A DNA stretch of 64,000 nt from Acidobacteriota bacterium. Its GTDB lineage: Bacteria; Acidobacteriota; UBA890; WLXD01. The notes beneath the pieces were generated by a model. The model was given only the letters and a program-made list of their open reading frames with translations, was not told where the DNA came from and did no database searches. Made by a program: the position numbers and the translations under genes. The stretch spans positions 1,216,001 to 1,280,000 of the forward strand of contig CBDBHB010000008.1 in the NCBI GenBank assembly GCA_965205505.1, given 5' to 3'. Below, piece by piece: positions 1 to 64,000 of the stretch (positions are counted from its first letter, which is position 1; each line of letters starts with the position of its first letter).

Positions 1-2012
1 ATGTACCTCTCGAACCACTTGCGCAGATACATCTGCGTGCGCAGGAAGTTCGACGGCTTCGATGAAGTGCCGTGCCACTCGTCGTTGAAGCGGATCATCG
101 CGGTCGGCACGCGCATCACCTTGAGCGCCGCGTAGAACTCCTCGGTCTGGGCGATGGGGGTGCGCAGGTCGTTGACGCCGGTCATGAGCATGGTCGGCGT
201 GGTGACGTTGCCGACGTACATGAGCGGTGAGCGACGCAGGTGCTCGCTGGGGTCGTCCCAGGGGAGCTCGTCGAAGTTGCGGTACCAGGAGATGCCGTCG
301 GTGGTGCCGACGAACGACAGCCAGTTGATCACCGGACAGTTCGACGAGGCGGCGGCGAAGCGGTCGGTGTGGCCGACCACCCAGGCGGTGAGCACGCCAC
401 CGCCGGAGCAGCCGTAGACGTACATGTTGCGCTCGTCGATGTACCCATCGGCAATGACGGTGTCGACGCCGGCCATGAGGTCGTCGAAGTCCTTGTCGGG
501 GTAGGCGCGGTTGATGGCGTTGCCGAAGTCGGTGCCGTAGCCGGAGGAACCGCGCGGGTTGGTATAGACGACCACGTAGCCGTTGGCGGCGTGGTTCTGC
601 CAGCCGAAGTTGAAGCCGACGTTGTACATGCCGTGCGGGCCGCCGTGGATGGCGAGCACGAGCGGGTAGCTGCGCGACGGGTCGAAGTCGGGTGGCTTGA
701 TGACCCAGCCCTGGATGTCGAGGTCGCCGGTGGACTTGTAGCTGATCTCGTCGACATCGCCGAGCTGGATGTTGGCCAGGAGGTTCTCGTTGACGTTGGT
801 GAGGCGGCGCAGGTCGCCGGGGTTGTCGACGTCGAAGGCGTAGATGTCGCCGGGCTCGTGCGCGCTGCTCATCGTCGCCACCGCCACGCCACCTTCGCTG
901 ATGTTCGACACTGACATCATGTGGTTGCCGTCGGTCACCTTGACCGGCGGTTCGGAGCCGTCGGCGGGCGCGAAGTAGAGGTTTCGGGTGCCGTGATCGT
1001 TGACGGTGAAGTGGATACCGCTGCTGTCGGCACGCCAGCGCAAGTTGGATGGCGAGCGATCGAGCTCCGGCGTAACGCTGCGCATCATCGAGCCGTCGGA
1101 GCGCATGACGTAGAGCTGCCGCTCGATGTACGTCTGGTCGACGAACTCATTACCGGTGAACGCCACCATGGTGCCGTCGGGCGAGACCACCGGGCCGGAG
1201 TCGGGGCCCTGGCGATCGGTGAGCTGGGTGGTCATCCCCGTGGCCACATCGAGGGCGTAGATGTCGCTCTCGCGCCAGTGATACTCCGCATTCTCCACCA
1301 ACAGGCCGGAGAAGTACATCGTCGCACCGTCGGGCGCCCAGACAGGCGAGCCATGGTCGTAGTCGCCGTGGGTAAGCTGTCGTACCGGGCCTCCATGGGC
1401 GGGCACCACGAAGATGTGCTCGTAGCCGGGGTCGATGAAGCCGCGGCGGTCGCGCTTGTAGTTGGCGCGCTCGACAATGCGCGGCGTGTCGGTCCACTCG
1501 GCGCCGTCGGGCCGGCCCGGCAGGCTGATGGCCCAGTCGCTGTCGGCGTCGACGCGGGTGCGGAAGGCGATGCGCGTGCCATCCGGCGACCAGGAGATAT
1601 CGCGCGGCGTGTCGGTGGCGTGGGTGATCTGGCTGGCGGCGCCCTCGGCATCCATCCAGCGCACCCAGATCTGGCTGCCGCGCGGCTCACCCTCCGCGAG
1701 GTAGGCGATGCGCGTGCCGTCGGGCGACCAGTTCGCGGAGTCGCCCTCGACCAGCTTGCGCTTGCGGGAGCCGTCGCCGTTCATGATCCACAGCTCCGAC
1801 TCGCGCGCGTCGTTCACCACGTCCATCCAGCCGCGCGTGTAGACGACGTGCTGGCCGTTGGGCGAGATCTGCGGCCCGCCGACGAATTGCATCTGCAGGT
1901 AGGTCTCGAGCGTCAGCTTGCTGGGCAGCACCTCCTGCGCCTCGGCGGTCCCAACGAAGGCGGCGAGCGCTGCGACTGTGGTCAGCAACACGAATCCGGG
2001 TCGACGACGCAT
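1..2012 (-). CDS. S9 family peptidase (dipeptidyl aminopeptidase/acylaminoacyl peptidase), secreted; 3' end runs off the window
   Basis: Not in the ORF track because no stop lies in the window. Manual translation from ATG 2012 (SD GAGGAG) gives MRRRPGFVLLTTVAALAAFVGTAEAQ (signal peptide), PD40-like WSPDG repeats, IHGGPH, nucleophile motif VYGCSGGG and C-terminal RFNDEWHG. Confidence 0.92.
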   Translation of the reverse strand, partial: MRRRPGFVLLTTVAALAAFVGTAEAQEVLPSKLTLETYLQMQFVGGPQISPNGQHVVYTRGWMDVVNDARESELWIMNGDGSRKRKLVEGDSANWSPDGTRIAYLAEGEPRGSQIWVRWMDAEGAASQITHATDTPRDISWSPDGTRIAFRTRVDADSDWAISLPGRPDGAEWTDTPRIVERANYKRDRRGFIDPGYEHIFVVPAHGGPVRQLTHGDYDHGSPVWAPDGATMYFSGLLVENAEYHWRESDIYALDVATGMTTQLTDRQGPDSGPVVSPDGTMVAFTGNEFVDQTYIERQLYVMRSDGSMMRSVTPELDRSPSNLRWRADSSGIHFTVNDHGTRNLYFAPADGSEPPVKVTDGNHMMSVSNISEGGVAVATMSSAHEPGDIYAFDVDNPGDLRRLTNVNENLLANIQLGDVDEISYKSTGDLDIQGWVIKPPDFDPSRSYPLVLAIHGGPHGMYNVGFNFGWQNHAANGYVVVYTNPRGSSGYGTDFGNAINRAYPDKDFDDLMAGVDTVIADGYIDERNMYVYGCSGGGVLTAWVVGHTDRFAAASSNCPVINWLSFVGTTDGISWYRNFDELPWDDPSEHLRRSPLMYVGNVTTPTMLMTGVNDLRTPIAQTEEFYAALKVMRVPTAMIRFNDEWHGTSSKPSNFLRTQMYLRKWFERY

Positions 2013-2209
2013 GATGCTCCTCACTACGGGGTACAGAGACGGGGAGAACGATCGTGCCGGCGGACGGCCTCAGCGCATCCTTTAGCACGTCTGTATGGTC
2101 GTTTCCACCGAGCCGAGACGGCGTCCCGGGCCGCGCACGCGGCCGTGAGCCGGGTGAGCCAAGCACATCGTGGTGGACAGGCTCCTTCCAGGTCGCTCGC
2201 CGCCCGTGC

Positions 2210-2317
2210 CCTCACGACGGTGCCAACGTGGTCGACTTCTGGGACCGGCGCCTCGAGTTCCTCGCCGAATACCTCGATCTGAGCGTCGACGCCAGCGGCC
2301 GCGTCGCGGTTCCCTAG
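2210..2317 (+). pseudogene. Possible orphan C-terminal remnant of a hydrolase/peptidase gene
   Basis: ANVVDFWDRRLEFLAEYLDL resembles the terminal helix of S9 peptidases; no credible N-terminal part upstream. Confidence 0.3.
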
Positions 2318-2713
2318 CTAGCGCGGGCGCACCGCACCGATGTCGGTATCGGCGAAGTCATCGCCCTTGAACAGCAGTGGTTCGCCGAGAACATGGGCAA
2401 GTGCGTAGGAGAAGCAGTCGCCGTAGTTCAAGCCCGCCGGATGATGCCCCTTGCCGAAACGCTTGTACGCTCGGCGCGCCACGGTCGCTTGCTCCAGGTC
2501 AACGGCCCGAAGCTCGATGCCGGCTTCATCGATGAAGGCATCCAACTCATAGAGACCGTCGCTGCCGTACCTAGACTCGAAGACGATCGACGCCTCGACG
2601 AAGCTGGCAACAGACAGGTACTTCGACTCCGTTGCTTCGATGGCCTCCGTGAAGGCGAGCTGCTCCGGCTCTGCTTGCAGAATCGCAAGGAGCGCGGAAC
2701 TATCGATCACCAT
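2318..2713 (-). CDS. vapC: VapC PIN-domain toxin
   Basis: MVIDSSALLAIL start, LNYGDCFSYALA and LLFKGDDF PIN motifs; start overlaps the antitoxin stop by 1 nt. Confidence 0.93.
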   Translation of the reverse strand: MVIDSSALLAILQAEPEQLAFTEAIEATESKYLSVASFVEASIVFESRYGSDGLYELDAFIDEAGIELRAVDLEQATVARRAYKRFGKGHHPAGLNYGDCFSYALAHVLGEPLLFKGDDFADTDIGAVRPR

Positions 2714-2967
2714 CAGGTGGGTAGCCCGTGCTCGTCGTAACCCAAGATCTCGTCGGCGCTTCGAGGGTCGAGGACCGGCAGCGCGGCACAGCGACGAGCG
2801 ATCTCATTGAGTCTGTCGGCGAGGCTCACGCCAGTCCGCTCGCGTCGTATCCGCTCGATTCGACTGCGGATCGCTTGTGTTACAGCCTCGGTCTTCGTCT
2901 CACCGGTGAGCTTGGCGAGCTCGGCCGCCAGGCGCTCGGTTTCCGGATTGCGGATGTTCAGGGCCAT
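2713..2967 (-). CDS. vapB: VapB antitoxin (Rv0623-like)
   Basis: MALNIRNPETERLAAELAKLTGETKTEAV...DEILGYDEHGLP; true start is ATG 2967 rather than 3150. Confidence 0.9.
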   Translation of the reverse strand: MALNIRNPETERLAAELAKLTGETKTEAVTQAIRSRIERIRRERTGVSLADRLNEIARRCAALPVLDPRSADEILGYDEHGLPT

Positions 2968-3182
2968 GGAATTCCCTACGTGTAGTAGATGAGCTACACA
3001 GTAACATCCGCCGGGCTCAATCATCAAACTCGTTAGATGGCCGCATCGCATTCGAATCGGCTCTGCGGCACGCATCGGCGGTTTAGTTGGGCCAGACCGG
3101 TTGACATGATCCCCCCACCCCGCACCATAGCCAGGTGCGCGAGCCTTCAAGTTCCAATCGCCGTCCTACGCGGGAGTCCCCA

Positions 3183-4316
3183 ATGCGTGTTTCCAGAGCC
3201 CCATTGCTCAGCGCGGCCGTAGCATCGCTGGTGGCCATCCTGGCTCTGTTCAGCGTCTCGCTCACTACCTCGGCTCTGGCCCAGTCCGAGACCAAGCGCT
3301 ACCTCTATCTGAGCACGCCCGACGACGCGCAGCGGGTGGGGCGCGCCGATGGGGCGGGGATTCTGATCTACGACATCGACAACGGGCACGAGCTGATGCG
3401 GCGAATCGACATCCCGGTCTTCGAGGAAGGCCTGCGGGGTTTCGCTGCCAGCCTGATCAACCATGCGGCGTACTACTCCACGACGCACCGGCGGGTCGGC
3501 GCCTTCGATCTGGAGAGCGAAGAGATCGTCTGGGAGCACACCTATCCGAGCGGGGCCGACCGCTCCTCGATCACGATGGACGGCAGCAAGGTCTACGTGC
3601 CGACCGGCTGGTGGTACATCGGCCCCGACAGCGGGATGCTGGTGCTCGATGCGCGGGACGGCAAGCTGCTGAACAAGATCGCCGACAGTCCTCGGGCACA
3701 CAACAGCATCGTCAGCCTCGACGGACGGAGGCTCTATCTCGGTAGCGAGACCACGCTCAGCGTCTATGACACAGCCGACGACAAGAGGTTGATGCAGATC
3801 CAGGAAGTCGGCGAAGCGGCAATCTTCCCGTTCACGATCAACTCGGCACAGACGATCGCCTACGTCTGCCTGTTCGACCACATCGGGTTCGACGTGGTCG
3901 ACCTCACCACCGGACAGGCGATCCACCGCGTGCTTGCCGACGACGGGAACATCCTTCACCGCACCCACGGCGTGGCACTGACTCCCGACGAGACGGAGCT
4001 GTGGATCAGCGACCAGGTGGGCAACAAGCTCTTCTACTACGACGCCACCGTGATGCCTCCAGTCCAGAAAGGCCAGCTCGAGCTCACACAGGGCGGGCAC
4101 GGCTGGGTCACCTTCAGCCTCGACGGCAAGTACGCCTGGACGCACACGCCGGACGTGTTCGACGTCGCCACCAAGCAGAAGATCGCGACGCTGCGCGACG
4201 AGAACGGCCGACCCGTCAGCGGCTCCAAGTACTTCGAGGTCCACTTCCGCGACGGCAAGGTGGTGGAGGTGGGCAACGAGTTCGGGCTGGGCCGGAAGAA
4301 CGTTCCTTTGGACTGA
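3183..4316 (+). CDS. Secreted YncE/YVTN-like beta-propeller protein
   Basis: Signal peptide ending SALA-Q; repeated blades (SITMDGSKVYV, IVSLDGRRLYL, HGVALTPDETELW, FSLDGKYAW). Confidence 0.75.
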   Translation: MRVSRAPLLSAAVASLVAILALFSVSLTTSALAQSETKRYLYLSTPDDAQRVGRADGAGILIYDIDNGHELMRRIDIPVFEEGLRGFAASLINHAAYYSTTHRRVGAFDLESEEIVWEHTYPSGADRSSITMDGSKVYVPTGWWYIGPDSGMLVLDARDGKLLNKIADSPRAHNSIVSLDGRRLYLGSETTLSVYDTADDKRLMQIQEVGEAAIFPFTINSAQTIAYVCLFDHIGFDVVDLTTGQAIHRVLADDGNILHRTHGVALTPDETELWISDQVGNKLFYYDATVMPPVQKGQLELTQGGHGWVTFSLDGKYAWTHTPDVFDVATKQKIATLRDENGRPVSGSKYFEVHFRDGKVVEVGNEFGLGRKNVPLD

Positions 4317-4371
4317 TCGGCTGTCGATCCGACAACCGCGCGCTTCGAACCGCTGCAATTTGGAGTCCTCC

Positions 4372-7300
4372 ATGCGTTTCTCGCGTATCCCCTCCCTCAG
4401 GCTCTTCGCCTCGCTGATGTCGGCCCTCGTGGCCGTCGCCTCCATGTCCACCGCGGGAGCTGCACCCCAGACCGATACCGACCCCAACACCATCGTCGAT
4501 CCGGCCCTCTATCAATCGCTGCGCTTCCGCTTCCTGGGCCCCTATCGGGGTGGGCGATCCGGCGCCGTCATGGGCGTTCCCGGCGAGCCGCACACCTTCT
4601 ACCTGGGCGCCTCGGGCGGGCTCTATAAGACCACCAACGCCGGCGAGACCTGGAACGTCATCTCCGACGAGCACTTCGAGGTGAGCACCATCGGCGCCAT
4701 CGCGGTGGCGCCGTCGGACACCAACGTCGTCTACGTGGGCACGGGTCAGAAGACCATCCGCAGCAACGTGTCGATCGGCAAGGGTATGTACCGCTCCACC
4801 GACGCCGGCCGCAGCTGGACCCACATCGGACTGCGCGATGCCGGACAGATCGGGCGCATCCGGGTACACCCGGACGATCCGGACCTGGTCTACGTGGCGG
4901 TGATCGGCAACCCGTTCGGGCGCAGCGAGACACGCGGGGTATTCCGCTCGCGCGACGGCGGTGACAACTGGGAGAAGGTCCTCTACTTCGACGATGACAC
5001 CGGTTCGAGCGAGCTGGAGCTCGACCTGTCGAACCCGCGCAACCTGTACGCCACCGCCTGGACCGTCGAGCGCAAGCCGTGGACGATCATCTCGGGCGGC
5101 GACGACGACGGCATCTACAAGAGCACCGATGGCGGCGACACCTGGAAGCGGCTCGCCGGTGGGCTCCCCGAGACCACGATGGGCAAGATCGGGCTGACGC
5201 TGTCGGCGTCGAACCCCGACAAGCTCTATGCGCTGGTTGAGACCGACCCCGAGGTGTCGGGACTCTATATCTCCGATGACGCCGGCGAGACCTGGCGGCT
5301 GCAGGAGACCAACGTCGGCCGCAACCTGTACGAGCGCTCCTGGTACTACACCCACATCTTCGTTGATCCGCAGAATGAGAACCTCGTCTACGCGTTGGCC
5401 GTGGGCTTGTTCAAATCCACCGACGGTGGGCGCACGTGGGAGCGCCGCAGTGCCCCGCACGGGGACTTTCACGATCTGTGGATCAACCCGAACGACTCCG
5501 ACATCCTGGCCATCGCTGACGACGGTGGGGTGCAGGTGACGCTCGATCAGATGAACACCTGGACGACGTATCTGAACCAGCCGACCGCGGAGATCTACAA
5601 CATCTTCGTCGACAACCTGTTCCCCTATCACGTGTACGGATCGCAGCAGGACAACTCCACCATCCGACTCCCGAGCCAGTTCCAGGGCGCCCTGACGCCC
5701 TACGGTTACTGGCGCAGCGTGGGCGGCTGCGAGTCGGCGCACATCGGCTTCGACCCCGACAACCCGGTGGAGATCTACGCCGGCTGCTACTCGGGCGAGA
5801 TCAGCCGGGTGAACCTGGTGACCGGCGACCGGCAGGCGATCATGGTGTACCCGCAGATGGAGTTCGGGCTGCCGGCCTCCGACCTGAAGTTCCGCTTCAA
5901 CTGGAACGCGCCCATCCGCATGTCGCCGTATGACCAGTCGGTCGTCTACCACAGCGCCCAGCGTGTCGTGCGGACACGCGACGGCGGCCACAGCTGGGAG
6001 GTGATCAGCCCCGACCTGACGACGAACGACCCCGAGACGCAGATTCGTTCCGGGGCGCCGATCACGTACGAGGACACCGGCGGCGAGGTCTACAACACGA
6101 TCTTCGCGTTCGAAGAGTCGTTCTACGAGAAGGACCTGCTGTGGGTGGGCACCGACGACGGCAAGGTGTGGGTGTCGCGCGACGCAGGTGGCAACTGGAG
6201 CGACATCACGCCACCGGGCATGCCGGCACGCGGCACGGTCAACAACATCGAGCTGTCGGCGCATGATCCGGGGCGCATCTTCGTGCCGGTGAAAGCGTTC
6301 ATGCTCGACAACTGGGAGCCTTACATCTTCGCCACCAGCAACTACGGCGCCAGCTGGACGCGGCTCACCACGGGAGACAACGGCATCCCGGCCGACACAC
6401 CGGTGCGCATCGTGCGCGAGGACCCCGAGGTGCGCGGGCTGCTCTACGCCGGCACCGAGTTCGGCCTCTACGTGTCGTTCGACGACGGGACCCACTGGCA
6501 GAAGATGCAGCTGAACCTGCCGCCGATCCCGATCACCGACATGCGCGTGCACCGCAACGACCTGGTGATCTCCACCCAGGGGCGCGGCATTTACGTCCTC
6601 GACGACATCACACCGCTGCGCCAGGCGCGCCAGGCGCATGCAGCGATCGTCGACGGCTCCGCACCGGCCCACCTCTTCCCTCCCCGCGAAACGGTGCAGG
6701 CGTTCACCAGCGGTCGCTCGGGGCCGGAGGCGCGGAGCGGCGAGAATCCGCCGGCCGGGGTGCAGATCTTCTACGCGCTGCAGGCCGACGCTGCTGCGGC
6801 GGCTGAGGACGACGACGACGCGGGCGCAGCAGATCAGGACGACGCGCTGACGCTCGAGATCTTCGGGCCCAATGGCGATCTCGTGCACACCTTCCACAGC
6901 CACCGCGATCCCGAGTCCAACCCCCGGGACATCGACTTCGCCTCACGTGGCCAGATCCGATTGACCGCCGACACAGGCATGAACCGCTTCCTGTGGAACA
7001 CGCGCTACCCGCCCATCGACCGGCCCGACGGCATGGTGATCTACGGTCTGACCCACGGCCCGCGCACCATCCCGGGCGAGCACCGTGTGCGGCTGTCGAT
7101 CGGAGATTGGAGCCAGGAGGCAACGTTCCAGATCGTCGGCGATCCGCGCCTCGACACGCCGCAGGCGCATCACGATGAGCGGCTGGAGATGGAGCTGCGC
7201 ATGCGCGACGACCTGCAGGCGGTCTTCGGCGCGATTCGCACCCTGTCGTCGGTGCGCGATCAGATCGGCAACCGTCTCGACAGCATGCGCGCGGCTGGAA

Positions 7301-7638
7301 TCGATCTTTCCGAGATCGAACCGGCGGCAAAGTCGATCACCGAGCACCTCGGCGAGCTCGAACTGCTGCTGTGGAACCCGAAAATCGAAGGCTACAACGA
7401 CATCCACCACTTCGTCGCCGGCTACGACACCAAGGTGGCGTACCTGTACGACAAGGTGGACTCATCGGATCACCGCCCCACCACTGGGCAGCGCCTGCGC
7501 TACGAGGAGCTACACGCCGAGCTCGAGAAGCTGTTCGCTCAGCTAGAGGAGTTCTATGCCTCCGACGTCGCGGCGCTCGGCCAGATGATGCGGGACTCCG
7601 GGGCGATGCCGGTGCAGATGTCGAAGCAGCAGCGCTAG
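4372..7638 (+). CDS. Large secreted VPS10/sortilin-like (BNR/Asp-box repeat) glycosyl hydrolase-like protein
   Basis: Signal peptide, FRFLGPYRGGRS and many S-x-D-x-G-x-T-W Asp boxes. Confidence 0.85.
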   Translation: MRFSRIPSLRLFASLMSALVAVASMSTAGAAPQTDTDPNTIVDPALYQSLRFRFLGPYRGGRSGAVMGVPGEPHTFYLGASGGLYKTTNAGETWNVISDEHFEVSTIGAIAVAPSDTNVVYVGTGQKTIRSNVSIGKGMYRSTDAGRSWTHIGLRDAGQIGRIRVHPDDPDLVYVAVIGNPFGRSETRGVFRSRDGGDNWEKVLYFDDDTGSSELELDLSNPRNLYATAWTVERKPWTIISGGDDDGIYKSTDGGDTWKRLAGGLPETTMGKIGLTLSASNPDKLYALVETDPEVSGLYISDDAGETWRLQETNVGRNLYERSWYYTHIFVDPQNENLVYALAVGLFKSTDGGRTWERRSAPHGDFHDLWINPNDSDILAIADDGGVQVTLDQMNTWTTYLNQPTAEIYNIFVDNLFPYHVYGSQQDNSTIRLPSQFQGALTPYGYWRSVGGCESAHIGFDPDNPVEIYAGCYSGEISRVNLVTGDRQAIMVYPQMEFGLPASDLKFRFNWNAPIRMSPYDQSVVYHSAQRVVRTRDGGHSWEVISPDLTTNDPETQIRSGAPITYEDTGGEVYNTIFAFEESFYEKDLLWVGTDDGKVWVSRDAGGNWSDITPPGMPARGTVNNIELSAHDPGRIFVPVKAFMLDNWEPYIFATSNYGASWTRLTTGDNGIPADTPVRIVREDPEVRGLLYAGTEFGLYVSFDDGTHWQKMQLNLPPIPITDMRVHRNDLVISTQGRGIYVLDDITPLRQARQAHAAIVDGSAPAHLFPPRETVQAFTSGRSGPEARSGENPPAGVQIFYALQADAAAAAEDDDDAGAADQDDALTLEIFGPNGDLVHTFHSHRDPESNPRDIDFASRGQIRLTADTGMNRFLWNTRYPPIDRPDGMVIYGLTHGPRTIPGEHRVRLSIGDWSQEATFQIVGDPRLDTPQAHHDERLEMELRMRDDLQAVFGAIRTLSSVRDQIGNRLDSMRAAGIDLSEIEPAAKSITEHLGELELLLWNPKIEGYNDIHHFVAGYDTKVAYLYDKVDSSDHRPTTGQRLRYEELHAELEKLFAQLEEFYASDVAALGQMMRDSGAMPVQMSKQQR

Positions 7639-7706
7639 TGGCCTGTAACAGATGATCGTTGCGTATCGCAAATGGGATTTGCGGGTGAGATCAAGGCGCG
7701 GCGAGG
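7635..7706 (+). repeat. Truncated left end of MITE-like element, family A
   Basis: CTAGTGGCCTGTAACAGATGATCGTTGCGTATCG... is near-identical to 35314 onward and 50762 onward; its CTAG contains the upstream gene's TAG stop. Confidence 0.85.
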
Positions 7707-7825
7707 CGGCGCCGCGGAGACGGCGGCGAGGCTTGGCGGTCGCACCCCCGCGGATCTGGACGCTCAGCGTGCTATTTTGGGCGGTGCAAAACCTCGCTGA
7801 ACTGTGGGGGGGCCGTGCGCCAACC

Positions 7826-10300
7826 ATGAAGACAGTCGCCGTACGTGCTGCGGTCGTCGCTATCTGGCTCGCCGCCGGATGTCAGCCCGCCGGGATTGGT
7901 GCGGCCGGCTGGCCGACAGCAAACGTGCTCTCGGCCGCGAACACGCTCGCCGTCACCCGCTGGGCCGCTGCAACCTCCCCGACTCGCCCTTCGGAGCTGA
8001 ACCCGGTCATCCGGCAGTATCCGGTCATCCGGCAGTATTGCGTCCGGTGCCACAACGACCAGATGCTGCGGGGCAATCTTTCGCTCGAAACGTTCGACGC
8101 CGCTGCGGCGCACGAGCGCGCCGCAACGGCCGAGAAGATGATCGTCAAGCTCCGGGCCGGGATGATGCCCCCGCCCGGCGCCCGCCGGCCGACCGGAGAT
8201 ACGCTCCTGACGCTCGTCGAGACGCTCGAGAACGTGGTCGACGAGGCCGCCGCGGTCAATCCGAATCCCGGCGCCCGCCGATTCCAGCGGCTCAATCGGG
8301 CCGAGTACGAACGCGTGATCCGCGATCTCCTGGCGCTCGAGGTGGACGCTAGCCGGTGGCTTCCCGCCGACACCTACTTGGGCAACTTCGACAACATGTC
8401 GGACGCGCAGGGACTTTCGACCACGTTGCTCGAAGCGTACCTGCGGGCCGCAACGGACGTCAGTCGCCTGGCCGTCGGTAACCCGGCGGCCCTGCCCAAG
8501 AGTGCGAAGTACACGAACCCGATCGAGGTCTCGCAACACGCCTGGGACCACATCGAGGGGGCCCCCTACGGGACGCGGGGCGGAATGGTCGTCACCCACA
8601 ACTTCGCCGCCGACGGGGAGTATGTCTTCTCGATCGAGACCCTGTTCGGCAACGGTACCGGATTCGAGGATATCGATATCTCGATCGACGGCGAGGGCGT
8701 GGCTCACCTCGGTCTGGCACACGGCGCCGCCTCGGGCCTCCCGATCCGGACGAAGCCGATCCTCGTTCGTGCTGGCCAGCGCCGAGTCTCGGCAGCATTC
8801 GTCCGCAAGATCGAAGGTCCTTACGAGGATCGTCTGAGCCCACACGCGTGGTCCTTCGTCGGGGGCGAGGACTCTGTGGCCTGGGCCAACTACGGAATCA
8901 CGGCGTTACAGCACCTCAGCAATCTCATGATCACGGGACCTCAGCGATCCCGTGGTCTCTCGGCGACCGCCAGTCGCGAGCGGATCTTCAGCTGCCGTCC
9001 GTCGTCCGCCGGACAAGAGCGTCCGTGCGCCGAAGCGATCGTCTCGCGCCTCGCTCGGGAGGCATACCGCCGGCCGGTCACGGCGGAAGACCTCGCCGGC
9101 CCGATGTCGTTCTATGATCACGCCGCCGTGGAAGAAGGGTTCGAAGTCGGGGTCCGAACCGCTCTTCAGGCGGTCCTTGCGAGCCCGCTTTTCATATTCC
9201 GCCTCGAGCAGGCACCCACCGACGTGCGGCCGGGGGCGAGCTATCGTTTGAGCGACCTCGATCTCGCCACCCGCCTCTCGTTCTTCCTGTGGGCCACGAG
9301 CCCGGACGACGAGCTGCTCGCGCTGGCGGCGGCCGGCCGGCTTTCCGAGCCAAACGCATTGGAACAGCAGGTCGAACGGATGTTGGACGACCCGCGCTCG
9401 GAGGCGCTCACTACGCGCTTCGCGTCGCAGTGGCTGCGCCTGCAGGACGCGGAGGACAACCAGCCGGAGCCCTACCTGTACCCTGATTTCACCGGCCAGC
9501 TGAACGACGACTTGGTGCGGGAGACACAGCTCTTCTTCGACAACCTCGTCCGCGAGGATCGCAGCTTTCTGGAGCTGCTCACAGCGGACTACACATTCCT
9601 CAACGAGCGCCTGGCGCGTCACTACGGGATTCCCGGCGTATCGGGCGACCAGTTCCGTCGTGTCACCTACCCTGACAACATGCGACGCGGCATCTTGGGC
9701 CACGGGAGCGTCCTGTTGCTGACGTCGATGTCGGCCCGCACCTCTCCCGTGCTCCGCGGCAAGTGGGTGATGGAGGTGCTCATGGGGACGCCGCCGCCCC
9801 CGCCGCCCCCCGACATTCCGGCGTTCGAGGACACCAAGAGCGCCGCGCAGGGCCGGCAGCTGACTACACGCGAGCGGCTGGAGATCCACCGCGCCAACCC
9901 GACCTGCCACGCCTGCCACCGGTTCATGGACCCGATCGGCCTGGCGCTGGACAACTACGACGTGACGGGCCGATTGCGAATCCGCGAGAACGGCGCCCCG
10001 CTCGACACGCGGGGCACCTTCTATGACGGCACCGACGTGAGCACCCCGAGCGAGCTCGTGGACCTGCTCATGAAGCGTCCGATCCCACTGGTACGGAACT
10101 TCGCCACGAACCTACTCGCGTATGCCATGGGTCGACGCGTCGAGTATTACGATCAACCCCAGATTCGCGACCTCGTGCGTGCAGCGGAGGCCAACGACTA
10201 CCGGATGTCTTCGTTCATCCTGGGGGTCGTGAAGAGCGTTCCGTTCCGGATGATGCGATCTGCAACGGTGGTCGACCAACAGACCGAGCCAGGCAACTAG
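7826..10300 (+). CDS. Planctomycete-type cytochrome c / DUF1587-DUF1592-DUF1588-DUF1585 (PSD/PSCyt) protein
   Basis: CVRCH and CHACH heme motifs, RLNRAEY, LATRLSFFLW, RTSPVLRGKWV. The ORF-track extension to 7652 is repeat-derived. Confidence 0.88.
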   Translation: MKTVAVRAAVVAIWLAAGCQPAGIGAAGWPTANVLSAANTLAVTRWAAATSPTRPSELNPVIRQYPVIRQYCVRCHNDQMLRGNLSLETFDAAAAHERAATAEKMIVKLRAGMMPPPGARRPTGDTLLTLVETLENVVDEAAAVNPNPGARRFQRLNRAEYERVIRDLLALEVDASRWLPADTYLGNFDNMSDAQGLSTTLLEAYLRAATDVSRLAVGNPAALPKSAKYTNPIEVSQHAWDHIEGAPYGTRGGMVVTHNFAADGEYVFSIETLFGNGTGFEDIDISIDGEGVAHLGLAHGAASGLPIRTKPILVRAGQRRVSAAFVRKIEGPYEDRLSPHAWSFVGGEDSVAWANYGITALQHLSNLMITGPQRSRGLSATASRERIFSCRPSSAGQERPCAEAIVSRLAREAYRRPVTAEDLAGPMSFYDHAAVEEGFEVGVRTALQAVLASPLFIFRLEQAPTDVRPGASYRLSDLDLATRLSFFLWATSPDDELLALAAAGRLSEPNALEQQVERMLDDPRSEALTTRFASQWLRLQDAEDNQPEPYLYPDFTGQLNDDLVRETQLFFDNLVREDRSFLELLTADYTFLNERLARHYGIPGVSGDQFRRVTYPDNMRRGILGHGSVLLLTSMSARTSPVLRGKWVMEVLMGTPPPPPPPDIPAFEDTKSAAQGRQLTTRERLEIHRANPTCHACHRFMDPIGLALDNYDVTGRLRIRENGAPLDTRGTFYDGTDVSTPSELVDLLMKRPIPLVRNFATNLLAYAMGRRVEYYDQPQIRDLVRAAEANDYRMSSFILGVVKSVPFRMMRSATVVDQQTEPGN

Positions 10301-10319
10301 AACCAGGACACTGAAAGCC

Positions 10320-11750
10320 ATGGAATTCATCACCGGGAAACACCTCTCGCGGCGCTCGTTCATCCGGGGTACGGGTGTGAGCGTGGCGCTGCCCTTCCTC
10401 GACGCGATGGTGCCCGCCGGGCGGATCTGGCGAGACAGCACCCGCGAGCCTGGCTTCACGCGTCTGGTGTGCATCGAGGAGTCGATGGGCGCCGCCGGCT
10501 GCAGCGATTGGGGCGACGCCCGGCATCTGTTCGCTCCCGCCCAGGTCGGCCGCGATTTCGAGCTCGTCACGGACAGCCAGCTCGCGCCGCTAGCGGAATT
10601 CCGGGAGTACATGACGATCGTTAGCAATACCGATTGCCGGCCGGCCGAGGCGTTCCGTGCGCAGGAGATCGGCGGCGATCACGAGCGGTCGACGGCGGTG
10701 TTCCTGACCCAGGCGCACCCGAAGCAGACCCAGAGCTCGGACATCTACCTCGGCACGTCGCTCGACCAGCTCCACGCGCAGCGCTTCGGGCGTGACACCG
10801 CGCTCGCGTCACTCGAGCTCTGCATCGAGGGCATCGACCGTGGCGGTGGCTGCGCCTACAACTACCACTGCGCGTACACGGACTCGTTGGCCTGGGCATC
10901 GCCCAACCAGCCGCTGCCGGCGATCCGGGAGCCTAGGGTGGTGTTCGAACGGCTGTTCGGTGCCGGGGACACTCCCGAAGACCGGGCCGCCCGACGCCGT
11001 ACGAACCGGAGCATGATCGACTGGATCGTGACCGAGGTGGCGCGGCTCAAGCGAAGCCTGGGAGCGGTGGATCGTGTAGCACTGGACCAATACGTGGAGC
11101 ACATCCGCGAGATCGAGCGCCGCATCCAGCTCGTCGAGGCTCGCAACAGCAGCGGCGAGGAGCGGAGGATGCCCGAAGCACCTTCCGGCGTACCCGACTC
11201 GTTCGAAGAGCACATGCAACTGATGTTCGATCTACAGGTGCTCGCGCTACAGAGCGATCTGACCCGCGTCATCACGTTCAAGACCGGATTCGATCAGTCG
11301 AACCGCACCTTCCCGCGGAGCGGCACCACGAAGTCGATCCACGGGGCCTCCCACCACGGCAACGTGCCCGCGGAGGTCATGGACTTCCACAAGATCAACA
11401 GGTACCGCCTCGGCCAACTCAGATACTTCCTCGAGAAGATGCGCGATACGGTCGAGGGAGAGGCGTCGCTGCTGGACAAGACAGCGATCGTCTGGGGGTC
11501 CGCGATGGCCGATCCCAACCTCCACAACCACCGTCGCAATCCGCTTCTGCTCCTGGGTCATGCCAACGGAGCGCTCGAAGGAGGACTGCATGTACGGGCC
11601 CCCGAGGGCACGCCGATGGCGAACGCGCTCCTCAGCCTGATGCGGGAGATCGGGCACGAAGAGATGGGGACGTTCGGCGACAGCAACGGGGCGTTCGCGC
11701 TGGGCTTGCCGCGTGGGGCCGCCCCCGCCAACAGGAGCGACGTGGAATGA
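10320..11750 (+). CDS. DUF1552 (HxxSHH) protein, Tat-like leader
   Basis: LSRRSFIRG leader, LPFLDAM, HGASHH motif; usual partner of the DUF1592 gene. Confidence 0.88.
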   Translation: MEFITGKHLSRRSFIRGTGVSVALPFLDAMVPAGRIWRDSTREPGFTRLVCIEESMGAAGCSDWGDARHLFAPAQVGRDFELVTDSQLAPLAEFREYMTIVSNTDCRPAEAFRAQEIGGDHERSTAVFLTQAHPKQTQSSDIYLGTSLDQLHAQRFGRDTALASLELCIEGIDRGGGCAYNYHCAYTDSLAWASPNQPLPAIREPRVVFERLFGAGDTPEDRAARRRTNRSMIDWIVTEVARLKRSLGAVDRVALDQYVEHIREIERRIQLVEARNSSGEERRMPEAPSGVPDSFEEHMQLMFDLQVLALQSDLTRVITFKTGFDQSNRTFPRSGTTKSIHGASHHGNVPAEVMDFHKINRYRLGQLRYFLEKMRDTVEGEASLLDKTAIVWGSAMADPNLHNHRRNPLLLLGHANGALEGGLHVRAPEGTPMANALLSLMREIGHEEMGTFGDSNGAFALGLPRGAAPANRSDVE

Positions 11751-13711
11751 GCGCGCGCCCGCTCGGCTCGGTGAGGCCGCTGGTCCTGGTCGGCCTGGTA
11801 ACCCTTCTTTGCGGCGCCGCCTTCTCGCCCGACACCCCGCTCATCGATGCGGCGCGCAACGGAGACGCCGACGCCGTCGGCGCGCTTCTCGATCGTGGTG
11901 CCGAGGTGAACGCGGCGCAGGGCGACGGCATGACCGCTCTGCATTGGGCCGCCGACCGCGGCCACGTTGCGGTTGCCGAACACCTGATCTCGGCATCCGC
12001 CGATGTCGGAGCGAAGACGCGGATCGGCGGCTACACGCCGCTACATCTGGCCAGCCGTGGAGGGCGCGGCGCGATCGTCCGCATGCTGCTGGAGGTGGGG
12101 AGCGACCCCGACGCGATCACCTCGAGCAGCGGTGTGACGCCGCTGCACCTCGCCGCAGCGGCGATCGGCGGCACCGACGCGGTTGCTGCCCTTCTGGCTC
12201 ACGGTGCGGACCCCAACGTCCTGGAATGGTCGGCCGGGCAGACTCCGCTGATGTTTGCCGCCGGATCCGGTCGCGCCGGGGCCGTGCGGAAGCTCCTCGC
12301 GGCCGGCGCGGACTCCGGAATCAGCACTCAGGTCGTGGACGTTCTGCCGCGCCTGGCGCTGGATCGCGAGGCCAGGCGGCGCCTACAGGAGATGGTCGGC
12401 GAATCGCAGGCCACTGCGGACCGCTACGGCGCGGGGACAGAAAACGCTGTGACTGTGGAGCCGGATCCTGCCGACGTCCAGGCGGCCATTCGCGCCCAGC
12501 GCGAGTTCCTGCGTTCCGGCTACGATGTCGGCGAGGTCGACCCATACTCGCTGGCACGCGTCCGCCCCGACTACCCTGGGGGCCCCGACGTCGTGCGACC
12601 CCCCTATCGGGAGACCCTGGTCGCAATAACCGGCGGCATGACAGCGCTCTTGCACGCGGCTCGGGAGGGCCACATCGAAGCTGCCGTGGCGCTTCTCGAT
12701 GGCGGCGCAGACGTCAACCAGGTGAGCGACGGAGATCGAACCAGCGCGCTGCTGATGGCGGCGCTCAACGGCCAGTTCGATCTCGCACTGATTCTTCTCG
12801 AGGCAGGTGCGGATCCCGACCTGGCCGCGTCCACCGATGGAGCCGCGCCCCTGTTCGCCGTGCTACAGACACAGTGGGCTCCGAAGTCGAACTACCCCCA
12901 GCCGCGGGCGCAGGATGATCAGCGGTCGGAGTACATGGAAGTGCTTGAGGCCCTGCTCGCCGCCGGCGCCGATCCCGACGTCCGGCTCAACACACATCTG
13001 TGGTACTGGGAGTTCGGGCTCACGAAGATGGGGCTCGATCTGACCGGCGCCACGCCGTTCTGGCGCGCCGCGTTCGCCCAGGATCTCGAGGCCATGAAAC
13101 TACTCGCGGCGCATGGCGCCGATCCGAACATCCCGACTCGTTGGCCAGCGGTCGGGATGCGCGAGCGACGTCAGCAAGACGGGCGACAGCAGGAAGACTC
13201 GCGCCTGCCCTACATCCCCGAGGGGGCGCCCAACGCCTATTCGATCCACGCTGCGGCGGGCGGCGCATACATCGGGCTCGGCGCCTTCAGCGTGCGGAGC
13301 GCGCCGGCGCAGTTTCTTCCGGCGGTCAAGTACCTGGTCGAGGAGCACGGCGCCGACGTCAACCTCGCTGACTCCTGGCTCTACACGCCGCTCCACTACG
13401 CAGCATCGCGTGGGGACAACGAGCTAATCGAATACCTCGTAGCGCAGGGCGCCGAGGTCAACGCGATCACCCGACTGGGCCAGTCGACTGCCGACATGGC
13501 GCGCGGCGGGCAAGGCGGGTTCTTCGTGCGCGTCGCGTACCCGGAGACGGTGGAGCTGCTCACGAGCCTGGGCTCGACGCTCGAATGCCTCAACACGCAT
13601 TTCCTTGGCACCGGGGACGTCTGCGCGGGCGCCGGCGTCAACGACCCGTGGGCGCCGCCAGCGGATGGTGACGAGTCTGCGCCATCGCGTAAGTCAAAGA
13701 CACCGCGCTAG
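11747..13711 (+). CDS. Secreted ankyrin-repeat protein
   Basis: Many G-x-T-[AP]-L-H ankyrin repeats, signal peptide, ATGA overlap with DUF1552 gene. Confidence 0.9.
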   Translation: MSARPLGSVRPLVLVGLVTLLCGAAFSPDTPLIDAARNGDADAVGALLDRGAEVNAAQGDGMTALHWAADRGHVAVAEHLISASADVGAKTRIGGYTPLHLASRGGRGAIVRMLLEVGSDPDAITSSSGVTPLHLAAAAIGGTDAVAALLAHGADPNVLEWSAGQTPLMFAAGSGRAGAVRKLLAAGADSGISTQVVDVLPRLALDREARRRLQEMVGESQATADRYGAGTENAVTVEPDPADVQAAIRAQREFLRSGYDVGEVDPYSLARVRPDYPGGPDVVRPPYRETLVAITGGMTALLHAAREGHIEAAVALLDGGADVNQVSDGDRTSALLMAALNGQFDLALILLEAGADPDLAASTDGAAPLFAVLQTQWAPKSNYPQPRAQDDQRSEYMEVLEALLAAGADPDVRLNTHLWYWEFGLTKMGLDLTGATPFWRAAFAQDLEAMKLLAAHGADPNIPTRWPAVGMRERRQQDGRQQEDSRLPYIPEGAPNAYSIHAAAGGAYIGLGAFSVRSAPAQFLPAVKYLVEEHGADVNLADSWLYTPLHYAASRGDNELIEYLVAQGAEVNAITRLGQSTADMARGGQGGFFVRVAYPETVELLTSLGSTLECLNTHFLGTGDVCAGAGVNDPWAPPADGDESAPSRKSKTPR

Positions 13712-13757
13712 CGCCTTGGCCGACGCGCGTGACCCTCTGACTCCTCAGGGAGAGACC

Positions 13758-14008
13758 GTGAAAACTCCCGCTCGTCTTCATGTGCATCTGCGCGGCCGTA
13801 TTGCCGGCCTGCGCGGGCGAGAACCAAGCAGCCGCGCCACTCCCGGCTTCAGACGGATCGATCACCAAGGGCGGCGACGACAGGACGGGTCACTACGACG
13901 CCGTGGAGGGGTGGTGGAAACAAGCCCCGAACCACGAACAAGTTCGTCCCCAAACCGGACGCTGACCCGAGCAAGCTCCTGGGCAGACGGCTACTGCTGA
14001 CGAACTGA
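13758..14008 (+). pseudogene. Internally deleted NHL-repeat/propeller lipoprotein remnant
   Basis: Lipoprotein-like N-terminus (..AAVLPAC..KGGDDRTGHYDAVEGWWKQAPNH) joined out of frame to a C-terminus-like KFVPKPDADPSKLLG; an extra A after the GTG start also shifts the frame. Confidence 0.55.
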
Positions 14009-14066
14009 GAGCGTGCTTCAGTCCTGGTATCGCATCCGGGCCCTGAACGAAAGGGAGACGAGACAG

Positions 14067-15407
14067 ATGTGTGATACAGCCTTACATCCGACAGCCAATC
14101 GAGCCCGCCTGCCACAGCGACGCAGGCGATCCGGCTGGACGACGCTAGCGGCGCTGAGCATTCTGGCGATCGCGTCGCTGGCGGGCGGCTCGATTCCCGG
14201 CCAGGAGCTATGGGACGCGAGCCTTGGCGGCGATCTCGTTAGCAACGGCGCCGTGATAACGCATCGAGGTAACGTCTATGCGACCTTCACGGTCGATGAC
14301 GGACAAGTTACCGTCGCCTACGACTCCGATGGCCAGCGACTCTGGGACCGCGAGACCTCCGAGGTCGAGACGCGCGTACTTGTAGCGAGGAAGAGGCAGG
14401 TCTTCGTAATGGGCAATCACGAGGGCGACGACCCCGACATGATTGACGTCACCGCTTTCGACGCGGCGACCGGTGCGACCCAATGGCACCAACGGGTCGA
14501 TGTGAACAGGCAATCAGGCGCCAGCGGGATGGCCGCGATCCGAGGCAAGTTGTACGTGGCTGGCGCCGTGGAAAGTCCGGAGAACGACCTCACGTTCCGA
14601 GGTTTCCTGCAGATCTACAATGCCGCGGACGGCGCGGTTATCGACAACGTGATACTCGACGAGGAATCGGGATTCTCCAGCATCGCGACAAAAGGGAATC
14701 GGATTTTTGTCGCGGGCGCCGCCGAGGCGGTCACCACCACGCGCGGTCGCGTAGACGACTTCGCGTTCCTGGTGCAATCTCGCAACGGTGACACATTGGA
14801 GCTCCTCTGGGAGCAGATAGTCAACCTCGAAGATCGAAGAGATTTGGCCGGCTTCATCGTCGCGAAAGGAAAACGAGTGTACGTTGCCGGAAGGAGCGAG
14901 GACACAACCGGTCTGGGTGTGGTCGGCCTTCTGGTGGCCGCGCTGGACGCGGCGACGGGCGCGGAACTGTGGACCTACACCTTCGATGACGACACGAGCG
15001 ACGCGGAGTTCATATCGATGGCGTTCCGCGGCGGGAAGGTGTTCGTGTCGATGACCGTCGACGACACCGGGATCGTCACGGCGCTACGGGGACGTGACGG
15101 CCATGAGCTGTGGCAGGTCACCGAGAAACTCGGCGAAGCGACGTCGTTCCGGGCCGTCGCCGCCGGGAAGGGCATCGTCGTCGCCGTCGGGGATGATGAG
15201 AAGGCGGATGGGTCCCGTACATTGCTGGTCGTGGGCTTCAATCCGAAGACCGGTGCCGGGCTGTGGCTGGCCGAAGCGGGCGAGACGGGCGGAAGCGCCG
15301 AAGCCGCGGCGGTCACGGGAGGCAGGGAGGCTGTGTTCGTGACCGGCCAAGTCAGGGCGCCGGGCTCCTCCGCAGAAATGACCACACGAGCGTACGCAAC
15401 CAAGTGA
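14067..15407 (+). CDS. PQQ-like beta-propeller repeat protein, exported
   Basis: Repeated A-x-D-x-x-T-G-x-x-x-W blades and a hydrophobic N-terminal segment. Confidence 0.75.
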
Positions 15408-15479
15408 CGCCGTCGCGGATGCCGGCGCGTGCCTGCCACGCACGCAGGCCGTCCGCCCCTCAGGAACAGACAAGAGACC

Positions 15480-16413
15480 CGCTGAAACTGCTCCTGATTG
15501 GCTCGCTGTGCCTGGCGAACGCCTACGCCCCGCGTGGCATCGACAGGGAGAGCGCAACCCCGCGTCCCAACATCATCTTCGTGATGGCCGACGACCTCGG
15601 CTACGGCGACCTCGGAGCTACGACCAGGAGCTGATCGAAACGCCGAACCTGGATCGAATGGCGCAGGAGGGCATCCGGTTCCGTTCCTTCTACGCCGGCA
15701 GCACGGTGTGTGCTCCTTCCAGGAGCGTCCTGATGACCGGTCTGCAAAGCGGCGATGATCACGCGCCTGGATCGCGACGTCGGCCGGATCCTGGAGAAGC
15801 TCTCCGCCCTGGGCATCGACAGGCGCACCGTCGTGCTGTTCACCAGCGACAACGGCCCACACGACGAGGGCGGCCACGACACCGAGCGCTTCACGCCCGG
15901 CGGTCCGTTGCGCGGCATGAAACGGGATCTTTACGAGGGCGGCATTCGCGTCCCGCTGATCGTCCGCTGGCCGGGAACGGCACTGGCCGGCGCGATCACC
16001 GACCACGTCGGGTACTTCGGCGACCTGATGGCGACGGCAGCCGACTGGGCCGGGGTCGACGTGCCTCCCGACCTGGATTCGATCAGCCTCGCTCCAACCA
16101 TCGCCGGGCAATTCGACCGCCAACAGGATCACGAGTACCTTACTGGGAGTCCGACGAGCGCGGCGGCAAGCAGGCGGTGCGCCACCAGAACTGGAAGGCC
16201 GTCCGGCGTCCGATGTTCACGGGCCCGACCGAGCTCTACGATCTCGATGAGGATCTGGGCGAGGCGCATGATCTGGCCGCCCAGCGCCCCGACCTGGTGG
16301 CCCGGCTGGAGGCGATGATGACCGAGGCCCACGTCGACCATCCGAACTGGCGAGTATCCGGAGAACCGGAAGCGGAACAGCCTCGGCCTGGTGACGGCAG
16401 GCCGCGTTTCTGA
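15480..16413 (+). pseudogene. Arylsulfatase pseudogene (frameshifts plus large internal deletion)
   Basis: [40 protein letters not shown] and ELYDL pieces lie in different frames; the region between LMTGL and AMITRLDRD is missing. Confidence 0.85.
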
Positions 16414-16468
16414 GAAGCTAGCCCGGCTCACAACCGCAGACAACAGCAGTCCTACGGAGAGGGAAACG

Positions 16469-16957
16469 ATGTCCGACGAGCCGGTTCGTTACGAGGGAAG
16501 GTGCGCGTGCGGAGCCGTGAAGGTCACCGCCACCGGCAAGCCTACCGCCGCCGGCTACTGTCACTGTGAGTCGTGTCGTCGGTGGCACACGGCTCCGATC
16601 AATGCCTGGGCCGCGTGGGCGGGCGACGCCGTCACCATCACCCAGGGCGAGGACGAGCTCGTCCGGTTCGATACCCGCGATCAGGGCGGCTCCAACGTTC
16701 GCTGCTCGTGTGGCCGGTGCGGCTCGGGGGTGATGAACCAGCGACACGACGGCGTGACGGTAGTCTACCCGTCGGCGCTGCACGGCTCCGGCTTCGAGCA
16801 TGATCCGATGGTGCACATCCACTACCAAGAGCGTGTCCTCGACGTCAACGACGGCTTGCCCAAGTTCGCCGACAGCCCGGCGGAGTATGGCGGATCCGGG
16901 AAGATGATCGAGGAGCCAACTCGTACCGGGCCGTCGAGCGGCCAGGAAGCGTCGTGA
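16469..16957 (+). CDS. GFA / CENP-V family zinc protein
   Basis: GRCACGAV, YCHCESCRR, CGRCGS motifs. Confidence 0.88.
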   Translation: MSDEPVRYEGRCACGAVKVTATGKPTAAGYCHCESCRRWHTAPINAWAAWAGDAVTITQGEDELVRFDTRDQGGSNVRCSCGRCGSGVMNQRHDGVTVVYPSALHGSGFEHDPMVHIHYQERVLDVNDGLPKFADSPAEYGGSGKMIEEPTRTGPSSGQEAS

Positions 16958-17034
16958 CGTCGTCCTGAAGGCGCGGCTCGGCGACTGCCCCGGACCGGCA
17001 GCGTGGGTTCGTACCAGTGCTCGCAGCGCGGTGG

Positions 17035-18324
17035 TCAGTGCCAGTCGATCCGATGCGCGCTGGCAATCGCTTCGATGCGTGCGGGTGGGACGCCTGCTGT
17101 GGCGGCGAACTGCGTCCACCGCGCCACCGTCGTCGATACCTGGTCGAGGATCGCCCGCGCTTGACCTCGCCGCAGCAGGGCGAGCTTGCCGACGGCCTCG
17201 AAGTCGGCCGCCTCGAAGCCGTCGCGCTTGCCGTTGAGGCTCATCTGCTGCTCGGCAGTCCACGCCCCGTCCGGGTTGTAGCTGTAGGTGACGTCGAAGG
17301 CCGGGGCGAGCCACCAGTTGCCGGCCCGGTCCATCAGGAACGCAATGTTCTTGACGTGATCGTCCTGGTTGCGCGCCACGATGTTGAACACCATGCGCCG
17401 AAACATCTGCTCGCGGCTGGCCGCGGGTAGATCGAGTCGCGCCACTACCTCGAACGCCTGCTCGTACGAGTGTGCTCCGGCAAGATTGAAGTCGTAGTGG
17501 GTAATCGCTCCCAGCGACTGCATGTGGAGCTTGTGCCCGGCCGCAGTCCGGTCGAAGCGGCGCGTGAGGAAATGATGTCGCGGCCCTTCGTCGAGGACCC
17601 GGCACTCGGCCATCTCGATGCCCGCCTCGACCGCCATGAGGTGATACGCGTATTCGATCAGACCGTAGCCGGGGGGGTCCTCAAGCTCCCTATCCCGGTT
17701 GCCGGCGACACCATCGAACTTCAGGATCCAGTGAGAAAAGCCAACAGGCGCATCGAGCTGCCCGGACCGCACCTCGCCGGTGTCGGGATTCCACGTGATC
17801 ACCGCCTTGGCGCGGGCGCCACCTGCCGAAGTACCGACGCGCAGGATCTGCCCCAACCCGTCGGCGTCGAGCACATGCGCGAGATCCTGCCGTTGCGAAA
17901 GCACCGCGCTTGCCAGCTCGACGAGATGGTCCACTTGGAGTCTCTCGTCCGCCGTGGCGCTGGGACCGAGCACCGGTCGGAACTCCAGCGCACCCATCCC
18001 ACGTCGACCCACGTAGCAGAGTCGCTCGACGGCATGGAAGTCGGCCGCGGCGCGCCCTTGTGCGGCCAGCCAGGCGTCGATCAGCGCGTTGCCGAAGAGG
18101 TCGGGCAGGGAGTCGGCCAGCAGACCAGGCAGCCCTTGGAAGGTCTCCCGCGACAAACCAGGGAACGAGTAGATCCTCGCACCCAGCGGCATCGTCAGCG
18201 GCGCGACTTGAATCCCACTGGCACGGAACGCCTCGGCATACTCGAAAAACGCCAACGCCTGGCCGGGGTCCCACGAAACCGCGCCCACCGTTCGACCCCA
18301 GAGACGGACCTCGGCGAGGGTCAC
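17035..18324 (-). CDS. hipA: HipA-family kinase toxin
   Basis: N-terminal couple domain (LADSLPD), SAGGARAKA P-loop, RRFDR, NQDDHVKN, LAPAFD. Confidence 0.92.
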   Translation of the reverse strand: MTLAEVRLWGRTVGAVSWDPGQALAFFEYAEAFRASGIQVAPLTMPLGARIYSFPGLSRETFQGLPGLLADSLPDLFGNALIDAWLAAQGRAAADFHAVERLCYVGRRGMGALEFRPVLGPSATADERLQVDHLVELASAVLSQRQDLAHVLDADGLGQILRVGTSAGGARAKAVITWNPDTGEVRSGQLDAPVGFSHWILKFDGVAGNRDRELEDPPGYGLIEYAYHLMAVEAGIEMAECRVLDEGPRHHFLTRRFDRTAAGHKLHMQSLGAITHYDFNLAGAHSYEQAFEVVARLDLPAASREQMFRRMVFNIVARNQDDHVKNIAFLMDRAGNWWLAPAFDVTYSYNPDGAWTAEQQMSLNGKRDGFEAADFEAVGKLALLRRGQARAILDQVSTTVARWTQFAATAGVPPARIEAIASAHRIDWH

Positions 18325-18677
18325 CTCTCGTCACCCCATGTCCAGAGCTTGGCGGACAGCGCCTGATCGGAGCTCACGGAACCACGTGAGGCGCGCTGCT
18401 TGCGACGACCCATTGTCCGCAGCTGCAACATCGGGCTGACCGGCGGCTCGGGCACCAGCCCATCGAGGTTGCCGACCAGGTCGAGCGCCCGCAGCACCCG
18501 CAACAGATTCGTCAGGCTCGTCGACCTGCCGCGCTCGAGCCGCGAGACGGTCGGTACCGACACGCCAGCCTCCTCGGCCAGCCTCTCCTGAGACCAATCG
18601 CGGTTCAGCCGCTGCCGCGCAAGCCGCTCCCCTAGCCGCGCCAGAATCACCGTGTCGGATTCTGCAGATCGATACAT
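18321..18677 (-). CDS. HipB-like XRE HTH antitoxin
   Basis: SQERLAEEAGVSVPTVSRLERG helix-turn-helix; 4-nt overlap with hipA. Confidence 0.85.
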   Translation of the reverse strand: MYRSAESDTVILARLGERLARQRLNRDWSQERLAEEAGVSVPTVSRLERGRSTSLTNLLRVLRALDLVGNLDGLVPEPPVSPMLQLRTMGRRKQRASRGSVSSDQALSAKLWTWGDER

Positions 18678-18723
18678 AACAACTCAATTATGATTATTTA
18701 ATTAACTTTAGTCAATTAATAAA

Positions 18724-18741
<18 letters not shown>
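18676..18741. promoter_or_regulatory. AT-rich imperfect inverted repeat, probable hipBA promoter/operator
   Basis: ATAACAACTCAATTATGATTATTTAATTAACT (18676-18707) versus reverse complement of 18710-18741, ATAACAGATCAAATTTGATTTATTAATTGACT. Confidence 0.6.
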
Positions 18742-21513
<2,772 letters not shown>

Positions 21514-21643
21514 GGGGTCGATTCTAGCGCAGGGACCCGGCACCGGGGTGATGCACGCAACCACGTCGCAGTAAGGGCCCCCTGCTCCGATGACCGGGCG
21601 TTCTGATAGCCACCCCCCCTAACCCCGCCGTCTCGGGCAGCAC

Positions 21644-21787
21644 TCAGGCGAATAGACCTTTCAGGCGCCTCAGGCAACTGCCCCAGCCCTGCTCGTGCGC
21701 GCTGGTGGCCGCGTTGTTCGGGAACCCCTCTTGCGTGATCACCACCTCGGTGGATCCGCCCATGTCGTTGAGCTCGATCGTCACCAA
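21644..21787 (-). pseudogene. C-terminal remnant of SRPBCC/AHSA1-like gene truncated at a repeat element
   Basis: LVTIELNDMGGSTEVVITQEGFPNNAATSAHEQGWGSCLRRLKGLFA*; coding similarity stops where the family B repeat begins. Confidence 0.7.
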
Positions 21788-21917
21788 GGGGGTTGCGCGC
21801 GTATGCTGTGTCGTTCGTCGTCAACGATGGGGTAACCATCGCCTCCTCCTTTCTCCTTGCCTCCCCCTCGCAAGACCCTGTCGCCAGGCCCGCCACACTT
21901 CCACCACGGCCTGCTAG
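21787..21917 (+). repeat. Right half of MITE-like element, family B
   Basis: Matches about 29272-29401 and ends CCACGGCCTGCTAG, which contains the TAG stop of the serine hydrolase gene. Confidence 0.85.
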
Positions 21918-23335
21918 CGTACGCGCTCGAACCAAAGGTCGACGACGCGCCCGGCATCGAGCTCGAAGCCGCTGACGCGTCCAGACGAGGCGCGCTCGAA
22001 GCGGAACGCCACCGGCCATTCCTGGGCACGCATGCTATCGGGGCCCTCCGAGGCCAAGCGATCGCGCAGGCGGAGCGGAATCTCCCAGAACAGCTCGCCC
22101 TCCTCGATCTCAAGCACGTAGGTCACGCGTAGCTCGGGGCTCACGTAGCGCCCCTCGAAGTCACGTAGCTCCGCAACCGAGAGCGCGAACTCTGCCGGTC
22201 TGGGCGCCTCCGCCTCGACGGCAGCATCGGGTCCGCGCACACCCAGCTCGTCGGCCAGATACACGTCGGCCACCCGGCGCCCGAGCTCTGATGGGTTGGC
22301 GGTGGAGACATTGCAAAGAACGACGGCGGTGAAGCGGTGCTCGGGAAACCGCAGGATATCGGCACGGAAACCGACGAACGATCCACCGTGACTCACCAGG
22401 CGCGCGCCCCGATAGCTGCCATCGGTGATGCCGGCCGAGTACTCGACGGGCTCGCCGCTGGCCAGGGCGCCGGGTTGCAGCCAGCGCAGAATGAGCTCGG
22501 GCGACCCGGACCCGAGGCGGTTGTCGTAGAAGTTCCGGTCCCAAGCGAGCAGATCGTTGATGGTGGTGAACACGCCGCCATCACCCACGATCGGCAGCGT
22601 GGTCATGCTGACCGTGAACTCGTCGTCGACGGGCGCATAGCCGCTGGCGCGGTTCGGTACCAGCCGGGTGTGCTCGTCGTGGAAATGTGTCTGGCTCATT
22701 CCGAGCGGCGCGAAGATGCGTTCACCGGCGACTGCCGCCAAGCTCTGCCCGGTGACGCGCTCGACGATCTCGCCGAGCAGGAAGTACCCGGAGTTCGAGT
22801 ACAGATGCTCAGCGCCTGGTAGGAAGTTGAGATCGCGCTGACGCGCCAGCATCGCCAGGAGATCGGCCGCCGAATAGTAGTCGGCGTCGCGGTACCCGGC
22901 GAGCGCCATGAGGGTCAGATAATCGCGGATACCGCTGGTGTGATGGAGCAGCTGCCCGACCGAGATTTGGTCACCGAAACCACGCAGCTCCGAAATCCAC
23001 TGGCGAACGGGATCGTCGAGCGACAATCGGCCTTCTTCGGCCAGCAAGAGTACGATCATCGCCGTGAATTGCTTACTCACCGAGCCGGTTCTAAACACCG
23101 TGTCGGCATTGATCGGAACGGAGTGCTCGAGGTTGGCCATTCCATAGCCGCGACGGTAGATAAACTCACCATCGCGAATCATCCCGAGGGCGCAGCCCGG
23201 TGTTTGATCGCCATACGCGGCAAAGACCGCATCGACCTCGGGCATCGCCCCGGTCAGCGGTCGATCTACGGGAGCCGCGCAGCCAGTCACACACGCAAGC
23301 AGCGCAGCGCTCGGCACGAGGCGCCGCCAGGCCAC
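21914..23335 (-). CDS. Beta-lactamase-family serine hydrolase (lipoprotein-like)
   Basis: GSVSKQF (SxxK), LLHHTSGI, YSNSGY, SHGG. Confidence 0.9.
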   Translation of the reverse strand: MAWRRLVPSAALLACVTGCAAPVDRPLTGAMPEVDAVFAAYGDQTPGCALGMIRDGEFIYRRGYGMANLEHSVPINADTVFRTGSVSKQFTAMIVLLLAEEGRLSLDDPVRQWISELRGFGDQISVGQLLHHTSGIRDYLTLMALAGYRDADYYSAADLLAMLARQRDLNFLPGAEHLYSNSGYFLLGEIVERVTGQSLAAVAGERIFAPLGMSQTHFHDEHTRLVPNRASGYAPVDDEFTVSMTTLPIVGDGGVFTTINDLLAWDRNFYDNRLGSGSPELILRWLQPGALASGEPVEYSAGITDGSYRGARLVSHGGSFVGFRADILRFPEHRFTAVVLCNVSTANPSELGRRVADVYLADELGVRGPDAAVEAEAPRPAEFALSVAELRDFEGRYVSPELRVTYVLEIEEGELFWEIPLRLRDRLASEGPDSMRAQEWPVAFRFERASSGRVSGFELDAGRVVDLWFERVR

Positions 23336-24258
23336 TAACGACTGCGCGCCCGGAGATTCCGGCGCAACTCGTCCGGCTCCGGCAAGATCCCCCTCCAGAC
23401 CTCCACCGTCTCACCATCGCGCAGATACACGAGCTGCGGAACCGACCCCTCGCCGGTGACACGGATGAAGGTTTGGGGAGGCAGAACCTGGACCGGCATC
23501 TGTAAGTCGTAGCGCTCGCGGTAGCTGTTCACGTCCGATCCGGATGTCTCGTAGGTGAGGCCGACGACCGGCGGCAATGCTCCGTCCTTGGTGTATTCAG
23601 ACACGCGGGGGCTCATCGCTGCGCAGTGCGGGCATTCGTGATGGAACAGATATAGCAGGTGCTCCCCGCGCGCGAGGTCAACCTCGCGCATGTCCATGGT
23701 CCTGCCGAGCGCCGCCGCCGATGCGCCGCTCGGACCGCTCGTGTAATTCACGAAGCTCATACCGAGCGCCGTGACAGAGGCGATCGCAAGCGCCGCTGCC
23801 CGCCAGTCGGTGCGCGGGCGGGCCGCAGGTGTCGAGACGCACACCCCTAGGGCAATCCCCATGAACGCCAGGTCCATCAGGAAGGCGTCGCGCGGCTCAC
23901 GCTCCATCATGGGGCCAAAGCAGCCACACTCATCGAGCGTTCCGGCCGCCCATCCGTAACCGACAGCAACGAGAAACACTGCCATGAGGGCAGCCGCCGC
24001 CGTGGCCGCCAACCGCACTTGCCAGCGCAACAGCAACATCACTCCCACGCCGACCTCTATGGCCGGAAGCAACAGGGCAACCGGTGTTCGCATCCAGCCG
24101 GGCACGCCGTAGCCGCCGAGCGAGCCGAGAAAGCTCCACGGGTCGAGCACCTTGGCAATACCTGCGACCACGAACAATAGGCCGAGGATCACTGGCCCGA
24201 ATGACCGAATCAGGTTCACCCATGCGGGTCCGGACGATGAGGCCTTGTTTGATGGCAT
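23335..24258 (-). CDS. MauE/DoxX membrane domain fused to thioredoxin-like domain
   Basis: LFVVAGIAK, ECGCFG MauE motif, five TM segments, then HHECPHC and SVPQLV. Confidence 0.8.
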   Translation of the reverse strand: MPSNKASSSGPAWVNLIRSFGPVILGLLFVVAGIAKVLDPWSFLGSLGGYGVPGWMRTPVALLLPAIEVGVGVMLLLRWQVRLAATAAAALMAVFLVAVGYGWAAGTLDECGCFGPMMEREPRDAFLMDLAFMGIALGVCVSTPAARPRTDWRAAALAIASVTALGMSFVNYTSGPSGASAAALGRTMDMREVDLARGEHLLYLFHHECPHCAAMSPRVSEYTKDGALPPVVGLTYETSGSDVNSYRERYDLQMPVQVLPPQTFIRVTGEGSVPQLVYLRDGETVEVWRGILPEPDELRRNLRARSR

Positions 24259-24273
24259 AGCAGTTACCCCTGG

Positions 24274-26130
24274 CTACCAGGCTATTCCGTAGTCCTCGCC
24301 GTGATGGCTCGAACCACCCCAGAAGGTACCGTGTTCCCAGTCGACGAACACGGCGTTGATCGGCCCCGACGTGCGCTCACGCTCGACGAGCGCGTAACCC
24401 ATGCGTTGCAGCTCGTCACGGACCCACGGCGGCGTGGCCGATTGGATCAGCAACCGCCCAGGGCTCGACTCGTGCTCGGCGAACGATCCTTGCATCTGGA
24501 AGCTGTTGATATTGGGTGCTTCCACCGCCTGCTGCACATCCATTCCCCATTCCACGAAGTTGAGGAAGAACTGCAGCAGGTTCTGATCCTGGCCGTCACC
24601 TCCCTGAACCGCGAACGACAGGTAGGGCCGACCATCCTTGAGCGCCATGCCCGGTGTCAAGGTAGCGCGTGGACGCTTCCCCGGCTCCACCACGTTGTAG
24701 GGGTTCTGCGCCGCGTCCAACACGAAGCTCTGCATTCGCTGGCTCATGCCGATGCCGGTTCGACCGGCGATTACTGCCGGGATCCATCCACCGCTGGGCG
24801 TGATCGAAACCACCCAGCCATCGGCGTCGATCGCCTGGATGGAAGTCGTGCCGGCGTAGAAGTCGTCCTCGAATTCGGCCATGGCCGCGGCGCCTGCATC
24901 GGGGTCGATCGTCGAACCGCCCCAGCTCTCCAGGTAGCGGCGGAAGGGGTTCTCGCCACCCTGGAACGGGTACGGATCGCCGGGCTTCACCGACTCGTTG
25001 TTGCGCTCCCAGTCGATTTCGGCGACGCGCTGGGCGGCGTAGTCTTTCGAAAGCAAACCGTCGATCGGCTCGGCGGGCGGGAAGTAGGGATCGCCGTAGT
25101 AGAAATCGCGATCCGCGAAGGCCATGTTCATTACCTGGTAGAGCGTGTGTATGTAGCGCGCGCTGTTGTACCCCATGGCCTTCAGATCGAGATTCTCGAG
25201 CATATTCAGCGCCTGCAACATGACCGGCCCTTGTACCCAGGTCGTGAGCTTGTAGACCTCGATGCCCTTGTAGTCGACCGAAACGGGCTCCTCGAGATAG
25301 ACCTCCCAGTTGGCGAGATCCTCGAGCGTGTGCAGGCCGCCCATCTTCTGTGAGCCGCGCACGAACTCCGCGGCAATGTCGCCGCGATAGAAACGCTCGT
25401 ACGCAGCCTGGATGGCCTGCTCGCGGGAAGCTCCGCCGATGAGGGCCTCGGCTTCGGCGTCGACCATCTTGCGGAGCGTCACCGCCAGGTCCTCCTGCCT
25501 GAAGATCTCGCCGGCGTACGGGGCGGCGCGATCGCCCTCGCCCAGGTGCGGCAGGAACACCTTCTTGGAGTAGGGCCACTGTTGTAGGCGTTCCTTCTCA
25601 CTTTCGATCGAGTTGGCGGCCTGCTCCTCGATCGGATATCCATCGGCCATCTCGATCGCCGGCGCCAGCACCTGAGCCAGGCTCATGGTCCCGAATTGCT
25701 CGAGCATCACCAGCAAACCGCCCGGCGTGCCCGGTGTGACCGCGGCGTGCACGCCGTACTCCGGCGGGTAGTCCATTCCCTCGCCCTTGAAGAAGTCGGG
25801 AGTAGCCCCAGTAGGCGCGACGCCGAGCGCGTTGACGCCGACGACCTTCTTGTTGCGCGGATCGTAAATCAGCGCCTGGGTCTCGCCTCCCCAACCGAGG
25901 ACGTCCCACATCGTCGCGGTTGCAGCAAGCATGGCGCATGCCGCATCAACGGCGTTGCCGCCCTGCTGGAAGATCATTGCACCGGCAGTGGCGGCCAACG
26001 GCTTACCGGTGATCGCTACCCAGTGACGACCATGCAGCACGGGCTTGGCAGTGCGTTGTGCCTGGCTGGGGCTGGCCAGCGTCAGAGCGGCAATGAGAAC
26101 GACGGCGACGGCGAGTCGAGGGTTGCGCAT
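24274..26130 (-). CDS. Gamma-glutamyltransferase family protein, secreted
   Basis: Signal peptide, GGNAVDAA, TPGTPGG, FYRGDIA, nucleophile GTTSI, PGKRPRATLTP. Confidence 0.9.
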   Translation of the reverse strand: MRNPRLAVAVVLIAALTLASPSQAQRTAKPVLHGRHWVAITGKPLAATAGAMIFQQGGNAVDAACAMLAATATMWDVLGWGGETQALIYDPRNKKVVGVNALGVAPTGATPDFFKGEGMDYPPEYGVHAAVTPGTPGGLLVMLEQFGTMSLAQVLAPAIEMADGYPIEEQAANSIESEKERLQQWPYSKKVFLPHLGEGDRAAPYAGEIFRQEDLAVTLRKMVDAEAEALIGGASREQAIQAAYERFYRGDIAAEFVRGSQKMGGLHTLEDLANWEVYLEEPVSVDYKGIEVYKLTTWVQGPVMLQALNMLENLDLKAMGYNSARYIHTLYQVMNMAFADRDFYYGDPYFPPAEPIDGLLSKDYAAQRVAEIDWERNNESVKPGDPYPFQGGENPFRRYLESWGGSTIDPDAGAAAMAEFEDDFYAGTTSIQAIDADGWVVSITPSGGWIPAVIAGRTGIGMSQRMQSFVLDAAQNPYNVVEPGKRPRATLTPGMALKDGRPYLSFAVQGGDGQDQNLLQFFLNFVEWGMDVQQAVEAPNINSFQMQGSFAEHESSPGRLLIQSATPPWVRDELQRMGYALVERERTSGPINAVFVDWEHGTFWGGSSHHGEDYGIAW

Positions 26131-26231
26131 GGCAGTCCTTGTCTTGGGCCCGTTTTCAGCTGCAACGAAACGAGCCTGTTGTGTTGCGACGAAACGAGCC
26201 TACCGCCCCGTGTCCGACGGCGTCGAGGGGA

Positions 26232-26777
26232 TCAGTCGGAATCGATCTCCACAACCATCTCGATCTCGACCGGGATGTTACGTGGTAGCGACCCCATCCC
26301 GACGGCGGCTCGCGCATGTCGGCCGCGGTCACCGAAGACCTCGATCAAGAAATCCGATGCGCCGTTGATCACCTCGGGCTGCTGACCAAAGCCCTCGACC
26401 GCGTTCACCATCCCGAACAAGCGGACGATGCGGCGCACGCGACCAAGGTCGCCGATCTCCTGCTTGAGCGAAGCCAGCAACGCCACCGCTGTGAGGCGCG
26501 CCGCTTCATACCCTTGCTCGATGCTCAGGTCGGATCCTACCCGGCCCGTTACGAACATCCCGTCGGCCCTTGTCGGGCCGTGGCCGGCCAGAAAGACCAG
26601 GTTGCCTGTGGTCACCGCATGCACGTAGTTGGCTACTGGCGCCGCCGGGGCGCCCAGCTCGATACCGAGCGACCTCAAACGAGCCTCAGGATCGTAGTCC
26701 TCCTGAGCCACCGCAGGCACCACAGCCAGCGCAGTAATCGCCACCAGGAAAGGAGCTGCGCCAGTTAGCTTGATCAT
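26232..26777 (-). CDS. RidA/YjgF-family protein with signal peptide
   Basis: PVANYV, LVFLAGHGP, VINGASD, HARAAVG, PVEIE; N-terminal signal ending AVA-Q. Confidence 0.87.
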   Translation of the reverse strand: MIKLTGAAPFLVAITALAVVPAVAQEDYDPEARLRSLGIELGAPAAPVANYVHAVTTGNLVFLAGHGPTRADGMFVTGRVGSDLSIEQGYEAARLTAVALLASLKQEIGDLGRVRRIVRLFGMVNAVEGFGQQPEVINGASDFLIEVFGDRGRHARAAVGMGSLPRNIPVEIEMVVEIDSD

Positions 26778-26854
26778 CGTCTTACCTTGTCCTCGTGGTT
26801 GGATGCTGTGATTCCGTCATCGTGATTAGGCCACCTGCGTTGGACTTCGTCCAG

Positions 26855-27418
26855 CTACACTGCCTGGCGACCGATCGCCGCATCACGTTCGCGCCACAAC
26901 AGCAGGGCAGCGAATCCAGGCAGGAATGCAACACACCAGTAGACGAAGCTGCGCCAGTACAACGGTCCCGGCTCGTGGGTGCCTAGCCAGATATCGGAGA
27001 TCAACCAGAACCCGAGCCCCGCGAGCAACGCGGCAAGCACGCCCCGCGTAACGGTGCGCGAGCTGGTCTCGGCGCCACCGCCGCTTGCGTTACCCACGAG
27101 GGCAAGCGCCACCCAGAGCCCCATCCAGGCGACCAGCATCGCGCTGACGCCAATGACCGGAAAGAGCAGGTAGAAGAGCGCCGCTGACAGCACCCCGACT
27201 AAAAGGCCTGCCAGCGCTGCGAAGCCACTTCGCCCGCCGCCCATAGCCCGGGAAAGCACCAGACCCATGACGGCGAGCAGCAAGCCGCCGTGCACCAGTC
27301 CATAGAAAGCACGGTGCTCGGGGATCGCGGCGGCCCAGAAGGCATCGGCGAAGGTGCTCGTCGCCGCCATCGCAGCGGTGGCGATCAGGCTCTCGCGAAG
27401 TTCGCTAATTGCGCCCAT
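26855..27418 (-). CDS. Hypothetical multi-pass membrane protein
   Basis: About six hydrophobic segments; collinear with neighbours. Confidence 0.65.
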   Translation of the reverse strand: MGAISELRESLIATAAMAATSTFADAFWAAAIPEHRAFYGLVHGGLLLAVMGLVLSRAMGGGRSGFAALAGLLVGVLSAALFYLLFPVIGVSAMLVAWMGLWVALALVGNASGGGAETSSRTVTRGVLAALLAGLGFWLISDIWLGTHEPGPLYWRSFVYWCVAFLPGFAALLLWRERDAAIGRQAV

Positions 27419-27462
27419 CTTGCTGGCTCCCGGCCGGCCATGATGCAACTGTGGCTGGCCTG

Positions 27463-28827
27463 CTAGTGGATCAGGTGTAGCTCCGTCTGCCGTCGCAGGG
27501 CCCAGCGCCGATCTCCCGACGGTGTGACCTCGGCTTCCTCCTCCATCATCATCCGAACCGGCTGTCCATCCCATTCCGGAACCGGCGTCGTGACCTGTAA
27601 CTCGGTGGAGAACCACATATTCGCCAGCACCGATACGTCGCCGCGTCCCGGCACGCCTTCCTGGCGGTCCCACAGGCCGATCAACGGACCGGCGCCATGG
27701 CCGTGATCGCCAATTGGGTGCGTGTACATGGTGCCGTTGAGCCCCTCCGAACGCATGCGCTCGAGCACGCTATAGAGCACTTCGTTGCCGGACCGACCGA
27801 CGCGCATCTCGTCCAGAAGAATGTCCTGCAGTCGCGCGCTGTTGTCCAGCGCCTGCTGGAGCCCGGCTGGCGCCTCGGTCTCGCCTTCTCGCAGCACGTA
27901 GCCCATGTGCTGGGTATCGGTGTTGAGGCCCATCACGGTGATACCGAAATCCGTGTGCAGTACGTCACCGGGCTCGATCACCGGGTCCCCGCCGAGGCTG
28001 TCGTCCTTGAACCCACGGCGCTGAATGCTCACGGAAGGCTGGAACCAGGTCCCGAAGCCGAGATCATGGACACGCTGGCGCATCCACCACACCACCTCTT
28101 GTGTGCTCGTCACCCCCGGTGTGATCACCGCGCTGGAAAACGCCGCGCCGATGATCTCGTGAACATACGCCTGCATGCGCCGGTACACCGGGGTCATGCC
28201 AGGGACGCGCAGGGCCAGGTAGTCGATCGCCAGACGCGGGTTCGGGACAACGCGCCCGACGAGCTCGGGTCCGAGCGCCGCCTGCATCTGCTCCCACTCC
28301 CCCGCGGTCATGCCGTCGGCGAAGTTATGCTCATGGGAAATATTGACGGCGATCACCCGGGGATCACGCTCGCGGATCAGATCGGCCAGTAATGTCCACT
28401 GCGACGAACCCCAAAGCTCAGCCTGAACGCCCTCGCGACTCGTGGCGAGGTTGGCACGATGCGCCTCGTAGAGCCCGCCCTGTGAGCCGCCGCCGAGCGC
28501 CAACAATTCCACGCCGCCTTCCGGACCGCGGTCGGTGAAGACATAGATCGTGCGTCGTCGGGCCGCAAAGCTCGTTGGTGCTACGAGAGCACGGAACACC
28601 GGGTCTTCGTTGTACTCACGCATCGGCACGACCCACATGTCGACGCCGTGATCACGCATCACCTTTGGCAAGTTGACCGCGACTCGCTCCTTTACCCACG
28701 CCTGTTGGATCTCCGCTTGCTCGCGCAGCGTCCCGAAAGGCCGGTTGGGACGAAAGCTCGGCCCCTGAGACAGCAGCATCGGGAGCGCAGCGGCGAGGGC
28801 AAGCGTGAGGGCGGCGAAACGGGTCAT
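27463..28827 (-). CDS. M24 family (Xaa-Pro) aminopeptidase, secreted
   Basis: GDVLHTDFG, NTDTQH, YTHPIGDHGHGAG, STEL, MMMEEE metal ligands. Confidence 0.85.
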   Translation of the reverse strand: MTRFAALTLALAAALPMLLSQGPSFRPNRPFGTLREQAEIQQAWVKERVAVNLPKVMRDHGVDMWVVPMREYNEDPVFRALVAPTSFAARRRTIYVFTDRGPEGGVELLALGGGSQGGLYEAHRANLATSREGVQAELWGSSQWTLLADLIRERDPRVIAVNISHEHNFADGMTAGEWEQMQAALGPELVGRVVPNPRLAIDYLALRVPGMTPVYRRMQAYVHEIIGAAFSSAVITPGVTSTQEVVWWMRQRVHDLGFGTWFQPSVSIQRRGFKDDSLGGDPVIEPGDVLHTDFGITVMGLNTDTQHMGYVLREGETEAPAGLQQALDNSARLQDILLDEMRVGRSGNEVLYSVLERMRSEGLNGTMYTHPIGDHGHGAGPLIGLWDRQEGVPGRGDVSVLANMWFSTELQVTTPVPEWDGQPVRMMMEEEAEVTPSGDRRWALRRQTELHLIH

Positions 28828-29039
28828 CGAAGTCCTCGGGGTCGACGTTGAGAGTCATCGGCACCCTGGCAGTGGGCCGCCGACGGCCTATGCGCCTGCT
28901 ATCCAATCGCGCCTTGCCGCGACGTGCAATCGGGGGGCCAGCTGTAGCGTCTCTGAAGACAACCGATAATCCGGGGCGAAACGGGGCTCGGTATGGCCTC
29001 GTGTCTGCCGCAAGTGACAGCGCCCGGTGTCTCGGCCTG

Positions 29040-29126
29040 CTAGCAGGCCGTGGTGAAAGTGTGGTGGGTCTGGTTACGGCGAGTTGGGGCCAGATGCAAG
29101 GCAGCCTGACACAGGCGATGCCCTAG
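29040..29126 (+). repeat. Truncated left part of family B element, interrupted at an internal CTAG
   Basis: CTAGCAGGCCGTGGTGAAAGTGTGGTGGGTCTGG...GGCGATGCCCTAG. Confidence 0.85.
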
Positions 29127-29401
29127 CAGGCCGTGGTGGAAGTGTGGCGGGCCTGGTTACGGCGAGTTGGGGCCAGTTGGACGGCGGCCTGACGCTGGCG
29201 ATGCTCTAGCCATCGTCGAAGGAAGGCCAACACCGCAGATGGCCCCAAATCGCCGTCACCCTTCGGGCGACAGGGGGTTGCGCGCGTATCCTGCGTCGTT
29301 CCTCGTCAACGATGGCGTAACCATCGCCTCCTCCTCTCTCCTTGCTTGCACTTCGCAAGACCCTGTCGCCAGACCCACCACATTTCACCACGGCCTGCTA
29401 G
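29123..29401. mobile_element. Complete 279-bp MITE-like element, family B
   Basis: Imperfect TIRs CTAGCAGGCCGTGGTGGAAGTGTGGCGGGCCTGG and CCAGACCCACCACATTTCACCACGGCCTGCTAG; no transposase; other partial copies in the window. Confidence 0.82.
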
Positions 29402-30351
29402 CGACCCAGCTCAGCCGGAGAGCTCAGCGGGCGAGCAAAGATGTCGAGATCACTCAAGCGCTCGTGGAGCTCCCGGAACTCGCCGTCGTGCAGTGGTCGC
29501 AGCGGCAGGCGCACGGTTCCGCAATCGACACCGAGCATCGACACCAACGCCTTGCCGGCGCGCACGGCACCGAACTCCTGCAGGACACGCCCTAGCTGTA
29601 GCGTCTTGGCGTGCTCGGTACGAGCGCGCTCGATGTCGCCGGCGGCAAACGCTTCCTCGATACGCCGGTAGAGTGGCGCCGCGAACCCGATGGTGCCCCC
29701 AATGGCCCCCTGAGCTCCGAGGGCCAGGCCTGGCAGCCAGCTTTCCTCGCTCCCAATGAGCACATCGAAATCGCCTTCCAGTTGTTGACAGCGCGCGAAC
29801 GTCTTCAGGTCGGACGAAGTGAGGTTGACACCCACGAGGTTGGGGATGCGTAGCCGCCCCCACTCGAGCACCTGCTCGGTCGGAAAGCACATGCCACTGC
29901 GATCGGGCACATCGTAAAAGAAAAACGGCGTGCTCGGCACGGCCGCAGCAATGGCCGCAAAGTACTCGATGAGCTCTTCCAGGGTGGCCGGCGGGTGGTA
30001 TGTGGGGCTCATGGCTGCCAGCGCCGTCGCGCCAGCTTTGGCGGCGTGCTCGGCAAGCCGCACAGCATCGCGCAGCGAGCTATGACCTACGTGCGCGATC
30101 AACGGCAGTTCGCCCCCCGTCACCCCGACCCAGGTCTCGAGAACGGCGCACCTCTCCGCCACGGACAACGAATGGCCTTCGCCCTCGATACCACAAATGA
30201 ACACGCCGCTGACGCCGGCATCGCGGAACAACTCGTACTGCCGAACGACCATGCTGCCCCTGAAACGGCCGTCGGCGTTGAAGGGTGTAGGGGCCGAAGC
30301 AAACAGACCGCGAAAAGGCTTCGGGTGCACGCGAGCGTCGGTGTCGCTCAA
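29398..30351 (-). CDS. DHDPS/N-acetylneuraminate lyase-fold protein with non-canonical active site
   Basis: PTPF, SLSVAER, LIAHVG, FFFYDVP, GAIGGT, GTVRLPL; catalytic Lys position reads Asn. Confidence 0.85.
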   Translation of the reverse strand: MSDTDARVHPKPFRGLFASAPTPFNADGRFRGSMVVRQYELFRDAGVSGVFICGIEGEGHSLSVAERCAVLETWVGVTGGELPLIAHVGHSSLRDAVRLAEHAAKAGATALAAMSPTYHPPATLEELIEYFAAIAAAVPSTPFFFYDVPDRSGMCFPTEQVLEWGRLRIPNLVGVNLTSSDLKTFARCQQLEGDFDVLIGSEESWLPGLALGAQGAIGGTIGFAAPLYRRIEEAFAAGDIERARTEHAKTLQLGRVLQEFGAVRAGKALVSMLGVDCGTVRLPLRPLHDGEFRELHERLSDLDIFARPLSSPAELGR

Positions 30352-30370
30352 GCTGCCGCCGGCACGCTGG

Positions 30371-30793
30371 TCAGCGTGGCTGTCGCGCCACGACCGTGGC
30401 TTCGGTCTCGAACACTGCGCCCGGCTCGTCTGGCGCGTCGCGACGCTCGCCGAACCAACGCGCCGATACGCGCCGCGATCGGGCTAGCATCTCGGGAGTG
30501 ACCGACGCCGCTACGGCCGTGAGCGCCATCAACAGCACGCCCAGATCGTCGCTGTAGCCGACACCCGGAATCAGATCGGGGATGGCATCGATCGGCGCAA
30601 TGAAGTAGCCCAACGCCCCGATGACCGTTGTCTTCGCCCACATCGGGGTATGCGGGTCGCGCAGGACTTGCGACAGCAACACCGCCTTCTCGACTACTTC
30701 ACGGCCTGCGGCGCGAGCGTAGTTACCGAGCTTGGCCTTGAGCCCGTCCGCCGAGTACACCTCTCGATAGGCGAAAGCGCTTTCATCATCCAT
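30371..30793 (-). CDS. YkvA/DUF1232 family protein
   Basis: ALGYFIAPIDAIPDLIPGVGYSDD. Confidence 0.9.
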   Translation of the reverse strand: MDDESAFAYREVYSADGLKAKLGNYARAAGREVVEKAVLLSQVLRDPHTPMWAKTTVIGALGYFIAPIDAIPDLIPGVGYSDDLGVLLMALTAVAASVTPEMLARSRRVSARWFGERRDAPDEPGAVFETEATVVARQPR

Positions 30794-30859
30794 GCTGCTA
30801 GCCTAACATCCGGCCGGCAGGCGAAAGCGGACCCTACTTGACGCCGCTGCCCCGCGACA

Positions 30860-31906
30860 TCACGGCCGCAGCACGACTTTGGTATATCCGTCGCGGCGCT
30901 CGTCGAAGCTGCGATACGCATCGGGGCCATCAGAAAGCGGCACCCGGTGCGAGATCACGCGGGTGATGTCGAGCTCGCGATCGCGCACGATCGGGGCGAG
31001 CCGCTCCATATAGGCACGCGCGGGGCAACGCCCGACTCGATAGGTCAGGTTCTTGTCGTAGGCCTCGACCGGGCCGAACGGGAAGTTGTCGTCGGTGTGC
31101 ACCCCGACGACTGAGATCGTCCCGCCCGGACGCACGAGCTCGATTGCCATGCGTGCCGCATCGTAGGTACCGGCCGCCTCCATTACCGCGTCGGCGCCGG
31201 GTGCATCGGCGTGGCTGCGAATCGCCATTACCGGATTCTCGGCCTGAAAATCGATCGGCACCGCGCCGACCTCTTGTGCCAGCTCGAGTCTTTCAGGCAC
31301 GCTGTCGATCGCGTAGAGCATCTCCGCACCGAGCTCCCGCGCCGCGACGATCGCCAGAATTCCGACCGGGCCGCATCCGACGACTGCGTAGACACCACCG
31401 GGCTTGATACCTGCCATCTCGGCGCAGAAGTAGCCAGTGGAGAAAATGTCGCCGAGCAACAACGCCTGTTCGTCGGTCACCCCCTCGGGGATACACAGCA
31501 ACGTCGAGTCAGCCAGCGGCACCCGCACGAACTCTGCCTGTCCGCCTTGCAGTCCCTCGCCCATTCCGACCCAACCGAATAGCTGTCCCCGTGGACAACG
31601 GCTCGTGAGGCCCGAGCGGCAGTACGAGCACTCACCGCAGTTGGTCGTAAATGGGCTGTACACGCGATCGCCGACCGCCAGACCGCGAACATCGGCGCCA
31701 GTTTCGACAACCTCTCCGACAAACTCGTGCCCCATGACGGTGCCGATGTCGAGACCCTCCTCGCGCTCGTTGTAGGGGTGCAAGTCGGACCCGCACAGGC
31801 CGGCGATATCAACCTTCACTATGACGTCGCCGGGAGTCTCGATCTCGGGATCAGGGACGGTCTCGTGAACTGCCGTGCGATAGCCACCAAACGTAATCGC
31901 TTTCAT
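30860..31906 (-). CDS. Zn-dependent alcohol dehydrogenase (FDH-like MDR)
   Basis: GLCGSDLH, GHEFVG, CGECSYC..C, GCGPVG. Confidence 0.92.
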   Translation of the reverse strand: MKAITFGGYRTAVHETVPDPEIETPGDVIVKVDIAGLCGSDLHPYNEREEGLDIGTVMGHEFVGEVVETGADVRGLAVGDRVYSPFTTNCGECSYCRSGLTSRCPRGQLFGWVGMGEGLQGGQAEFVRVPLADSTLLCIPEGVTDEQALLLGDIFSTGYFCAEMAGIKPGGVYAVVGCGPVGILAIVAARELGAEMLYAIDSVPERLELAQEVGAVPIDFQAENPVMAIRSHADAPGADAVMEAAGTYDAARMAIELVRPGGTISVVGVHTDDNFPFGPVEAYDKNLTYRVGRCPARAYMERLAPIVRDRELDITRVISHRVPLSDGPDAYRSFDERRDGYTKVVLRP

Positions 31907-31995
31907 TCGCGTTTAACTCGGCCGGGTTGTCGAATCAATGTCGATCGTAGTCAGTAGGGTACCGAGTTAGCGCTCAGCCCACAAAATCGCCTTGA

Positions 31996-32274
31996 GTAGT
32001 GCTCCTGATCATAAGTACGGTGACGTTTGCAGGAGCGAGATGCGGGCGAGATCAAGGAAGGGTGAGGAAGGCGATGCCTTAGCCATCCTCGACGAGCCCT
32101 GACGCCGAGATCGCCCGCATATCGCTCCTGCCCTCCGGGTGGCCGCGGGACCGGCCACCTTGGGCGTCGCGGCGCCTCGACGATACACCCAGCATCGCCC
32201 TCGTCGCCGCTCCTACAATTCGCCCCGCTCGCGCGCGCCACAAACGTCACCGTACTTATGATCAGGAGCACTAG
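31996..32274. mobile_element. Complete 279-bp MITE-like element, family C
   Basis: Perfect 33-bp inverted repeat TAGTGCTCCTGATCATAAGTACGGTGACGTTTG (31997-32029 and 32241-32273); internal core homologous to family A. Confidence 0.82.
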
Positions 32275-33767
32275 GGGCGCAGTCCACGTGGCACGACCAA
32301 CCGTTCCATGAGATCGAACGCGCCCTGCACGAGCAACGCGAGCACCGCCGCCGGTATTGCCCCTTCGAGAATGAGCGACGTGTCGTTGAGCCGTATGCCG
32401 GCAAGAATCGGTTGACCGTAGCCGCCGGCACCGATCAGCGCGCCGAGGGTCGCGGTGCCGACGTTGATCACCGCGGCGGTCTTTATCCCGGCAAGTATCG
32501 GTCGCGACGCGAGGGGTAGCTCGACCCGCCACAGGCGTGCACGACGAGGTAGCCCGAGGGCGTCGGCCGACTCGAGCAGGCCCTGCGGAATCGACGTCAG
32601 CCCGGTGGCGGTGTTGCGCACGATCGGCAGCAGACTGTAGAGGAACAGCGCCACGATGGCAGGCGGGGCACCGATACCGAGCGGAGGTATCAAGAACACG
32701 AGCAAAGCCAACGAAGGGATCGTCTGCAGGATCCCGGTGGCGCTGAGGACGAACCGACCCAGCCGCGGCCGACGCGACGCGAGCGTCCCGAGAGGCAACG
32801 CCACCAGGATCGCGGCAGTGAGCGAGACAATCACCAAGCCGAGGTGATCCAGAGTGTTGTCCCAAAGCCGATCTCCGAAGCCAGAGGCGACGCGATCGGC
32901 GGTGACCCCGAGTTGGCGCCGCAAAAAGCCCATGGCAACGTCGGTCTCGGGTTGGCGCTCGATCTGCGACGCCGCGTTCATTTCGATCATCGAGGCGGTA
33001 TCGATGCTGCCCTGCAACCGCTCGATTGCACCGACCAGAGCCGGCGACGACTCGAGCTCCGCCCGATAGAGGATGACGGCGCGGTAGTCGGGAAAGTAGT
33101 CGCGGTCGTCGGTCAGGATGCGCAGGTCGTAATGGCGAATCTCGGCGTCGGTGGAGTACAGGTCGGTCACCTCGAGCTCTCCAGCTTCGAGGGCGCGATA
33201 GGCAAGATCGTGGTTGAGGCCGCGCACGTTGCGGTGCGGAAGGGAATAGCGCGCGCGCAGGCCGGGCCAAGCGTCCTGCCGCTGCATGAACCCTTCCGAG
33301 AATCCGAGCTGTAGCTCCGGGTGGCTTGCCAGGTCGCTGATGGTCTCGATACCCAGCGAATCGGCCACCTGCCGCGACATGCCGATCGCGTACGTGTTTG
33401 CGAATCCCAACGGAGCGCTGATCCGCAGTCCCTCGGCGGTTACCGCTTCGCGGAGCGCGGCGAGGTCGGTCGACACCCGGCCGCCGAAGATCTCCTCGCC
33501 GAGCGTGCCCGTGTACTCAACATAGGCGTCGATCTCGTCAGCCAGTAGGGCGCTCCAAAGCACACGGCTACCGCCGAGCTGACGACGGTGTTCGACCCGC
33601 GCCCCGGTAGACACGAACACCCCCGCCATGACCTCACCCAGGATGACGCTCTCGGTGAAGGCCTTCGAGCCTACGACCACCGGAGCCGCAGCTGCCGAAT
33701 CGCCACTCGCGCACGCCGAGCTCAACAACATCAACGTGAGCGCGCCGCGACCGAATCTGGCGCTCAT
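32271..33767 (-). CDS. Osmoprotectant (glycine betaine/choline) ABC transporter, substrate-binding + permease fusion
   Basis: VGSKAFTES, YVEYTGT, GFANTYA, DLYSTD, then QTIPSLAL and an EAA loop. Confidence 0.9.
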   Translation of the reverse strand: MSARFGRGALTLMLLSSACASGDSAAAAPVVVGSKAFTESVILGEVMAGVFVSTGARVEHRRQLGGSRVLWSALLADEIDAYVEYTGTLGEEIFGGRVSTDLAALREAVTAEGLRISAPLGFANTYAIGMSRQVADSLGIETISDLASHPELQLGFSEGFMQRQDAWPGLRARYSLPHRNVRGLNHDLAYRALEAGELEVTDLYSTDAEIRHYDLRILTDDRDYFPDYRAVILYRAELESSPALVGAIERLQGSIDTASMIEMNAASQIERQPETDVAMGFLRRQLGVTADRVASGFGDRLWDNTLDHLGLVIVSLTAAILVALPLGTLASRRPRLGRFVLSATGILQTIPSLALLVFLIPPLGIGAPPAIVALFLYSLLPIVRNTATGLTSIPQGLLESADALGLPRRARLWRVELPLASRPILAGIKTAAVINVGTATLGALIGAGGYGQPILAGIRLNDTSLILEGAIPAAVLALLVQGAFDLMERLVVPRGLRP

Positions 33768-34510
33768 ACACAGTCCTCGACGCTCTGAAGATACCGTTGG
33801 GCGCGCACGAACTGTCGTACGAAGTCGTTTGCCGGGGCCGACATGAGGTCGCTTCCGGCGGCCACCTGCTCGATCTGCCCGGCTCGCATCAAGACGATGC
33901 TGTCGGCAAGGTAGACAGCCTCCGCGAGATCGTGGGTTACCAGCACGACCGTAGTCTCGAGACGACGAAAGATGGCGCGTAGATCCTCTTGTAGGTCTGA
34001 GCGAATCATCGGATCGAGCGACGCCATGGGCTCGTCGAGCAGTAGCACTTCGGGCTCCAGCATGAGCGCCCGCATGAGCGAGATGCGTTGCGCCTGACCG
34101 CCCGAGAGCTCGGCGGGGAAGCGCTCGAGCAGCCCCGGCCTCAAACGAGTGAGCTGTGCCAACTCGTCCAGCCGCTGGTCAATGCGCGCCGACTCCCACC
34201 CGAGGAAGCGGGCCATCAGCGTGATGTTCTCCGCTGCGGTCAGGTGCGGGAACAGGCCGCCGTCCTGGATCACGTAGCCCATCCGACGTCGCAGAGCCTG
34301 CACATTCGACGCGGTCATGCGCTCGCCGTCGAAATAGACCTCACCGGTATCGGGGAACAGGAGCCCGTTCAACAACCGCAGCAAGGTTGACTTGCCGCAC
34401 CCACTGGGTCCGATGAGCGCCGTGATCTGGCCCTGCGGTAATCTCAGCTCAGTTGCGTGCAGCGCGACGGTGCCACCAAAACGCTTGCTTGCGCCCTTCA
34501 GTTCCAGCAT
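33764..34510 (-). CDS. Osmoprotectant ABC transporter ATP-binding protein
   Basis: GPSGCGKST, LSGGQ, LLLDEP, VTHD. Confidence 0.93.
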   Translation of the reverse strand: MLELKGASKRFGGTVALHATELRLPQGQITALIGPSGCGKSTLLRLLNGLLFPDTGEVYFDGERMTASNVQALRRRMGYVIQDGGLFPHLTAAENITLMARFLGWESARIDQRLDELAQLTRLRPGLLERFPAELSGGQAQRISLMRALMLEPEVLLLDEPMASLDPMIRSDLQEDLRAIFRRLETTVVLVTHDLAEAVYLADSIVLMRAGQIEQVAAGSDLMSAPANDFVRQFVRAQRYLQSVEDCV

Positions 34511-34527
34511 CCTCCAGACTCACTAGA

Positions 34528-34662
34528 TCAGTCGTCGCGCACCCAATCGAAACTCGTACAGCATGCGACACAGTAGTACTGCGCCACCATCATGTGGCAA
34601 CCGTAGATCGAGACCGGCTCGGTATCCGCGCTGCCGCAAAAGACACATGCCACCGTCGGCAT
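34528..34662 (-). CDS. PaaD-like stand-alone zinc-ribbon mini-protein
   Basis: CVFCGSADT...YYCVAC..SFDW; adjacent to a paaA-like gene; start uncertain. Confidence 0.6.
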   Translation of the reverse strand: MPTVACVFCGSADTEPVSIYGCHMMVAQYYCVACCTSFDWVRDD

Positions 34663-34745
34663 GGCGGCGCGCGGAACTACCGGCTGGCGGCGGCGTCCGC
34701 TCCTGTTCGGCAACCCGATCAACCTGCCGCTGCGGCCTGCGCCCA

Positions 34746-35267
34746 TTAGTCGGCGATGCCCACTGAACGCGCGTGAGCTCCAGTGATCCTGGCGAAAGAC
34801 TCCGGGTCGAAGGCCGGGACCCCGACGCGCCGGGTGCTCTGATTCCAGCTACTCCAGTCGACCTGGCAATCGACCACCCAGGCGCCGTTCTTGGCAACAC
34901 AAACCTCTACCCACGAATCGAGCGGCACGTCGAGGGCGTACGGGTAACGGAATTCGTGCGGCCGACGCTCGTACATCAGCCAGTCGCGATCGACGCCCAG
35001 CTCCTCGAGCACCCGGTAGGCGATGTGCGCGTGGGCGAGCTCATCCTGGATGATCGCCATCGCCGAGATCATGCTGTTGACCGACGGCGCCTTGCGAGCC
35101 GCGTAGTAGTAGGCGGGCGCGCTCAGCAGCTCTGTATCGCCCGACACGGTGACAATGTGGCGCAGCTCGCGCTGGTACTCCTCGGTCATCTCACTGACCG
35201 ACTCGATCAGGCCGCCTTCCTGAACCGTCTGTCGAAGAAGCGCATCGGCGCGCGTGCTCAAAGACAT
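34746..35267 (-). pseudogene. PaaA/PaaC-like diiron oxygenase subunit, internally deleted
   Basis: GDTEL, APS, QDELAHA (first ExxH), PLDSWVE, then an abrupt switch to a C-terminal-like tail; second ExxH half is missing. Confidence 0.65.
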
Positions 35268-35313
35268 CTCCGGCCGAGGGTATGGGGTAGCCGAGGAAGC
35301 GCTGAAATAGCCC

Positions 35314-35591
35314 CTAGTGGCCTGTAACAGATGATCGTTGCATATCGCAGATGGGATTTACGGGTGAGATCAAGGCGCGGCGAGGAAGGCGATGCAATGG
35401 GCATCGTCGACGAGGCGCAACGCCGATATCGCCCGCAACTGCCCATCTGTCCGCAGGATGGCGGCGAAATCGGCCCGTCTGCGGCGTTGCTCCTCCTCCA
35501 AGATGGGCAAACATCGTCTCGTCGTCGCGCCTGGCATCCGGACCCATTTCGCCACCACGATATGCAACGATCATCTGTTACAAGCCCCTAG
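35314..35591. mobile_element. Complete 278-bp MITE-like element, family A
   Basis: 34-bp TIR CTAGTGGCCTGTAACAGATGATCGTTGCATATCG with 2 mismatches (35314-35347 and 35558-35591); partial copies at 7635 and 50762. Confidence 0.85.
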
Positions 35592-35686
35592 AACCTACCT
35601 TAGAGGGCACCGCAGAGGCGGGCAAGCTGTATGGGGGCCACGGCGATACGCCACCGGCCGCGTGGTCCTGCCGAGCTAGCCGCGCC

Positions 35687-35905
35687 TCAGCGAGCCGCCT
35701 TGTGACGCGTTGGCGACGGTCCCGTTGCTCCCTGACGCAGACGCTCTTCGAGCCGCATCCCGCACGTTTCGCAGACGAGGCAATGCGCCAGAATAGCCAC
35801 TGCGTGGCCACTGGCCAACGTCCCGCGCACGTAGTGTCGGAGCTCGATCTCGGCCGGGTGTATTTCGCTCCTGGCAGTGCCGGGGCTGCCTCGGGTGCTC
35901 GTCAA
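35687..35905 (-). CDS. Stand-alone zinc-finger anti-sigma (zf-HC2/ZAS) mini-protein
   Basis: IHP..ELRHYVRGTL.......ILAHCLVCETC; ATGA-coupled to the upstream paralog. Confidence 0.72.
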   Translation of the reverse strand: MTSTRGSPGTARSEIHPAEIELRHYVRGTLASGHAVAILAHCLVCETCGMRLEERLRQGATGPSPTRHKAAR

Positions 35906-36126
35906 TGCGTCGCTCTTGAAATTGCGTACGCCTCACCAAGACCAAGACGGACGCTAGACCCGCCCTGGCCAGCGGCCGCTCGCAACCACAAGAGCCCACG
36001 AGCCTGATTGCCGCAGGTGTCGCAAACGAGGCAGTGGCAATGCAATCGGTGCGCTTCATCAGGGGCGAGCGCCCCGTTGACAAAGTCCACGATCTCCAAT
36101 GCATCGGGATGGATCGTGCGATTCAT
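35902..36126 (-). CDS. Stand-alone zinc-finger anti-sigma (zf-HC2/ZAS) mini-protein
   Basis: IHPDALEIVDFVNGAL.......LHCHCLVCDTC. Confidence 0.75.
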   Translation of the reverse strand: MNRTIHPDALEIVDFVNGALAPDEAHRLHCHCLVCDTCGNQARGLLWLRAAAGQGGSSVRLGLGEAYAISRATH

Positions 36127-36159
36127 TGATGATGCCCTGTCGATCCAGGAGCTCGTTCA

Positions 36160-36855
36160 CTACGCTGTCTCGGACCCGGGATCGCGTGCGAAGCCGAACG
36201 GCGACTCCGCACGCGAGTGGGTCCCCATGCGCCGTGCCCTATGGCCGGTCCAGCGCAGCGTCGGTCGTGAGCATCGCTGAGCTAGCGCCCGGGGGGTCAT
36301 CGCAGAGCGAGCCCATGTGTGCACGACGGCCTGATCGGCGATGTTCAATACACCGCTCCAAGCGGCAATGCCGCGGGTCACCGGATCGATGCCCAGGGTG
36401 CTCGGGTACCCGGACAACCCGAGGAGCGGCAGCACCGCCGGATCGACCAGCCGCACCGGCAGGTCGAGCTCGTGCATTGCGAGGAAGTCCCGCGTCTCGC
36501 GGGCCGCGCTGACCGACAGCACATAGATCTCCGGCGCTCGCGGACCGAGCTCGTCGATCCGTGCTGCCAGGCTCCGCCATTCCGACATGTTCTGCTCGCA
36601 GAACGGGCAGGTCGTGCTCAGCACGAACAGCATCAGCGGCGCCTCGCGGCCGCTTACCTGGAGCACCGCATCGACCCCGCCGAGCGTCCGGGCGGGAATG
36701 TCGACCGGCGCGGTAACCGGACCCGCGCTGCCCGACGACTCCGCATGCGTCACGTAGTTGTGCTGCACCAGCTGGCCTAGCCAGGCGGTCCCGGCAATCA
36801 GCGCCAGGATGGTGGTCACCTCAGCGATCTTGGCGAGTCGGGGCATCGACGTCAT
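36160..36855 (-). CDS. Membrane-anchored thioredoxin-like (TlpA/redoxin) protein
   Basis: N-terminal TM helix, LFVLSTTCPFC, cis-Pro GYPST; start may be ATG 36846; last ~40 aa may be read-through from an indel in the G6 run at 36291-36296. Confidence 0.8.
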   Translation of the reverse strand: MTSMPRLAKIAEVTTILALIAGTAWLGQLVQHNYVTHAESSGSAGPVTAPVDIPARTLGGVDAVLQVSGREAPLMLFVLSTTCPFCEQNMSEWRSLAARIDELGPRAPEIYVLSVSAARETRDFLAMHELDLPVRLVDPAVLPLLGLSGYPSTLGIDPVTRGIAAWSGVLNIADQAVVHTWARSAMTPRALAQRCSRPTLRWTGHRARRMGTHSRAESPFGFARDPGSETA

Positions 36856-36858
36856 CTC

Positions 36859-37086
36859 CTAGAGCAATGCGCAGGTGCTCGAGCCGCCGCCGCCCTCCTC
36901 ACATCTCCAAAAGCACTTGCAGCCCCATTGGTGGTACACGGCGCAATCCTCACAGTTGGCAGCGCACTCGTCGGCACATGGGCCATGCAGGGCCTCGGCT
37001 TGCGAGGCCTGAAACGACAGGCCGAACGTCAAGAGAATGGCCCAGCTAATGAGCAGGACCTTTTTCCAGTTGATCGAACGTTGTAC
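36859..37086 (-). CDS. Secreted cysteine-rich peptide (signal peptide + 43-aa 8-Cys core)
   Basis: Basic N-region, hydrophobic core, AEA cleavage site, mature LHGPCADECAANCEDCAVYHQWGCKCFWRCEEGGGGSSTCALL; strong SD AAAGGAGG at 37093-37100. Confidence 0.78.
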   Translation of the reverse strand, partial: VQRSINWKKVLLISWAILLTFGLSFQASQAEALHGPCADECAANCEDCAVYHQWGCKCFWRCEEGGGGSSTCALL

Positions 37087-37130
37087 GGTGTTCCTCCTTT
37101 GCCAGGTGGCGGGTACCTGCTCAGACAAGG

Positions 37131-37146
37131 AGCAAGGCGAATGCCG
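37131..37146 (-). promoter_or_regulatory. Putative sigma54 -24/-12 promoter of the peptide operon
   Basis: CGGCAT-TCGCC-TTGCT has exact GG-N10-GC spacing and sits about 30 nt upstream of the SD; a GAFTGA activator gene lies 1.8 kb away. Confidence 0.68.
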
Positions 37147-37306
37147 AACCGCGCCACGGCCGGGCAGGAGGAGACAAACCCCGACTTACAAACAACTTAC
37201 GGAAAGGTCTCGGGCCGCTGGCCGGCTCCGCCTCAACCGTGAAATAAGGGCGGGCGGCTATCCAGCGTGGCTCAGGCGCTGGCCGGCGGGCAGCCGGCCG
37301 GGGCGG

Positions 37307-38152
37307 CTAATGCAGCTCGAGTAGAAGCTGTTTGACAGCTTCCTGCAGTCGATCCGGATCGGATCCCGGATCCGGCACGATTCGGCGAAGCAACTCGCGC
37401 GCCGTGTGGTCATGGCCAGCCTGCAGGTAGAGTCGCGCTAGGTAGTAGGCGGCCGCGTGCCCGTTGGAACTATCGGTGAGCTCGAGATCGTCCAGTACCG
37501 TCACATGAGCCTCCAGCGCCTGACGTGCCGCCGGTAGGTCGCTCCCGTCGAAGAACAACGCCAAGCCGAGCAGAGGCGTTCCGAGGGGATGATAGGAGCT
37601 GGCGAACCCACCCAGGGCTCGCGCCGCGTCGCCGTACTCACCATCGGCCAGGGCACGAACGCCCGCCTGCAGGGCAGTGATCACCTCCGCAGCGCCTACG
37701 TTGACATTCGTAGCGGGATTCTCAGCGCCGACGATCATGCTGCCGAGATCGGCGACCTTCTCGATGATGCCAATGTCGGCCAGCGTAATCTCGGTGAAGA
37801 CTCGCACGCCAGTTGGCGAACCACTCGCTCCGTCCGGCGACGCGGCCACTATCGCCTCGACATCGATCGGGCCCCGCGTCGCCGGTGCAGCGCCGCGCCC
37901 CGCAACCCAGGCCGCCGCGCCGACAAGCACGATCACCGCCGCGGCGGCGGCGGCGATCGATCGACGAGCGTACCAGGGTACGGACGATCGCAGCGGAGCG
38001 GCGCCGCGTAGGAGAATGATGGCGGCCAACTGATCGCCGCAATCGCGGCAGGCGAAGCAATGTTTCCGCACTTCCTCGGCGCGCTCTTCGCTCAGACAAC
38101 CACGAACGTAGGTCACCATGTCCAGCGGATCCGCGTGCACAACCAACGTCAT
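37307..38152 (-). CDS. Membrane-bound ZAS anti-sigma factor with extracytoplasmic TPR-like helical domain
   Basis: H..LDMVTYVRGCL......VRKHCFACRDC, one TM helix, AAAYYLARLYLQAG; ATGA overlap with the sigma gene. Confidence 0.8.
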   Translation of the reverse strand: MTLVVHADPLDMVTYVRGCLSEERAEEVRKHCFACRDCGDQLAAIILLRGAAPLRSSVPWYARRSIAAAAAAVIVLVGAAAWVAGRGAAPATRGPIDVEAIVAASPDGASGSPTGVRVFTEITLADIGIIEKVADLGSMIVGAENPATNVNVGAAEVITALQAGVRALADGEYGDAARALGGFASSYHPLGTPLLGLALFFDGSDLPAARQALEAHVTVLDDLELTDSSNGHAAAYYLARLYLQAGHDHTARELLRRIVPDPGSDPDRLQEAVKQLLLELH

Positions 38153-38709
38153 ATCTCCCAGTCCTCGCCGGATTCCGATTCCATGCGACGCCCGACCTGC
38201 AGCAATGCTGCTTGTAGCCGACTGTGCACCGTGCTGATCGGAGCTGCTTGGATCGCCGCTACCTCGCCCAGCTTCATCGGCGGGTCACGCAATACCAACA
38301 ACTCGAGCACCTCGCGGTGAACCGGCGCCAGGTCGCCTATCAGTCGCAGCGCCACCTCGACAAGATGCCGCCGGGTGCGAGATTTCTCCTCACGGAGCAA
38401 CATGCGCAATGGATCGGAGGAGATTTCCTCGCCCGGCACCGGCGGCGGTACTTCGTCGAGCGGTAGCAGCCGCCGCCGTTGCTGGAACATCTGCAGAGCC
38501 GCCGTACGAACCGCAGTAAGCACGTAGTTGTGCGCGTCTTGTTCGCTGCCGAACTTCGGCCGCGCGCGAACCGTGCGAGCTACGGCTTCCTGAACTACCT
38601 CCTCGGCGTCCGTCACATTACCCATGAGGGACAACGCGTACCCTCTCCAACGCTGAAACCGGGAGAACCACGCTTTTTCGATGTAGCCGTAGGAAGCTGG
38701 TTGAGACAC
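38149..38709 (-). CDS. ECF sigma factor
   Basis: DAEEVVQEA (region 2), HREVLELLV...EVAAIQAAPISTVHSRLQAA (region 4); GTG 38709 follows AGGAGG. Confidence 0.87.
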   Translation of the reverse strand: MSQPASYGYIEKAWFSRFQRWRGYALSLMGNVTDAEEVVQEAVARTVRARPKFGSEQDAHNYVLTAVRTAALQMFQQRRRLLPLDEVPPPVPGEEISSDPLRMLLREEKSRTRRHLVEVALRLIGDLAPVHREVLELLVLRDPPMKLGEVAAIQAAPISTVHSRLQAALLQVGRRMESESGEDWEI

Positions 38710-38924
38710 AGGCTTGCAATCCTCCTGGCACTCGCCGGCACCGGCAAGGTGACCATCCTGGTATGGCAGTCGCAACGGCGTCAATGGGTGAGTCGGAAAA
38801 CCGCGGACGCTCGAGGGCCGTTGCAAAAAACTTCCACAACTACGGGACCCGACAGCGGTACACCTGGTGATTCGACGGGCTCCGCCAGGTACGATCCGTA
38901 CGGGGGCAGAACTTCGGACGGCTA

Positions 38925-39932
38925 GTGCGACGTACCACAGGTCACCCTCGGCCGGCTCGGCGCAGCGACATTCGCTTGCTCGGTGGCAGCGATACGATGT
39001 GTCAGGTCCGCGATCAAATCGAGGTCGCTGCCCGATATACGGAGCCGGCGCTCGTGCTTGGTGAGACGGGCGTTGGCAAGGAGCTGGTGGCGCGGCAAAT
39101 TCACAGTCACAGCTCGAGATCGCGTGCCCAGCTCGAGATCGTGAATTGCGCCGGGCTAAGCCCGGATTTACTCGCCTCTGAGCTGTTCGGTCACCGCCGG
39201 GGCGCCTTCACCGGCGCGGATCACGACCGCGCCGGCCGCATCAGGGCCGCCGATGGCTCGACCCTGATCCTGGATGAAATCAGCGAAGCGCCCCGGTCGC
39301 TCCAGGCCACCGTGTTGCGTGCGGTGGAATACGGCGAGGTCCAGCCAGTCGGATCCGATTCCGTCTTCCAAGTCGACGTACGATTCGTGGCCACCAGCAA
39401 CAAGACACTGCACGAGCTCAGCCAGGGCAGCGCTTTCCGCATCGACTTGTTGCACCGTCTCGCTGCCTTCGTCATCCGCATCCCGCCGTTGGCCGAACGA
39501 CTGGAGGACCTGGAAGAGATCGCAACCGCGTACCTCGCAACGCTCGCCGCTCAGTATGGGTGCTTACGCCACCTAAGCCCCGGACGGCTAGCACTTCTTG
39601 GCGACCAGGCCTTTCCCGGAAACGTACGCGAGCTACGCCAGATCCTTCTCCGCGCCTATGCAGCTTCGCGCGATGAGGTCATCGCCCCCGCCGCGGTCGC
39701 GGCGGCGATCTTGCCCATTGACCGGCAGCCGACCGCCGCCATGTCCGACACCACACCGACTTCGCTCGCACTCGAGCAGGTGGTACGGCGACATATCCGC
39801 CAGGCGATCGCTATGGCGGACGGCAACCTGAGCCAGGCCGCGCGCTTGCTCGAGATTCCGCGCAGCACGCTGCAGCACTACCTGATCAAGTACCGGATAC
39901 AACCGCCAGCTCGCGGACGCGCCGCCCGCTAG
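38925..39932 (+). CDS. Sigma54-dependent enhancer-binding protein lacking an N-terminal sensory domain
   Basis: GETGVGKE, SELFGHRRGAFTGA, LILDEI, FPGNVRELR, Fis-type HTH GNLSQAARLLEIPRSTL. Confidence 0.9.
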   Translation: MRRTTGHPRPARRSDIRLLGGSDTMCQVRDQIEVAARYTEPALVLGETGVGKELVARQIHSHSSRSRAQLEIVNCAGLSPDLLASELFGHRRGAFTGADHDRAGRIRAADGSTLILDEISEAPRSLQATVLRAVEYGEVQPVGSDSVFQVDVRFVATSNKTLHELSQGSAFRIDLLHRLAAFVIRIPPLAERLEDLEEIATAYLATLAAQYGCLRHLSPGRLALLGDQAFPGNVRELRQILLRAYAASRDEVIAPAAVAAAILPIDRQPTAAMSDTTPTSLALEQVVRRHIRQAIAMADGNLSQAARLLEIPRSTLQHYLIKYRIQPPARGRAAR

Positions 39933-39962
39933 CAGGCCGGGTGGAAGTGCGGCGGGCCAGGG
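39929..39962 (+). repeat. Degenerate left end of family B element
   Basis: CTAGCAGGCCGGGTGGAAGTGCGGCGGGCCAGG; contains the activator's TAG stop. Confidence 0.7.
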
Positions 39963-40104
39963 GCGTTCGCCTCGCCGGCGAAGGGATCCATCAAGAGGAT
40001 CTCGGAAAAACCGCAGCACCGAGCTTCCTCCTAGCGAGAACCGTTTCTTACACGGGTGGTCCTCTGTCGAGCGAAGCATCCAAACTGCAACGAGCGGAGC
40101 AATC

Positions 40105-40600
40105 ATGCAGGCCTCGTCAGAGGGTGTACGACCGTCGGGACGCGAGGTGGCAGAGCTTGCGCGTGCACATATAGAGTGCCACTACGCATCGGCTGTCGGA
40201 TGTGGCACCACCAGCATCGCGACGCTACTGGGAGTCTCCTCATCGCTGCTGTGTCACCGATATCGCGCTACCTACGGGGTGACGATCGGTCAGCACGTCC
40301 GTAGGCTGCGCATCGGCAAGGCGCGTAGGCGAGCTCAGCTCGCGACCCCGTCAGCTGATCAAGGAAGTCGCAGCAGACGTGGGCTACTGTCGGCAGTCAT
40401 ACCGCACATTCCTCAACGCCTTCCGGGCCGAAACCGGTATGCCACCGAGCCGTTACCAGCGCCAGGTGCTCGCCCCGATTCAGGCCACACCGATCAAGGT
40501 AAAGGTGCCGCACCGGCGCCCGGATCAAGCTCGCCGTCGCAAGTCTGATGCGCTGCCCCAGACAGGCACCGACGTCTCGGTTCAGGCAGGAACGACCTGA
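40105..40600 (+). pseudogene. AraC-family DNA-binding-domain-only regulator, frameshifted near 40325-40345
   Basis: First HTH (IATLLGVSSSLLCHRYRATYGVT) in one frame; second HTH (LIKEVAADVGY..FLNAFRAETGMPPSRY) in another. Confidence 0.72.
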
Positions 40601-40611
40601 CGGAAGGCCCG

Positions 40612-40992
40612 TCAGTCAAGAATCTCGCCGATCAGAGCGATGTTGGACACCGCCAGGACGAACGCGGCGGCACCATCAGTACGATTGCTCACCGAGTACG
40701 AGTGCTCGATGTTGATCCCAGCCTCGCCGAGCTCCTGCGCGATCTCTGCCAGGTTGCCGGGCTCGTCGGGAACCACGAGCCGCAGCACATCGACTAGCTC
40801 GACAGCGAACCCCGCCTCGGTCAAGAGCTCAGCGGCTCGCTCCGGGTCGCTCGTGAGGACGTGGGCAGTAGGTTCCCACACGGCGAAGCCGACGATGTTG
40901 ATTCCGCTGGCGCCGAGCGTCTCGGAAATCCTTCCCAATACGCCGGGCTCGTCGGCCACCCGGATCCTCAGCTCGCGCGCAGCCGCCATCAT
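40612..40992 (-). CDS. Tandem ACT-domain protein
   Basis: Two DEPGxL..I...LG..GINI motifs. Confidence 0.85.
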   Translation of the reverse strand: MMAAARELRIRVADEPGVLGRISETLGASGINIVGFAVWEPTAHVLTSDPERAAELLTEAGFAVELVDVLRLVVPDEPGNLAEIAQELGEAGINIEHSYSVSNRTDGAAAFVLAVSNIALIGEILD

Positions 40993-41178
40993 CCCTCCAC
41001 GGTGAGCCCCACCGGGGCACATCGTAGCAGCCGCCCGCAGGACACAGTAGAGGATGGGCCGTGGCCAGCAGTGGCGCATGCAGGTGGCATGGCGTCAGCA
41101 CGGCATGCCGTCGTGATGACAACGATGGCCTATCGTAGCGGCTCGAGTGGCCTTGCTACGCAACAGCAGGTGGTGACG

Positions 41179-41397
41179 ATGAGGTTCCGCGTCAAAGTGA
41201 ACGCAAGCTCCAAGTCAGAGGGGGTGCGCCTGCTCGAGGAAGGCTTCTACCAGATACGTACGCACGCCCCGGCTGAAGGGGGCAAGGCCAACCGACGTGT
41301 GCTGGAGCTTCTGGCGCGCGAGCTCGGATGCAGCTGCGATCGCCTGCGCATCGTGGCCGGATCCAGCAGCTCGCTGAAGCAGGTGGAATGGGTCTGA
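41179..41397 (+). CDS. DUF167/YggU family protein
   Basis: APAEGGKAN, IVAGSSSSLK. Confidence 0.85.
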   Translation: MRFRVKVNASSKSEGVRLLEEGFYQIRTHAPAEGGKANRRVLELLARELGCSCDRLRIVAGSSSSLKQVEWV

Positions 41398-41417
41398 GCC
41401 CCGCAACGTTGCCCGCG

Positions 41418-42068
41418 TCAGACGAGCACGGGTCCGCGCGCAACGCGGCGCGCTAGCATCAGACCCCACGGCCCCCAGAGTACGTACGCCATGCGGACGG
41501 GCGCCGCGCCGACCGGCACCTCCAGCATCAAGTGGGCCCCCACGGCAGCGATCGACAACACCGCGAAGACACTCGACAGATACCCGAAGGCGCGTCCGGA
41601 CGCGCGTGCGCCGAGCGCCGTGCCATTCGTCCTGCCTAGCACGTGCCATCCGATCATCGCCCACCAGGCCCCAACGGCCAGGACAGCCATCACCTCGCTC
41701 AATACGATCGGCCAGTCGGCAAGATCAGCGAGCAGTCCTACACCCGACACCAGAAAGCCCGCAGCCCCGAGGAGAGCCCACGAGCGCAGCTGCCTAGCCC
41801 TTCGAGGCAACACTGGCCTGGCGCCAAGTGCCACCGACGCGGCGGCCAGTGCCACGGCGGCCAATGCGAACCCCCAGCCCACTACGAGCCCGGATCGGCC
41901 TGCAAGATGGGAGAACAGCGCTACCGTAGACACGAGCGCGAGCGTACCGCCCGCGAGTGCGGAGCGCGCCACCGGAAGCTGCCAGCCAAACGCGGGATCG
42001 TCGTTGTTCGCGGCGACCTGCGGATCCGCGCCAGCGTTTTCTATCGAGCCTTCGTCGCTGGGTTCCAT
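41418..42068 (-). CDS. Hypothetical membrane protein
   Basis: About six hydrophobic segments. Confidence 0.6.
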   Translation of the reverse strand: MEPSDEGSIENAGADPQVAANNDDPAFGWQLPVARSALAGGTLALVSTVALFSHLAGRSGLVVGWGFALAAVALAAASVALGARPVLPRRARQLRSWALLGAAGFLVSGVGLLADLADWPIVLSEVMAVLAVGAWWAMIGWHVLGRTNGTALGARASGRAFGYLSSVFAVLSIAAVGAHLMLEVPVGAAPVRMAYVLWGPWGLMLARRVARGPVLV

Positions 42069-42112
42069 CGGTCACCGGTTACGGGGCCGAGATCCTCCAA
42101 GAATACCAGCTT

Positions 42113-42133
42113 GTGTCCTGTAACAGGACACTA
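42113..42133. repeat. Short palindrome resembling a collapsed family A element
   Basis: GTGTCCTGT-A-ACAGGACAC-TA; the minus strand reads TAGTGTCCTGTTACAG versus TIR TAGTGGCCTGTAACAG. Confidence 0.45.
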
Positions 42134-42179
42134 AGGGCGCAGGGCAACCGAGAGCCGGCAATGAGCCGGCGCCACGTTC

Positions 42180-42661
42180 TCAGGTGAGCAGCACGAAAGC
42201 CGCCGCTGAGGCGGCAACTTGGATCGTGAAGTTATCGAGGCCGTGGTTGCTAACCGCCTCAACAAGCGCACCGAAGACGCCGCACGCAACGCCGGCGGCC
42301 ACCGCCATCCCGGCGGAGAGCCCGAACAAGCAGAGCCCCGCTGCTGCAGCAATCGCATCGCCCCAACCGCAGACCAAGTAGCCCACGAACGCGAACTGGG
42401 GAAAGAACAGATTGCTAGCCAGCCCGCCAGCAGCCGTCGTAGCCAACGGTACGAGGATAAACAGCGATCTGCGGGGCCGATCGGTGTCGCGTACCATCGC
42501 CTCGTAGATCGGATAGCCGTCGCCGCGCCATACCGAGTAGTGCACGATCGAGGCGACCAAGCTGCCGAATAGCGACACTGCCGGGAGACCTGGAACCCCT
42601 CGCGGTTCAGAAGAAACTCGAACACGTAGGCCATGTCGATGTCGTCCTCGGCTACCATCAG
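42180..42661 (-). pseudogene. Chimeric remnant: receiver-domain N-terminus joined to a deleted phytol/dolichol kinase-like gene
   Basis: LMVAEDDIDMAYVFEFLLNREGFQV followed by GWGDAIA and EAVSNHGLDN motifs; intervening conserved segment and N-terminus are absent. Confidence 0.6.
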
Positions 42662-42870
42662 ACGAGGAATGTGCAATCGGCTCACCGGCTCGGCTCCTAG
42701 AATCATCTCTAACGTCGTTCGCCCTGGGCGGGTGACCGCGTTGATACGCAGGGTGTCAACAGCGATGCTAACAACGTGCGTTGAACACCAGAAGCTAAGT
42801 TTTATTATTATTATTTTTTATTGGTTATTATTAGATAAACTTAGACATTAAAAGATGTCTGAGGACGGCC

Positions 42871-43698
42871 ATGGACGCCGATCTTAGCGGCCTGCTCGAA
42901 TTCGCTGTCTCTATGGCGCACCAGGCTGGTCGCACAACGCTGCGCTATTTCGACGCCGCCATGCACATCGAGCTCAAGGCGGATTCCACACCGGTGACAC
43001 AGGCCGATCGTGAGGCCGAACAACTGTGTCGAGTGCTGATAGAGGCTCGCTTCCCCGACGATGGCATCGTCGGCGAGGAGTTCGGTGCCTGCCGCGTCGA
43101 CGCGGCGCGCCGATGGATCATCGACCCGATCGACGGCACCAAGAGCTTCATCCGAGGCGTGCCCCTGTACGGCGTGCTGATCGCGCTCGAGCAGGCGGGC
43201 CGACCGGTGCTCGGCGTGGTCCATTTCCCGGCCCTTTCGGAGACGGTGGCGGCAGCCCGTGGAAGCGGTTGCTACTGGAACGGACGCCGCGCTCGGGTAT
43301 CAGAGGTTGGCACTCTCAAGGACGCGCTAGTGCTGAGCACCGATGCCGAGTCGTTCGCCGAGGAGGGTCGTGGGTCGGAATGGGACCGGTTAACGACCTG
43401 CGCCGCGATGGCGCGAACGTGGGGAGATTGCTACGGCCACGCGCTCGTCGCCACAGGTCGCGCTGAAGCGATGCTCGACCCGGTTCTGGCGCTGTGGGAC
43501 TCTGCCGCGCTGCTCCCCATCGTCGAGGAAGCTGGCGGTGTATTCACCGATTGGGCAGGCCGGCCGATACATGATGGGGGTTCCGGAATCGCCACCAACG
43601 CAGCGCTGGCACAGGAGATTCGAGGGCTGCTCGGCGTCGGCGACTCGGTTTCCTCCAGGGGTCACGGTAGTTGCGCGGACGACCCGGTGGCACAATAG
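42871..43698 (+). CDS. hisN: Histidinol-phosphatase, inositol monophosphatase family
   Basis: PVTQADREAE, GEEFG, WIIDPIDGTKSF, TWGDCYG, WDSAAL. Confidence 0.85.
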   Translation: MDADLSGLLEFAVSMAHQAGRTTLRYFDAAMHIELKADSTPVTQADREAEQLCRVLIEARFPDDGIVGEEFGACRVDAARRWIIDPIDGTKSFIRGVPLYGVLIALEQAGRPVLGVVHFPALSETVAAARGSGCYWNGRRARVSEVGTLKDALVLSTDAESFAEEGRGSEWDRLTTCAAMARTWGDCYGHALVATGRAEAMLDPVLALWDSAALLPIVEEAGGVFTDWAGRPIHDGGSGIATNAALAQEIRGLLGVGDSVSSRGHGSCADDPVAQ

Positions 43699-43704
43699 GC
43701 ATCC

Positions 43705-44865
43705 ATGGACCAGGAGCTCGAGGAACTAGTACGCCCACGCATCGAGGACAGCTACCTCCGCATCCTCGTGGTTGAAGAGGATCCCGAGCTCCGATCCCTG
43801 GTGGTTTCCACGCTTGCCCACTTCGGGTTCGGTTGCCAGGAGGCCACCGATGCCGGTGATGCGCTACGCGTCCTGCGCGAGGCTGCTGCCGGTCGCGACG
43901 ATAGTCCGCTACAGGCCGAGGGGGGCACGCTCACACCGATCGGCGGACGTTACGCCAGCCTGACGTGCGAGTTCGGGATGGTGATCTGTGACGTGCGGAT
44001 GCCCGACCGCGACGGACTCTGGTTTCTCGACCAGGTGCTCACCACGTACCCGGACGTGTCGGTCATCATGCTGACGTCCGTGGATCGCAGCCGTCTGGCA
44101 GTCGAGTGCCTGCGCCGCGGGGCCACTGACTACCTGGTCAAACCCATCGACATGGACGATCTGCTGATCTCCGTCCATCAAGGGCTGGAACGACGGCGCC
44201 TGGTGATCGAGAACCAGCTCTATCAGACGAAGCTCGAACGCATGGTTCAGGATCGGACGTTCGAACTACGACGTGCCCTCGACAAGCTGCGCGACAGCTA
44301 CAACGAGACGCTCACAGCCCTGGCGGCCGCGCTGGACGCACGCGAGCAGGAGACTGCCAACCACTCGGTGCGTGTTTCCGAGGGCTGCACCCGGCTGCTC
44401 CGTCGGCTCGGCATAGACGATGACGAAACGCTACAGGTGATCGAGGCCGGCGCGTTGCTGCACGACATCGGCAAGATCGGCATCCCCGACTCGATCTTGC
44501 TCAAGGAGGGCCCGTTGGACGTAAGCGAGCGCGCCGTGATGAAGCGCCATCCGCAGATCGGCTACGACATGCTGCGCGGCATCCGCTTCCTCGATCCGTC
44601 GTTGGAGCTCGTCCTCTACCACCAAGAGCGCTACGACGGCACTGGGTATCCGCATGGCTTGGCCGGAGAGCACATTCCCCTGGCGGCGCGCGCCTTCGCC
44701 GTCGTCGACGCCTGGGATGCGATGACCAACACCCGCCCTTACCGTCAGGCAATGACGGCGAAGCTGGCGGCAGAGGAGCTGCGCTCGTGCGCTGGCGCGC
44801 ACTTTGACCCGGTGGTCGTCGAGGCGTTCCTCGATATGAAACGTTCCGAAGGGGCCCTCATCTGA
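43705..44865 (+). CDS. Response regulator with HD-GYP c-di-GMP phosphodiesterase domain (RpfG-like)
   Basis: CDVRMP and YLVKP receiver motifs; LLHDIGK, HQERYDGTGYP. Confidence 0.92.
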   Translation: MDQELEELVRPRIEDSYLRILVVEEDPELRSLVVSTLAHFGFGCQEATDAGDALRVLREAAAGRDDSPLQAEGGTLTPIGGRYASLTCEFGMVICDVRMPDRDGLWFLDQVLTTYPDVSVIMLTSVDRSRLAVECLRRGATDYLVKPIDMDDLLISVHQGLERRRLVIENQLYQTKLERMVQDRTFELRRALDKLRDSYNETLTALAAALDAREQETANHSVRVSEGCTRLLRRLGIDDDETLQVIEAGALLHDIGKIGIPDSILLKEGPLDVSERAVMKRHPQIGYDMLRGIRFLDPSLELVLYHQERYDGTGYPHGLAGEHIPLAARAFAVVDAWDAMTNTRPYRQAMTAKLAAEELRSCAGAHFDPVVVEAFLDMKRSEGALI

Positions 44866-46151
44866 GCCCACCCAGCGAGCGAGCGCCGCGCAGAGAGCTG
44901 TTTGCCTGGTGCACGTTCGACTTCGCGAACTCCGGATACACCACCGTCATCATCACGGCCGTCTACAGCGTCTACTTCGTCAGCGTAGTGGCCGAGAATC
45001 GCCCCGAGGCGACCCTCGTCTGGACGCTGGCGCTCTCGGTCTCCTACCTGCTGGTGCTCATCACCGCGCCGCTGCTGGGTGCCATCGCCGACCACTCGGC
45101 CAGCAAGAAGCGGCTGCTCGTGTGGACCACCAGCTTGTGCGTGCTCGCCACGGCTGCGCTGGTAACAACCGGGCGCGGTGATATCTGGCTCGCCTGCGGC
45201 TTGATCATCGTGTCCAACACCTTCTATGCGGCGGGCGAGAACCTGATCGCCGCCTTCTTGCCCGACCTGGCGCCGCCCGAAGACATAGGGAAGCTGTCTG
45301 GATACGGCTGGGCCTGGGGTTACATCGGCGGGCTGGTGGCGCTTGCACTGTGCTTGGTTTATCTACGAACGGCCGTCGCCGGCGGCGCGGTGGAGGCAGA
45401 GGTCGTCCCGAACACCGCATTGATCGTCGCAGGCCTTTTCGCAGTGGCCGTAGTGCCGTCCTTCCTATGGCTTCGTGAGCCCCGCGCCAGCGGTCAGCTG
45501 AACAGCTTTTCGGAGTATGTGGGGGTCGGCTTCTCGCGCCTTCGGACAACGCTACGAGAAGCGCGTCGATTCGGCGACCTGTTCCGATTGTTGCTCTGCA
45601 TCGGCGCGTACAGCGCCGGGGTGACGGTCGTGACCACGGTCGCGGGAGTGTACGCACAACAAGTGCTTCAACTCAGCCAGGTCGAGACGATATCTCTACT
45701 GGTAGTGGTCAACCTGAGCGCCGCAGCCGGCGCCTTCGCCTTCGGCTACATACAGGACCGATTCGGCTCCAAGCGGACGATCGCCATCACGCTGCTGCTG
45801 TGGATCGCAACTACGTTGGGTGCGGCATTCATCGACACCACCATGCAGCTGTTCGTCATCGGAAATATGGCCGGCGTGGCCATCGGATCGAGCCAGTCGG
45901 CCGGCCGCGCGATGGTGGCGCTGTTCTCGCCTGGTGCCAAGGCAGCGGAGTTCTTCGGTCTCTGGGGGATGGCTGTGAAGGCCGCATCAATCGTCGGCCC
46001 GCTGACCTACGGGATAACCAACTACGCCACCGGCTCACACCGCATCGCCCTGGCGATCACCACCGTGTTCTTTCTCGCCGGCCTGGCGTTGTTGTGGCAG
46101 ATTGACGAGGAGCGTGGACGCCGAGTAGCCGAAGCCTACGTCGAAGGCTGA
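44862..46151 (+). CDS. MFS transporter, Atg22/UMF1-like
   Basis: Conserved N-terminus FAWCTFDFANSGY is in frame upstream of the ORF-track start at 44988; PLLGAIAD, EFFGLW; probable CTG start at 44862. Confidence 0.87.
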   Translation: MSPPSERAPRRELFAWCTFDFANSGYTTVIITAVYSVYFVSVVAENRPEATLVWTLALSVSYLLVLITAPLLGAIADHSASKKRLLVWTTSLCVLATAALVTTGRGDIWLACGLIIVSNTFYAAGENLIAAFLPDLAPPEDIGKLSGYGWAWGYIGGLVALALCLVYLRTAVAGGAVEAEVVPNTALIVAGLFAVAVVPSFLWLREPRASGQLNSFSEYVGVGFSRLRTTLREARRFGDLFRLLLCIGAYSAGVTVVTTVAGVYAQQVLQLSQVETISLLVVVNLSAAAGAFAFGYIQDRFGSKRTIAITLLLWIATTLGAAFIDTTMQLFVIGNMAGVAIGSSQSAGRAMVALFSPGAKAAEFFGLWGMAVKAASIVGPLTYGITNYATGSHRIALAITTVFFLAGLALLWQIDEERGRRVAEAYVEG

Positions 46152-49018
46152 GGCGGTATGGCCGCAACGACGCGGTTTCGCCCGCCCGATTTGGCCCGAT
46201 ACATCGCCTCATCGGCACGCTTGAGCAAATCCTCCGCGATCGCGTCGTCGTAGCGCGACGGCGAGGAAATCGTCGCCACACCCACCGAGATCGTGACGGT
46301 CAGGTCGTGGCCGTCGAATCGGAGCCGCTCACCCTCCACTTCGGAGCGCAGCTTCTCGGCCAGGAACCGGGCGCCTTCGGCTCCGGTGTTCGGCAGCAGG
46401 ATGGCGAACTCCTCGCCGCCGAATCGCGCTGGAAGATCGGTGGCACGCACGGTCTGCGCGAGCCCTCGCGCCACCAGTCGCAACACCTCGTCGCCGGCGG
46501 CGTGGCCAAAGCGATCGTTGACCGTCTTGAATCGGTCGAGGTCGAGCACCAGCAGCGACAGATGCTGGTCGGTCGGGACACGCGTCAGCTTGCGTAACTC
46601 GCGTTCCAAGCTGTCGAGGAAGAACCGCCGGTTCGGTAGGCCTGTCAGCTCGTCGGTAGTCGCCATACGCTCGAGCTGGGCGTTTTTCTCGACCAGTTCG
46701 CGTGTGCGGACGTCGACCTTGCGACGCAGTCGGCGGCGATCGTCCTCGATGTGCCGCAACCTGCCTCTGAACAACACGCCGACAAGGAGCAGCGAGAGAA
46801 CCGCCAAGGCGACGCGAAACCAGATCGTCTCCCACACCGCTGGCCGTACCACAAAGCGCACGCGGGCAGGCTCCCTACTCCACAAGCCACTCTCGTTGAT
46901 CGCCTGCAACTCGAAGGTGTACTCGCGCGGGGCAAGGTCCACGAACGTAACGCTGCGCTCCTCCGTGGGGCGTGACCAGACGTCCGACTGTCCGATCAGT
47001 CGGTACTGGAAACGACTGCTCGATTCATCTCGATACGACAGCGCGCTGTACGCGATGGTTACGTCGTTGTGCTCAGGAGGAAGGTCGGCAAGCACGGACT
47101 GGGTTGCCGGCTCGCCGTCGACGAGCACGTGGCGAATCACCACCGCCGGCGGCACCGTCGGCGCAACGCGAACACCGGGGCGAAAGACCGTCAGCCCTGC
47201 GGGGGTACCGAACCAGAGGCGTCCGTCATCGCCCGCAACGGCGGCGCCAGGGTTGCCGGCTGCGGCAACCAGCCCATCTCCGAGATCGTAGTGCGACACA
47301 CCCAGCGACGGATCCCAGCGATCGAGGCCACGGTTGGTGTACAGCCAAACGCGCCCACGGCGATCAACCACTACTTGATGTACGAAATCACTGGCCAGCC
47401 CGTTGCCGTCACGTGTGAGCGCCGAAGTACTGCCGTCTGGCAGGAACCGGATGGCGCCGTGGCCGTTCGTCGCCACCCACACACTGCCGTCGGGCGCCGG
47501 TGCCAGGGACCAAACTGGCGACCGTTGCCAGCCCTCGTCCTTGTCGGGCCGTACGAACCCGCCGTCGATTTGCAGCCATACGCCGCGATCTCGGGTTCCG
47601 ACCCACAGGCGCCCTCGACTGTCGTTTGCGAGGGCGGTCACCGGTGCGTCGGCCAGGCGCGGGCCGGCCGGCGCTGGCATGATGCGATCGCCGATCACAC
47701 GATGCAGGCCGCTGTCGGTCCCCACCCAAACGGTGTCCCCGTGACGATGCAGCGCTCGCACCGCCGGACCGCGTATGAGGCGCGGGCTCCTGCCACGCGG
47801 AGCCCGCAGCAGGCCACGTGTCGTGCCGACGATCAACTCCTCCGTCGTGGCTACAAGCGCCGTGATCTGCCCGGCAGCATCAGCATTCACGTCGAGCGCA
47901 AGGCTCGGTTCCTCACTCCCTCGGAACGAAACGATCCCATCTCGGGTGGCGGCCCACACGGTTCCTGTCGCATCGGTATCGAGCGCTACCACGAAGTCGC
48001 CCCGCATGCCGTGAGCGATCATATAGGTCACAAAGCTCGAAGCCACCAGCTTGGCAGCGCCGCCATCCGTCCCGAACCAGACGTTGCCTTCATGGTCTAC
48101 CAGCACCGCGTTGACGCGGTCATCACCCAGCCCGGCGCGGACGTCGTATACCTCGACAGCCGGTGGGCGCCAGTGGACCGCGCCGCGATCGGTGCCGAAC
48201 CACAGGTCGCCTTCCGGCGAGCGCGCCGCACCAAGCATGTGCGTGCCCTTCGCCTCAGGCACTGGGTCGAGCCGACCACCAACCAGCCGGTACAGTCCGC
48301 GGTCGGTTCCGACCCACAGCAAGCCGCCACTGTCGACGATCAGCACCGTGACCGCGGCGCCGGCAGGCAAGCCGACATCCTCGCGTAGCAGCCGGTCACG
48401 GTGCAGGCGATACAGTCCACCAGGGCCGCCGACCCACGTCCGAGACGACGGGTCCACGACCACCGCCGTACAGCATCCTGGCGGAACTTCAGACTCGGGT
48501 ACGACGCGCCGTGGACCTTCCGGCGTAGTTGCTACCAGGCCGCGTGCTGTCGCGAACCAGAGCGAGCCACTGGGATCCGGGTAAATGGAGCGCACCACGG
48601 CACCATCGAGACCATCACCCAGCAGAACGCGAACGACGCCGTCCTCGATGACCCCCACCCCACCTTCACGCGCGGCAAACACGACGCTGCCATCCGCAGC
48701 TTCAGCCAACGCCACGATGGTGCTACCGATCAGACCACCGGCGACGGTGAAGAGGCTGAACTCAGACCCGTCGTACCGCGTCAGACCGCCGCTAGTACCG
48801 AACCAAAGGTAGCCGCGCCGATCCTGCAAGACGCTGTGCACTCGACTCGCCGGTAACCCGGTGGCGACCGTATAGCGAGTGAAGTTGAACTGTTGCGCAG
48901 CGGCGGTCAACGGCCAGGATGCGGCCGACGCGGCGAGTGCCAGGCACACAGGTACAAACACGCTCACACGGCGCGGGCGAGTTCGAACCTGTGGCAAGAA
49001 AGGCACCGTCGTAGCCAT
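46136..49018 (-). CDS. Diguanylate cyclase with periplasmic ligand-binding propeller + Y_Y_Y domain
   Basis: Repeated G-x-L-W-x-G-T blades, YSALSY/FQYRL, TM helix, TDELTGLPNRR, RFGGEEF. Confidence 0.92.
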   Translation of the reverse strand: MATTVPFLPQVRTRPRRVSVFVPVCLALAASAASWPLTAAAQQFNFTRYTVATGLPASRVHSVLQDRRGYLWFGTSGGLTRYDGSEFSLFTVAGGLIGSTIVALAEAADGSVVFAAREGGVGVIEDGVVRVLLGDGLDGAVVRSIYPDPSGSLWFATARGLVATTPEGPRRVVPESEVPPGCCTAVVVDPSSRTWVGGPGGLYRLHRDRLLREDVGLPAGAAVTVLIVDSGGLLWVGTDRGLYRLVGGRLDPVPEAKGTHMLGAARSPEGDLWFGTDRGAVHWRPPAVEVYDVRAGLGDDRVNAVLVDHEGNVWFGTDGGAAKLVASSFVTYMIAHGMRGDFVVALDTDATGTVWAATRDGIVSFRGSEEPSLALDVNADAAGQITALVATTEELIVGTTRGLLRAPRGRSPRLIRGPAVRALHRHGDTVWVGTDSGLHRVIGDRIMPAPAGPRLADAPVTALANDSRGRLWVGTRDRGVWLQIDGGFVRPDKDEGWQRSPVWSLAPAPDGSVWVATNGHGAIRFLPDGSTSALTRDGNGLASDFVHQVVVDRRGRVWLYTNRGLDRWDPSLGVSHYDLGDGLVAAAGNPGAAVAGDDGRLWFGTPAGLTVFRPGVRVAPTVPPAVVIRHVLVDGEPATQSVLADLPPEHNDVTIAYSALSYRDESSSRFQYRLIGQSDVWSRPTEERSVTFVDLAPREYTFELQAINESGLWSREPARVRFVVRPAVWETIWFRVALAVLSLLLVGVLFRGRLRHIEDDRRRLRRKVDVRTRELVEKNAQLERMATTDELTGLPNRRFFLDSLERELRKLTRVPTDQHLSLLVLDLDRFKTVNDRFGHAAGDEVLRLVARGLAQTVRATDLPARFGGEEFAILLPNTGAEGARFLAEKLRSEVEGERLRFDGHDLTVTISVGVATISSPSRYDDAIAEDLLKRADEAMYRAKSGGRNRVVAAIPPQPST

Positions 49019-49279
49019 CAGTTTCAGGAATGCCGTCCATGAGTTAGCAATACTGACTAATAATGATTAAATAACTGTAACTCTGATTCAACAGAATCAT
49101 GAATATCCTTTTCTTTTCATTTACAATCATTGATGATTTCAAATAGCTGTGGGGACCGGTCACGAGACCGACTCGGCCCGGTCCGCCTGTCGGTGCGCGC
49201 CATCGGCGATTGGCTTCTGTAGAATCGATGTGAGGCTGGCTCCTTGGAGCCGCCGTCAAGCCCGCTGGGCGAGGAAACG

Positions 49280-49522
49280 ATGCAGAGTCCGCAGCTGCTG
49301 GCACCCGATGAGCTTCAGCGCATCATCGAGACCGCGATCCCGAACGCCACTGTGCTGGTCACCGATCTCACCGGCACGCGCGATCACTATCGAGTGGAGG
49401 TGGTGGCAGAGGAGTTCGAGGGCAAGACGCGGCTACAGCAACACCAGCTCGTATACAAGGCCGTCGGCGACCATATGACGCAGGCAGTCCATGCGCTACA
49501 AATCCGCACGAGAACACCCTAG
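49280..49522 (+). CDS. BolA/IbaG family protein
   Basis: DHYRVEVVAEEFEGKTRLQQHQLVY, VHALQI. Confidence 0.92.
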   Translation: MQSPQLLAPDELQRIIETAIPNATVLVTDLTGTRDHYRVEVVAEEFEGKTRLQQHQLVYKAVGDHMTQAVHALQIRTRTP

Positions 49523-49534
49523 GAGCAGCGTCAA

Positions 49535-49876
49535 ATGAGCGAAGAACTGCGTAGTAGCATCGATGCCGCCGTCGCCAATAGCCCCGTTCACGTCTTCATG
49601 AAGGGAACGCCGGACGCGCCCCAGTGTGGATTTTCCAAGGCGTCCTGCGATGTCTTCCGAGCGCTCGGGGTGGAGTTCACAGCGACCAACGTGCTCGAGA
49701 ACCTGGACGCGTATCGTACCGAGTTGGGGCAGATAACCCAGTGGCCTACGATCCCGCAGATCTTTGTTAACGGAGAGTTCATCGGCGGCTGCGATATCCT
49801 CATCGAGATGTACAACCAGGGCGAGTTGCGCAAGCTGCTGGTGGCCGAGACAGCGGTCGTCCAGGACGGCGAATAG
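49535..49876 (+). CDS. grxD: Monothiol glutaredoxin Grx4
   Basis: FMKGTPDAPQCGFS, WPTIPQ, IGGCDI. Confidence 0.93.
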   Translation: MSEELRSSIDAAVANSPVHVFMKGTPDAPQCGFSKASCDVFRALGVEFTATNVLENLDAYRTELGQITQWPTIPQIFVNGEFIGGCDILIEMYNQGELRKLLVAETAVVQDGE

Positions 49877-49913
49877 CGCCCCGCACAGTTACCAACGATC
49901 CACCGGGTTCCCC

Positions 49914-50765
49914 GTGAACCTATACCGGCTGCTGGCCGCATTCACACGCGCCCTCGGACGCGCTGGCCACCAGTTCTGGTTCAACAACGGCTTCAACGAC
50001 TGCGCGGCAATCTCGTACTACGCGTTGCTGTCGATCGTACCGTTGGTGGGGCTGGTTATCGGGGTTCTCAGCCTGTTCGTAGGGGTAACCTCGGAGGAGA
50101 TTGAGCAGATCCTCCGCGAAGGCGGCTGGATCGCTCCGGAGTTCGGCGCGGTGATCAACGCCGCAGTCACCGAGCTGCTCCGACACGGCACCAGCATCGG
50201 CCTTGTGTCGCTGGTGACCACGGTGTGGTTCGCGAGCCTGGTGTTCGGCTCCATTCAGACGGCGTTCGACCGAATCTTCCAGACGTTCCATCCGCCACTG
50301 TGGGGGTTGATGAAACCGCGCCTGGTCGCCCTCGCCGCCGCCATTCTGCTGATGCTGAGCTTCGTGTTCAACATCCTGATGACGGTAGTGAGGAGCGTGG
50401 AGGCACCGCTGGCCGCACGCGTGATCGACTTCGTGGAGCGCTCGGCTTTCTTGAACTTCGCCAGCTCCGTTGTGCTCGACATCCTGGTGTTCATGCTCAT
50501 TCTTTACACCCTGCCTCCGCGCCGCCTGCACGATTGGCGAATGGTCATTCCGGCCGCTTTGGTCGGCGCGGTCGGATGGCGCGTCGCCCGCGCCGGCTTC
50601 GGCATCTACCTGAACTACGCCACGACGAGCCTGACCTTCACGGGCTCGGCCGGCGCCGCCGTTATCTTCATGCTCTGGATCTACTACGCAGCGCTCGTGC
50701 TGCTATACAGCGCGGAGCTACTGGTGGCGCTTGATCAGGCCCGCCGGGACAGCCAGGTCGGCTAG
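49914..50765 (+). CDS. YihY/BrkB family membrane protein
   Basis: AAISYYALLS.VP, MLWIYY..LVLLY.AE. Confidence 0.88.
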   Translation: MNLYRLLAAFTRALGRAGHQFWFNNGFNDCAAISYYALLSIVPLVGLVIGVLSLFVGVTSEEIEQILREGGWIAPEFGAVINAAVTELLRHGTSIGLVSLVTTVWFASLVFGSIQTAFDRIFQTFHPPLWGLMKPRLVALAAAILLMLSFVFNILMTVVRSVEAPLAARVIDFVERSAFLNFASSVVLDILVFMLILYTLPPRRLHDWRMVIPAALVGAVGWRVARAGFGIYLNYATTSLTFTGSAGAAVIFMLWIYYAALVLLYSAELLVALDQARRDSQVG

Positions 50766-50865
50766 TGGTCTGTAACAGATGATCGTTGCATATCGCAGAT
50801 GGGATTTGCGGGTGAGATCAAGGCGCGGCGAGGAAGGCGATGCAATGGGCATCGTCGACGAGGCG
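50762..50865 (+). repeat. Truncated left part of family A element
   Basis: Near-identical to 35314-35417; its CTAG contains the yihY-like gene's stop. Confidence 0.87.
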
Positions 50866-50883
50866 GTGGAAGTGTGGAAGGCC

Positions 50884-51405
50884 TCAGTGCTCGAGCTCGA
50901 GGATGGCCGGCTTCCATGCCATCGGGTCGGACGCCACACCGTGTGCCGGGCTCACTACCTCGAGTCGATGAGGGACGAAACGCACCAGGACGTAGTCGTC
51001 GCCGCGGTTGCCTTCGACGTAGAACTCGTCCCACTCCGGCTTCCATCGCCGTGCCTTTTCGTCGCCATCGGTGATCACCCGCGCCACCCCGGTCAGGGTC
51101 GCGTAGGCGCCGCCCTGCGCGTCGAGGTAGTAGAGCGTGGCGCGCGGATCGTTGGCCAGCTCGCGTACCTTTCGGGTCGATTTGTTGGTCGCCATCCACA
51201 CGGTGAAGTCGTCGTCAGCTGGAAAGGGCTCCATGGTTCGTGCCTGCGGCGCGCCGTCGGCATCGAGGGTGATCAGGGCGCAGTACCGTGCCGCCGCCAT
51301 CACGGCGCGCGCCGCCTCGACGATGCGGTCGAGTTCTGGATCAGGCTGCTGCAAGCCGGCCCCCAGAAACACCGACGCCACAGCCACCGCGAGAGCGCGC
51401 ATCAC
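50884..51405 (-). CDS. Pyridoxamine 5'-phosphate oxidase-like FMN-binding protein with signal peptide
   Basis: LITLDADGAPQARTM, TRKVREL..DPRATL. Confidence 0.82.
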   Translation of the reverse strand: MMRALAVAVASVFLGAGLQQPDPELDRIVEAARAVMAAARYCALITLDADGAPQARTMEPFPADDDFTVWMATNKSTRKVRELANDPRATLYYLDAQGGAYATLTGVARVITDGDEKARRWKPEWDEFYVEGNRGDDYVLVRFVPHRLEVVSPAHGVASDPMAWKPAILELEH

Positions 51406-52895
51406 TCAGCTCCACCCCCCGTCGCCCGGACCTCGCCGATCGCTGCGCGAATGTCCTCCAGCGCCATACGCAGGCGATCCGCGTGAGCCCTGAGCGGCAA
51501 CACGCAAATACGAATCACGAAACGGGCATCGAGCCGCGTGCCGGTTAGATAGACGCGCTTGCGGGAGTTGATCCGCGCCATCAAGCGCTGGTTGAGCGCG
51601 TCGAGCTCTTGGTCGGACAGTCCCGGTACCTTCAAGCGCCAGGCAAGTATGGTCAGCTGGGGTTCGGCGACGATCTCGACGTCGTCGATCTCGCGCAGGC
51701 GAGCCGTTATCCAGTCCGTGAGCTCGAACTTCTCCTGCAGGGCGTCCCGATACGGCGCGATGCCGTGACGCTTCAACGGCAGCCATACCTTGAGACCACG
51801 AAACTCGCGCGAGAGCTCCGGTGAGATCTCACAGAAATCGACAAGATCGGGTTCGGCTTGGAGCGGTGGCAAGTAGTCTGCGCTGGCTGAGTGCGCTCGC
51901 CGCAACGCTTCGCCGTCGCGCACCAGCAGGCTGCCGACGCCGTATGGCACGAACAAGCTCTTGTGCGGATCCAGCACTACCGAGTCGGCGCGGCCAAGGC
52001 CCTGCAGAACCTGCCTACCGCGCTCTGTAAGCGCAAAGAACCCGCCATACGAGGCATCGACGTGAAGCCAAAGGCGCTCCGCCTCGCACAGGTCCGCGAC
52101 CTCGTCGAGCGGATCCACTGCGCCGGAGTTCGTGGTTCCCGCACTCGCCGCGACAAGAAACGGTGTGCGTCCGGCGTCGCGATCCGCGCGGACGGCGCGG
52201 CGCAGCGTGTCTGGACGCATTCGATAGCGTTCGTCGGTCGGCAGGGAGCGCACCGATTCGGCCGGAAAGCCCGCCAGCAAAGCCGCCTTGAGCACGCTGT
52301 GATGTACCTGATCGGACGTGTAGATGACGCCGTTCAGGAAGTGCGCCGGCAGCCGCTCTCGGCGCGCCGTGACTAACGCGCTGAAGTTCGCCAACGAGCC
52401 GCCGCTGGTGAGAAACCCACCGGCCTCGGGCGGATAGCCGATGATCTGCGCGAACCACTCAACGACGTTGGCCTCGATCTTCGCCATCACCGGCCCGCCT
52501 GCGAAGACGCCCATGTAGCGGTTGACCGAGTCGTTGATGAACGAGGCGAGGGCCGACTCGAAGACGGCGTTGCCGTTGACATAGGCGAAGTAGCCCGGGG
52601 ACGCGGTGTTCAGCGATCGGGGGATCGCCTCATCGAACAGCAGGTCGAGCAGCTCGTCGAAAGGCGTGCCTTCCAGCGGGAGCGGTTCGTCGAGCGTACG
52701 AGCGAACTCGGTGGCGCCTTCTGTATTGGAGGCGGGCTGCTCGGCAAACGACATTACGTGCGGCACGACTCGCGCCACCGTAGCGTCGATGAGGGCCCGT
52801 ATCTCGGCCTCGTCGGGCTCGAGAGGCCAGGATTTTCCTGCCGCCGACGTTCGCGGGGCTGTACCTCGAATGTCGTCGTCGTGTGCTTCGGACAC
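51402..52895 (-). CDS. Group II PLP-dependent (aromatic L-amino acid-type) decarboxylase
   Basis: SGGSLAN, HHSVLKA, AGTTNSGAVD, WLHVDASYGG, DPHK. Confidence 0.92.
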   Translation of the reverse strand: MSEAHDDDIRGTAPRTSAAGKSWPLEPDEAEIRALIDATVARVVPHVMSFAEQPASNTEGATEFARTLDEPLPLEGTPFDELLDLLFDEAIPRSLNTASPGYFAYVNGNAVFESALASFINDSVNRYMGVFAGGPVMAKIEANVVEWFAQIIGYPPEAGGFLTSGGSLANFSALVTARRERLPAHFLNGVIYTSDQVHHSVLKAALLAGFPAESVRSLPTDERYRMRPDTLRRAVRADRDAGRTPFLVAASAGTTNSGAVDPLDEVADLCEAERLWLHVDASYGGFFALTERGRQVLQGLGRADSVVLDPHKSLFVPYGVGSLLVRDGEALRRAHSASADYLPPLQAEPDLVDFCEISPELSREFRGLKVWLPLKRHGIAPYRDALQEKFELTDWITARLREIDDVEIVAEPQLTILAWRLKVPGLSDQELDALNQRLMARINSRKRVYLTGTRLDARFVIRICVLPLRAHADRLRMALEDIRAAIGEVRATGGGAE

Positions 52896-53107
52896 CGCCG
52901 CTCCGTCTACAAAGCAACGGCCGCCGAACCGCCGGCGACCTCACTACGGACCCAAGATGATCGGATGCTACCACGGCGCTCGGTATCGGCCGGCGCGGTA
53001 CCTGCTGAGCGTTCCCTGCGTAAGCAGGCGGGTGAAGTCGGCGGCGCTCGACAACCTCTCACTAGAGGACCCGGCAGGATGCGGGGCTTGGCGTCGCTTC
53101 CGCCCGA

Positions 53108-53623
53108 TCAGTTTTCCTCTATTGCCATCGGAGTGGGGGGACCATCGGCGTTGAACATGTCGGCATCGACCAGCCAGGCTCCGTCGGCATGTTTTCTCCA
53201 GATCGTGATGTACTTGCCGTCGATCTGCACCAGCTCACCGTCCGGGCCTTCCAGCTGCATCTGGTATGTGCCTAGGGTGTAGCCGAGATCGCCGCTGCTT
53301 CCCACCTGTGCGAACGTCGGGGACCACCGGATCGAGAAGCCCGGGGTGGCCTCGAGCCCGGCAATGGCGGAACGGATCGCAGCCTTACCAATCGCCTGGG
53401 GCGCACCCGGCGGGAGGAGATACGCGCCGTCGGCAACCATATCCACAAACACGTCGGGCGGGCTGTCGCTCGTCGAGTAGGCCGCGGACCAGCCGCGGTC
53501 GGCCCTCATCAACGATTCTCGCTCCGCCTCCAGGTCCAGTTCAGGTGCCGGTACCAAACCTGGGGCAGCGCAACCCCACGCCAACATCAAGAGGTCCGAG
53601 GTCATGGAAAAAAGCAGCCGCAT
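53108..53623 (-). CDS. DUF4440/SnoaL-like (NTF2 fold) lipoprotein
   Basis: AWGC lipobox-like, SGDLGYTLGTY, GKYITIWRK..DGAW. Confidence 0.8.
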   Translation of the reverse strand: MRLLFSMTSDLLMLAWGCAAPGLVPAPELDLEAERESLMRADRGWSAAYSTSDSPPDVFVDMVADGAYLLPPGAPQAIGKAAIRSAIAGLEATPGFSIRWSPTFAQVGSSGDLGYTLGTYQMQLEGPDGELVQIDGKYITIWRKHADGAWLVDADMFNADGPPTPMAIEEN

Positions 53624-53805
53624 GAAACACCTTCCCCGGGGGGGGGGGGCTCCGGATTCGTGCCGTAAAGCCTGCACCTCGCAAGTTTCTATTGTGAGTA
53701 CGTTTCGGGTTGTGCCGTGCCAATCGTCACTTGTCACGAGGTTGATTCTCCGCGGCGGGGGCTGTTGGGCTGGGCCCCGGGGCACTTCTCCTACCGTTCG
53801 AGCCC

Positions 53806-54234
53806 ATGCCTGAGCGCAGATTCTTCGTCGATCCTCGTAGCCCGTATGGCGGCCCTGCCACGTTCGAGGTCGAGGATGACGGCGAGGTCGTCTGGCGCCT
53901 GTTCGAGTGCAACAGAGTCTTTCTGGCAGAGCATCCCGAGGCCGCGCCTGCCGAAGTGGGCGAGGCCCCGCCAGGCACCACACTCTGCGATGCGAGCACC
54001 ATCGACGGTAACGGCATCCGGATCAGATGCGCTTCAGACTGGCTGGACCAAGACCGGCCCCGGCCATCCTTGCCAACGCTTCGAGCCGGTCAGCAGGTTG
54101 TGCTGCTCTTGGACCGACAGCAGATCAACCGAGTTGATTTTGTGGTCCGCGAGGCCAACGCGAAGACCGTGTTGCTCCGCCCCATCAATCTCGAAAATGG
54201 GGAACCGGCGGAGGTAGAGAACCGGGTGGAGTAG
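53806..54234 (+). CDS. Hypothetical protein
   Basis: 142-aa ORF with globular composition filling the gap; no recognised motif. Confidence 0.5.
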   Translation: MPERRFFVDPRSPYGGPATFEVEDDGEVVWRLFECNRVFLAEHPEAAPAEVGEAPPGTTLCDASTIDGNGIRIRCASDWLDQDRPRPSLPTLRAGQQVVLLLDRQQINRVDFVVREANAKTVLLRPINLENGEPAEVENRVE

Positions 54235-54407
54235 CCGGGCCGGCGGCGGGGTCAAACCGGAGGGCGATTGCTCACGCCGCCACCCCCGAAGTCGAGATGC
54301 GGATGCCATCGAGGTGGACGATCTGCGTGTCGAGCGTAGGCGTCATGCACCGGCGGGTAGCACCTACACCACCTCCGCGTGGAGCCACGCTGGGTCTGGT
54401 GGGTAGC

Positions 54408-55646
54408 TCAGGGCTGAGCGAGAAACGGATCCGATTCGTCTGGGCACTCTGGTGCCATCACGACGAGCTGCGGCCTGAGCGTGTGAAGCACCTCGACGGT
54501 CGGGCCTTGGGCTTCGAGAACATCGGGCAGCCGTCGGTAGGCAAGCGGCGATTCGTCAAGGTCACCGCCGAACACGAACACGTCGCGCTCTCGGATCCAC
54601 GCCTTCACCTCATCGAGGTCGATGGCCGGCGACCGCATCTGCTTACCACGCCGATTTCGACCCGTGGCCGCTCCCCGCGACATCACGCGCCCGGCGCCGT
54701 GAACCGTCGAGAACATCGCAGCTTCCATCTCTCGATAAACGGTGTCGTCCTCCTGACCGGCAGCGCTCCCCTTCAGGATCACGGCGTCATCCCCCATGCT
54801 GCCGCCGACGAACCCTCGCTGACCTGGGTAGGCGGGCGTCGCACCCTTGCGGACCACCACTAGCTCCCCCTCCTCCTCGATTTGAGTTTCCCGCCAAGCG
54901 AAGTTGTGGTTGTTATGGACCACGTCCAGAACCTCGGCGCTGAGCATCTTCGCCACGGCCCGACAGACCCACTCCCGACCGGCGTGTGCATACTCGCCCG
55001 CGAGCTGCATCAGATCCCAATAATCTTGACCCGCTCGCGTGTCGAGCGACAGAAGCGCCGTACCTTCTTCGCCACGTTCGCCCCAGCCTTTGCCGTCAGC
55101 AAGCGCCAAGCCGGCCATCGCGATGTGGTAACCGAAGCCACGCGACCCGAAGTGGACCCCGACCCAGACATCCCCGTCCTCGTCCACGAACAGGTCCACG
55201 TAGTGATTGCCTGAGCCGACCGTGCCGAGCTGTCGACGCGCCCGGGCTCGCAGCTCTTCGCGGGTCCAGGTGCGCTTCCGCGTCTTGACCTTCTCGGGGA
55301 CGATGTCCCAGCGGTCGTCGGAGAAGATCGGGTGATCGACAGGCGCGTCGGGATGATCGTTTCGCCCGCCCACACCGAAGCAAATCGTTCGGTTGATCTC
55401 CTCTCCCAAGTTGAACAACCCCTGTCGGATCGGCAGGTCGACGTCGAGCCTCATAGCGCAGTTGCCGCACGCGATGTCGTAGCCGACCCCCGCCGGACTC
55501 ACCTGATTGCGGAACGCAGCGACCCCTCCCACCGGCATGCCATAGCCCAAGTGGCCGTCCGCCATGATGGCGGTGCGCTCGGCGATTGCATTGAACGTCT
55601 CGAGTTGACCCAGAGTGGCCTTCTCGTGCTCTCCGAATATCTTCAT
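54408..55646 (-). CDS. rtcB: RtcB RNA ligase
   Basis: DGHLGYGMPVG, VGYDIACG, GTVGSGNHY, HFGSRG, HNFA, RKGATP, HGAGR, DESPLAYR. Confidence 0.93.
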   Translation of the reverse strand: MKIFGEHEKATLGQLETFNAIAERTAIMADGHLGYGMPVGGVAAFRNQVSPAGVGYDIACGNCAMRLDVDLPIRQGLFNLGEEINRTICFGVGGRNDHPDAPVDHPIFSDDRWDIVPEKVKTRKRTWTREELRARARRQLGTVGSGNHYVDLFVDEDGDVWVGVHFGSRGFGYHIAMAGLALADGKGWGERGEEGTALLSLDTRAGQDYWDLMQLAGEYAHAGREWVCRAVAKMLSAEVLDVVHNNHNFAWRETQIEEEGELVVVRKGATPAYPGQRGFVGGSMGDDAVILKGSAAGQEDDTVYREMEAAMFSTVHGAGRVMSRGAATGRNRRGKQMRSPAIDLDEVKAWIRERDVFVFGGDLDESPLAYRRLPDVLEAQGPTVEVLHTLRPQLVVMAPECPDESDPFLAQP

Positions 55647-55841
55647 CGCTCCACCCTATCGTTCAAGAACCCTCCCCATCGGGCCACGTTGGGTTCTGTC
55701 GTGCTGCGGGCTCCGGTGAAGACAGCGCCCTGGCCTGAACCCCGAAATCGGCGAATACCAAACAAATACCAACTTCGGTGGTTTTAGGGGTGTTTTGATA
55801 CCCTTGGAATCCCCCAAACGACGCTGGATTCATTGGATCGT

Positions 55842-56540
55842 ATGTGCGGACGCTTCACGCTTCGGACCCCGGCCAACATCGTCAAGGACGTGTTCGGCCT
55901 CGAGCCATTGCCTGGACTCCGACCACGCTACAACATCGCACCGACGCAGCCGATTGCCGTCGTTCGTGCGGAGGGCGCGAAGCGCCGTTTGCATATGCTG
56001 CGGTGGGGCCTCGTCCCGTGGTGGGCCAAGGACATCTCCATCGGTAACCGCTTGATCAACGCCCGCGCCGAGACCATTGCCACCAAGCCCGCATATCGTG
56101 AGCCGTTCGAGCAACGACGCTGCCTGATTCCCGCCGATGGATTCTACGAGTGGCAGCGCCTCGGCAATGGCCGCAAGCAGCCCTTCCACGTCGATCTTTC
56201 CACCGGGGACCCTTTCGGATTCGCCGGTGTCTGGGATCGTTGGCGCGATCCGGCCAGCGGTGCTGTCACCGAGTCGTGTGCTCTCATCACCATCGAGGCG
56301 AACTCGGTGGTGGCGCCAATCCATCACCGTATGCCAGTAATGCTGACGCCAGCGAGCTTTGCCGCTTGGCTCGAGCGCGATGCGGAACCGGAGAGATTGC
56401 AAGAGCTGCTGTGCCCGATCGCCGGAGAGCGGGTGCGCGTCACGCCAGTGAGCGTCTTGGTCAACCGTCCCGACAACGACGACCCGCGCTGCCTCGACCC
56501 GGTCGTTGCACCGTCGCCGCAGCCCACCTTGTTTGGCTGA
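55842..56540 (+). CDS. SOS response-associated peptidase (SRAP/YedK/HMCES)
   Basis: MCGRF, RYNIAPTQ, WGLVP, INARAET, GFYEW, IHHRMP. Confidence 0.95.
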   Translation: MCGRFTLRTPANIVKDVFGLEPLPGLRPRYNIAPTQPIAVVRAEGAKRRLHMLRWGLVPWWAKDISIGNRLINARAETIATKPAYREPFEQRRCLIPADGFYEWQRLGNGRKQPFHVDLSTGDPFGFAGVWDRWRDPASGAVTESCALITIEANSVVAPIHHRMPVMLTPASFAAWLERDAEPERLQELLCPIAGERVRVTPVSVLVNRPDNDDPRCLDPVVAPSPQPTLFG

Positions 56541-56678
56541 GCGTACACGCGGCGCGACATCAAGAACGCGGCTGGCCTCACCCGACCACCGTACTCTCCG
56601 TGAGAGCAGTTCGGGATTGTCCCACCGGCTGGAACCCCCCTATCCTGCGGGCTGTCTCACCTGTTCCCGGAGTCATCA

Positions 56679-57680
56679 ATGGCCGCAGCGCGCCCGAGCA
56701 TCTACACCACCTGCCCCGAGTTCAACCGCGACCGGCCGCGGTCAATCGTCGAGCGCGTCATCGAGACCGCCGAATGGTGTGAGGATCACGGCCATGCCGG
56801 GATGTTGATCCGCTCGAACAATCGCCTCGTAGACCCCTGGACGATCGCCCAACTTCTGCTCCACGAGACCGAATCCCTGCGACCGGTGGTCACCGTCCAG
56901 CCGCTGTACATGCATCCCTACATGGTGGCCAAAAAGGTGGCCACGCTAGCCAGAGTGTACGGCCGCAGCGCGGATCTGTATCTGGTGGCGGACGGCTCGA
57001 CGGCCGATCTCCTGGCGTTGGATGACCGAGTGACACACGACCACCGATATCGCCGCTTGACCGAGTACGCCGAAGTGATCACCGCCCTGCTCACCGCGCA
57101 ACGCCCCGTTACCCACGTTGGCGAATGCTATCGAGTCTACAAACCCGCGACGCTGGCTCCCCTGGCCGACGAGCAAAGGCCTCGCTTCTTCATAGCGGCG
57201 AGCAGGGGCGCGGGGCGACTGGCCGCGCAGGAGCTCGGAGCACGGTCGGTGTCGTCATTGGGTCTCGGCGACGGCGACGACTGCCTCTTGTTGGGACTGG
57301 TGGTTCGCGCCAGTAGTGAAGAAGCTTGGGAAGTAGCCCGAGCGCGCTTCCCCACCGATGCGGCGGGCCGGTTGGCGCACGGCTTGGACATGGCGTGGAG
57401 CGACTCGATCTGGAACGAGCGCCTACGCGGACTGGCCGACTCGAACAGAATCGACAGCGAGGGATTGTGGCTCGGGCCGTTCCAGAATCGCCAGGCGCAC
57501 AGCCCCTATCTCGTCGGCGATACCCGAACCGCGGCGCGTAGGCTACAAAAGGCCCTCGACGCCGGAGCCCGGACCTTCTTCCTCGAACCGCCACATTGTC
57601 GCGCCGATGTCGAGCAGGCCAGCGAGGCGTTCGAGCGCGCCTGGACGCGCTTTCAGTCACCGCTCACACTGACTGCCTGA
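56679..57680 (+). CDS. Luciferase-like (LLM class) flavin-dependent monooxygenase
   Basis: DPWTIAQ, VQPLYMHPYMVAK..ATL, RYRRLTEY, PYLVG. Confidence 0.75.
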   Translation: MAAARPSIYTTCPEFNRDRPRSIVERVIETAEWCEDHGHAGMLIRSNNRLVDPWTIAQLLLHETESLRPVVTVQPLYMHPYMVAKKVATLARVYGRSADLYLVADGSTADLLALDDRVTHDHRYRRLTEYAEVITALLTAQRPVTHVGECYRVYKPATLAPLADEQRPRFFIAASRGAGRLAAQELGARSVSSLGLGDGDDCLLLGLVVRASSEEAWEVARARFPTDAAGRLAHGLDMAWSDSIWNERLRGLADSNRIDSEGLWLGPFQNRQAHSPYLVGDTRTAARRLQKALDAGARTFFLEPPHCRADVEQASEAFERAWTRFQSPLTLTA

Positions 57681-57701
57681 GCGACGCTGCGACCCGCTAC
57701 G

Positions 57702-58145
57702 TCAGACGCGCGCCTCGATAGCGCCAGTGAGCCGGCTGAGCCCTTGCTTGGTAAGCATACGCGCGGTCATGTCGAGCAGGCGCTGCCCGAGTCCGGCGAG
57801 GCGGCCGCCGACCTGGATGTCGAGCTCATACTCGAGCACGGTGTGTTCACCGTCGTCGTGCAGCCGGATGACCCCACCGCCCTCGATGAACCCAGGACCA
57901 CCGCGTCCTTCCAAGCGCATCGAGCACGACTCCGGGGGACACAGGTCGTCGAGCTTCACACGACCTTCGAAGCTGCCCTGAACAGGGCCGACGCCGAGCG
58001 CCAACGCACCGGCGAACTCGTTCTCCCCCACCCGCTCGAGACGACGAAAGCCTGGCAACGTGTCGGCGAGAACTTCCGGGTCCAGTAGTGATTCCCACAC
58101 GATCTGCCGTGGGGCCGCTATTTTCTGTTTGCCCGACACCTTCAT
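57702..58145 (-). CDS. CoxG/SRPBCC family protein
   Basis: VWESLLDPEVL...LPG, VGGRLAGLGQRLL. Confidence 0.88.
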   Translation of the reverse strand: MKVSGKQKIAAPRQIVWESLLDPEVLADTLPGFRRLERVGENEFAGALALGVGPVQGSFEGRVKLDDLCPPESCSMRLEGRGGPGFIEGGGVIRLHDDGEHTVLEYELDIQVGGRLAGLGQRLLDMTARMLTKQGLSRLTGAIEARV

Positions 58146-58207
58146 GACACCTCCATTCTACGTCCCCCGCAGTTCGGGTAGACTGCGCCGGGCGAGGAAG
58201 GAACCCG

Positions 58208-59530
58208 ATGGCCGAGCTGGTGTACAGCATCGATGAGCAGCCGCACCATTGGTGGGAGACGCTACTCTACGGCTGGCAGCATACTCTCGTCGACATCTCC
58301 CCATTCGTTCTTCCGCTGGCGGTGGCCACAGCCATCGGGCTGGATGATGGTGCGCGGGCCGCGCTGATCAACTACTCGCTCATCGCCATGGGGTTGGCGA
58401 CGCTGATTCAAACCACTGTTGGCAACCGACTGCCGATTATTCAGGGACCGTCGGCCACACTCACCGGCACGCTCGCCCCGGTAGGCGCCCAGCTCGGACC
58501 GGCGGCGATGTGGGGCGCAGCGTTCGTCGGCGCGGCGGTCGAGGCGCTCATCGGCAGTACCGGGGCGCTCGGCGCGCTGCGACGTTTCTTCCCGCCCGTA
58601 GTCTCGGGCGTCGTCGTTGTGACCATCGGGTTGTCGCTAGGACAACTCGCGGTGCGGCTGAGCGTTGGCGACGGCAGCGCCAGCAACCTCGGGCTCGCGG
58701 TGGCGACCATCCTGCTTGTGGTGGTGCTGCAGGTGGCTGGCCGTCGTGTCGCCGGGGGTCTGCTGTCGCGCGCCGCCATATTCGTGGCGATCTGGGTCGT
58801 GGGGCTCGGCGGAGGCAGCCTGTTGAACCGCGTCGACTGGAATCTGGTGGCCACGAAGCCCTGGTTTCAAGCACCCCAAGCGTTTCCATTCGGCGGGCCG
58901 GGATTCGGATGGGAGTTTGGCGCCGCAGCGATCGTCGCGGTACTGGCCGGCTACTTCGGATCCATGGTGGAATCGATCGGCGACTATATCGCTACTTGCT
59001 CGGTAATCGACGAGCCGTTTACCAAGCGTCACGTCGACCGCGGCATCGCCGCCGAGGGAGTGGGGTGCCTGCTGGCGCTATCGGTGGGCGGGTTGCCGTG
59101 CACCAGCTATACCCAGAACATCGGCATCATCAAAGTCACCGGTGTCGGCAGCCGGGTCGTCGTTCGTGTAGCTGCGGTAATTCTGCTGCTGTATGGACTG
59201 TGCCCGAAGTTCGGCGCCCTGCTGGTGGCGCTGCCGCGACCGGTGCTCGGTGGCGTATTCGTGATCGTTTGCGGCCTAATCGCGACCACCGGCATCGCCA
59301 TGCTGGCGAGCGCGCGCCAGCACGATGGCGCAATGTTGATCGCCGGCATCACGCTGGTGGTGGCGTTGGGACTGCCAACCTATGCCCAGTCGGTGCTCGG
59401 CCCCGCCTGGCTCGAGTCGCTGCCGCAGCTGGCCGGGCTCCTGGTGACCAACCCGGTTGTGCTGTCGGTGCTGCTGGCGGTAACCCTCAACAGCGCCTTG
59501 CGCGGAAACCCGAACGCTCCCGAAGCGTGA
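58208..59530 (+). CDS. NCS2 (uracil/xanthine) permease
   Basis: WQH, RLPIIQGPS, ESIGD, TSYTQNIGII..TGV.SR signature. Confidence 0.9.
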   Translation: MAELVYSIDEQPHHWWETLLYGWQHTLVDISPFVLPLAVATAIGLDDGARAALINYSLIAMGLATLIQTTVGNRLPIIQGPSATLTGTLAPVGAQLGPAAMWGAAFVGAAVEALIGSTGALGALRRFFPPVVSGVVVVTIGLSLGQLAVRLSVGDGSASNLGLAVATILLVVVLQVAGRRVAGGLLSRAAIFVAIWVVGLGGGSLLNRVDWNLVATKPWFQAPQAFPFGGPGFGWEFGAAAIVAVLAGYFGSMVESIGDYIATCSVIDEPFTKRHVDRGIAAEGVGCLLALSVGGLPCTSYTQNIGIIKVTGVGSRVVVRVAAVILLLYGLCPKFGALLVALPRPVLGGVFVIVCGLIATTGIAMLASARQHDGAMLIAGITLVVALGLPTYAQSVLGPAWLESLPQLAGLLVTNPVVLSVLLAVTLNSALRGNPNAPEA

Positions 59531-59541
59531 CCACAAGCACA

Positions 59542-60060
59542 CTAGGGAATCCGTAGATCGACGGCGCTACAGCTGACCGCGTAGCCGAGGGCGCGCTTGG
59601 TTGTCGGAAAGACGCGCGCCGCAGCGATTCCCATTGCGAGCTCGACCAAGCCGGGTTCTCCGTACCGCTCGCGCAATCGCTCGCGATGTGGACCCTCGGC
59701 TCCACTACCAGCGACGACCGCTGTGGCAAAGGCATAGGCGTCGCCCCCGCCATCGGGCAGGTCACCAGGGCGTCCCTCGAGAACCGCCCGAACCGTATCG
59801 GCCGACACTCCGTTCTGAAGCGCCAGGTTCACTTCGATCTGGACGCAGCTACCACAGTCTTCGGTCTGCGCTGCGACCAGCCGCGCCACCCAATAGGGCA
59901 TGGCTGGAAGTTGCTTGCGATGCTCGGCCATCGGCATGAACAACCCGAACTTGAGCGCCGCCGGTATCGATGCGCGAATCATGTGGCGAACGTACTCGAG
60001 CGATTCCCCGAGCTTGCGCTCCTGGCGGTCCACGCTGCGCAACATGAGCCGACGGATCAT
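59542..60060 (-). CDS. AhpD/carboxymuconolactone decarboxylase-like protein
   Basis: EDCGSCV CxxC motif, YGEPGLVEL; ATGA overlap with the amidase stop. Confidence 0.72.
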   Translation of the reverse strand: MIRRLMLRSVDRQERKLGESLEYVRHMIRASIPAALKFGLFMPMAEHRKQLPAMPYWVARLVAAQTEDCGSCVQIEVNLALQNGVSADTVRAVLEGRPGDLPDGGGDAYAFATAVVAGSGAEGPHRERLRERYGEPGLVELAMGIAAARVFPTTKRALGYAVSCSAVDLRIP

Positions 60061-61469
60061 GGTTCGAGCAGTGCGGGAACCCCGATCGGCCGCAGCGCTT
60101 GTACCGCGGCCGCTGCCGACAGGGCGTGGCCCTCGCCTCCCGGACCAGCGACAATCTGCAACCCCACCGGTAAACCGCTGGCGTCGAGGCCTGCCGGAAC
60201 CGACGCCACGGGCAATCCCGCCAGGCTCAGCAGGAATGTCGGGGCGAGCCAGTCGATGTAGGTCTCCATCGGCTTGCCGGCAATGGTCTCCGGGTAGTTC
60301 TGCTCGACCGCGAAGGGGGATATTGCCATCGTTGGGGTGAGCAGGTGATCGAAGTGACGAAACAGTTGACGGAACTGCTCCCACACGCGCCCACGGACCT
60401 GCTCTGCGGACGCGAAGTCCATCACCGCGGTCGCCAGGCCGGCCTCGACGTTGTTGCGTAGGTTGTCGCCGAACTCGGCGCGGCGCTCGAGACGGGCATA
60501 CTGTTGCGCCACCATCCAGTAGCCGCGTAGCGCCAAGAACGCCGGACGTGCGTACGAGAGATCGAGATCGATCTCTTCAACGGTTGCTCCGGCGGCGGCC
60601 AGGGCATCGATCGCTCCGCGGCACACACGGTCTACCTCGGGGTCGATGCCGATCGAGGCAACATCGCCGCAGTATGCCAGCCGCATCCCCTTCACCGGGC
60701 GGCTCTGGACCAGTTCCACGAAGTCGCGATAGTCGATCGACTCGCCGATGGGCACGAACGGGCTCGGCCCCGCCACTGCCTGCAATGCCATTGCCAGGTC
60801 CTCGGCAGTGCGCGCCATGAGACCGGTGACTTGCAGCGTGTCCCAGGGATAGTCGGATGGCCATGTCGGCACCAAACCGGGGGTTGGTCGGATGCCGACA
60901 ACGCCACAAAACGACGCCGGAATGCGCAGCGAGCCGCCCAGATCGGTCCCCTCGGCCATATCGATCATGCCGGTCGCCAGCGCTGCTGCCCCACCCCCGG
61001 TCGATCCGCCGGCCGACAGTTCCGGATTCCACGGATTACGGGTAGCACCAAACACCTCGTTGAACGTATTGCCGCCGGTAGCGAACTCCGGCGTGTTGGT
61101 CTTGCCGAGGACGATGGCACCGGCGTCGCGAAGCCGCTGCACGACGACCGCATCGACCTCGGCGATATTGTCGGCGTAGAGCGGGCTGCCGTAAGTATGG
61201 CGTAGGCCGCGTACGGGGGTAACATCTTTGATCCCCACCGGCAAGCCGCAGAGCGGGCCGGCCTCCTCCCCGCTGGCCAGCCGTGCCTCGAGGTCGCGGG
61301 CCTGATCCATTGCGGTATCCGACAGGGTCACCAGAGCGTTGAGGGCCGGACTCAACGCCTCGACACGGCGCAACGCGGTCTCGATCACCTCTACCGGAGA
61401 TTGCTCGCCGGCGGCGATCCGTCGAACGGTCTCACACGCACTCGGTAGCGAGGGTCCGTCCGAGCTCAT
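60057..61469 (-). CDS. Amidase signature family enzyme
   Basis: GLPVGIKD, GKTNTPE, GGSTGG, GTDLGGSLRIPAS. Confidence 0.93.
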   Translation of the reverse strand: MSSDGPSLPSACETVRRIAAGEQSPVEVIETALRRVEALSPALNALVTLSDTAMDQARDLEARLASGEEAGPLCGLPVGIKDVTPVRGLRHTYGSPLYADNIAEVDAVVVQRLRDAGAIVLGKTNTPEFATGGNTFNEVFGATRNPWNPELSAGGSTGGGAAALATGMIDMAEGTDLGGSLRIPASFCGVVGIRPTPGLVPTWPSDYPWDTLQVTGLMARTAEDLAMALQAVAGPSPFVPIGESIDYRDFVELVQSRPVKGMRLAYCGDVASIGIDPEVDRVCRGAIDALAAAGATVEEIDLDLSYARPAFLALRGYWMVAQQYARLERRAEFGDNLRNNVEAGLATAVMDFASAEQVRGRVWEQFRQLFRHFDHLLTPTMAISPFAVEQNYPETIAGKPMETYIDWLAPTFLLSLAGLPVASVPAGLDASGLPVGLQIVAGPGGEGHALSAAAAVQALRPIGVPALLEP

Positions 61470-61499
61470 GCCGATCCTCTCCCGTGCTGGTGTCTGCTC

Positions 61500-61527
61500 C
61501 TAGCAGCGTGCTGAAGCACCCTGCTAG
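61500..61527. repeat. 28-bp CTAG-bounded hairpin, possible collapsed family B-like element
   Basis: CTAGCAGCGTGCT-GA-AGCACCCTGCTAG; contains the cyclase TAG stop. Confidence 0.55.
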
Positions 61528-62306
61528 ACGAAAGCCACGACGCGGCAGAATGCCGCCTCGCCTCCCCGAAACTTCCAAGGGAAACAGCCCAACGTCAGCC
61601 GGCGGTCATGTAGCTCGGGGTTGGCAATGTCGGCACCGAGGTTCTCGATGTGCATGCAGTTCGACGGAAACAACTCATTGTGCGTGAGCTGGTAGTCGGA
61701 CTCGGGGAACAGCTCTGCGACTCCTTCTGGACCACCGAACTTGTCCTCGCAGGCTTTCCGCACACGGTCGCAATGATTGAACATCCCCTTACCCAGGAAG
61801 CGCCCTATGGGGAGGTTCATGGGGTGATCGGTTGAGATCGCGTCGACACCCCAAATGTGGATCTTCTTGTCCAACAGCCAGGGAACGAGGTCGGGATGGG
61901 CGCCTGGGTGACGATGGATGTACTTCTCCTCGTCAGGCTCGGAACCGAACTGCGCGTGCTTTTCCCAGCCGGTATGCAGCAGCAGCATGTCGCCCTCACG
62001 CACCTCCACGTGCGACTCGATCATCTCGGGCGTGTACACGGCAAACTCATCGAGCTCGTCGGCCAGGTTAACGATCACCCCAGGCCCGTACAGCCAGTCC
62101 ATCGGGATCTCGTCGATCGTCATACCGCCGGTCACGAAGTGCCGCGGGGCGTCCAGGTGGGTCCCCATGTGGTTCGAGGTCTGGATGTACTGCGCGTTCA
62201 CACCATGCTCGGCCTTACGCTTGATGTACTTGACCTCGAACGGAGGGTAGTAAGGCCAGAAGGAAACCTCCTGGTTGAGCGGCTGCGAAAGATCGTAGGG
62301 CTTCAT
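61524..62306 (-). CDS. Cyclase/kynurenine formamidase-family metal hydrolase
   Basis: HMGTHLDAPRH, LLLHTGW, GVDAISTD, HIENL. Confidence 0.9.
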   Translation of the reverse strand: MKPYDLSQPLNQEVSFWPYYPPFEVKYIKRKAEHGVNAQYIQTSNHMGTHLDAPRHFVTGGMTIDEIPMDWLYGPGVIVNLADELDEFAVYTPEMIESHVEVREGDMLLLHTGWEKHAQFGSEPDEEKYIHRHPGAHPDLVPWLLDKKIHIWGVDAISTDHPMNLPIGRFLGKGMFNHCDRVRKACEDKFGGPEGVAELFPESDYQLTHNELFPSNCMHIENLGADIANPELHDRRLTLGCFPWKFRGGEAAFCRVVAFV

Positions 62307-62363
62307 CGTTACTCCGGTTCCTACTCCGCTTCCGTTATTTCCCGGCGAGGATCGTACCAGGAG

Positions 62364-63875
62364 CTACTGACGTTCGTTCCCATGTGGCTCGACTGCCTGA
62401 GAGCTCAGCAGCGACCGCATCAGCGCCCAGTAGACGACAGCGCTGACTGTGGCGGCGGAAAACCAGGCGGCATCGAAGAGAAACGAAGCTGCCGGGAGGA
62501 GCTTGCCCAGCAGCGCCGTGCCGATCCCGGCCGCCAGCGCCACCATGGCGCGGCCGTTGATCCCGTTGCCATACGTGTACTCGCCGCGTTCGGCGTAAAG
62601 ATCCTCCACTCGCAGCCGCAGCCCGCGCAGCAGGTAGTCGCACGCAATCACGCCGCCCACCGCTCCCAGCAGCCCGGAGTAGCTGATGAGCCACCCTTGA
62701 TATCGGTCGAGCAGCTGCCACGGCATGCTGACAACTGCGAGCAGCCCGGCAATCAAGCCGCCGGTGCGAAAGCTGATCCGCCGTGGCGCCAGTGCCGAGA
62801 AACTATTGGCGGGGGCCACGACGTTGGCGGCGATGTTGGTGCTCAATGTGGCGAGCATCAGCGCTCCCATCGCCAGCAAGCCCGATAGCGGGCTCTGATA
62901 CTCGTTCGTCAGCCGTGCCAGCAAGTCGACGGGGTTCCAGATTGCCTCGCCGTACAGAATCACCGTGGCGCTGGTCACCGCCACGCCAATGAAGGCAAAC
63001 AGCGGCATCGTGGTCAACAGGCCGATTGCCTGGCCCGAGATCTGATCGCGCTGGCTGCGCGCGTAGCGCGTGAAGTCGGGAATGTTGAGCGACAAGGTGG
63101 CCCAGTAGCCCACCATCGCGGTGAGCCACGGCATGAAGAAACCGAAGAACCAGCGCAACGGTGGCAGCGGCTCGGCATCGGATACCAGCGAGTCTGTACG
63201 CGCCAGGATGGCTCCGATGCCGCCGACCCGCGCTGCCGCCCAGTAAAGGAGGGCCACGCCGACAACGATCAGGAACGGTGCGGTCACCGTTTCGAGCCAG
63301 CGAATCGACTCTGTTCCGGCGTAGACGAAGTACATGTTGAGCGCCCAGAAGAGCAGGAACGAGACATATTCGGGCGCGCCGTATCCCATGAACGCGAAGC
63401 CGGCGCCAAGCTTCGCCCAGCCGTCCCAGAGAATCGACAGGATGGCATTGATGGCGGTGCCGCCGATCCACGTCTGGATGCCAAACCAACCGCAGGCGAC
63501 CACAGCGCGAAGCAAGGAGGGCACGTGCGCGCCCCGAATCCCGAACGCGGCGCGCGCGAAAGCCGGGAACGGGATTCCGTAACGGGTGCCGGCGTGACCG
63601 TTGAGCGCCAGCGGCACCAGCACGATGGCGTTTCCAAGCAGGATGGTGAGCAGTGCCAGGCGCCAACCCATACCGGCTTGCACCATGCTGGATGCCAGCA
63701 TGTAGGTAGGGATACAAACGCTCATCCCGACCCACAGCGCCGCCAGGTTCCAGCGGCTCCAGGTACGAGCGGATAGGGGCGTTGGGGCGATATCGGCGTT
63801 GAGCAGCTCGGAGGTCGGAAGCGGCGCCGCCAGCTCCACCGGCGGGTCGTCGAGTAGTGCGCGTAGCCAATTCAC
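62364..63875 (-). CDS. NCS1 nucleobase:cation symporter (allantoin/hydantoin/uracil type)
   Basis: YGIPFP..AR..FG, ACGWFGIQ, WATLSLNIPDFTR, NIAAN. Confidence 0.92.
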   Translation of the reverse strand: MNWLRALLDDPPVELAAPLPTSELLNADIAPTPLSARTWSRWNLAALWVGMSVCIPTYMLASSMVQAGMGWRLALLTILLGNAIVLVPLALNGHAGTRYGIPFPAFARAAFGIRGAHVPSLLRAVVACGWFGIQTWIGGTAINAILSILWDGWAKLGAGFAFMGYGAPEYVSFLLFWALNMYFVYAGTESIRWLETVTAPFLIVVGVALLYWAAARVGGIGAILARTDSLVSDAEPLPPLRWFFGFFMPWLTAMVGYWATLSLNIPDFTRYARSQRDQISGQAIGLLTTMPLFAFIGVAVTSATVILYGEAIWNPVDLLARLTNEYQSPLSGLLAMGALMLATLSTNIAANVVAPANSFSALAPRRISFRTGGLIAGLLAVVSMPWQLLDRYQGWLISYSGLLGAVGGVIACDYLLRGLRLRVEDLYAERGEYTYGNGINGRAMVALAAGIGTALLGKLLPAASFLFDAAWFSAATVSAVVYWALMRSLLSSQAVEPHGNERQ

Positions 63876-64000
63876 CCCGCCGCGCCGCCGGCCAACGCCC
63901 GAGCGCCGGCGCTGTGAACGACACGCCGTACCAGCACGCGTACCAGATGGCGCCGGAACTCGGCGCTGGCATGCAGATCCGCGGGCGGGTCGATGTCGGC
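63872..64000 (-). CDS. C-terminus of xanthine dehydrogenase/CoxM-type FAD-binding subunit (partial)
   Basis: ADIDPPADLHASAEFRRHLVRVLVRR; GTGA overlap with the NCS1 start. Confidence 0.8.
   Translation of the reverse strand, partial: ADIDPPADLHASAEFRRHLVRVLVRRVVHSAGARALAGGAAG

Follow-up and report, generated by a model that had tools for sequence, protein, structure and literature searches.

Within the window, the 64,000-nucleotide stretch of DNA that was analyzed, eight genes are encoded in the order and on the strands given by a first-pass annotation, together with the elements listed here by coordinate.

35314..35591, no strand assigned: MITE of 278 nt, CTAG-bounded, with 34-nt terminal inverted repeats; adjoins the cassette and is not part of it
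35687..35905, minus: stand-alone ZAS mini-protein 2 (ZAS2), 72 aa; its TTG start overlaps the ZAS1 stop
35902..36126, minus: stand-alone ZAS mini-protein 1 (ZAS1), 74 aa, without a TM helix
36160..36855, minus: membrane-anchored TlpA/ResA-like thioredoxin, CPFC motif (ResA, E 9e-9; TlpA, E 1.5e-4)
36184..36214, minus: GC-rich hairpin between the thioredoxin and ZAS1 genes, without a T tract
36859..37086, minus: 8-Cys peptide precursor, 75 aa (32-aa signal-like leader, 43-aa mature domain)
37131..37147, minus: predicted sigma54-type −24/−12 promoter of the peptide operon, GGCA-N6-TTGC
37245..37260, minus: candidate enhancer about 115 nt before the −24 element, a palindrome of degenerate sequence; weak for this copy
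37307..38152, minus: anti-sigma factor with an N-terminal ZAS domain (H6...H31xxxC35xxC38), one TM helix, a low-complexity linker and a periplasmic TPR domain
38149..38709, minus: ECF sigma factor (Sigma70_r2); likely GTG start at 38709, ORF open up to 38826
38755..38784, no strand assigned: candidate bipartite element
38825..38897, plus: A-tract and TACGAT-like block upstream of the bEBP gene, candidate promoter/operator
38925..39932, plus: sensor-less sigma54 enhancer-binding protein (bEBP)
40002..40028, plus: candidate ECF-type or operator element upstream of araC; weak
40105..40600, plus: AraC/XylS-type regulator of one domain, with a frameshift near 40331 in this species

Genes and regulatory elements of the cassette

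The ECF call was borne out by a Pfam Sigma70_r2 match (E 3e-8) and by placement of the protein in a family alignment and tree. As in ECF/ZAS transmembrane pairs, this sigma2-sigma4 protein is encoded directly upstream of the anti-sigma factor (281 aa), for which the HxxxCxxC motif, a zf-HC2 match below the cutoff (E 0.002) and one TM helix at about residues 66 to 84 agree with the annotation; the outer part gave TPR matches only, CHAT being absent from its Pfam hits. We infer that it is a putative zinc-binding, ECF-sequestering ZAS protein. The translational coupling described earlier was also seen, as an ATGA overlap between the ECF and anti-sigma genes, a 3-nt gap between the peptide and thioredoxin genes, and a TTGA overlap between ZAS1 and ZAS2. 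Identity was 80 to 93% for the ECF protein (across four genus genomes), 86% for the peptide leader, 78% for the ZAS domain, 50% for the outer anti-sigma part and 43% for the non-Cys positions of the mature peptide, the last two being the fastest-changing parts of the cassette.

The peptide is, as had been claimed, an 8-Cys protein behind an export-type leader, with the mature pattern C-x3-C-x3-C-x2-C-x7-C-x-C-x3-C-x9-C and a conserved leader (basic N-region, hydrophobic core and AxA site, AEA here) that was called by eye and hydropathy rather than by a signal-peptide predictor. Its family, exported 8-Cys mini-proteins with 49 representatives, is named by no library searched here: the window peptide and three relatives had no Pfam match above the cutoff, DUF2282 did not match, and the score for TIGR04117 (Cys-Xaa-Xaa-Xaa radical SAM target) was 17.8 bits against a cutoff of 50. 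The AlphaFold model contains a helix and three strands (pLDDT 82); a fold search with it matched no family, and its best comparison with solved chains, all unrelated, gave Z 3.5 and an rmsd of 2.6 over 43 aligned residues.

The thioredoxin has the N-terminal TM anchor, CxxC motif (CPFC, as annotated) and thioredoxin fold of TlpA/ResA proteins; its best solved relatives are ResA and TlpA, it matches MauD weakly (E 0.01), and it lies below the Pfam and NCBIfam cutoffs. In relatives the protein stops at a position matching 36239-36241. The hairpin region (36170-36225) folds at −39 kcal/mol, a value without a shuffle control, and the 5′ arm of the stem is kept in five of five genus genomes. Both ZAS mini-proteins are real ORFs with an H...HxxxCxxC motif under purifying selection, as the annotation had it. 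ZAS1 (dN/dS 0.16) is 36.5% identical to the anti-sigma N-terminus, with a profile match probability of 98%, and its Atlas matches are zf-HC2 clusters at 0.96-0.97 with a family share of 14-33%; ZAS2 (dN/dS 0.25) has a ChrR-family match (E 1e-4), and its overlap with the ZAS1 stop is retained in seven genomes. By sequence these genes are family-specific, selected and homologous to the sigma-binding domain of the anti-sigma factor, a homology that points to the ECF protein, rather than the bEBP, as their likely target.

For sigma54 promoters we take the consensus to be GG-N10-GC with an upstream enhancer; the predicted promoter has this spacing and an upstream enhancer candidate, and rpoN is present in the genome. 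GGCA and TTGC are invariant in 10 of 10 aligned loci, and the motif recurs in 7 of 7 loci of a paralogous subfamily, against a background of 318 matches when both strands (12 Mb) are scanned. Among 28 peptide loci, motif and bEBP occur together in 16, the motif alone in 1, the bEBP alone in none and neither in 11, with 6 of these 11 bEBP-less loci on contigs shorter than 8 kb. These patterns support the annotated promoter as real and tied to the local bEBP. A palindrome similar to the candidate enhancer lies at −111 to −144 in nine of ten loci (two to four mismatches; five in the tenth), its consensus being drawn from the same sites and matched with at most two mismatches at 81 sites in the genome; in the paralogous subfamily a perfect palindrome occurs at −135/−136 in five of seven loci.

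The bEBP was correctly described as a sensor-less GAFTGA activator. It consists of an AAA+ domain with GAFTGA and Walker B motifs and a Fis-type HTH, as in PspF/HrpS-type proteins, with no N-terminal regulatory domain, and in a tree the bEBPs of 10 cassettes group together (support 100/98), separate from nine other bEBPs of this genome. The bEBPs of the paralogous subfamily carry about 110-120 extra N-terminal residues, for which no Pfam match was found. The bipartite element, kept in 10 of 10 loci of the cassette family and found at only six sites in the genome, reads as sigma70-like (TTGAC...xAxGAT) toward the ECF gene or as ECF-type (...CGTCAA) toward the bEBP gene; an ECF-like bipartite element precedes the bEBP in 7 of 7 loci of the paralogous subfamily, and no clear ECF-type promoter was found before the bEBP of the window. 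The A-tract/TACGAT-like block is present in seven loci of genera with araC or a remnant and absent from three loci of an araC-less genus. The element upstream of araC matches strictly in three of five araC loci and nearly here, by a pattern that was drawn from the same sites and is not distinctive (330 genome hits, the araC site near rank 28); it is palindromic in locus L025 and so may be an operator.

Distribution, wiring and lesions

The annotation had asked whether the genes co-occur elsewhere, and they do: the eight genes are real and co-inherited, forming a conserved set across a group of uncultured Acidobacteriota. Within one class, 16 of 26 genomes carry the peptide family; outside that class, 1 of 383 genomes of the phylum gave a match, a weak one. 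Upstream of the 28 peptide loci lie a ZAS-TM-TPR anti-sigma gene in 27, the exception being a contig end, and an ECF gene in 24; a TlpA/ResA-type thioredoxin is present in 15 and the sigma54 motif in 17. In two loci (L025 and L059) the anti-sigma factor and peptide are retained and an ECF gene was not detected. In six loci, all lacking the sigma54 motif, the peptide gene begins immediately after the anti-sigma stop, as for a stoichiometric partner. One core occurs in three wirings: it is coupled directly, or it has a sigma54 relay whose bEBP bears a sensor, or it has such a relay with a bEBP that lacks one, together with soluble ZAS decoys. The repeats noted at 35314 and 39929 are present, although neither is specific to the locus; the MITE has 21 full-length copies genome-wide, and the 39929 repeat is a short piece with six look-alikes of 30-45 nt elsewhere in the genome.

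At least one lesion was found in four of five genus genomes. G002 has an early stop in the ECF gene, G003 an ECF frameshift and a bEBP-araC deletion, and G004 a truncated bEBP and a frameshifted thioredoxin. In the window genome the peptide start codon is GTA (GTG in three of four sequencing runs), the thioredoxin tail is shifted by a G-run indel at 36290 (where three of four runs differ), and araC is split into two frames by a one-base insertion near 40331. No run of the four has an indel relative to the window at that last position, so the araC break is common to the species. The regulator is of the annotated sensor-less, single-domain type, although the gene is not intact here; it is intact (140-160 aa) in G001, G002, G004 and G008, the G001 copy matching HTH_18 at E 1e-16, and several relatives have a shortened gene or none. 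With lesions this widespread, and compared with sequencing runs for the window genome only, the circuit may be decaying.

The peptide as a possible partner of the anti-sigma factor

The explanation that we prefer, tentatively and at somewhat under an even chance, is a lineage-specific ECF/anti-sigma envelope-signaling module in which the constant third member, a four-disulfide, Sec-exported mini-protein, would bind the periplasmic TPR domain as co-sensor or cap, modeled on RseB, which caps RseA. Every binding step, direction and signal in this mechanism is our proposal, built on the observed genes, conservation, motifs and selection. The ZAS-TM-TPR protein would, very probably and by analogy with its family, hold the ECF factor and release it upon disturbance of the outer domain and cleavage by RseP, a homologue of which is encoded in the genome, as are DsbD/CcdA and VKOR. 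The peptide is in all likelihood exported and disulfide-bonded, with a Cys5-Cys8 pairing suggested by their joint loss. The sensor-less bEBP, controlled via its own synthesis, would quite probably fire the sigma54 promoter to yield the peptide, the thioredoxin and the two soluble ZAS proteins, and the ECF factor may act upstream of the bEBP, directly or via the small AraC, a placement to which we give slightly less than an even chance. The TlpA-like protein, fed by DsbD/CcdA, would rather likely serve as an optional proofreader or reductant of the peptide. The annotation had the peptide folded by its own oxidoreductase, a claim weakened by the 13 of 28 peptide loci without a thioredoxin in the DNA examined and by the TlpA/ResA type of the protein, which we take to act in reduction or isomerization and not as an oxidase. 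The mini-ZAS proteins are about equally likely to mop up free ECF factor or not, and surplus peptide might, with marginally lower probability, re-cap the anti-sigma factor; by these two routes the output would shut the circuit off after a delay. Such a pairing of peptide and anti-sigma factor would make the set a self-adjusting envelope sensor, although the copy in this strain is partly damaged.

Sensing by the anti-sigma outer domain, as the annotation had proposed, gained some weak support from a co-fold of the mature peptide and anti-sigma residues 118-281 (median 0.49, best control 0.01), although one of three runs gave 0.00 (the others 0.49 and 0.54), contact agreement was at least 0% with partner pLDDT at least 57, and passes at or below 0.60 (those of 18 among 157 solved complexes, and of both mismatches that passed) are more often wrong than right unless the pairing is likely beforehand. 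Peptide distances track outer-domain distances beyond those of the ECF protein (partial r 0.53, versus 0.19 when the ZAS part is used; 17 loci, among them non-independent kin), but rapidly changing secreted parts co-vary by common descent in any case. A stronger version, in which the mini-protein is a cognate, co-evolving ligand of the TPR anti-sigma factor and the ECF/sensor-less bEBP/sigma54 relay makes both ligand and soluble zinc-domain copies, we consider doubtful.

The peptide might instead be a plain output effector (a protease or enzyme inhibitor, a lectin-like or surface ligand, or an oxidant buffer) with a target other than the anti-sigma factor, the regulators merely switching it on under envelope stress. 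This alternative is less likely. In its favor, high, switch-like output would fit the strong RBS and the sigma54 promoter, with its enhancer, that is dedicated to the peptide, G021 carries two peptide copies in tandem, NHL or DUF5128 propeller and glutaminyl-cyclase genes found before or after the peptide in other loci could encode partners, and bufferins are ECF-regulon effectors (PMC11626156). The peptide is, however, near-invariantly linked and directly coupled to the anti-sigma gene and not to any one downstream gene, and both the weak co-fold and the parallel divergence with the outer domain count against an unrelated target. That divergence, a hypervariable surface on a fixed disulfide frame and the several paralogous cassettes per genome (five peptide matches in G011) would suit a pheromone that diffuses, is specific to the lineage and is read by the TPR domain, for ECF quorum or kin sensing with positive feedback via the bEBP and mini-ZAS damping; sensor-less activators also require an upstream switch, according to PMC3105312. 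We regard this reading as improbable, since the peptide dN/dS is 0.29 (mature part 0.35, or 0.64 without Cys) and not above 1, the directly coupled loci lack an amplifying promoter, and the cassette showed no outer-membrane exporter, without which a Sec product should remain periplasmic.

The remaining two alternatives concern the chemistry of the peptide. ResA/TlpA proteins reduce metal- or haem-binding thiols, and eight Cys in an acidic mature part (median charge −3) would be compatible with an unmodified, bufferin- or metallothionein-like chelator loaded or kept reduced by the TlpA-like protein; ECF-linked, Cys-rich metallophores exist (PMC11626156). A compact alpha-beta-beta-beta model, a mature part with roughly one His or Met, and joint loss of Cys5 and Cys8 in 7 of 59 sequences (single losses 1 and 2; Fisher p 8e-7, probably from only about three independent events) make this very improbable, and of the "signal or metal ligand" proposed initially the metal part is disfavored. 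The absence of an MNIO enzyme, also annotated, held for the genome itself (96% complete) and all 26 class genomes, where DUF692 found no match while a Caulobacter control did. Least probable of all is that the peptide acts as an antimicrobial akin to a defensin or bacteriocin, served, as glycocins and pediocins are in their clusters, by a thiol-disulfide oxidoreductase of its own. The helical CxxxC and strand CxC are reminiscent of cysteine-stabilized alpha-beta peptides, and bacteriocin clusters with such oxidoreductases are reported, but the mature peptide is not cationic (net charge at or below 0 in 50 of 59 and at or above +3 in 0 of 59), and the neighboring ORFs inspected included no ABC exporter, immunity gene or glycosyltransferase. 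The acidic-to-neutral charge and the joint Cys loss together favor disulfides over metal binding or antimicrobial action.

To our knowledge, what most membrane anti-sigma factors respond to is unknown, and little work has been done on outer domains of the TPR type. If the stronger version, with a cognate, co-evolving ligand, is true, it would represent peptide-ligand signaling via an ECF factor in a diderm, with built-in feedback and lineage-specific ligand-receptor pairs. The 43-residue candidate ligand and 160-residue receptor domain, in more than 20 natural pairs, are small enough for binding and cross-specificity tests; specific pairs would offer orthogonal peptide-inducible switches, with the peptide as a new disulfide scaffold.

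Comparison with known systems

One related system is E. coli rpoE-rseA-rseB, which encodes an ECF factor, a membrane anti-sigma factor and a periplasmic protein that may cap it. RseB has a large lipoprotein-carrier fold, whereas the cassette encodes a 43-residue disulfide domain, and RseA lacks the zinc site and TPR domain of the cassette anti-sigma factor. Like TlpA/ResA/StoA and MauD, the cassette thioredoxin has an N-terminal membrane anchor and a CxxC thioredoxin fold; it differs in its CPFC motif and in adjoining a candidate substrate that is a small 8-Cys protein. Bufferins under SigF-NrsF are likewise Sec-exported Cys mini-proteins tied to an ECF/anti-sigma pair and require MNIO and DUF2063 to make thiooxazoles (PMC11626156). 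The cassette peptide shares a predicted Sec signal but was not assigned to that family, since its Cys pattern differs and neither DUF2282 nor MNIO matched (the latter in 26 class genomes); a sigma54 promoter, not an ECF one, appears to drive it. DdvA of Myxococcus xanthus DdvA-DdvS (PMC11506125) has a TPR-CHAT domain of ~900 residues and controls CBASS-CRISPR, whereas the cassette anti-sigma factor, with an outer part of about 190 aa of linker and TPR, was rejected as DdvA-type, and the genes linked to it are the peptide, thioredoxin and sigma54 relay. PspF-PspA and HrpRS-HrpV/HrpG-HrpL (PMC3105312) share with the cassette an AAA+/HTH-only bEBP, an ECF link and small, possibly trans-acting proteins. 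HrpRS activate the ECF gene in that source, whereas the cassette sigma54 promoter sits downstream of the ECF and anti-sigma genes and serves the peptide operon; the HrpRS-sigma54-HrpL cascade invoked by the first-pass annotation is probably reversed here, with sigma54 driving the peptide rather than the ECF factor.

Gene content and lesions in the window

The first-pass annotation had claimed eight open reading frames in the cassette (approximately 35687-40600), and the positions of all eight were borne out. The host genome is 5.98 Mb in size and 96% complete.

Minus strand: ECF sigma factor (Sigma70_r2 match, E 3e-8)
Minus strand: anti-sigma factor of 281 aa, with a zinc anti-sigma (ZAS) motif, one TM helix, and a TPR outer part
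Minus strand: precursor peptide of 75 aa, with eight Cys
Minus strand: TM-anchored CPFC thioredoxin, with ResA and TlpA as the closest solved structures
Minus strand: ZAS1 and ZAS2, stand-alone proteins of 72-74 aa each (mini-ZAS)
Plus strand: bEBP with GAFTGA and HTH and without a sensor domain, as had been proposed
Plus strand: small AraC-type regulator

The translational coupling that had been described was seen as stop/start overlaps at ECF/anti-sigma and ZAS1/ZAS2, and the gap between the peptide and thioredoxin genes is 3 bases. The araC gene was correctly assigned to the plus strand, but one inserted base near 40331, called by comparison with three relatives, divides it into two frames; when four sequencing runs from four studies were compared with the window, none had an indel at this site. 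The peptide gene starts with GTA in the window and in one of the runs, X1, possibly the source sample; the three other runs have GTG there. Those three also differ from the window at a G-run at 36290, by which the window's thioredoxin tail is shifted.

Two repeats earlier counted as parts of the system were rejected as such: the one at 35314 is a MITE, 278 nt long and present genome-wide in 21 full-length copies, and the one at 39929 is a short dispersed piece. The MITE (35314-35591) is bounded by CTAG and has many additional partial or diverged copies. A paaA-like gene (34528-35267) matches its 263-position profile over no more than the first ∼110 positions, after which the sequence changes frame and runs on as a PaaD-type zinc ribbon; at this gene approximately 2 kb present in four relatives (G002, G003, G006, and G007) is absent, and in the same four genomes the paa-like and ABC neighbors are syntenic with the cassette. 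A membrane-protein gene at 42131-42706, a single ORF in relatives, is apparently disrupted and, together with paaA and araC, suggests local gene decay. Because lesions were found in four of the five genus genomes, the circuit may be partly dead in the window strain, despite selection on the family. Intact cassettes are those of G001, G006, and G007.

Distribution and wiring of the cassette

Matches to the bEBP at E 1e-70 or better were obtained in 11 of 41 related genomes, and the anti-sigma factor was matched in 9 of 11 family genomes. A peptide profile of 10 rows matched 16 of 26 class genomes, and one of 61 rows, with 14 candidates scored per genome, matched 14 of 401 phylum genomes (13 in the class and one weak match outside). 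The latter (G398, E 6e-5) lies on a 5-kb contig lacking an anti-sigma gene and was excluded from the locus count. A lack of co-occurrence in other genomes had been named as one refuting outcome; among 28 class peptide loci the anti-sigma factor lies upstream in 27. The other genes vary: the ECF is likewise upstream at 24 loci, a downstream thioredoxin is present at 15, mini-ZAS genes at 7, a strict sigma54 motif at 17, and the bEBP at 16. The core of the cassette is therefore the anti-sigma factor plus the peptide, and all else is modular. Scanning 1.84 billion representatives in full yielded a peptide family of 49 members. Ten of these were looked up: nine were unnamed, and the other was named as a HEPN fusion. 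The metagenome scan returned two loci that in essence duplicate cassettes in the set, a single-peptide word-based search returned one 97% neighbor and nothing else, all Atlas matches to the peptide were below 0.9, and among 24 runs listed there was no RNA run with a match.

Three wirings were distinguished. In wiring (a), that of the window family, the order is ECF, anti-sigma, sigma54 promoter, peptide, thioredoxin, and one or two mini-ZAS genes, and the bEBP is divergent and sensor-less. Mini-ZAS matches occur in 9 of the 10 other genomes of this family, either adjoining the end of the thioredoxin gene or at the edge of a contig, where the assembly breaks off. Wiring (b), found at seven loci of a paralogous subfamily in a sister family, runs ECF, anti-sigma, sigma54 promoter, NHL propeller, peptide, and usually thioredoxin, with a convergent bEBP bearing an unnamed N-terminal domain. 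Wiring (c) comprises six loci at which the peptide abuts the anti-sigma gene, the DNA examined contains no sigma54 motif or bEBP, and DUF5128 propeller genes mostly come next after the peptide.

The post-peptide gene at L059:6443-7297, L061:3562, L063:6921-8219, L065:2045-3433, and L066:923-2212 opens with the membrane segment of the thioredoxin (WLGxLxxHN), the remainder being a glutaminyl cyclase or DUF5128 propeller; the anchor itself may contact the peptide or the anti-sigma factor. A second copy in G002 (L025:8148-9765) comprises anti-sigma, sigma54 motif, and peptide; it lacks ECF, thioredoxin, and bEBP and sits on an apparent island flanked by two tRNA-like copies, with an additional ZAS-like motif upstream and in frame with the anti-sigma. 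The second copy in G010 (L033:10392-12773) is a tandem bEBP-ECF-anti-sigma ended by the contig edge. The G011 cassette is interrupted by an IS21-like pair; just past its thioredoxin and a second ECF, behind a propeller-like gene, lie three tandem exported proteins of 175-187 aa (L034:12974-14759), each with a Cys-rich domain (CxxxCxxC...C...C...C), and the two scanned had no Pfam match. Three consecutive genes at L097:480-2200 (G019) may represent another cassette type: one matching ECF weakly, one for a related thioredoxin, and one for a different exported protein rich in Cys. Close homologs of the small AraC lie off the cassette at G003:C2:5715640-5715963, G005:C5:1136709-1137041, and G011:C1:4768825-4769139, the last near another thioredoxin of the cassette type.

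Promoters and regulators

The sigma54 promoter postulated from the sequence has good support: ten aligned spacers share GGCA and TTGC as their invariant islands, and the genomic background of the motif is 0.027 sites per kb. Sixteen loci have both motif and bEBP, one has only the motif, and none has only the bEBP; in these counts six of eleven negative loci lie on contigs shorter than 8 kb, and related loci are not independent observations. A perfect 18-nt palindrome is located at -135 or -136 in five of the seven subfamily (b) loci (an insertion displaces it in one of the other two, and a contig end truncates it in the last), and a related, degenerate palindrome is found at -111 to -144 in the window family. 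In the tree, the ten sensor-less bEBPs group as a single clade (100/98) and the seven from subfamily (b) as a second one; nine other bEBPs of the window genome fall outside both. The window genome has rpoN.

Upstream of the bEBP, a bipartite ECF-like element occurs at 7/7 subfamily (b) loci and 3/3 loci of genus g3; such an element also lies upstream of araC at 3/5 loci and of the ECF at 3/4 directly coupled loci, the pattern having been drawn from the same sites where it was counted; in a genome-wide scan the ECF promoter pattern was not discriminating. Since the window's best copy lies upstream of araC, and since the A-tract/TACGAT block ahead of the bEBP is confined to genera with araC or an araC remnant, the sequences suggest, as a lead only, a relay of ECF to AraC to bEBP in the window and of ECF to bEBP elsewhere. 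The element at 38755-38784 is invariant and readable as a promoter in either direction. A scan for sigma70 promoters gave 0 sites versus 1.0 expected, with 2 terminator-like sites versus 3.3 expected. The ECF tree is a quick tree only.

The peptide, its candidate partner, and known systems

The Cys pattern of the peptide is fixed (C-x3-C-x3-C-x(2-5)-C-x7-C-x-C-x3-C-x9-C). Cys5 and Cys8 are jointly lost in 7 of 59 distinct sequences, perhaps in three events only, which points to a Cys5-Cys8 disulfide. AlphaFold models the mature peptide as a helix plus three strands (pLDDT 82); in the full-length model the signal helix dominates and fold searches were uninformative. With the mature model, Foldseek returned nothing at E 0.001 and the best Z was 3.5, results that establish the fold as neither new nor known. 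A PDB sequence search with the mature alignment gave two matches, both attributed to chance.

Our preferred reading, to which as a whole we give somewhat less than an even chance, is that the peptide would be the periplasmic partner of the anti-sigma factor, with the sigma54 branch acting as a delayed loop that would yield more peptide, a TlpA-type proof-reader, and soluble homologs of the sigma-binding domain. Cofolding of the mature peptide with the outer domain gave weak support (runs of 0.00, 0.49, and 0.54, giving a median of 0.49 against 0.01 for the best control; contact agreement of at least 0% and partner pLDDT of 57 or higher), in a range where passes at or below 0.60 include 18 of 157 solved complexes plus both mismatches that passed. 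The mini-ZAS proteins match the sigma-binding domain by profile at 98% probability. The host has DsbD/CcdA, VKOR, and RseP, and a search of it for DsbB found none. Across the five genus genomes, identity is 86% in the leader and 43% at mature non-Cys positions of the peptide, and 78% in the ZAS part and 50% in the outer part of the anti-sigma. Pooled dN/dS is 0.14-0.36 for the scored genes and regions (ECF and ACT rows left out), with 0.16 and 0.25 for the mini-ZAS, 0.64 at mature non-Cys sites, and 0.13 for the flanking ABC ATPase.

The peptide might instead be a plain effector, which we consider rather unlikely, or a diffusible pheromone, which appears less probable again. A role as a metal sponge is very improbable, and the mature parts contain few His and Met; one as an antimicrobial is the most doubtful of all, the charge of the mature part being zero or below in 50 of 59 sequences and +3 in none.

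The arrangement had not been recognized on first reading, and no description was found in the literature searched, which took in a minority of subscription papers; no matching group was seen in the ECF reclassification (PMC7826278) as far as consulted. Among the nearest known systems, as far as the portions of these sources consulted describe them, are DdvA-DdvS (PMC11506125), outside which the cassette falls with no CHAT match; the bufferins under SigF-NrsF (PMC11626156), outside which it also falls, the MNIO enzyme reported absent having no match in 26 genomes; and PspF and HrpRS (PMC3105312). The regulators all belong to known families; the novelty lies in the family of the peptide, in a sigma54 relay set within an ECF operon, and in mini-ZAS paralogs under selection.
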